Assembly: GCA_020053375.1 (NCBI GenBank)
Contig: JAGVNG010000026.1
Coordinates: 1-25,613 of the forward strand
Direction of reading: 5' to 3'
Length of the DNA: 25,613 nt
DNA from: Nanobdellota archaeon
GTDB lineage: Archaea; Nanobdellota; Nanobdellia; Pacearchaeales; GW2011-AR1
Shown: in pieces, positions 1 to 25,613 of the stretch
Position numbering within the stretch: the stretch's first letter is position 1
Layout: every line of letters starts with the position of its first letter
The notes under the pieces: generated by a model
Databases searched by the model: none
What the model was told of the DNA's origin: nothing
Seen by the model: only the letters and a program-made list of their open reading frames with translations
Translations under genes and position numbers: made by a program

Positions 1-8522: not shown

Positions 8523-10268
8523 CTATCTAAACCAAGCCAAAATTTTCTGTATAATATTTCCTTCTATGCATTGATTTGAGACGCATATATTAGTTCCACA
8601 CTCAAAGTTATTGTCACAGGCTTCTCCGCTTTCTAGTTGTGGACTCCAGGTTCCCCCAACAGCACAATAATTTTCTCCCTTCCTGTTATTGTATGGATAA
8701 CATTTCCCGTTGAGAGAGCAGCCGGAGTCACAGACTGGTGGAACTGCCGTTGTATATTTTTTTATGGTAACCCAGGCGCTTTCTCCAGTGCCCATAAATG
8801 TTATGATATATCTCTTACCATCAACATCTATTACACCGCTTCCTTCTGTGCTGAATGTTGTTTCATATATTTCGCCAGTCATGATATCTTTGAACTTTAC
8901 TCTATCGTTTGTTATAGCGCTTGTGCCAGTTGTCTGGTTGTAAACGTCATATAACATAAGGATACGATTGCCTAAAGTTATATTATCACCAACATTTAAA
9001 TCAAAACTAATCTTATTCCCTGTTTCTTTCACTGTTGCCAAACTTATCCTAAACACAACACTCAAATATCCATTATTTTCATCAGCTTCCTTAACATAAA
9101 CACTGAGTCCATTAACCTCTTTGGTTGCTCCCCCGTTAATTTCTTTTGTAACCCCCTGTCCGCCAGTCGTTGTTACTTCAATCGTTGCCGCAGTATCAGA
9201 CGCGGATAATAATTCTACTTCATAACTAAAATTGTTGAAAGTAACCATTGTTTTGGTATTGTTTGAATCAAGGCAGGTATAACCAGCTTCACATTCTACT
9301 GTCCCAGATATTCCAGATACAAAACTCAACCTTAAAGTAGCGCTCAAAAATAAGTTTGTTTCATCAGCACTTGTGACAGCCACATTTAATCCCTGAATTT
9401 CCTTAGTTTCTAATTCCCTAACTTCTTTTGTCTGGCTCGCTCCTCCATTTGTAACTTTAATTGTAGCAGAGGTATCAGAAGCTGAGATTAACTCAACCTG
9501 ATAAGTATAATTGTTGAAAACAACTGTTGTGATTTTATTGCTGGAATTAAGGCTGATATTTTTATATACTGTTTCTCTCACACAAGCCCCATCAAGACAG
9601 CCGTTGGGGCAATTATAATATTCAAATTGCGGACTATTATCTATCTCACAATATTGTTCTATCAATGTCGGGCCAGTTTCAGAGAGGCTAGAATTTAATG
9701 GATTAGTTCCATCCATACAAGAATCATCTCCTGTTGAATTTATACCACCAATACCCTTTGCAATTACAGTTCCTAATTTATAATAATTCTTTCCGCCATC
9801 ACTATCCGTGCAGGTTTGAACCGTTGTTTCCAAGCTTAACCCCAGCACAACCTTCAAAAATCCATTGTTTTCATCAGCACTTTTAACATAAACATTCAAC
9901 CCTCCGATTTTTTTGGTTGCTCCCTCATCGACTTCTTTTGTCTCGCTATTAACTTTTATAGTCGCTGTAGTATCAGAAGCGGAAATCAAACTCACAACAT
10001 AACTAGCACCATCAACAAACACTCTTTTGCCTAAATTATTTGAATCCAAACAAGTATATCCCTCTTCACATTGTGTTGTTCCATCCACAGGGTTGTTAGA
10101 ATCTTCAACAATCGCTACCTGACCGGTGATTTTATTCCAAAAATCATTAAACCATCCAGCAGAAACCAAGCTTAAAGATAATATTAAAATTATAGACACA
10201 GAAAACATAACCAACGACCTCTTTTCCATTCCTATGGAAAACGAGCGAACCCGTGAGCCTCTTTTCAT
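8523..10268 (-). CDS. secreted Cys-rich surface protein with three ~60-aa internal repeats
   Basis: N-terminal signal/anchor (an alternative start at M14 gives MEKRSLVMFSVSIILILSLSLVSAG). The repeat (Y)xVxL(I/L)SASDT(T/S/A)ATI(K/E)V...KE(V/I)...GL(N/S)V(Y/A)V(K/T)(S/E)ADE(N/T)N occurs three times. Cys-rich modules lie between the repeats and at the C-terminus. Confidence 0.85.
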   Translation of the reverse strand: MKRGSRVRSFSIGMEKRSLVMFSVSIILILSLSLVSAGWFNDFWNKITGQVAIVEDSNNPVDGTTQCEEGYTCLDSNNLGKRVFVDGASYVVSLISASDTTATIKVNSETKEVDEGATKKIGGLNVYVKSADENNGFLKVVLGLSLETTVQTCTDSDGGKNYYKLGTVIAKGIGGINSTGDDSCMDGTNPLNSSLSETGPTLIEQYCEIDNSPQFEYYNCPNGCLDGACVRETVYKNISLNSSNKITTVVFNNYTYQVELISASDTSATIKVTNGGASQTKEVRELETKEIQGLNVAVTSADETNLFLSATLRLSFVSGISGTVECEAGYTCLDSNNTKTMVTFNNFSYEVELLSASDTAATIEVTTTGGQGVTKEINGGATKEVNGLSVYVKEADENNGYLSVVFRISLATVKETGNKISFDLNVGDNITLGNRILMLYDVYNQTTGTSAITNDRVKFKDIMTGEIYETTFSTEGSGVIDVDGKRYIITFMGTGESAWVTIKKYTTAVPPVCDSGCSLNGKCYPYNNRKGENYCAVGGTWSPQLESGEACDNNFECGTNICVSNQCIEGNIIQKILAWFR

Positions 10269-10302
10269 TTTAATTTAACCTTGCTGATATACAGAAAATT
10301 GG

Positions 10303-10322
10303 TATATATATATATATATATA
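10303..10322. repeat. (TA)10 dinucleotide microsatellite in the promoter region of 8523..10268
   Basis: Read directly: tatatatatatatatatata. It ends 34 nt upstream of the ATG at 10268 on the minus strand. Confidence 0.9.
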
Positions 10323-10338
10323 TTTCGGTAATGGACTT

Positions 10339-10743
10339 TCAAAAAGCCCTTTTGATTTCTCTGATTTTATTAAAATCAGAATCATCTGAGACCATTTGAA
10401 TTATATTGTTATCTAATGCAGTTGCAGCATGTATAGCATCTCTTGGTTTGAGACCATATTTTTTCATTAGTTCCTGTGATCTAGAAATAATTGATTGGGT
10501 TGCATCGAGAAACAGGATGTTGGGAAGTCTAAGAAAATTTCTTCCTTGTTCAAGCGCTTTAATTTTTCCTTCTTTCTTCCAGATAGAATGAACAACTTCA
10601 TCCCAGGTTAAAACAGATGTATAGCCAGCAAATTTATTCTGGGATACTTCAAGCAGAATTTTTCTGCATTTTTCGCCAAGGGGACCATTATTTATAGCAG
10701 CATAAACAAAAATGTTAGCGTCAAGGTAAATCATAGCTTTCAT
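10339..10743 (-). CDS. vapC: PIN-domain toxin (VapC-like)
   Basis: 134 aa. Acidic PIN residues occur in the usual contexts (IYLDANIF, TWDEV, DAIHAATA, SDDSDF). It overlaps the upstream antitoxin ORF by 23 nt. Confidence 0.85.
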   Translation of the reverse strand: MKAMIYLDANIFVYAAINNGPLGEKCRKILLEVSQNKFAGYTSVLTWDEVVHSIWKKEGKIKALEQGRNFLRLPNILFLDATQSIISRSQELMKKYGLKPRDAIHAATALDNNIIQMVSDDSDFNKIREIKRAF

Positions 10744-10966
10744 TCTCTATTTTTTTCAATTCTTTTAATGTTATGTCTTTGCTCCTTGTTCTGGATAAGG
10801 TAAAAAATCTTTCAAGCGCGTCTTTAGTATCTTCTTTCTTTATTTTTACTTCTTTATCCCCGATTTCGAAAATCACTTCATTTCCCTTTTGCAGGTTTAA
10901 CATCTTCCGGATATCGCTTGGGATAACTACCTGCCCTTTTTCTCCAATAAATCTTTTAATAATCAT
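10721..10966 (-). CDS. vapB: AbrB/SpoVT-type antitoxin (VapB-like)
   Basis: 81 aa. The N-terminal swapped-hairpin pattern GEKGQVVIPSDIRKMLNLQKGNEVIFEI is typical of AbrB/MazE-fold antitoxins. It lies immediately upstream of, and overlaps, the PIN gene. Confidence 0.8.
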   Translation of the reverse strand: MIIKRFIGEKGQVVIPSDIRKMLNLQKGNEVIFEIGDKEVKIKKEDTKDALERFFTLSRTRSKDITLKELKKIENESYDLP

Positions 10967-11097
10967 GATACCTTAATTACTACCTGCTATTTAAACTTTT
11001 TCATACCTTAAAGTAGGACTTTTAAATAGAATCCAAAATCACCGCCAGCACAACAATAGCATTGCAGAGAATTTTATTCATTCAAATTTCTTTTTTC

Positions 11098-11835
11098 TTA
11101 ATCTTCAGTCTCAACTCTTGGAGCAAGGACAAACTTCAGTTCCATAAACTCGTTTCTGAATTCAAGCTTTAGTGGATGGTCATTTGCAAATTCAAGAAGG
11201 CTTTTGTCGCACAGCTTTGCTCCCTTTGTGAATTTTTGCAAATATTCAAGGCTGTATTTTGACCTGCAATTTTCCGCCTTTATTCTTGCCTCATCTCCGG
11301 AGAACTCCGCCCTTGCGGAATTCAGTCCCTTTGCCTCTATTATGAACTTCTCGTTCTCTATTATGAAGGAACAGGAGTCAGACACAATCGAGCAGTCTTC
11401 TATTGAGTCAACAAAGTCTATGGAATTCAGCTCGACAGAGGAAGAAAATTCCATTCTCTCGGTTTTTGATTTGAAGTCTATGTCATTGCCTTCGATGTCT
11501 ATAAGGCTCAGGACAAAGTTTCTTTTTATCCTGTCTCGAATCTGTATTTCAAGCGTATTTTCCTTTTTTTCCATCAGCAAAGAGCTTCCCGACCCGCACC
11601 TCTTTAGTATTTGTTTTAGGTTATCCAGATTTACCCCCAGAGTCTCTGCTCCAGCCTCAAATCTTGAGAAGGATTTTTTTGGAAGCTTGAACCCGACAAG
11701 GGACACGTTTGCAGGATCCATCGCAGTTATGCTCAATCCCGACTCATCCACCTTTATCCTCACCTCATTCACAAGCTCGGATATTATCTCAACAATTCTT
11801 GATAATACAGCTGGATTCTGCAGTTCTATTAACAT
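11098..11835 (-). CDS. pcn: DNA polymerase sliding clamp (PCNA)
   Basis: 245 aa. Length, N-terminal pattern (LSRIVEIISELVNEVRIKVDESGLSITAMDPANVSLV) and overall layout are typical of archaeal PCNA. Confidence 0.93.
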   Translation of the reverse strand: MLIELQNPAVLSRIVEIISELVNEVRIKVDESGLSITAMDPANVSLVGFKLPKKSFSRFEAGAETLGVNLDNLKQILKRCGSGSSLLMEKKENTLEIQIRDRIKRNFVLSLIDIEGNDIDFKSKTERMEFSSSVELNSIDFVDSIEDCSIVSDSCSFIIENEKFIIEAKGLNSARAEFSGDEARIKAENCRSKYSLEYLQKFTKGAKLCDKSLLEFANDHPLKLEFRNEFMELKFVLAPRVETED

Positions 11836-11929
11836 CTTCTTTAGTGCCTCATCTCTTTTTTAAGCATTATTATGTTTAAGTATAGGGTAATTATATAAAT
11901 CTTTCACAATTTAAAAATTATATAGTAAA

Positions 11930-12382
11930 ATGCTTATAAGAAAAGCCAATAAAGGGGATTATCTGGAAGCAATTGAAATAGCAAAAAATTTGAAAGAGTG
12001 GTTTACCAAGGAAGCTATAAGTAATATGAAAACAGATTTTTTGCATAATAATCTGATTGTGGCAGTCGAAGGGAAAAAAATTATTGGTTTCTTATGTTAT
12101 TCTGCTAATAGCGGAAAGATGCAGATTATATGGATGGGCGTTCAAAGGGATTTGCAGGGAAAGGGAATAGGGGAAAAACTCCTGAAAGAGCTGGAAAAAG
12201 AAGCAAGGAATTATAATCTGCATTCAATTGAAGTTGAAACGCTTCCTGAAGAAAAGAATTATGGGCCTTATAATTCAACGAGAAACTTTTATTACAAAAA
12301 TGGTTTTAAAAGAATTGCATATAAAAAAGCAAGAATTAAAGGTTGGGATGACCAAATCGTTATGAAGAAAAAATTAATTTAG
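11930..12382 (+). CDS. GNAT-family N-acetyltransferase
   Basis: 150 aa. Acetyl-CoA motif A VQRDLQGKGIGEKLLKELEKEA (Q/R-x-x-G-x-G) and C-terminal YYKNGF. Confidence 0.85.
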   Translation: MLIRKANKGDYLEAIEIAKNLKEWFTKEAISNMKTDFLHNNLIVAVEGKKIIGFLCYSANSGKMQIIWMGVQRDLQGKGIGEKLLKELEKEARNYNLHSIEVETLPEEKNYGPYNSTRNFYYKNGFKRIAYKKARIKGWDDQIVMKKKLI

Positions 12383-12390
12383 CTTTTAAA

Positions 12391-13755
12391 ATGGAAAATC
12401 AAAACAAGGAAGAAACAAGCGAAAAAGAAGAAAGAATAAGGAAAATAACCCTTGTGTATTATTCAAGGCCTGAAATTCAAAGGGCAATCTTCGATTTTGC
12501 GCAGAACAGGGAGACTATCCCGAAATACTTTGAAGGCTTTGGAAAAAGGCCAGACATGCTTCAATATGCCAATGATGTTTTTGAATTTGCAAAAAAAGGA
12601 GCAACTTCATTTAACTGCTCAGAGGAAATATGGAAAGACCCTTTGAAGCTTTCAACTGGCTTGAATGAAAAACAATTAAATGAACTAAGGACTGGCTGGG
12701 ACCTGCTTATTGATATAGACAGCAAATACCTAGATTACAGCAAAGTCATGGCAGAACTGGTTGTCAAGATGCTCAATCTGCATGGAGTGAATAATATAGG
12801 AATAAAGTTCAGCGGAAGCAAAGGATTTCATATCATTGTTCCATGGAAAGCATTTCCCAACGAGATAAACGAAGTAAGGACTTCGGAGATGTTCCCAAAA
12901 TATCCAAGAATTATCCTGAAATATATAACAGACAGAATTAAACCAGAGTTAATCAAGAGAATAACCTCAATTTCAACTTCCAATAAATATGTCAAGGATT
13001 TTCAGGCTCCCAAAGAGGTTATTCCCGACATGATTCTTGTTTCTCCCAGGCATCTTTTTCGAACTCCATACTCATTACATGAAAAAACATCTCTTTCAAG
13101 CGTTGTTTTGACCTTGGAGGAACTGAAAGCCTTCAGTCCAAGGGATGCAGACCCCTTTAAGGTTAAAGTCAGAAACTTTATTCCCGACTCGGCAGAAGGG
13201 GAGGCATCGAGATTATTGATGCAGGCGCTTGATTGGCACAAGGAAAACAATCCCAATGAAGAGGAAAGCAAGAATTATGAGGCAAAAACCTACAAACCGA
13301 TAAAATTGGAGAAAATTTCAGATGAATATTTCCCACCATCCATAAAAAAAATCCTGCAAGGCTTATCTGACGGAAGAAAGAGGGCACTGTTTGTTTTGCT
13401 GAATCTTTTTCGTTCAATAGGAATGGAAAGGGATGAACTGGAAAAAAGAATTTACGAATGGAACAATAAAAATGCTGTCTCATTGAAGGAAGGCTACATA
13501 AAATCCCAGATATTGTGGAGTTACAGAAACAAGATAGTTCCTCCTCCAAACTACGACAAGGATTACTACAAGGGCATAGGGGTGATTCCCACAGAAGAGG
13601 AAATGAGATACAAAAATCCTGTAAATTACGTAGCCAAAAAAACTTTGAGCGAAAGAAAATCCGAGAACAAAAAGGTTGATAAAAAAACACAAAACAAAGA
13701 CGATGAGAGTGAAAAAAAAGATTTTGATGGCTCTGGCAAAATGAAAAAAGGATAA
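12391..13755 (+). CDS. priS: archaeo-eukaryotic DNA primase: PriS catalytic domain fused to a PriL-CTD-like helical domain, plus a Lys-rich tail
   Basis: AEP motifs DLLIDIDS (DxD), SGSKGFHIIVPW and RTPYSLHEKT. The C-terminal YFPPSIKKILQGLSDGRKRALFVLLNLFRSIGMERDEL...IVPPPNY resembles the PriL C-terminal domain with its Cys ligands replaced. The whole protein contains only one Cys. Confidence 0.9.
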   Translation: MENQNKEETSEKEERIRKITLVYYSRPEIQRAIFDFAQNRETIPKYFEGFGKRPDMLQYANDVFEFAKKGATSFNCSEEIWKDPLKLSTGLNEKQLNELRTGWDLLIDIDSKYLDYSKVMAELVVKMLNLHGVNNIGIKFSGSKGFHIIVPWKAFPNEINEVRTSEMFPKYPRIILKYITDRIKPELIKRITSISTSNKYVKDFQAPKEVIPDMILVSPRHLFRTPYSLHEKTSLSSVVLTLEELKAFSPRDADPFKVKVRNFIPDSAEGEASRLLMQALDWHKENNPNEEESKNYEAKTYKPIKLEKISDEYFPPSIKKILQGLSDGRKRALFVLLNLFRSIGMERDELEKRIYEWNNKNAVSLKEGYIKSQILWSYRNKIVPPPNYDKDYYKGIGVIPTEEEMRYKNPVNYVAKKTLSERKSENKKVDKKTQNKDDESEKKDFDGSGKMKKG

Positions 13756-13780
13756 CATTAATGAATACCTGCTTTTTGTT

Positions 13781-13795
13781 ACTATTATAAAATTA
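13781..13795 (+). promoter_or_regulatory. conserved upstream element ACTATTATAAAATTA (inside TTACTA-N9-TAGTAA inverted repeat), copy 1
   Basis: Exact 15-mer also at 5857-5871. A copy with one mismatch lies at 21125-21139. Each copy sits 13-14 nt from a TATA box. Confidence 0.5.
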
Positions 13796-13808
13796 GTAAT
13801 AAGAAAGA

Positions 13809-13816
13809 TTTATAAA
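13809..13816 (+). promoter_or_regulatory. TATA box (TTTATAAA) of DGR target gene 1
   Basis: Ends 21 nt upstream of the ATG at 13838. The context aagaaagatttataaat is duplicated upstream of target gene 2. Confidence 0.55.
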
Positions 13817-13837
13817 TACTACGTTCCCTGTAAAATA

Positions 13838-14506
13838 ATGGAAACAGCAACTAAAAAACAAGGAATTGTTTATACTCAACCAAGCGAAGGTTTTTGGGAT
13901 GTTCCCGGAGTTTTGTATAGAGGAAAAACAGGAACTTACAGGCTTTTTGAGCAAATGACTTCTGCTATGAATCAGGAACAGCTTGCTGAACTTTATGAAA
14001 CTGAAAAGCAAAAAGGAAACCCACATCCAACAGATGCGCCTTTAATCTTGGCAATTGCTTCCGTGGCGCATTCCTCAAGAGATGAAAATCCTCAAGACAC
14101 TGAAAGATTAAGACAGTTTCTTAGAACGAGCTTCAGAAAATATCCAAATACTTTAACAAGAATTGCTTATGAGCCTTCAGGAAAAGATAAAATTATTCAC
14201 AATTACAAAACTTCAGATGAATATTCAATTGAAGAAAGTGTTGTTGGTCCTGATGGTTTGATGAATGAAATTTCCAATAAAAAAGTATTAGAATCACTTC
14301 TCGGAACAAGTAATGTGACTCAAATTAATGCAGTATCTCAATGGATTAATGGAACCGATAGCTATATTTGGAGATTAAATTCAAAACCTTCAAAAAAAGA
14401 TGAAAGAGTTGCCAGGTTCGACGCCGCCGGCGGCAGGTTCGGCCTTTTCTGCCTCAGGTTTTCTCGTGATGGGTGTCCTGCTTTTCGGGTATTGAAGGTT
14501 GATTAG
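13838..14506 (+). CDS. DGR variable (target) protein, paralog 1; C-terminal variable region
   Basis: 222 aa, roughly 75% identical by eye to 21182..21862. The last ~28 codons align to the TR at 22230-22313 with adenine-specific mismatches. No signal peptide or TM helix is visible. Confidence 0.85.
   Translation: METATKKQGIVYTQPSEGFWDVPGVLYRGKTGTYRLFEQMTSAMNQEQLAELYETEKQKGNPHPTDAPLILAIASVAHSSRDENPQDTERLRQFLRTSFRKYPNTLTRIAYEPSGKDKIIHNYKTSDEYSIEESVVGPDGLMNEISNKKVLESLLGTSNVTQINAVSQWINGTDSYIWRLNSKPSKKDERVARFDAAGGRFGLFCLRFSRDGCPAFRVLKVD
14408..14491 (+). repeat. DGR variable repeat VR1
   Basis: Hand alignment to the TR shows differences at 19 of 25 TR adenines and at only 1 of 59 non-A positions (ctc->ctt). 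Confidence 0.85.
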
Positions 14507-14527
14507 GCGGTTTGTTTTGCTCGCCAG
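14477..14527 (+). repeat. 51-nt block identical behind both VRs (A-free TR-matching end, gene 3' end, GC hairpin ggcgg-N-ctcgcc); copy 1
   Basis: cctgcttttcgggtattgaaggttgattaggcggtttgttttgctcgccag is identical at 21833-21883, although the paralogs diverge elsewhere. Confidence 0.8.
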
Positions 14528-14600
14528 AATGAGTTAAGCAATAAAAATATTTCTAAGAGAAATTCAAAAACACCTCAAAAATAGCTTTTTATCTGAGAAA

Positions 14601-14610
14601 TATTTAAAAA
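14601..14610 (+). promoter_or_regulatory. TATA-like box (TATTTAAAAA)
   Basis: Ends 21 nt upstream of the ATG at 14632. Confidence 0.4.
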
Positions 14611-14631
14611 GAAGAACAGACTGCCTATATA

Positions 14632-16509
14632 ATGAAAAGCAAGGTGGTGTTATCTTTAGTATTTTCTTTGTTTCTGATATTCTTTCTGTCAAACATCTCA
14701 GCAGGATTAAATACCACCCAGATTAATAATGGTTACAGCTGTTTGCAGAACAAAACAGCAAATTGCTCAACCTCGCTGGATGATAATATATTCACGCTTT
14801 TGTCAATGCAAACATGCAAGAGTCAGGTTTTGCAGGCTTCGTCCAATGAAACATGCTGGCCAAAGGGCACATGCAATGTGAAGCAGACAGCGCAGGCTCT
14901 TCTTGCGCTGAGAGAATCTGGTTCGTCCGCGTCCAAGGCAGAGAATTGGTTAATCTCCAAAAACAGGACGACTCAAGATATAGAATGGTATCTGCAGATA
15001 GAAAGCAACGAGGCCACAACATGCTCTATATCTTATGGCTCTGCGAATTCAATTTCTATTTCAATAGATGCAGACAAAACAATAAGAGCAAATGGGGATT
15101 TGGGAGACTGCCTTTCCTTGGCGCAGGATAATTACTGGCTGGCAATAGCTCCTTCTCCGCAATGCCAGAAATATGAATATACTATTTCCTGCGACAAGAA
15201 TTTTATCACCAGCACCCTGTTTAAAAAGCAGGATTCAGAGGTGATTAATGTCGGTGAAAAAATTCATTCAGCTTCTTCTTCACCTTCTTCAAAAGGAACT
15301 ACCACAGAGAAAATTAATTCATTATGTTTTGCAGACGGACAAACATGCAACTATGAAGGAACTTTGTGGGCTTCGCTTGTTCTTAATTTAATGGACAAGG
15401 ATGTTTCCCCATATATTCCTTATCTTGTCACAATGGCGGACAGCTATCCAGGAACTCTTCCAGAAGCTTTCCTTTACATGCTTCTCGGAGACGATTATAA
15501 AAATGATTTGTTGCTTAAGCAGAAAAGCAATCAGTATTGGGAAGCATCAGGAAACAAATATTATGGCACCGCTCTCGCCCTCCTTGCTCTGCAGTCAGAT
15601 GATGCCTCGACGGCGAAAACAAATGCTCTCGACTGGCTTGGGGACACGCAGGGAAAAAACGGATGCTGGCAGGATAATATAAAAAACACGGCATTTTTGC
15701 TTTACGCAATTTCTCCTGGAGCAGGATTTAACGGTGGAGACGGTGGAGACGATGGAACTGGCGGAGACGGAAACGGTGATAACAGCACCTCTGGTCTGGA
15801 CTGTGAAGATAATGGTTATTATTGCATGTCCATTTACAGCTGCAATAATAATGCAGGAGGAAATGTTCTTGACGATTATGAGTGCTCTTCAGGATGGAAT
15901 AATAAATGCTGCGACAAGCCAAAACAAACCTCCACATGTTCAGAGCAGGGAGGAGAAATCTGCAGCGGAAACGAACAGTGTGTTGAAGGAACAGTTGCAG
16001 ATGCTTCTGACAGCGGGTTGGGAGAGTGCTGTGTTGGAGGAGAATGTGTTCCTGGAGGAGATGACGGAGGGACAGAGAATTCCTGCGAAACAAGCGGGGG
16101 AATATGCAAATCATTTGAATGTGGAAGCGGAGAGGAATCAGACACTTCTCTTGACTGCGATGCTCCATCAGAGGTATGCTGTGTGCAGGCTCAAACTTCC
16201 TCCTTAACTGGCTCATTGTGGATATGGATTATATTGGCTTTGATAGTCCTGTTGATTCTTATGATTGTGTTTAGGGATGGACTAAGAAGATTCTGGCTGT
16301 ATGCGAAGACGATGTTCAAGCCTTCCGGGCCATCTGGAGGCGGAGGGGCGCATTATAATTCATCTTACTTTGGAGCGCCGATGAGAAGGTTTGCTCCGCG
16401 AAGAATACTGCCGTCCGCAGGACCGACACATCACGGACCAACTCCAGCAAGAAGAGCAGGCGGAGAATTAGATGATGTTTTGAAGAAGCTGAAAGATATG
16501 AGTAGATAA
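14632..16509 (+). CDS. secreted, C-terminally anchored protein with alpha/alpha-toroid (prenyltransferase/terpene-cyclase-like) repeats, a Gly/Asp linker and three Cys-rich modules
   Basis: Signal peptide MKSKVVLSLVFSLFLIFFLSNISAG. Repeat-like QTAQALLALRESG, YYGTALALLALQS and NGCWQDNIKNTAFLLYAI. Linker GGDGGDDGTGGDGNGDN. The Cys-rich modules each contain a CC pair. TM helix LWIWIILALIVLLILMIVF followed by a basic, Pro-rich tail. Confidence 0.8.
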   Translation: MKSKVVLSLVFSLFLIFFLSNISAGLNTTQINNGYSCLQNKTANCSTSLDDNIFTLLSMQTCKSQVLQASSNETCWPKGTCNVKQTAQALLALRESGSSASKAENWLISKNRTTQDIEWYLQIESNEATTCSISYGSANSISISIDADKTIRANGDLGDCLSLAQDNYWLAIAPSPQCQKYEYTISCDKNFITSTLFKKQDSEVINVGEKIHSASSSPSSKGTTTEKINSLCFADGQTCNYEGTLWASLVLNLMDKDVSPYIPYLVTMADSYPGTLPEAFLYMLLGDDYKNDLLLKQKSNQYWEASGNKYYGTALALLALQSDDASTAKTNALDWLGDTQGKNGCWQDNIKNTAFLLYAISPGAGFNGGDGGDDGTGGDGNGDNSTSGLDCEDNGYYCMSIYSCNNNAGGNVLDDYECSSGWNNKCCDKPKQTSTCSEQGGEICSGNEQCVEGTVADASDSGLGECCVGGECVPGGDDGGTENSCETSGGICKSFECGSGEESDTSLDCDAPSEVCCVQAQTSSLTGSLWIWIILALIVLLILMIVFRDGLRRFWLYAKTMFKPSGPSGGGGAHYNSSYFGAPMRRFAPRRILPSAGPTHHGPTPARRAGGELDDVLKKLKDMSR

Positions 16510-16551
16510 TCACCAAAATATTAATATAGGAATAAAATATTATTTTTCTTT

Positions 16552-17034
16552 ATGTCAGTAGTGATTGATGGTAAAGATATTCTTGCCGATACTAAATTTT
16601 TGTCTATATGTATGAGTGAAAGGCTGGAGAGTTTATTGGCTGGAAAAAAAGAAGATATTCCCGAAGGGGTATTGTCAGGGGCAAAAAATCTTTTTTCTAT
16701 TGCAATGGACCATGTCAGAAATAAAAAAGGTTTGAGTCCTATTCGTAAAAATACAACGCGTTTGATAGAACCATCTGTTACATATAGATTATTAACAGAT
16801 ATGCTTAAAGTAGCCAAGAAAGACATAAAGGATGTGGATTCTGAATTGGAGAAAATAGCCATTGCACTTGAAGTACTGACGCCAGATGGAAGACAGATTT
16901 TTATTGCTAAAGAGCATTATCAAACATTACAAAGTCTTTTCAAAGCAATGTACAATGAATCAAACAGGTATTCTTCGCATTATGGCGGACATAGTCCGTA
17001 TAGCGTTGGCGCATTTGATAATGATGATGAATAA
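16552..17034 (+). CDS. hypothetical protein with acidic C-terminus
   Basis: 160-aa ORF with an ATG start. TTAATATA (16521-16528) ends 23 nt upstream. No recognised motif. Confidence 0.55.
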   Translation: MSVVIDGKDILADTKFLSICMSERLESLLAGKKEDIPEGVLSGAKNLFSIAMDHVRNKKGLSPIRKNTTRLIEPSVTYRLLTDMLKVAKKDIKDVDSELEKIAIALEVLTPDGRQIFIAKEHYQTLQSLFKAMYNESNRYSSHYGGHSPYSVGAFDNDDE

Positions 17035-17071
17035 AAATAAACTTTATTAATGCTGTTTCTTTTGTTTTTAT

Positions 17072-18448
17072 ATGAATATAACTAATATTAAAAAAGGAAG
17101 TGATAATCTAAAAAGCATTTCATTGAAAACATTTCTCCTATTAACAATTTTCTCAATATTATTCATTTTGCCTTTTGTATCAGCCGTCCAGATAGAAACG
17201 AAGGACAGCTTTTTACAGGGAGAAACCCTTATAGCAAAAATCTCGGGAAATTTTGTTGACCAGTTAGGAAGTGGAAATATTCTCTTTTACAGGGGGCATG
17301 TCAGAGTGCCAACGCAATTTACTCTTTCAAAAATAAATGATGATTATTATCTTTACGCTCTATTGTTAGGAAAAGGGCAGGGCAATTACTCATTGCAGAT
17401 TCAGGGTGTGAAATACAAGGTAGCAACACAGGTTAAGGATGATGCGGTAATCAGAAACTTCACAATAACAAATGAGACCGCTGATTTTTATGCCGTGCCA
17501 GGATTTGTGAAAACAAAGGATGATTTTTCCATTGAACTGACAAACCTGAAAGATAACAGCATAGAAGTTGAGATTGTGTCTGAGAACTCCTCAACATCAG
17601 GAGGATTTTTCGAATCTCTTTTTGGAACGGGAAGCAGCACACAAACCATAACCTTGTCATCTGGACAGACAAAAAAGATAAACTTTTTATTTGATGGCAC
17701 TCTCAATGAATCAACTTTAAGGGCAATAAATCTGTCATCTGAAAATACTTCTTATTCCATTCCTCTTTATATGGAAGTCAATGGCGCGCAAAAATCAAAT
17801 GTAGAGGGAACTGGAAAGCTGAGCTTTGAACCGTTGATTATTAATGTTTCCCTTGCAACTGGTTCAAACACAACGAGAATAGTTTACCTTCACAACAAGG
17901 AAGATCTTCCTGTTAAAAATATTTCTATTTATGTCTCAGAAGAATTGCAGCCTTATGTCAATATTTCCGCAGCCGAAGTAAGCGAAATTGACAAGAACTC
18001 AAGCATGAGAATAGACTTATTTTTTTCATCTGGCGAAAGTGAGAAAAATCTAACAGGGCAGATAACTGCAAGATATGAAAACACATCTGGCGATGATTCA
18101 GAAGAACTGTTTGCGCGGGCAGAAATATTTTTGAATTTTATTGAAGACTACACCCCACAGTATGAGGAAAATATAACGGTAATCGACACAAAAACCTGTG
18201 CCCAGCTTAATGGGACAATATGCAATACAACAATTGAGACATGTTCAGGAGAATCAGTTTATGCAAAGGACAACAAATGCTGCCTAAGCGCATGCACGCC
18301 TATTGCAGAATCCAGCTCAACGGGAAAATATATAGGATGGGGCCTTGTGGCGTTGGTCGTGCTTTTTGTCGGATGGTTTTTGATTAAGAGATATAGAAAA
18401 ACAAGCACTCCTGTTGATTTGCTTAAGATTGCAAGGGGAAGAAGATAG
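17072..18448 (+). CDS. secreted, C-terminally anchored surface protein rich in N-glycosylation sequons
   Basis: N-terminal hydrophobic signal (FLLLTIFSILFILPFVSA). Many N-x-S/T sequons. Cys-rich module CAQLNGTICNTTIETCSGESVYAKDNKCCLSAC immediately before the TM helix (WGLVALVVLFVGWFLI) and RYRK. Confidence 0.8.
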   Translation: MNITNIKKGSDNLKSISLKTFLLLTIFSILFILPFVSAVQIETKDSFLQGETLIAKISGNFVDQLGSGNILFYRGHVRVPTQFTLSKINDDYYLYALLLGKGQGNYSLQIQGVKYKVATQVKDDAVIRNFTITNETADFYAVPGFVKTKDDFSIELTNLKDNSIEVEIVSENSSTSGGFFESLFGTGSSTQTITLSSGQTKKINFLFDGTLNESTLRAINLSSENTSYSIPLYMEVNGAQKSNVEGTGKLSFEPLIINVSLATGSNTTRIVYLHNKEDLPVKNISIYVSEELQPYVNISAAEVSEIDKNSSMRIDLFFSSGESEKNLTGQITARYENTSGDDSEELFARAEIFLNFIEDYTPQYEENITVIDTKTCAQLNGTICNTTIETCSGESVYAKDNKCCLSACTPIAESSSTGKYIGWGLVALVVLFVGWFLIKRYRKTSTPVDLLKIARGRR

Positions 18449-18509
18449 CCTTTAATTCTTATATTTGCACCACAATAATCTTTTTATAGTATTAATAAAA
18501 TATTTCTTT

Positions 18510-18770
18510 ATGAGACTTGAAGACATTGCAAAACTTCTAAAAGGAAAAAAATTCTTAAGAGTTGAGGTTACTTATGTAAATCTGGAAAAAGAAAGAAAAA
18601 TAAATATGTTTTATGTTACTAATGAATCTCTTACACAATTTCCAGAACAAATTTTCCTCTATGATGATATATCTTTCAGAAAAGGTTCAAAAAATCCAGT
18701 GCCTATTAATATTCCGAGAGCATTTTATGCACATAATATAGATAAAATAACTCTTTTAAAAGTCAGATAA
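18510..18770 (+). CDS. hypothetical small protein (ATG at 18510 preferred over the track TTG at 18465)
   Basis: ORF MRLEDIAKLLKGKKF... with an AT-rich TATA-like sequence upstream. No recognised motif. Confidence 0.4.
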   Translation: MRLEDIAKLLKGKKFLRVEVTYVNLEKERKINMFYVTNESLTQFPEQIFLYDDISFRKGSKNPVPINIPRAFYAHNIDKITLLKVR

Positions 18771-19328
18771 TTATTTCTTCCTTGCCTTTTTCTTCTTTTC
18801 TTCTGACTTGGTTTCTTTTATGGCTTTTTCAACTTTAACTTCTTCCTTTATTTCTTCAGCTTTCTGTCCCAACTCAGCATCGCCAGGACGAGTTAGTTTC
18901 AAAACTTCCCTCAGCTTATTTTCAAGAATATTCTTTTCCATCTGAAGCACTCCTGCCACTTCATCATAGCTATGAAGCCTTCTTGCAAGCTCATTAAATA
19001 TGTCATTCAATCCATTGTTTGTAAGGGTAACGGTTTCAGGGGATATCAATTCTATATGCGCAGGCATGTATTTGAACATTAAAATGGCAAGATATAATAC
19101 ATCTTCCACCTCAACCTCAACTTCTGCAAAATTGCTGTAAAAATTCTTCTGGTCTTTTATTGGAGCAGGTTCGTTTATTTTTTTCTCAACCACTTCAACT
19201 CCCTTTTCATCCTGTATTTCTTTTACTAAATTATTCAAAGTCTCTGTAAGATGTTCTGGGGGTCTTCCTATTGCTTCCAGTATCATCACGGCTTTAATAT
19301 ACCCCCCCCCTTCTTTATTTGAAATCAT
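18771..19328 (-). CDS. hypothetical protein with coiled-coil/Lys-rich C-terminus (start uncertain; alternative start M15 at 19286)
   Basis: 185-aa ORF whose ATG overlaps the ComEA-like gene's 3' end by 14 nt. Codons 7-9 (GGG GGG GGG) form a G9 homopolymer. Confidence 0.55.
   Translation of the reverse strand: MISNKEGGGYIKAVMILEAIGRPPEHLTETLNNLVKEIQDEKGVEVVEKKINEPAPIKDQKNFYSNFAEVEVEVEDVLYLAILMFKYMPAHIELISPETVTLTNNGLNDIFNELARRLHSYDEVAGVLQMEKNILENKLREVLKLTRPGDAELGQKAEEIKEEVKVEKAIKETKSEEKKKKARKK
19302..19310 (-). repeat. G9 homopolymer (C9 on + strand) at the 5' end of 18771..19328
   Basis: Read directly: acccccccccttc on the + strand. Such a run is unusual in this AT-rich sequence. Confidence 0.9.
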
Positions 19329-19881
19329 TTTTATAAATTTTTCTTCTCCTTATAATAAACAATATCCCTATAATAATGCTAAAAACAAAAAAACCATATA
19401 AGGCAATTTTGTCCTTGCTTAAAATTTCAGAATTTTCCCCGCTTTTTATATCTTTTGTGTCATTTGCGGGATAATTTAATGTTATTATTTTTGGTTCCGA
19501 AGCCCTGTTGCTATCAATTAAGGAGTTATCATTTATATTAGAAAAGTTTTCAGCTACCGCGCTTTTATTAGCAATTGTTTTATTACTCTCTTTTTTGGAT
19601 TCATTCACTGAATTGTTATCATCCACCACGCAAGCAAGTCCCTGTGTTTTTATTCCATTTAATGTTGCATTTCCTATCCCCTTTACTCTTAATAAATCAT
19701 CAATAGAACTGAGAGGCCTTGTGTCAATTATTGCTTGTGCCTTGACAGGGCCAATGCCATAAAGTTGGTCAAGCTCTTCAAGAGTTGCTGTGTTTATGTT
19801 TATCTGGCCAGCATCGCACGTGGCTGAAATGAATGAAATTGATAATAAAAACAATGTTAATAATAAGATAACTATTTTCAT
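19315..19881 (-). CDS. ComEA-like extracellular helix-hairpin-helix DNA-binding protein with a C-terminal TM anchor
   Basis: Signal peptide MKIVILLLTLFLLSISFISA. ININTATLEELDQLYGIGPVKAQAIIDTRP...LLRVKGIGNATLNGIK matches the ComEA HhH domain pattern. C-terminal TM helix IALYGFFVFSIIIGILFII. Confidence 0.8.
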   Translation of the reverse strand: MKIVILLLTLFLLSISFISATCDAGQININTATLEELDQLYGIGPVKAQAIIDTRPLSSIDDLLRVKGIGNATLNGIKTQGLACVVDDNNSVNESKKESNKTIANKSAVAENFSNINDNSLIDSNRASEPKIITLNYPANDTKDIKSGENSEILSKDKIALYGFFVFSIIIGILFIIRRRKIYKNDFK

Positions 19882-19905
19882 AGAGGATTAAGATTAGCGG
19901 TAATT

Positions 19906-20478
19906 TTAAGGTTTATTGTACTTCTCACCATACTTTTCTAAGAAGTCATCATATGCAACCTCTATCTTTTTTCCATTTTTAACTGGTTTTGCTACCCAGA
20001 TTTTTGAAAAAATTCCTTTTTGCAGATAAAATGCACATTTCTCTTTTTCTTCTTTTGAAAGAATCCCATTAACTTTAACTTCTACACCAATAACACTATA
20101 CAATCCACTATGAACATGTTTTATTGAAATAAAATCTGGAAAACCGGTTCCAACGATTAACATTTTTTTGAAAGGATTATACTTTCTAGAGATAATTATT
20201 TTCCCAGTAGAAGAAATTATTTCTCCATCAGAACCTTTTTCAAATTCAACATTATTGGTCCATTTGTCAACAATTCTTCCTTTGTCCTCCAAATCCTTTC
20301 TTACTTTTAATTCAAATCTTGCTCCTGCCGCTCGGGATAATCTTCCTCTTTGTTTATTAATTTTATTTTTAAATTTGTAGTTCCCATTTTCCCAAGAAGT
20401 CTCAATATTCTTGGGGTCTATAACTTTATTGACAACATTCATAACTCTCTCCTTAACCTCTTTTTTTATTCTTTCCAT
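19906..20478 (-). CDS. PD-(D/E)xK nuclease-fold protein, Hjc (Holliday-junction resolvase)-like, with an N-terminal extension
   Basis: GARFELKVRKDLEDKG (E), GFPDFISI (D) and IGVEVKVNG (E-x-K) occur in the order and context seen in archaeal Hjc-type nucleases. Confidence 0.6.
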   Translation of the reverse strand: MERIKKEVKERVMNVVNKVIDPKNIETSWENGNYKFKNKINKQRGRLSRAAGARFELKVRKDLEDKGRIVDKWTNNVEFEKGSDGEIISSTGKIIISRKYNPFKKMLIVGTGFPDFISIKHVHSGLYSVIGVEVKVNGILSKEEKEKCAFYLQKGIFSKIWVAKPVKNGKKIEVAYDDFLEKYGEKYNKP

Positions 20479-20480
20479 TT

Positions 20481-21086
20481 CTACTCCAACCCAACCTCAT
20501 TCTTTATTTTCTTTATTGCATTTATTGCTATCTCAAAGAATTCATCAAGACTTAAGCCTATCTTTTCTATTTCTTGTATTATATTCCTGTCAATTTTTGC
20601 AGCGAAAGCCTTATTCTTAAATTTCTTCATTAAACCTTCTTTGTCCATGTCACTTACTTTTTTTCCTCTCATTAAAGCATACGCATGCACAAGTCCTGTA
20701 AGTGTTTCAGAAGCTGAAAGAGCATGTTCTATTTTTTTTGTTCTTTGCTTGTCTTTCAGATGTGGAAGCTCTTCAAAACCATAGCCATGACTTAAAATAT
20801 TTTCAATAAATTTGTTGTCAAATCCTGCCTTCATCAGCATCTCAGGCATTTTTGTAAGATGCGTTGCCACGTTTTCTTTTGTTATTCCCCAATCAATGTC
20901 ATGAAGAAGTCCGAGCATACCCCAATATTCAATCTCATCTTTGCCAAGCCCGAAATGCTCTGCGAGTCCCCTCATAATAGCCTCACTTTCAAAATAATGA
21001 TTCAAGTCAGACTGTTCAGAATTGTATTTTTTAACAAGTTCAAGGGCTTGAGGACGTGTTATTGGTAAGGTCATATTATTGTGCAT
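20481..21086 (-). CDS. HD-superfamily phosphohydrolase
   Basis: 201 aa. LGLLHDIDWG (HD dyad), an upstream H in ESEAIMRGLAEHFG and a downstream SHGYGF. The layout is that of small stand-alone HD hydrolases. Confidence 0.75.
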   Translation of the reverse strand: MHNNMTLPITRPQALELVKKYNSEQSDLNHYFESEAIMRGLAEHFGLGKDEIEYWGMLGLLHDIDWGITKENVATHLTKMPEMLMKAGFDNKFIENILSHGYGFEELPHLKDKQRTKKIEHALSASETLTGLVHAYALMRGKKVSDMDKEGLMKKFKNKAFAAKIDRNIIQEIEKIGLSLDEFFEIAINAIKKIKNEVGLE

Positions 21087-21124
21087 GAATAATTTGTTTA
21101 TATAATCTCTTTTAATAAATTGTT

Positions 21125-21139
21125 ACTATTATATAATTA
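21125..21139 (+). promoter_or_regulatory. conserved upstream element, copy 2 (ACTATTATATAATTA, 1 mismatch)
   Basis: Same position relative to the TATA box (13-nt gap) as copy 1. Confidence 0.45.
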
Positions 21140-21152
21140 ATAATAAGAAAGA

Positions 21153-21160
21153 TTTATAAA
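21153..21160 (+). promoter_or_regulatory. TATA box (TTTATAAA) of DGR target gene 2
   Basis: Ends 21 nt upstream of the ATG at 21182. It is part of the duplicated upstream region. Confidence 0.55.
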
Positions 21161-21181
21161 TCTCCTGTTTCTTGAAAAACC

Positions 21182-21862
21182 ATGGAAAACACAGCAAAAG
21201 AATCAGAAATTATTTATGAAAATCCTGTTATAACTTGGGAAAGTGAGAAACGTTTTCTGGTCTCTAATGTTGCTTACAAAGGACAAACAGGAACTTACAG
21301 ACTTTTTGAGCAAATGACTCCTGCAATGAACCAAGAACAGCTTACAAAACTTTATGAAACTGAAAAACAAAAAGGAAATCCTCATCCAACAGATGCTCCG
21401 CTGATTTGGGCTATTGCCACAAAAAGCCATGAACTTAGAAATCAAAATCCAGAAGTTTCTGAAAAATTAAGGCAATTTTTTAGGACTGGCTTCAGAAAAT
21501 ATCCAAATACCTTAACAAGAATTGCTTATGAGCCTTCAGGAAAAGATAAAATAATTCACAACTACAGGACTTCAGATGAATATTCAATAGATGCAGAAGT
21601 TGTTGGTTCAGAGGGTTTTGTTCAAGACATTCCTAACAAAAAAGTTTTGGAAGCACTTTTAGGAACACAAGATGTTTCCCAAATAAATGCAGTTTCACAA
21701 TGGATTAATGGAACAAATAGTTTTCTTTGGAGATTAAATTCAAAACCTTCAAAAAAAGATGAAAGAGTTGCCTGGTTCGTCGCCAACGACAACGTGTTCC
21801 TCCTCTGCCTCAGGGGTTCTCTTGATGGGTATCCTGCTTTTCGGGTATTGAAGGTTGATTAG
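21182..21862 (+). CDS. DGR variable (target) protein, paralog 2; C-terminal variable region
   Basis: 226 aa, paralog of 13838..14506. The C-terminal codons align to the TR with adenine-focused mismatches. No signal peptide or TM helix is visible. Confidence 0.85.
   Translation: MENTAKESEIIYENPVITWESEKRFLVSNVAYKGQTGTYRLFEQMTPAMNQEQLTKLYETEKQKGNPHPTDAPLIWAIATKSHELRNQNPEVSEKLRQFFRTGFRKYPNTLTRIAYEPSGKDKIIHNYRTSDEYSIDAEVVGSEGFVQDIPNKKVLEALLGTQDVSQINAVSQWINGTNSFLWRLNSKPSKKDERVAWFVANDNVFLLCLRGSLDGYPAFRVLKVD
21767..21847 (+). repeat. DGR variable repeat VR2
   Basis: Hand alignment to the TR shows 14 changed adenines, 1 non-A change (agg->gtg) and one AAC codon missing. aacgacaac is retained identical to the TR. 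Confidence 0.8.
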
Positions 21863-21883
21863 GCGGTTTGTTTTGCTCGCCAG
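21833..21883 (+). repeat. 51-nt post-VR conserved block with GC hairpin; copy 2
   Basis: Identical to 14477-14527. Confidence 0.8.
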
Positions 21884-22229
21884 TTTGGTTGAGCATGCCA
21901 ACAACAAAAAATTTAAACCAATCATTCTTTCATAAATAGCCCAAAAAGTTTTCTTCCTCAAACATTTTCAGTATGAGCAACTGGAAACGCAAGAAGAAAG
22001 CTGGATGGACTACACGCCGATTAACCAGCACATTATTCAAATTTATTTTAAGTCATAAAATTCAATCGCGACATCAAGTAAGGTTGATTTTATCCTACGG
22101 GAGAATTAACTGCAGGCAAGCAATTGTTTGCAATGAAAAATGAAGCGATGGTGCTTCCTTTATATTTTTGTCATGCAAGAATATATTGATGAGAAGGCTC
22201 TTTTTTAGAGAGGTTAATTGACTACATCA

Positions 22230-22313
22230 AGTTGCCAGGTTCAACGCCAACGACAACAGGTTCAACCTCAACTGCAACAGGAATTCTCATAATGGGTATC
22301 CTGCTTTTCGAAT
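22230..22313 (+). other. DGR template repeat (TR), non-coding
   Basis: gttgccaggttcAACgccAACgacAACaggttcAACctcAACtgcAACaggAATtctcatAATgggtatcctgcttttcgaata. An in-frame TGA sits at 22218-22220 just upstream. There is no homology to the target genes outside the VR. Every VR-variable position is an A in this copy. Confidence 0.85.
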
Positions 22314-22356
22314 AGTCTGTCCTTGGGCATTCTTGTTACTCATAGAATTATAAAAT

Positions 22357-23805
22357 TTACCTCTCAGGCTTCATGAATGGGAAAAGAATTATATCCCTTA
22401 TTGATTCCTGTCCTGTCAGCAGAATAAGCATTCTGTCAATTCCCAAGCCAACTCCTCCGGTTGGCGGAAGTCCGTATTCAAGTGAATTAACAAAGTCCTC
22501 ATCATATGGATGCGCCTCTTCATTTCCTCCAGAAAGTGATTTTTGCTGTTCTTTCAATAGAGTTTTTTGCTTTTCTGGATCATTTAATTCAGAATATGCA
22601 TTTCCCAGCTCTGTGCCAAGGCAAAATGGTTCAAATCTTTCAATAAGTCTGTCATCCCCTCTTTTAGCCTTGCATAAGGGAGTTGATTCATGAGGATGGT
22701 CAGTTATAAAAGTTGGTTGGATTATTTTCTTCTCGCAGTAGTGTTCAAATAATGCCATGACATAATAGCCCCAAGAATTTCCCTTTGTTTCTATCTTTTC
22801 CTTGTCGATTATTTTTTTCAGTTCGCTAGCGCTCATTTTTCCAGCATCAATTTTGGAATGCTGTTTTAGTGAATCAAGCATTGAAATTCTCTTCCATGGT
22901 TTTTTGAAATCAATAGTCTCTCCCTGAACCTTGATTTTTGTTGTTCCAAAGACTTTCTTGCATACATATTCATAGATTTCTTCGAAAAGGCTCATCATAT
23001 TATTATAGTCAGCATAAGCCTCATAAATTTCCATCATTGTAAATTCAGGATTGTGCCATTTGTCTATACCTTCATTTCTGAAGTTTCTGGCGATTGTGAA
23101 AACCTTATCAATTCCTCCGACAACAAGCCTTTTGAGATATAATTCAGGAGATATTGAAAGGAACAGGTCCATGTCAAGCGCATTCAGATGTGTTTTAAAT
23201 GGTCTGGCTTCAGCTCCTCCGTAAACAGACTGCAGGTAGGGCGTATCAACTTCCATAAATCCTTTTTTCTTTAGCAATTCTCTTATTGCATCAATTATTT
23301 TTTCCCTCTTCATGAAAACTTCCTTTACTTCTGGATTCATAATCAAATCCAAGTATCTTTTTCTGTATCTTTCCTCTTTGTCTTTTAATCCATGCCATTG
23401 TGAAGGAAGTGGTTTGATTGCTTTTGATAAGATTTCCAGTTTTTTTATTAGAATTGATATCTCTCCTGTCTTTGTCTTTATTATCTCTCCCTCAACACCA
23501 AGAAAATCTCCAGCGTCAGCATATTTCTTGAAAAACTCCATTTCTTTTTCAGGGGTTTTTTCACTCTGGACAACCAGCTGAATTTCTCCAGTCATGTCCC
23601 TAATTGTTCCAAAAGAAAGACTTCCAAATTCCTTCTTGTTCATCAATCTTCCAGCAGTCTTTACGCTTGCCTTTAATTTTGTTTTTCTGCATTCCAGAAT
23701 TGTCTGTTTTTTGTCAAAGCTGTAAGGATATGGATTAATGCCTTTTTTCCTCAATTCCTCTATTTTCTTCAGATGCTCTCTTACTATCTCCTCTTCTCGG
23801 CCCAT
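22357..23805 (-). CDS. lysS: lysyl-tRNA synthetase, class II
   Basis: 482 aa. Class II motif 2 (FRNEGID) and motif 3 (GGVGLGIDRMLILLTG), with an N-terminal OB-fold anticodon-binding region. Confidence 0.95.
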   Translation of the reverse strand: MGREEEIVREHLKKIEELRKKGINPYPYSFDKKQTILECRKTKLKASVKTAGRLMNKKEFGSLSFGTIRDMTGEIQLVVQSEKTPEKEMEFFKKYADAGDFLGVEGEIIKTKTGEISILIKKLEILSKAIKPLPSQWHGLKDKEERYRKRYLDLIMNPEVKEVFMKREKIIDAIRELLKKKGFMEVDTPYLQSVYGGAEARPFKTHLNALDMDLFLSISPELYLKRLVVGGIDKVFTIARNFRNEGIDKWHNPEFTMMEIYEAYADYNNMMSLFEEIYEYVCKKVFGTTKIKVQGETIDFKKPWKRISMLDSLKQHSKIDAGKMSASELKKIIDKEKIETKGNSWGYYVMALFEHYCEKKIIQPTFITDHPHESTPLCKAKRGDDRLIERFEPFCLGTELGNAYSELNDPEKQKTLLKEQQKSLSGGNEEAHPYDEDFVNSLEYGLPPTGGVGLGIDRMLILLTGQESIRDIILFPFMKPER

Positions 23806-23835
23806 TATTAATAAAAATAGTTTTAGTTTTTATAT

Positions 23836-24579
23836 TTAACTTATTAGTCTTTTTGAAATAAAAAACCCGAAAATTCCCAAGAAAAATAAAATAATTCCAA
23901 GAAAATTAGAACCACTCTTATCTAAATTTCCAATAATATTTCCTGTTAAGTTTGGAGATAAAAGAAACAAACTAAAAATAAAAAGAGAAATAAAGACACC
24001 TAAAACAACTTTTTCTTCAAGAGATTTCTTTTTGGGTATTCCTCTATTTCTATTTTTAATATATCCTCCGAAATTTTTAATATCTATTTTTGAACCTAAA
24101 ATATGAATTTGAGAGCTTTCAAAAGGAATAATTGTATTTTGATACCCCCCTTCATCAGAAATAATTGAATCATGCTTTTCTTGCATTGCCAAAACTTTAT
24201 CAATTTCCACATCATTACTGTTTACAATATCTTCAATATAGCTTGGAGATCTTATATCCAAAACTAAAGGATAAATTTTATTCATGGTATTATACCTTTT
24301 AAACACATTTAGGAAATTAATATTCTTGGTAGTAAACAGGCCTTTTGATATTTCTTGTTTTATTCTAAATTTTAAATTCCCTCTCGGTGTCCAGTTGGAT
24401 ATTGTGTCAAAATTATCTAATTTATTTTTTTTGCTTCCATGGTAAACAATTTCTCTAACCTTACTTTCTGGAAAAATAGTTTTAAGGTATTCTAAATAGT
24501 CCTCTTTTGTTCCTATCTTACCTAACTCTGGATTTTGTTGAAAAACAAAATCAACCTGTTTTTTTGAATATCCTTTCAT
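23836..24579 (-). CDS. hypothetical membrane-anchored protein (soluble N-domain plus 2 C-terminal TM helices)
   Basis: 247-aa ORF. TM helices VVLGVFISLFIFSLFLL and FLGIILFFLGIFGFFI. The N-domain has VYHGS...F, GLFTT and later Glu residues, faintly reminiscent of H-Y-E ADP-ribosyltransferases (speculative). Confidence 0.55.
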   Translation of the reverse strand: MKGYSKKQVDFVFQQNPELGKIGTKEDYLEYLKTIFPESKVREIVYHGSKKNKLDNFDTISNWTPRGNLKFRIKQEISKGLFTTKNINFLNVFKRYNTMNKIYPLVLDIRSPSYIEDIVNSNDVEIDKVLAMQEKHDSIISDEGGYQNTIIPFESSQIHILGSKIDIKNFGGYIKNRNRGIPKKKSLEEKVVLGVFISLFIFSLFLLSPNLTGNIIGNLDKSGSNFLGIILFFLGIFGFFISKRLIS

Positions 24580-24609
24580 CTAATAAATACTTTCTTTAAT
24601 TTTAAATAT

Positions 24610-25041
24610 TTACTCCTTGCCTTTGTAGTATTTCTTATATCCCTGTCTCTCAAATTCCTGGTTTAGAAGCTCATCTGCAAGAACCTGGAATTTGTCTTCC
24701 CTGCTTACATGTATATATTTTACTTTTTTGAATTTATCCTGCATTCTCTGGACAACAAGGAACAACTCAATCATTTTGGGATGAACCACTTTGTATTTTC
24801 CCATCAACTGCTTGTAAACCAGCTCTGAATCCATAACACAGGTGACTTCCTCTTTGGTGTATCTCTGTGCCAGCTCAAGGGCCTTTATCAGGGCATCATA
24901 TTCAGCAATATTGTTTGTAACTTGTTTTCCTATAAACTCGCTGTGCTTCGCAAGAATTTTGCCATCTTCCCGAACAATGACTCCTATTGCTCCTGGTCCC
25001 GGATTTCCCCTTGCTCCGCCGTCAGAATTGGTGAATATCAT
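24610..25041 (-). CDS. rnhA: ribonuclease HI (type 1 RNase H)
   Basis: 143 aa. SDGGARGNPGPGAIG (D), NNIAEYDALIKALE (E), DSELVYKQL (D) and ADELLN (D) form the DEDD catalytic pattern of stand-alone archaeal/bacterial RNase HI. Confidence 0.88.
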   Translation of the reverse strand: MIFTNSDGGARGNPGPGAIGVIVREDGKILAKHSEFIGKQVTNNIAEYDALIKALELAQRYTKEEVTCVMDSELVYKQLMGKYKVVHPKMIELFLVVQRMQDKFKKVKYIHVSREDKFQVLADELLNQEFERQGYKKYYKGKE

Positions 25042-25052
25042 ATTAGGTATAA

Positions 25053-25286
25053 TTAAATTTTAGAAGCAATATATTCAACAAAAGCGATATATCCATATGT
25101 TTTTCCTACTTCTATTCCCACTCCAATTAACGCAAGTATTCCATTTATTTCAGAAAATCTATTTGCAGTATAACTGGGAACTAAATGTTTCGCAACTTCT
25201 TTATACCATGGAGTTGCCCGATTGTCATAGAAATTATTTATTTTCTTCATTAATCCCGTAGCAGGTCTTATTATTTTTTCCGCCAT
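25053..25286 (-). CDS. hypothetical small protein with one hydrophobic segment
   Basis: 77-aa ORF with the hydrophobic stretch INGILALIGVGIEVG. No recognised motif. Confidence 0.4.
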   Translation of the reverse strand: MAEKIIRPATGLMKKINNFYDNRATPWYKEVAKHLVPSYTANRFSEINGILALIGVGIEVGKTYGYIAFVEYIASKI

Positions 25287-25331
25287 TTTTTAGTTATACT
25301 TTATTTGTTAATAAATTTTATTATGTTTGAT

Positions 25332-25607
25332 TTATATATGCAGCACCTTGAAGTTCTTGAAATCCTGGAACTTTTCTTCTTTCTCTTCCACGCTTTTTAT
25401 CTGGGAGTGCTTTGGACCTGTCTTGCATACCGCAATCATCTTATTTACATCATTAACATCGCCTTCCAGAAAAATTTCTATTCTTCCATCATCAAGATTT
25501 CTTATGAACCCCTTTACATTGCATCTTTCAGCATTTTCCTTGACAAAATCTCTGAAGAATATTCCCTGAACGATTCCATTGATGTATAATCTGATTGATT
25601 TTTTCAT
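25332..25607 (-). CDS. acyP: acylphosphatase
   Basis: 91 aa. Signature INGIVQGIFFRDFV (V-x-G-x-V-Q-G-V-x-F-R) and GFIRNLDDGRIEI. Confidence 0.88.
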   Translation of the reverse strand: MKKSIRLYINGIVQGIFFRDFVKENAERCNVKGFIRNLDDGRIEIFLEGDVNDVNKMIAVCKTGPKHSQIKSVEEKEEKFQDFKNFKVLHI

Positions 25608-25613
25608 GAAAAA

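What the first reader, a model, noticed from the sequence alone, without database searches (positions are those of the whole stretch)
21863..22356. TR sits in an RT-less intergenic island: orphan or trans-acting DGR template
Canonical DGR cassettes place the TR directly next to the reverse transcriptase, often with an Avd-type accessory gene. Here the TR is flanked upstream by target gene 2 plus ~370 nt without a convincing gene. Downstream lies the convergent lysS 3' end.

None of the ORF translations in the 25.6-kb window shows RT motifs. I saw no YxDD box and no [ILV]GxxxSQ.

The gap contains a TATA-like ctttatattttt at ~22156-22167, about 60 nt upstream of the TR. It also contains a 56-codon very basic ORF (21972-22142, MSNWKRKKKAGWTTRRL...) of unknown status.

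There are three possibilities. The RT may act in trans from elsewhere in the genome, the cassette may be decaying, or the surrounding RNA may carry unusual priming or structural elements.
Basis: inference. Interest (0 to 1): 0.65.

Follow-up and report, generated by a model that had tools for sequence, protein, structure and literature searches.

The report
RT-less archaeal DGR template RNA module
The "empty" gap is a known but functionally unassigned structured RNA (Rfam RT-16) fused to a mutagenesis template, forming a conserved module in tiny DPANN archaea that rewrites two protein genes and most likely borrows its reverse transcriptase from elsewhere.

Summary
Window 22230-22312 is a genuine DGR template repeat (TR) matching two variable regions. 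Mismatches fall on TR adenines in 19 of 21 and 14 of 16 cases. No reverse transcriptase (RT) is present in the 25.6-kb contig by Pfam or tblastn.

The roughly 370-nt "gene-less" gap is not empty. Positions 21955-22230 are Rfam RF03019, the RT-16 RNA (75 bits, gathering score 50), ending where the TR begins.

In 30 related units from Pacearchaeota, Woesearchaeota and Nanoarchaeota, RT-16 always lies between a VR-bearing gene and a TR. About half have an RT gene 20-40 nt after the TR. The rest, including every locus of this window's target family, have none.

RT-less modules appear active. In the closest relative, 12 of 12 strain differences fall in the VR. The TR is 97.6% conserved where the gene is 79% conserved. 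One genome carries a canonical cassette and an RT-less module 4.4 kb apart.

Two covariation-supported helices flank the TR. Together they look like a circular permutation of the Bordetella phage primer/stop RNA core.

The 56-aa ORF and the 22158 TATA are not conserved. The RT serving this genome was not found.

The parts
21906..21917 (+). Candidate archaeal promoter (A-rich BRE-like stretch plus invariant TTTAAA) for the DGR RNA
   Evidence: TTTAAA is invariant in 13 aligned family members. It lies about 22 nt upstream of the 5' strand of the outer closing helix. Promoter function is inferred and not tested.
21939..21944 (+). Y: 5' strand (GCCCAA) of the outer closing helix
   Evidence: Pairs with 22323-22328 in the unconstrained RNAfold MFE. 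The box covaries across units: GCCCAA, GCCCAGA, GTCCTGA, CCTAGCCATAT, TTCCTAACC, GTTCTGGC. Cognate 5'/3' flanks pair better than non-cognate ones, with 0 of 10,000 permutations reaching the observed value.
21955..22230 (+). RT-16 RNA (Rfam RF03019), the structured leader fused to the TR
   Evidence: cmscan gives 75.4 bits against a gathering score of 50, E = 6e-12, covering the full model 1-158. It is the only copy in the window.
22003..22012 (+). X: GGATGGACTA, the 5' strand of the inner closing helix. Proposed primer-strand analogue, with A22012 as the proposed priming nucleotide.
   Evidence: Pairs with 22313-22322. Across 30 units anchored on invariant CUA/UAG, 93% of cells are paired against 33-45% in slid controls. 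There are 47 double-sided changes, and 0 of 500 shuffles reach the observed value. The priming role is inferred by analogy with BPP-1 Sp A56.
22016..22025 (+). P2 5' strand (GCCGATTAAC), 3 nt after X
   Evidence: Rfam consensus structure. Anchor-based covariation over 29 units gives 91% paired against 14-43% in slid controls.
22213..22222 (+). P2 3' strand (GTTAATTGAC), ending about 6 nt before TR/VR homology starts. Proposed stop-duplex analogue.
   Evidence: The analogy to the BPP-1 avd:Sp 'cPRT Stop' duplex rests.
22230..22312 (+). Template repeat (TR)
   Evidence: A-specific mismatches to both VRs. It is 97.6% identical to the TR of L002, while the target gene is 79% identical and RT-16 is 77% identical.
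22313..22328 (+). X' (TAGTCTGTCC) plus Y' (TTGGGC): the 3' strands of the closing helices, immediately after the last mutagenised adenines
   Evidence: TR/VR homology ends at this boundary.
21182..21862 (+). Target gene 2, with VR2 at 21766-21845
   Evidence: The family has 66 proteins and no Pfam domain. The AlphaFold model has pLDDT 90.8, with only weak C-type-lectin matches.
13838..14506 (+). Target gene 1, a paralogue with VR1 at 14407-14489. It is a remote target of the same TR and has no RT-16 or TR of its own.
21973..22143 (+). 56-codon basic ORF, judged spurious; it lies inside RT-16
   Evidence: Not conserved. In 20 other units the longest ATG ORF in this region is 7-45 aa, with differing starts. 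The orthologous 4th codon is TGA in L004, L013, L021, L035, L038 and L042.
22357..23805 (-). Convergent lysS (class II lysyl-tRNA synthetase), a neighbour that is not part of the element
   Evidence: Pfam tRNA-synt_2, E = 2e-93.

Best explanation
The interval is an intact, self-contained DGR RNA gene without its enzyme. A conserved archaeal TATA-like promoter (about 21906-21917) is proposed to drive a roughly 390-nt non-coding RNA. This RNA comprises the RT-16 structured leader (21955-22230), the template repeat (22230-22312) and a 16-nt 3' tail (22313-22328).

The tail pairs back to two segments at the 5' end, X (22003-22012) and Y (21939-21944). Helix X:X' abuts the last template adenines. 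Three nucleotides after X, the RT-16 helix P2 begins, and its other strand ends about 6 nt before the TR. The TR is therefore looped out between two adjacent duplexes.

This is the same junction as the template:primer duplex plus 'cPRT Stop' duplex of the Bordetella phage BPP-1 DGR RNA, but circularly permuted. The primer/stop strand lies 5' of the template instead of 3'.

A DGR-clade reverse transcriptase encoded elsewhere is proposed to bind this RNA. That could be another contig of the same genome, or possibly a mobile element. The RT would self-prime from the adenosine of the invariant CUA (A22012) and copy the TR with adenine-specific errors. The cDNA would then replace VR2 (adjacent) and VR1 (7.4 kb away).

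Shown here: TR/VR adenine-specific mutagenesis, RT-16 identity, both helices by covariation, absence of an RT, conservation and ongoing diversification of RT-less modules in relatives, and co-residence with an RT cassette in one genome.

Inferred: the promoter, the priming nucleotide, the stop function, and that an RT exists in this organism.
For: Sequence identity and absence of an RT:
- TR/VR adenine bias and AAY codons.
- RT-16 hit above the gathering score, ending at the TR start.
- No RT by Pfam or tblastn in the window, or in any locus of this target family. This includes +-10 kb flanks in four assemblies.

Architecture across relatives:
- All 30 distinct RT-16 units retrieved have a VR-bearing gene upstream and a TR downstream, with A-biased mismatches.
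- About 17 units have a Pfam-confirmed RVT_1 gene 20-40 nt after the TR. About 14 have unrelated genes instead.
- L036 (Pacearchaeota JAGVXI01) carries a canonical cassette and an RT-less module of this family 4.4 kb apart. They have different TRs and targets and only one RT.

Evidence of activity:
- L042 and L043-47 (74% identity to the window protein) differ at 12 of 1154 nt, all within the VR.
- Nine variants of the L002 orthologue differ almost only at residues 199-219.
- TR is 97.6% conserved against 79% for the gene.

RNA structure:
- X:X' is 93% paired against 33-45% in slid controls.
- P2 is 91% paired against 14-43%.
- The unconstrained MFE of 21936-22345 recovers Y:Y' and X:X', with z = -3.3.
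Against: - The RT that would serve this module was not found. The window is a whole contig, and the rest of the genome is not in the collections I could query.
- Co-residence of an RT cassette with an RT-less module was seen in only one genome. There the RT reading frame is interrupted at a G9 tract.
- Diversification was shown in relatives, not in this population.
- The window's RT-16 scores lower than most family members (75 against 68-106 bits), has two large loop insertions, and has only a 6-bp Y:Y' helix. Its post-helix T-run is degenerate (TTCTTGTT).
- VR2 carries a 3-nt deletion and each VR has 2 non-A mismatches. The last homing event is therefore not necessarily recent.
- The priming model rests on topology and covariation only.
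Confidence: 0.72

Rival explanations
1. Fossil cassette. The RT that once followed the TR was deleted, and the RT-16/TR island is a decaying remnant that no longer diversifies anything.
For: In canonical relatives the RT starts 20-40 nt after the TR. In L036 a canonical cassette is convergent with lysS, exactly as this RT-less module is, so an RT deletion is a plausible origin. Decay does occur in the family. L001 lost RT-16 and the TR, and in L004 the TR slot is overwritten by a VR-like copy. The window's VRs carry 2 non-A mismatches each, and VR2 has a 3-nt deletion.
Against: RT-less modules of this target family recur in at least 8 different genomic contexts, across proteins down to about 50% identity. 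None has an adjacent RT. The TR is conserved far better than the coding sequence. Helices keep pairing through compensatory changes in RT-less units. VR-only differences separate otherwise identical strains. The window keeps all adenines, all helices and the promoter box.
Confidence: 0.14
2. The RT lies just beyond the contig end with its own copy of the TR, so this TR is a duplicated relic and the cassette is ordinary.
For: The contig ends 3.3 kb downstream of the TR. L036 shows an RT within 4.4 kb of a module of this family.
Against: In L036 the RT-linked TR and its target differ from those of the RT-less module, so the RT-linked TR is not a duplicate. Syntenic relatives show no RT. L002 has 6.4 kb past lysS, and L048-51 have 10 kb on each side. 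There are 22 kb upstream without an RT. The window TR is the cognate of both VRs.
Confidence: 0.07
3. The 56-aa basic ORF encodes an Avd-like accessory protein, and the TR is transcribed from the TATA-like box at 22158-22169.
For: The ORF is very basic, like Avd. Paul et al. 2015 noted small basic ORFs between target and RT genes in nanoarchaeal DGRs. A TATA-like string sits 61 nt upstream of the TR.
Against: The ORF is absent or interrupted in 20 related units, with a TGA at codon 4 in six of them. Its basic residues come from the purine-rich arm of an RNA hairpin. The region is matched by a covariance model with conserved helices. The TATA string is in a non-conserved loop. A transcript starting there would lack X and the P2 5' strand.
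Confidence: 0.03

Closest known systems
Rfam RF03019, RT-16 RNA motif (Weinberg et al. 2017, PMC5737381)
   Same: Window 21955-22230 matches the full model above the curated threshold. So do all 33 related copies scanned.
   Different: The motif was described only as 'found nearby to RT genes', with no assigned role. Only RT-10 was tied to a DGR. Here RT-16 is not near an RT. In every case it is fused 5' to a DGR template. The real RNA extends beyond the model, through the TR to a 3' strand that closes two long-range helices. The outer part of the Rfam P1 stem may be an alternative pairing to those helices.
Bordetella phage BPP-1 DGR RNA (avd 3' end, TR, spacer; Handa et al. 2018, PMC6182149; Handa et al. 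2024, bioRxiv 10.1101/2023.10.23.563531)
   Same: The TR is looped out between a duplex abutting its 3' end and a duplex just upstream of its 5' end. The two non-template strands are contiguous, separated by 2 nt in BPP-1 and 3 nt here. The first base pair at the initiation site is A:U, as with Sp A56:TR U118. TR/VR homology begins a few nucleotides after the upstream duplex.
   Different: The primer/stop strand and the large structured domain lie 5' of the TR, not 3' (a circular permutation). No Avd gene is seen next to the canonical relatives sampled. An oligo-T run follows the RNA before the RT start codon. The RNA is frequently encoded far from any RT. Biochemistry is untested.
Nanoarchaeal and DPANN DGRs (Paul et al. 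2015, PMC4372165; DPANN clade noted in PMC10907252)
   Same: The host group is the same. The targets are small orphan proteins with a C-terminal VR, and genomes carry several DGR loci. 'Partial DGRs' without an RT were noticed there and left open as fossils or remote targets.
   Different: [quoted passage not shown] Here the RT-less locus carries its own TR and full leader RNA. It is conserved as such and is shown to be diversifying in relatives. The small basic ORFs proposed there as Avd-like coincide in position with what is here a structured RNA.
Trans-acting or incomplete DGR loci in Thiohalocapsa PB-PSB1 (Dore et al. 2024, PMC10907252) and non-adjacent targets (Wu et al. 2018, PMC5758913)
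   Same: DGR components act on, or from, loci that lack some parts. TR and RT need not be co-transcribed.
   Different: Those cases are remote VRs matching a TR that sits beside an RT, or disrupted cassettes. Here a dedicated TR plus priming RNA is stably separated from the RT across a whole target family.
Retron msr-msd RNA
   Same: A closing helix brings a priming nucleotide on the 5' strand next to the 3' end of the template, which suits self-priming (established knowledge).
   Different: The associated RT clade is DGR-type. The product rewrites a gene with adenine-specific errors. There is no msDNA evidence.

Membership tests
Diversity-generating retroelement (DGR) | TR/VR repeat pair whose differences fall almost only on TR adenines | tested here: met
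   19/21 (VR1) and 14/16 (VR2) mismatches fall at TR adenines; P = 1e-8 and 3e-6.
Diversity-generating retroelement (DGR) | VR at the 3' end of a protein-coding target, with AAY-rich TR codons | tested here: met
   VRs occupy the last roughly 30 codons of ORFs 13838-14506 and 21182-21862. The TR has 8 AAY codons in frame.
Diversity-generating retroelement (DGR) | DGR-clade reverse transcriptase encoded beside the TR | tested here: not met
   No RVT_1 hit in 27 ORFs and no tblastn HSP at E<=1 in the 25.6-kb contig. The feature is met in about 17 related RT-16 units.
Diversity-generating retroelement (DGR) | Accessory gene (Avd or HRDC) | tested here: not met
   No Avd or HRDC Pfam hit in the window ORFs scanned. 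No conserved small ORF flanks the canonical relatives. The 56-aa ORF is not conserved. Some DGR architectures lack accessory genes (Wu 2018).
Diversity-generating retroelement (DGR) | Ongoing VR diversification in populations | tested here: inconclusive
   Met for the RT-less orthologous modules of relatives. Not testable for this contig without reads.
Rfam RF03019 RT-16 RNA | Covariance-model score at or above the curated gathering score over the full model | tested here: met
   75.4 bits against 50, model positions 1-158.
Rfam RF03019 RT-16 RNA | Location next to an RT gene (the basis of the motif's name) | tested here: not met
   No RT in the window. Adjacent RTs are present in L020-23, L025-28, L030-37, L039, L041 and L053.
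BPP-1-type cis-priming DGR RNA core | Duplex formed by the sequence abutting the TR 3' end (template:primer duplex) | tested here: met
   X:X' is 10 bp in the window. Across 30 units, 93% of cells are paired and 7 of 10 pairs show compensatory change.
BPP-1-type cis-priming DGR RNA core | Second duplex, contiguous with the primer strand, whose other strand lies just upstream of the TR (stop duplex) | tested here: met
   P2 starts 3 nt after X and ends 6 nt before the TR. 91% of cells are paired.
BPP-1-type cis-priming DGR RNA core | Primer/stop strand located in the spacer 3' of the TR | tested here: not met
   Both strands lie about 200 nt 5' of the TR. The window has only 28 nt between the 3' closing strand and the lysS stop.
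BPP-1-type cis-priming DGR RNA core | Priming from the 2'-OH of an internal adenosine, giving a branched RNA-cDNA molecule | not testable with these tools
   Requires biochemistry. A22012 is a prediction only.
Retron | Retron-clade RT with msr/msd RNA producing msDNA | tested here: not met
The adjacent repeat is a TR with adenine-specific VR partners.

The most novel reading that the evidence does not exclude
DPANN archaea run a 'one enzyme, many templates' diversification network. Autonomous RT-less modules (target gene, promoter, RT-16 leader, TR, closing strand) are stably inherited and spread to many loci. They are serviced in trans by the RT of an unrelated cassette, which may itself be switched on and off by slippage at poly-G or (GA)n tracts. 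The RT-16 leader would be a circularly permuted equivalent of the Bordetella phage priming and stop RNA, with the priming adenosine upstream of the template. This would show that the DGR ribonucleoprotein core is modular and portable.
Probability: 0.45. Interest if true: 0.8.

Novelty: new variant of a known kind. Interest (0 to 1): 0.66.

Why it matters
DGR surveys start from the RT gene and search nearby for repeats (method of Roux et al. 2021). Template modules that live apart from any RT are therefore systematically missed, and the number of diversified genes in DPANN archaea is probably underestimated.

Assigning RT-16, an orphan Rfam motif, to the 5' side of DGR templates gives an RT-independent marker for finding such modules.

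The two covarying helices give a concrete, testable model for priming and termination in an archaeal DGR. They suggest that the RNA core solved for the Bordetella phage can be rearranged. This matters for engineering compact, programmable DGR mutagenesis systems in which one RT serves several templates.

Tried and rejected
- Exact-sequence look-ups of the window's target protein and LysRS found nothing. The source genome could therefore not be extended.
- A profile search with the RT returned more than 7,555 hits with almost no genome labels. It could not show whether genomes with RT-less modules also hold an RT.
- The RT-16 pattern gave no hit in viral contigs. A protein-based scan later found one IMG/VR contig with RT-16 plus an RT. 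The target family has no viral relatives.
- Fold searches of a confident target model gave only insignificant C-type-lectin hits.
- Generic duplex-energy scoring of 5' and 3' flanks was noisy because of A/U-rich spurious pairs. I replaced it with anchor-based gapless alignments.
- One script crashed partway through its listing, but its summary statistics were printed.
- I considered a group II intron, a retron and an Avd-coding leader, and rejected all three (see the membership tests and rivals).
- Paul et al. 2017 (PMC5436926) could not be read. Prior description of RT-less TR modules there cannot be excluded.

Full report
**The observation**

The window is a complete 25,613-nt contig. It comes from a DPANN-type archaeon, carrying genes for a thermosome, PCNA, archaeal primase and class II LysRS. 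Relatives are annotated Pacearchaeota, Woesearchaeota or Nanoarchaeota.

Three copies of an 83-nt repeat exist:
- 14407-14489, at the 3' end of ORF 13838-14506.
- 21766-21845, at the 3' end of the paralogous ORF 21182-21862.
- 22230-22312, which is intergenic.

The intergenic copy is adenine-rich at exactly the positions where the other two differ. 19 of 21 and 14 of 16 mismatches fall on its adenines, although adenine is 30% of the repeat (P = 1e-8 and 3e-6). It reads as eight AAY codons in the VR frame. This is a DGR template repeat with two variable regions.

Pfam scans of 27 ORFs gave no reverse transcriptase. tblastn with two RTs of the associated clade gave no HSP at E<=1 in any frame.

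**What fills the gap**

An Rfam scan places RF03019, the RT-16 RNA, at 21955-22230 on the + strand. The score is 75.4 bits against a gathering score of 50, E = 6e-12, over the full model. The match ends on the first base of the TR. It is the only copy in the window.

Weinberg et al. 2017 defined RT-1 to RT-19 only as motifs 'found nearby to reverse transcriptase genes'. They tied RT-10 to the Bordetella phage DGR spacer and speculated that other RT motifs act in other DGRs. I found no paper in the held library that assigns RT-16 a role.

**Relatives**

The target protein has 66 homologues, none with a Pfam domain. Gene-context look-ups and two pattern scans anchored on the conserved RT-16 core returned 30 distinct RT-16 units. 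All score above the Rfam threshold.

In every unit with enough flank, a VR-bearing gene ends 100-250 nt upstream. A TR with adenine-biased mismatches follows directly. RT-16 is thus a constant 5' leader of the TR in this archaeal DGR clade.

Two architectures occur:
- **Canonical, about 17 units.** An RT gene starts 20-40 nt after the TR. These are L020-23, L025-28, L030-37, L039 and L041, with Pfam RVT_1 confirmed on examples.
- **RT-less, about 14 units.** The next gene is unrelated: lysS, NAC, SMC, a Y1 transposase, a radical-SAM enzyme, DsbB or a nucleotidyltransferase.

Every locus of the window's own target family belongs to the RT-less class. None contains an RT-like HSP, including four assemblies with 10 kb on each side. 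L002 and L009 reproduce the window's arrangement with convergent lysS.

**Fossil or working part?**

Four results argue for function.
1. The TR is 97.6% identical between the window and L002. The non-VR part of the target gene is 79% identical, and RT-16 is 77% identical.
2. In the closest relative (74% protein identity), contig L042 differs from L043-47 at 12 of 1,154 aligned nucleotides, covering the gene, leader and TR. All 12 differences lie in the VR.
3. The 90% cluster of the L002 orthologue holds nine variants that differ almost only at residues 199-219, the adenine-templated codons. The L005 cluster behaves the same way.
4. One genome, Pacearchaeota JAGVXI01 (L036), carries two elements 4.4 kb apart: a canonical cassette (another target family, RT-16, TR, RT) and an RT-less module of the window's family. 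The module has a different TR and its own cognate VR, with 16 A and 0 non-A mismatches.

Real decay looks different. In L001 a deletion fuses the post-VR hairpin to the TR 3' flank. In L004 the TR slot holds a VR-like, adenine-poor copy that includes the VR-specific 3' flank, and the 3' closing strand is gone.

The window retains the promoter box, all helices and all template adenines, and its TR is the cognate of both VRs. I conclude that the module is a functional template served by an RT encoded elsewhere. That RT was not identified for this organism, so the step remains an inference.

**The RNA beyond the Rfam model**

The 10 nt that end in the invariant CUA just 5' of the RT-16 core (X, 22003-22012, GGAUGGACUA) are complementary to the 10 nt that start at the invariant UAG right after the last mutagenised adenines (X', 22313-22322, UAGUCUGUCC).

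I extracted both strands by their invariant anchors, without reference to each other. Across 30 units, 93% of cells pair, against 33-45% when the partner is slid. Seven of ten pairs show compensatory changes, there are 47 double-sided changes, and 0 of 500 shuffles reach the observed values.

Contiguous with X' is Y' (22323-22328, UUGGGC). It pairs with Y (21939-21944, GCCCAA) at the predicted 5' end of the RNA. This box covaries between subfamilies: GCCCAA, GCCCAGA, GUCCUGA, CCUAGCCAUAU, UUCCUAACC, GUUCUGGC. Cognate flanks pair better than non-cognate flanks in 10,000 of 10,000 permutations.

RNAfold on 21936-22345 recovers Y:Y' and X:X' without constraints, with z = -3.3. In some canonical units the Y box can alternatively pair with X, which is the outer part of the Rfam P1 stem. 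A conformational switch is therefore possible but untested.

Three nucleotides after X (CAC) begins the 5' strand of RT-16 helix P2 (22016-22025). Its 3' strand (22213-22222) ends about 6 nt before TR/VR homology starts. P2 is 91% paired against 14-43% in slid controls.

**Proposed mechanism**

In the Bordetella phage BPP-1 RNP, the TR 3' end (TR 117-129) pairs with spacer nucleotides Sp 47-56. The 2'-OH of Sp A56, paired to TR U118, primes cDNA synthesis at TR G117. Two nucleotides further on, Sp 59-70 pairs with the avd segment just upstream of the TR and forms the 'cPRT Stop', and cDNA ends a few nucleotides before that duplex.

The archaeal RNA has the same two-duplex junction:
- One strand reads primer strand, then 3 nt, then stop strand.
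- The other strand reads stop strand, then TR, then template strand.
- The innermost pair is an invariant A:U.
- TR/VR homology runs from about 6 nt after P2 to the base next to X'.

The difference is connectivity. The primer/stop strand and the large structured domain are 5' of the TR rather than 3'. This explains how the RT gene, or here lysS, can follow within a few tens of nucleotides.

I therefore propose that RT-16 is a circularly permuted equivalent of the BPP-1 flanking RNA. On this model A22012 is the priming nucleotide and A22312 is the first templated base. The pairings are shown by covariation. The chemistry is inferred.

An invariant TTTAAA preceded by an A-run lies about 22 nt upstream of Y in 13 aligned family members, which fits an archaeal promoter. 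Most units have a T5-6 run right after Y', even where an RT gene follows. This hints that the RNA and the RT mRNA may be separate molecules even in canonical cassettes.

The 56-codon basic ORF (21973-22143) lies inside RT-16. In 20 other units the longest ATG ORF there is 7-45 codons with unrelated starts. The window's fourth codon, TGG, is TGA in six relatives, where ATGAGCAACTGAAAA forms a hairpin loop and arm. The ORF is an accident.

It occupies the same position as the small basic ORFs that Paul et al. 2015 flagged as Avd-like by pI and mass.

The TATA-like string at 22158-22169 sits in a non-conserved loop. A transcript started there would lack X and half of P2.

**The target and the RT**

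The target protein models confidently (pLDDT 90.8). It has no significant structural neighbour, and the top weak hits are C-type lectins. This agrees with the 'orphan' nanoarchaeal targets of Paul et al. 2015.

The associated RT clade is very large, with more than 7,555 proteins at E<1e-60. It also occurs, together with RT-16, on one predicted viral contig. A mobile source of the enzyme therefore cannot be excluded.

**Verdict**

It is not a new kind of system. DGRs in these archaea, the RT-16 motif, remote targets and incomplete loci are all on record.

To my knowledge from the held literature, three things are new:
- The assignment of RT-16 as the TR leader.
- The extended, permuted priming/stop architecture.
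- The existence of a conserved, actively diversifying module class that carries its own template and priming RNA but no RT.

Paul et al. 2017 could not be read, so part of this may already have been noted there.

Noticed in passing
L023, L025, L026, L034, L036 (frameshifted RT genes); L027, L037 (in-frame tracts): Five of 13 RT genes are split by a frameshift between the ADIKHYF and GMPLGN motifs. All five carry a simple-sequence tract there: G6, G7, G9, G11 or (AG)7. Six tract-free RTs are all in frame. Two in-frame RTs carry (GA)10 or (GA)4. G-runs are odd in genomes of about 30% GC. This may be slipped-strand ON/OFF switching of the DGR RT, or homopolymer assembly errors.
   Followed up: partly
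L042-L047 (closest relatives, Rifle and other groundwater): The VR next to the TR does not fit that TR (9-10 non-adenine mismatches). It fits the window/L002-type TR instead (1-3). Yet this VR is the only thing that varies between strains. Templates therefore seem to act across modules, not only on the adjacent gene.
   Followed up: partly
L004 10684-11300; L001 7919-7990: Two kinds of genuine decay are seen. In L004 the TR slot is replaced by a VR-like, adenine-poor copy that carries the VR-specific stop-codon flank, which suggests gene conversion from a VR. In L001, RT-16 and the TR are deleted, leaving only the TR 3' flank after the VR hairpin.
   Followed up: partly
window 13776-14527 versus 21120-21883: A segmental duplication of the target gene lies 7.36 kb away. 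It includes the upstream promoter-like region and about 20 nt past the stop, but not RT-16 or the TR. VR1 is therefore a remote target of the single TR.
   Followed up: yes
window 24610-25041 (-); L002 7712-8146 (-): An RNase HI gene (Pfam RVT_3/RNase_H) lies near lysS, close to the module, in both the window and L002. It is probably housekeeping, but RNase H could process RNA-cDNA intermediates.
   Followed up: no
L053 5742-5869 and 6001-6960 (IMG/VR contig IMGVR_UViG_3300036859_000782): An RT-16 RNA sits directly upstream of an RT of this clade (48% identity) on a 33.7-kb predicted viral contig. The enzyme may also travel on mobile elements.
   Followed up: partly
All units, directly 3' of the closing helix (for example L036 copy A, L021, L005): A T5-6 run follows the 3' closing strand in most units, even where the RT start codon lies 10-20 nt further on. 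This suggests the DGR RNA terminates before the RT ORF. In the window the run is degenerate: TTCTTGTT at 22330-22337.
   Followed up: no
L005 11130-11454 (-), 13839-18436 (-): An archaeal RNase P RNA lies immediately downstream of the TR on the opposite strand, followed by an rRNA operon. L028 also has RNase P RNA beside its cassette.
   Followed up: no
window 8523-10268 (-) and 2283-4061 (-): Two large ORFs have internal repeats with a period of about 280-290 nt. The first (581 aa) has no Pfam match. The second has weak bacterial Ig-like domain hits. They are probably surface proteins.
   Followed up: no
L042 10139-12517: The eRF1 gene is interrupted by an intein with a LAGLIDADG endonuclease domain in the closest relative.
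   Followed up: no

What the first reader, a model, noticed from the sequence alone, without database searches (positions are those of the whole stretch)
22230..22313. Non-coding AAC-rich template repeat of a diversity-generating retroelement (DGR)
An 84-nt segment in a ~495-bp gene-free gap aligns codon for codon with the 3' ends of two paralogous genes (14408-14491 and 21767-21847), all on the + strand. The homology starts and stops abruptly. An in-frame TGA lies 10 nt upstream, and nothing outside the VR matches, so this is not a truncated third gene copy.

The segment contains 25 adenines, mostly in six AAC and two AAT codons.
- VR1 differs at 19 of the 25 adenines and at only 1 of 59 non-A positions.
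- VR2 differs at 14 adenines, at 1 non-A position, and lacks one AAC codon.
- Every position where VR1 and VR2 differ from each other, apart from those two non-A changes and the missing codon, is an A in this copy.

Adenine-specific template-to-variable-region mismatch with AAY codons is the defining signature of DGR mutagenic retrohoming, as in the Bordetella phage BPP-1 Mtd paradigm. DGRs have been reported in DPANN-type archaea.
Basis: partly seen in the sequence, partly recalled or inferred. Interest (0 to 1): 0.9.

Follow-up and report, generated by a model that had tools for sequence, protein, structure and literature searches.

The report
DGR template RNA lacking its RT
This non-coding stretch is the master template of a diversity-generating retroelement that rewrites the tips of two paralogous proteins in a tiny DPANN archaeon, but it lies inside a structured RNA gene with no reverse transcriptase gene on the contig, so the enzyme probably acts from elsewhere.

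Summary
Window 22230-22313 matches the 3' ends of two paralogous genes. VR1 differs at 19 of 25 template adenines and 1 of 59 other bases; VR2 at 14 of 23 and 1 of 58.

It is a DGR template repeat (TR), with three additions.

1. The TR is the 3' part of a ~390-nt RNA gene. Rfam RT-16, a motif of unassigned function, ends exactly where the TR starts. About 100 related DPANN loci share this layout.
2. In about three quarters of those loci a DGR reverse transcriptase (RT) gene starts 7-45 nt after the TR. Here there is none, and the window is the whole 25.6-kb contig. The window belongs to a recurrent RT-less sublineage tied to one ~220-aa target family. Near-identical strains of sister cassettes differ almost only at TR-adenine positions of the VR, so an RT probably acts in trans. 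That RT was not found.
3. The apical loop of the RNA's first hairpin (GAGCAA) is complementary to a conserved motif (TTGCTC) about 30 nt downstream of both VRs. Five kinds of compensatory change across loci support this pairing. The function of this pairing is inferred, not shown.

This is a known kind of element in a new variant.

The parts
21912..21917 (+). TTTAAA box, a candidate archaeal TATA-like promoter element of the RNA gene, about 25 nt upstream of the RNA leader
   Evidence: TTTAAA occurs upstream of the RNA in 52 of 80 non-redundant loci, against 17% of control windows. It peaks 70-79 nt before CTACACG. In the window the distance is 98 nt, because the first hairpin is longer. Its function as a promoter is inferred.
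21939..21944 (+). RNA leader GCCCAA, the 5' strand of the outer closing helix (helix A). It pairs with TTGGGC at 22323-22328.
   Evidence: Leader and post-TR segments are complementary in related loci, with different sequences: GUCCUGA/UCAGGAC, GUCUUAG/CUAAGAC, GUUCUGG/CCAGAAC, GCCCA/UGGGC. Duplex energy is -16.8 kcal/mol for true partners and -12.4 for permuted partners.
21948..22001 (+). First hairpin (P1) of the RNA. Its apical hairpin spans 21965-21987, with loop sequence GAGCAA at 21975-21980.
   Evidence: Read. The loop is complementary to TTGCTC downstream of both VRs. Compensatory loop/flank variants occur in 7 loci, of 5 types.
21955..22230 (+). Match to Rfam RT-16 RNA (RF03019). This is the structured 5' domain of the DGR RNA and ends at the first base of the TR.
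   Evidence: 75.4 bits against a gathering score of 50; E = 2.7e-10 for the window search; full model 1-158 matched. The window keeps 32 of 32 consensus non-TR base pairs of the RT-less group.
22003..22016 (+). GGATGGA followed by the invariant CTACACG. This is the 5' strand of the inner closing helix (helix B). It pairs with the TR 3' end and the bases after it (22309-22322).
   Evidence: RNAalifold on 16 RT-less RNAs predicts GGAUGGACUA/UAGUCUGUCC plus CG/CG. Among 75 non-redundant loci, position 2 is AT in 41 and GC in 25, and position 5 is TA in 39 and AT in 20. Paired fractions are 0.85-0.97, against 0.49-0.70 for permuted partners.
22230..22313 (+). Template repeat (TR). The variable part runs from 22230 to about 22298. 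The invariant 3' part is CCTGCTTTTCG (22300-22310), followed by AATAG.
   Evidence: Six AAC and two AAT codons in the VR frame.
22313..22328 (+). Post-TR segment. TAGTCTGTCC is the 3' strand of helix B and TTGGGC (22323-22328) is the 3' strand of helix A. A T-rich stretch follows (22330-22336).
   Evidence: In most RT-less relatives this segment ends in GGGCATTTTT, a possible oligo-T terminator. The terminator role is inferred.
14407..14490 (+). Variable repeat 1 (VR1), at the 3' end of target gene 1
   Evidence: 19 of 25 TR adenines differ and 1 of 59 non-A.
21766..21846 (+). Variable repeat 2 (VR2), at the 3' end of target gene 2. It lacks one codon.
   Evidence: 14 of 23 TR adenines differ and 1 of 58 non-A.
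13838..14506 (+). Target gene 1 (222 aa), 7.7 kb from the TR. It has no signal peptide or Pfam family and ends ..PAFRVLKVD.
   Evidence: The same lone-target locus (TrxR-PCNA-primase-target) is conserved in L165.
21182..21862 (+). Target gene 2 (226 aa), immediately upstream of the RNA gene
   Evidence: AlphaFold2 model has mean pLDDT 90. The top Foldseek PDB hit is 5ioo_A, the C-type lectin fold DGR variable protein of Nanoarchaeota: E = 0.028, probability 0.87, TM 0.41-0.43.
14487..14527 (+). Conserved 3' flank of VR1, 41 nt and 100% identical to the flank of VR2. It contains the stop codon and the motif TTGCTC at 14517-14522.
   Evidence: The paralogs are about 80-85% identical in the gene body. 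They are identical here, and similarity ends abruptly at 14528. The motif is complementary to the P1 loop.
21843..21883 (+). Conserved 3' flank of VR2, containing TTGCTC at 21873-21878

Best explanation
Window 22230-22313 is the template repeat of a diversity-generating retroelement in a DPANN (Nanoarchaeota/Woesearchaeota-type) archaeon.

It is not free-standing. It is the 3' portion of a non-coding RNA gene of about 390 nt (about 21939-22330, + strand) with these parts:
- a TATA-like box;
- a 5' structured domain equal to Rfam RT-16;
- the TR;
- a short 3' tail that folds back onto the 5' end.

The fold-back pairs the invariant CUACACG with the TR's 3' end CGAAUAG. This likely forms the site where cDNA synthesis starts.

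A DGR reverse transcriptase copies the TR into cDNA, misincorporating opposite adenines. The cDNA replaces the homologous 3' ends of two paralogous ~220-aa genes that probably have a C-type lectin fold. VR2 is adjacent and VR1 is 7.7 kb away.

Unlike most relatives, this cassette has no RT gene after the TR. It belongs to a recurrent RT-less 'satellite' lineage of target-plus-RNA modules that most likely depends on an RT encoded elsewhere, acting in trans.

Target sites are probably marked by two features:
- the TR/VR homology, with a fixed GG (VR) versus AA (TR) difference at the 3' end;
- base pairing between the apical loop of the RNA's first hairpin (GAGCAA) and a motif (TTGCTC) about 30 nt downstream of each VR.

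Shown: the TR/VR signature, RT-16 membership, the RNA helices with covariation, absence of an RT from the contig, VR-confined variation in sister cassettes, and loop/flank covariation.

Inferred: transcription of the RNA, the priming site, a trans RT in this genome, current activity in this genome, and the function of the loop/flank pairing.
For: 1. A-specific mismatches: 19/25 against 1/59 and 14/23 against 1/58, p = 1e-12 and 6e-9.

2. RT-16 match of 75.4 bits (gathering score 50) ending at the TR start. All 19 genome loci and most metagenome loci fetched with an RT-16 core pattern have an AAC-rich segment ending ..AATAG right after RT-16. Cognate VRs lie in upstream genes. Pooled, 678 of 1221 A positions and 26 of 2317 non-A positions are mismatched in RT-linked loci.

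3. In 72 loci a PF00078 RT with the DGR motifs LGNLTSQFFAN and YVDDF starts 7-45 nt after the TR.

4. RT-less class:
- 18 loci have at least 400 nt after the TR and no RT (two of them, L150 and L151, are probably false positives). 12 of these, plus 4 contig-end cases, carry the window's target family. Only 3 of 72 RT-linked loci hit that family, at 32-47% identity.
- No RT homologue at E<1e-3 in 202 kb around such cassettes and targets.
- No PF00078 on 12 further contigs (8 of them over 10 kb) carrying the target family.
- Nothing in the window.

5. Evidence that RT-less cassettes are active:
- 90%-identity clusters P0026 (4 members), P0004 (9) and P0002 (5 of its 6 members read) vary mainly in the VR-coded ~30 aa. 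The P0004 and P0026 clusters are otherwise identical apart from one to three residues in a few members.
- L083 and L160 are 99.3% identical over 3.9 kb with identical TRs. They have 16 VR differences, 14 at TR-A positions.
- In MAG GCA_043810695.1 one TR matches an adjacent VR and a VR on another contig, each with 0 of 57 non-A mismatches.
- The TRs of the window, L031 and L011 differ at 13 positions. At most of these each genome's VR follows its own TR, with two exceptions.

6. The RNA is intact in the window: 32 of 32 consensus pairs, with 11 pairs showing compensatory change within the RT-less group.

7. Closing helices show covariation. They resemble the upstream/downstream 'cPRT Stop' duplex of the Bordetella phage DGR RNA.

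8. Loop/flank complementarity with compensatory variants: CAGCAA/TTGCTG, UAGCA/TGCTA, GAGUAA/TTACTC, GGACA/TGTCC, GAACAA/TTGTTC. In a permutation test 1 of 5000 shuffles reached the observed pairing.

9. Both VR flanks in the window are 100% identical for 41 nt, against about 80-85% in the gene bodies.

10. Target fold: top PDB match is 5ioo.
Against: - No RT was found. The window is the whole contig, so a trans RT in this genome is an assumption.
- RT-less VRs are on average slightly more diverged from their TR at non-A sites: 29/506 against 26/2317, Mann-Whitney p = 0.008.
- One MAG (JAYENS01) carries a truncated RT (L027) together with a degraded RT-less cassette (L012: 27 of 32 pairs kept and 7 of 43 non-A mismatches). 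Decay after RT loss therefore does happen.
- No reads are available to show variation in this particular population.
- The fold match to 5ioo is weak (E = 0.028, TM about 0.42).
- The loop/flank test rests on motif extraction that I partly guided. An unguided apical-loop test was only modestly positive: 24% of cognate and 11.5% of non-cognate pairs had matches of 6 nt or more.
- About half of the RT-16 loci lack the motif and instead have a GC hairpin after the VR.
- Transcription, priming site and terminator are untested.
Confidence: 0.75

Rival explanations
1. Relic cassette. The lineage once had a linked RT, as in L020, and lost it. TR, RNA and VRs are fossils that no longer exchange information in this genome.
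For: - No RT on the 25.6-kb contig.
- L027 shows an RT truncated to its C-terminal third. L012, from the same MAG, shows a degraded RNA and a diverged VR.
- RT-less VRs have a higher non-A mismatch rate overall.
Against: - The window's VRs differ from the TR at only 1/59 and 1/58 non-A positions, while the paralog bodies are 15-20% diverged.
- The RNA keeps 32 of 32 consensus pairs.
- The RT-less arrangement with this target family recurs in 12 or more distinct genomes, with compensatory changes in the RNA.
- Sister cassettes vary almost only at TR-A positions between near-identical strains.
Confidence: 0.18
2. The RT comes from outside the genome, for example from a virus, a plasmid or the host cell on which the DPANN archaeon lives. 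The chromosomal cassettes would then be satellites of a mobile or foreign DGR.
For: - No RT in about 200 kb of sequence around RT-less cassettes and lone targets.
- None of 12 further contigs with the target family carries PF00078.
Against: - A scan of IMG/VR with the RT-16 core pattern returned 5 contigs, and none had RT-16 above the gathering score.
- RT-linked RT-16 loci sit among housekeeping genes of the same kind of MAGs.
- 25 kb is a small part of a genome, so a chromosomal RT elsewhere is the simpler reading.
Confidence: 0.06
3. Not a retroelement. The segment would be a truncated third paralog, or a gene-conversion tract, whose differences happen to fall on adenines.
For: The segment is homologous to the 3' ends of two paralogs, and an in-frame stop lies just upstream.
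Against: - Fisher p = 1e-12 and 6e-9 for the restriction of mismatches to A.
- An Rfam RT-16 match abuts the segment.
- The same architecture sits next to DGR RTs in about 70 loci.
Confidence: 0.01

Closest known systems
DGRs of Nanoarchaeota/DPANN archaea, with their C-type-lectin variable proteins (PDB 5ioo, 'Accommodation of massive sequence variation in Nanoarchaeota by the C-type lectin fold')
   Same: - Same host group and an adenine-specific TR/VR relation.
- The VR sits at the C-terminal end of a small ~210-230-aa protein ending in a ..P.FR.. motif.
- The target model's best structural match is 5ioo_A.
- The RTs of sister loci are PF00078 with the DGR LGxxxSQ motif.
   Different: - No RT gene is linked to the TR here or in the sublineage.
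- The target has no detectable sequence similarity to solved structures.
- I could not read the primary DPANN DGR survey (Paul et al. 2017, not held). RT-less cassettes or the RT-16 link may be mentioned there.
Bordetella phage BPP-1 DGR (mtd-avd-TR-brt), the reference system
   Same: - A-to-N mutagenesis with AAY codons.
- A fixed asymmetry at the 3' end, like IMH (VR) against IMH* (TR).
- The TR is embedded in a structured RNA whose upstream and downstream segments pair. The 'cPRT Stop' duplex is described in bioRxiv 10.1101/2023.10.23.563531.
- TR, avd and brt are known to work in trans from a plasmid, and remote targets are known (PMC5758913).
   Different: - No conserved avd-sized gene lies between target, RNA and RT in the relatives. 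No profile search for Avd was run.
- The large structured domain is 5' of the TR (RT-16), not 3' of it (the Sp region, Rfam RT-10).
- There is no RT in the cassette.
- In this subclass there is no GC hairpin after the VR. A short motif complementary to an RNA loop is found instead.
Rfam RF03019, RT-16 RNA motif (Weinberg et al. 2017, PMC5737381)
   Same: The window matches the full model above the gathering score. The authors found RT motifs near RT genes and speculated that some belong to DGRs.
   Different: - The paper links only RT-10 to a DGR, and I found no paper that assigns a role to RT-16. Here RT-16 directly abuts a TR in every locus examined.
- The Rfam model stops before the TR, so it misses the closing helices formed with the post-TR tail.
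- In about one locus in five there is no RT gene nearby.
Group II intron EBS/IBS target recognition. This is an analogy only.
   Same: Short loops of a retroelement RNA base-pair with 5-7 nt of the sense strand at the DNA target. DGR RTs are said to be related to group II intron RTs; this is my own knowledge and was not tested here.
   Different: - No ribozyme and no reverse splicing.
- The pairing here is inferred from covariation alone.
- The partner could be the target mRNA rather than DNA.

Membership tests
Diversity-generating retroelement (DGR) | A TR/VR repeat pair whose mismatches are essentially confined to adenines of the TR | tested here: met
   19/25 A against 1/59 non-A for VR1, and 14/23 against 1/58 for VR2. 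Fisher p = 1e-12 and 6e-9.
Diversity-generating retroelement (DGR) | A DGR-clade reverse transcriptase gene (PF00078 with I/LGxxxSQ and YxDD motifs) belonging to the element | tested here: not met
   - No RVT domain in any ORF of the window.
- No YxDD or GxxxSQ motif in a plausible context in any of six frames.
- tblastn with 9 sister RTs found nothing.
- The window is the whole contig, so the rest of the genome is untested.
- The feature is met in 72 homologous loci.
Diversity-generating retroelement (DGR) | The VR lies at the 3' end of a protein-coding target, usually in a C-type lectin (or Ig) fold that tolerates variation | tested here: inconclusive
   Both VRs are the last ~28 codons of their ORFs. 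The model has pLDDT 90. The top PDB match is the Nanoarchaeota C-type lectin DGR protein 5ioo_A, but at E = 0.028, probability 0.87 and TM 0.41-0.43.
Diversity-generating retroelement (DGR) | A directional asymmetry at the 3' end of the repeats (IMH in the VR, IMH* in the TR) | tested here: met
   TR ..TTTTCGAATAG against VR ..TTTTCGGGTAT. The AA/GG difference is fixed in nearly all of the ~70 related pairs examined. That it works like IMH is inferred.
Diversity-generating retroelement (DGR) | Ongoing or recent diversification: VR polymorphism confined to TR-A positions within a population | not testable with these tools
   No reads are available for the window's sample. In sister RT-less cassettes the feature is met: differences within the P0026, P0004 and P0002 clusters lie mainly in the VR-coded segment, and 14 of 16 VR differences between L083 and L160 are at TR-A positions.
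Diversity-generating retroelement (DGR) | Accessory protein Avd (present in about 74% of DGRs, not universal) | not tested
   No conserved small ORF lies between target, RNA and RT in sister loci. No Avd profile search was run. Architecture A (TR-RT without an accessory gene) is a recognised class (PMC5758913).
Rfam RT-16 RNA (RF03019) | Covariance-model score at or above the curated gathering score over the full model | tested here: met
   75.4 bits against 50; model positions 1-158 matched; E = 2.7e-10.
Rfam RT-16 RNA (RF03019) | Secondary structure maintained by compensatory changes | tested here: met
   RNAalifold on 16 RT-less members found 11 pairs with changes on both sides. The window forms 32 of 32 non-TR consensus pairs.
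Rfam RT-16 RNA (RF03019) | Location next to a reverse transcriptase gene, the criterion by which the motif was found | tested here: not met
   The next gene after the RNA is lysyl-tRNA synthetase on the opposite strand, 43 nt from the TR.

The most novel reading that the evidence does not exclude
DPANN archaea carry 'satellite' DGR cassettes, each consisting only of a target gene and a ~390-nt RT-16/TR RNA gene. These cassettes are kept diversifying by a reverse transcriptase encoded elsewhere. The RNA itself selects its target sites, including remote ones. It does so through an EBS/IBS-like pairing between the apical loop of its first hairpin and a 6-7-nt motif about 30 nt downstream of each VR. 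This would be an RNA-guided layer of DGR target recognition that has not been described.
Probability: 0.4. Interest if true: 0.85.

Novelty: new variant of a known kind. Interest (0 to 1): 0.64.

Why it matters
DGR surveys start from the RT gene and then look for TR/VR pairs nearby. Cassettes like this one, a TR with no RT for tens of kilobases, are invisible to them. The number of hypervariable proteins in DPANN genomes is therefore probably underestimated.

The work also gives a function to an orphan Rfam motif: RT-16 is the 5' domain of a DGR template RNA. It defines the full RNA, including the fold-back that pairs CUACACG with the TR's 3' end.

If the loop/flank pairing is functional, it would explain how one RNA finds several dispersed targets without an Avd protein or a cruciform. 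It would also offer a programmable handle for engineering DGR-based targeted mutagenesis.

Tried and rejected
1. Extending the contig. Exact look-ups of four window proteins found nothing. One search then showed that the window is the whole 25,613-nt contig.

2. Finding the RT of the same genome. Cluster look-ups gave no accession or locus tag for the window's proteins. The RT family has more than 6,500 members and only 120 are listed, so matching by locus tag was impossible.

3. RT remnants in the gap. The small ORFs of 21863-22356 and tblastn with 9 RTs gave nothing. The gap is filled by the RNA gene.

4. The primase (12391-13755) and the Pol-beta-type nucleotidyltransferase (7359-8195) as alternative polymerases. 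I rejected them. They lie in a conserved housekeeping neighbourhood (TrxR-PCNA-primase, also in L165) and are not conserved next to other cassettes.

5. A conserved protein partner of RT-less cassettes. Clustering ORFs from 18 such loci found nothing shared except the target and two locally syntenic genes.

6. Sequence-level similarity of the target to solved structures: none.

7. Unguided tests of loop/flank pairing. Longest-match searches were swamped by AT-rich chance matches and by overlap of flanks with the next RNA gene. MFE-based apical-loop picking was noisy and gave only a modest signal. I rely on the motif-anchored test and flag it as partly guided.

8. tRNA or tmRNA in the window: none. 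Other Rfam families in the window: none.

9. Paul et al. 2017 (PMC5436926) could not be read. The supplements of Weinberg et al. 2017 are not held.
Full report
**1. The observation**

Window 22230-22313 (+) aligns without gaps to 14407-14490. It aligns with one 3-nt gap to 21766-21846. These are the last ~28 codons of two paralogous ORFs, 13838-14506 (222 aa) and 21182-21862 (226 aa).

- Against VR1, 19 of 25 template adenines differ and 1 of 59 other bases.
- Against VR2, 14 of 23 adenines differ and 1 of 58 other bases.
- Fisher p = 1e-12 and 6e-9.
- In the VR frame the segment reads GTT GCC AGG TTC AAC GCC AAC GAC AAC AGG TTC AAC CTC AAC TGC AAC AGG AAT TCT CAT AAT GGG TAT CCT GCT TTT CGA ATA. 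That gives six AAC and two AAT codons, with every adenine of the variable part at codon position 1 or 2.
- The in-frame TGA is at 22219-22221.

**2. What surrounds it in the window**

The window is archaeal. It encodes a thermosome, PCNA, a primase, thioredoxin reductase, a class II lysyl-tRNA synthetase and RNase H.

No ORF has a reverse transcriptase domain, even at E = 10 for the unassigned ORFs. Six-frame motif scans and tblastn with nine sister RTs found nothing. One search shows the window is the entire 25,613-nt contig, so it cannot be extended.

The 'gene-free gap' is not empty. Rfam RT-16 (RF03019) matches 21955-22230 at 75.4 bits against a gathering score of 50. The full model is matched, and the match ends on the first base of the TR. 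RT-16 is one of 19 'RT motifs' found near RT genes by Weinberg et al. 2017. They assigned only RT-10 to a DGR, the Bordetella phage spacer, and speculated that others might belong to DGRs (PMC5737381).

**3. Related loci**

I scanned the genome and metagenome collections with a pattern from the RT-16 core (CTACACG N15-45 AAGTNATAAAATNCA). This returned 158 loci.

- All 18 archaeal genome loci, plus one binned as a bacterium, score above the RT-16 gathering score. They come from Woesearchaeota/Nanoarchaeota MAGs.
- In every one, RT-16 is followed at once by an AAC-rich segment of 85-95 nt ending ..CGGAATAG.
- Wherever upstream sequence is available, one or more genes end in a copy of that segment that differs almost only at its adenines.
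- Pooled over 58 VRs of RT-linked loci, 678 of 1221 A positions and 26 of 2317 non-A positions are mismatched.

RT-16 is therefore the 5' domain of the template RNA of a large family of DPANN DGRs.

In 72 of about 98 classified loci, an ORF of 335-365 aa starts 7-45 nt after the TR. It carries LGNLTSQFFAN and YVDDF. It is PF00078 and has more than 6,500 homologues at E<1e-40. No conserved small ORF lies between target, RNA and RT. The layout is thus 'TR-RT without accessory gene', Architecture A of Wu et al. 2018.

**4. The RT-less sublineage**

Eighteen loci have at least 400 nt after the TR and no RT. Two of them (L150, L151) are probably false positives and are left out below. One further locus (L027) has only the C-terminal third of an RT.

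The RT-less state is not random:
- 12 of the 18, plus 4 loci cut by a contig end, carry the window's ~220-aa target family. Only 3 of 72 RT-linked loci hit that family, at 32-47% identity.
- Nearly all RT-less loci have a longer RT-16, with 175-251 nt from the core anchor to the TR end against 134-175 nt.
- Their neighbours are unrelated housekeeping genes: tRNA synthetases, SMC, ribosomal proteins, and in L160 RNase P RNA. Nothing but the target is conserved.
- tblastn with the RTs against 202 kb around such cassettes and lone targets gave no hit at E<1e-3.
- Twelve further contigs with the target family, eight of them over 10 kb, have no PF00078.
- Some family members are lone targets with no room for an RNA gene. 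L165 is syntenic with the window's VR1 locus. L159, L163 and L168 are further examples.

MAG GCA_043810695.1 mirrors the window. One TR (L162) matches its adjacent VR and a VR on another contig (L159), each with 0 of 57 non-A mismatches and 13-14 of 23 A mismatches.

**5. Are RT-less cassettes alive?**

Evidence that they are:
- Clusters of target proteins at 90% identity vary mainly in the VR-coded ~30 residues. In the P0004 (9 sequences) and P0026 (4) clusters the first ~190 residues are otherwise identical, apart from one to three residues in a few members. In the P0002 cluster, four members are identical outside the VR, and the representative P0002 also differs from them in a stretch upstream of it.
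- At the DNA level, L083 and L160 are 99.3% identical over 3.9 kb and have identical TRs. They have 16 VR differences, 14 at TR-A positions, and no difference in the 3.4 kb upstream of the VR. L053 and L108 behave the same way.
- The TRs of the window, L031 and L011 differ at 13 positions. At most of these each genome's VR carries its own TR's base, with two exceptions (positions 60 and 63). Information therefore flowed from TR to VR after these RT-less lineages split.
- Within the RT-less group the RNA helices show 11 pairs with changes on both sides. The window forms 32 of 32 consensus pairs.

Evidence that some are not:
- RT-less VRs are on average somewhat more diverged at non-A sites: 29/506 against 26/2317, p = 0.008.
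- The MAG with the truncated RT (L027) has a degraded cassette. L012 keeps 27 of 32 pairs and has 7 of 43 non-A mismatches.

Decay therefore follows RT loss in some genomes. The window, with 1/59 and 1/58 non-A mismatches against 15-20% divergence of the paralog bodies, looks like the live cases.

**6. Anatomy of the RNA**

- *Promoter.* A TTTAAA box lies about 25 nt upstream of the RNA leader in 52 of 80 loci, against 17% of control windows. In the window it is at 21912-21917.
- *Outer closing helix.* The leader (window GCCCAA, 21939-21944) is complementary to a segment after the TR (TTGGGC, 22323-22328). The sequences differ between loci but stay complementary: GUCCUGA/UCAGGAC, GUCUUAG/CUAAGAC, GUUCUGG/CCAGAAC. 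Cognate duplexes average -16.8 kcal/mol against -12.4 for permuted partners.
- *Inner closing helix.* GGAUGGACUA (22003-22012) pairs with UAGUCUGUCC (22313-22322), and CG with CG. The invariant CUACACG thus pairs with the TR's 3' end CGAAUAG. RNAalifold predicted this independently, and it covaries across 75 loci.

The whole RT-16 core and the TR are therefore enclosed by a long-range duplex. This resembles the upstream/downstream 'cPRT Stop' duplex of the Bordetella phage DGR RNA, which its authors predicted in many DGRs. That cDNA synthesis starts at this junction is my inference.

**7. Target-site features**

- Nearly all of the ~70 related VRs examined end ..GGGGTA (..CGGGTA in the window's subclass) where the TR has ..GGAATAG. 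This fixed asymmetry resembles IMH/IMH*.
- In the window, the 41 nt after each VR are 100% identical between the paralogs. They run through the stop codon plus 21 nt, and similarity ends abruptly at 14528/21884.
- That flank contains TTTTGCTCGC. The motif recurs 24-27 nt after the VR end in this subclass, or 33-37 nt when a GC hairpin intervenes. It recurs in both RT-linked and RT-less loci and at remote targets.
- The motif is the reverse complement of the apical loop of the RNA's first hairpin (consensus UUGAGCAAG; window GAGCAA at 21975-21980).
- Where the loop differs, the flank differs in the compensating way: CAGCAA/TTGCTG (L003, L067), UAGCA/TGCTA (L016), GAGUAA/TTACTC (L113), GGACA/TGTCC (L041, L118), GAACAA/TTGTTC (L124).
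- Shuffling loop/flank partners among 27 unique combinations reached the observed pairing in 1 of 5000 trials.

The first hairpin emerges from the junction of the two closing helices, next to the TR's 3' end. A loop docked about 25 nt downstream of the VR would place the start of the cDNA at the VR's 3' boundary. This is a hypothesis. The partner could also be the target mRNA, and an unguided test gave only a modest signal. Other RT-16 loci lack the motif and instead have a GC-rich hairpin with a GAAG loop right after the VR, like the Bordetella phage target.

**8. The targets**

The family has 66 detectable members, no Pfam domain and no signal peptide. The AlphaFold2 model has mean pLDDT 90. 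Its best PDB match is 5ioo_A, the C-type lectin fold variable protein of a Nanoarchaeota DGR (E = 0.028, probability 0.87, TM 0.41-0.43). Other C-type lectins follow. The match is weak but in the expected direction.

**9. Verdict**

This is a DGR template repeat in a DPANN archaeon.

It is a new variant of a known kind, in three respects:
- the TR is part of an RT-16 RNA gene;
- the cassette belongs to a recurrent, apparently active lineage without a linked RT;
- the RNA may help to pick its targets by loop/flank pairing.

What cannot be settled here is whether this particular genome encodes an RT elsewhere, and whether its VRs are varying now.

Noticed in passing
L027:1-600 (MAG JAYENS01, same MAG as L012): RT-16 and TR are followed directly by only the C-terminal third of a DGR RT (aa ~206-351). 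The N-terminal fingers and palm are deleted. The other cassette of this MAG (L012) has the most degraded RNA (27 of 32 pairs) and VR. This looks like a DGR caught in decay.
   Followed up: partly
related loci, e.g. L004, L006, L044, L047, L077, L098, L100: In RT-16 loci whose first hairpin is of the CCUAGCC..GGCUGGG type, the VR is followed at once by a GC-rich hairpin with a GAAG-type loop (e.g. GCGGCGAAGCCGC). This recalls the Bordetella phage target hairpin. These loci lack the TTGCTC motif. There seem to be two alternative ways of marking the 3' boundary of a target.
   Followed up: partly
window 8523-10268 (-): A 581-aa ORF with no Pfam hit contains three diverged internal DNA repeats of about 110-117 nt, spaced about 280-510 nt apart (repeat families D2 and D3). 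It is probably a repeat-domain protein.
   Followed up: no
window 2283-4061 (-) and 4063-5805 (-): Two adjacent large ORFs. The first has several bacterial Ig-like/PKD-type domains. The second has a weak beta-barrel OMP-like hit. They are probably cell-surface proteins of the archaeon.
   Followed up: no
window 12391-13755 (+): A 454-aa protein has a primase small-subunit domain and a weak large-subunit hit in one polypeptide, so it may be a fused PriS-PriL. It lies directly upstream of target gene 1. The same order, TrxR-PCNA-primase-target, is kept in L165.
   Followed up: partly
L160:13839-17183 (-) and 14655-15152: The archaeal 23S rRNA gene next to an RT-less cassette is about 360 nt longer than the model and contains a LAGLIDADG ORF. 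This is probably an rRNA intron with a homing endonuclease. RNase P RNA (11130-11454, -) lies 70 nt from the TR.
   Followed up: no
L020:1883-2404 (oriented coordinates): In one RT-linked locus, a 173-aa ORF overlaps the stop codon of the DGR RT. It is not conserved in the other loci and was not identified.
   Followed up: no
window 23836-24579 (-): A 247-aa ORF has a weak, sub-threshold hit to the ADP-ribosyltransferase domain of polyvalent proteins (PF18760, E = 0.0016).
   Followed up: no
L083 vs L160 (L160:10673-10712 and 10915-10953): Besides the VR, the only other differences between these 99.3%-identical contigs cluster in two places: 6 just after the target's stop codon, and 11 in a variable hairpin of RT-16. 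There are none in the 3.4 kb upstream of the VR. The reason for these secondary hot spots is unknown.
   Followed up: no
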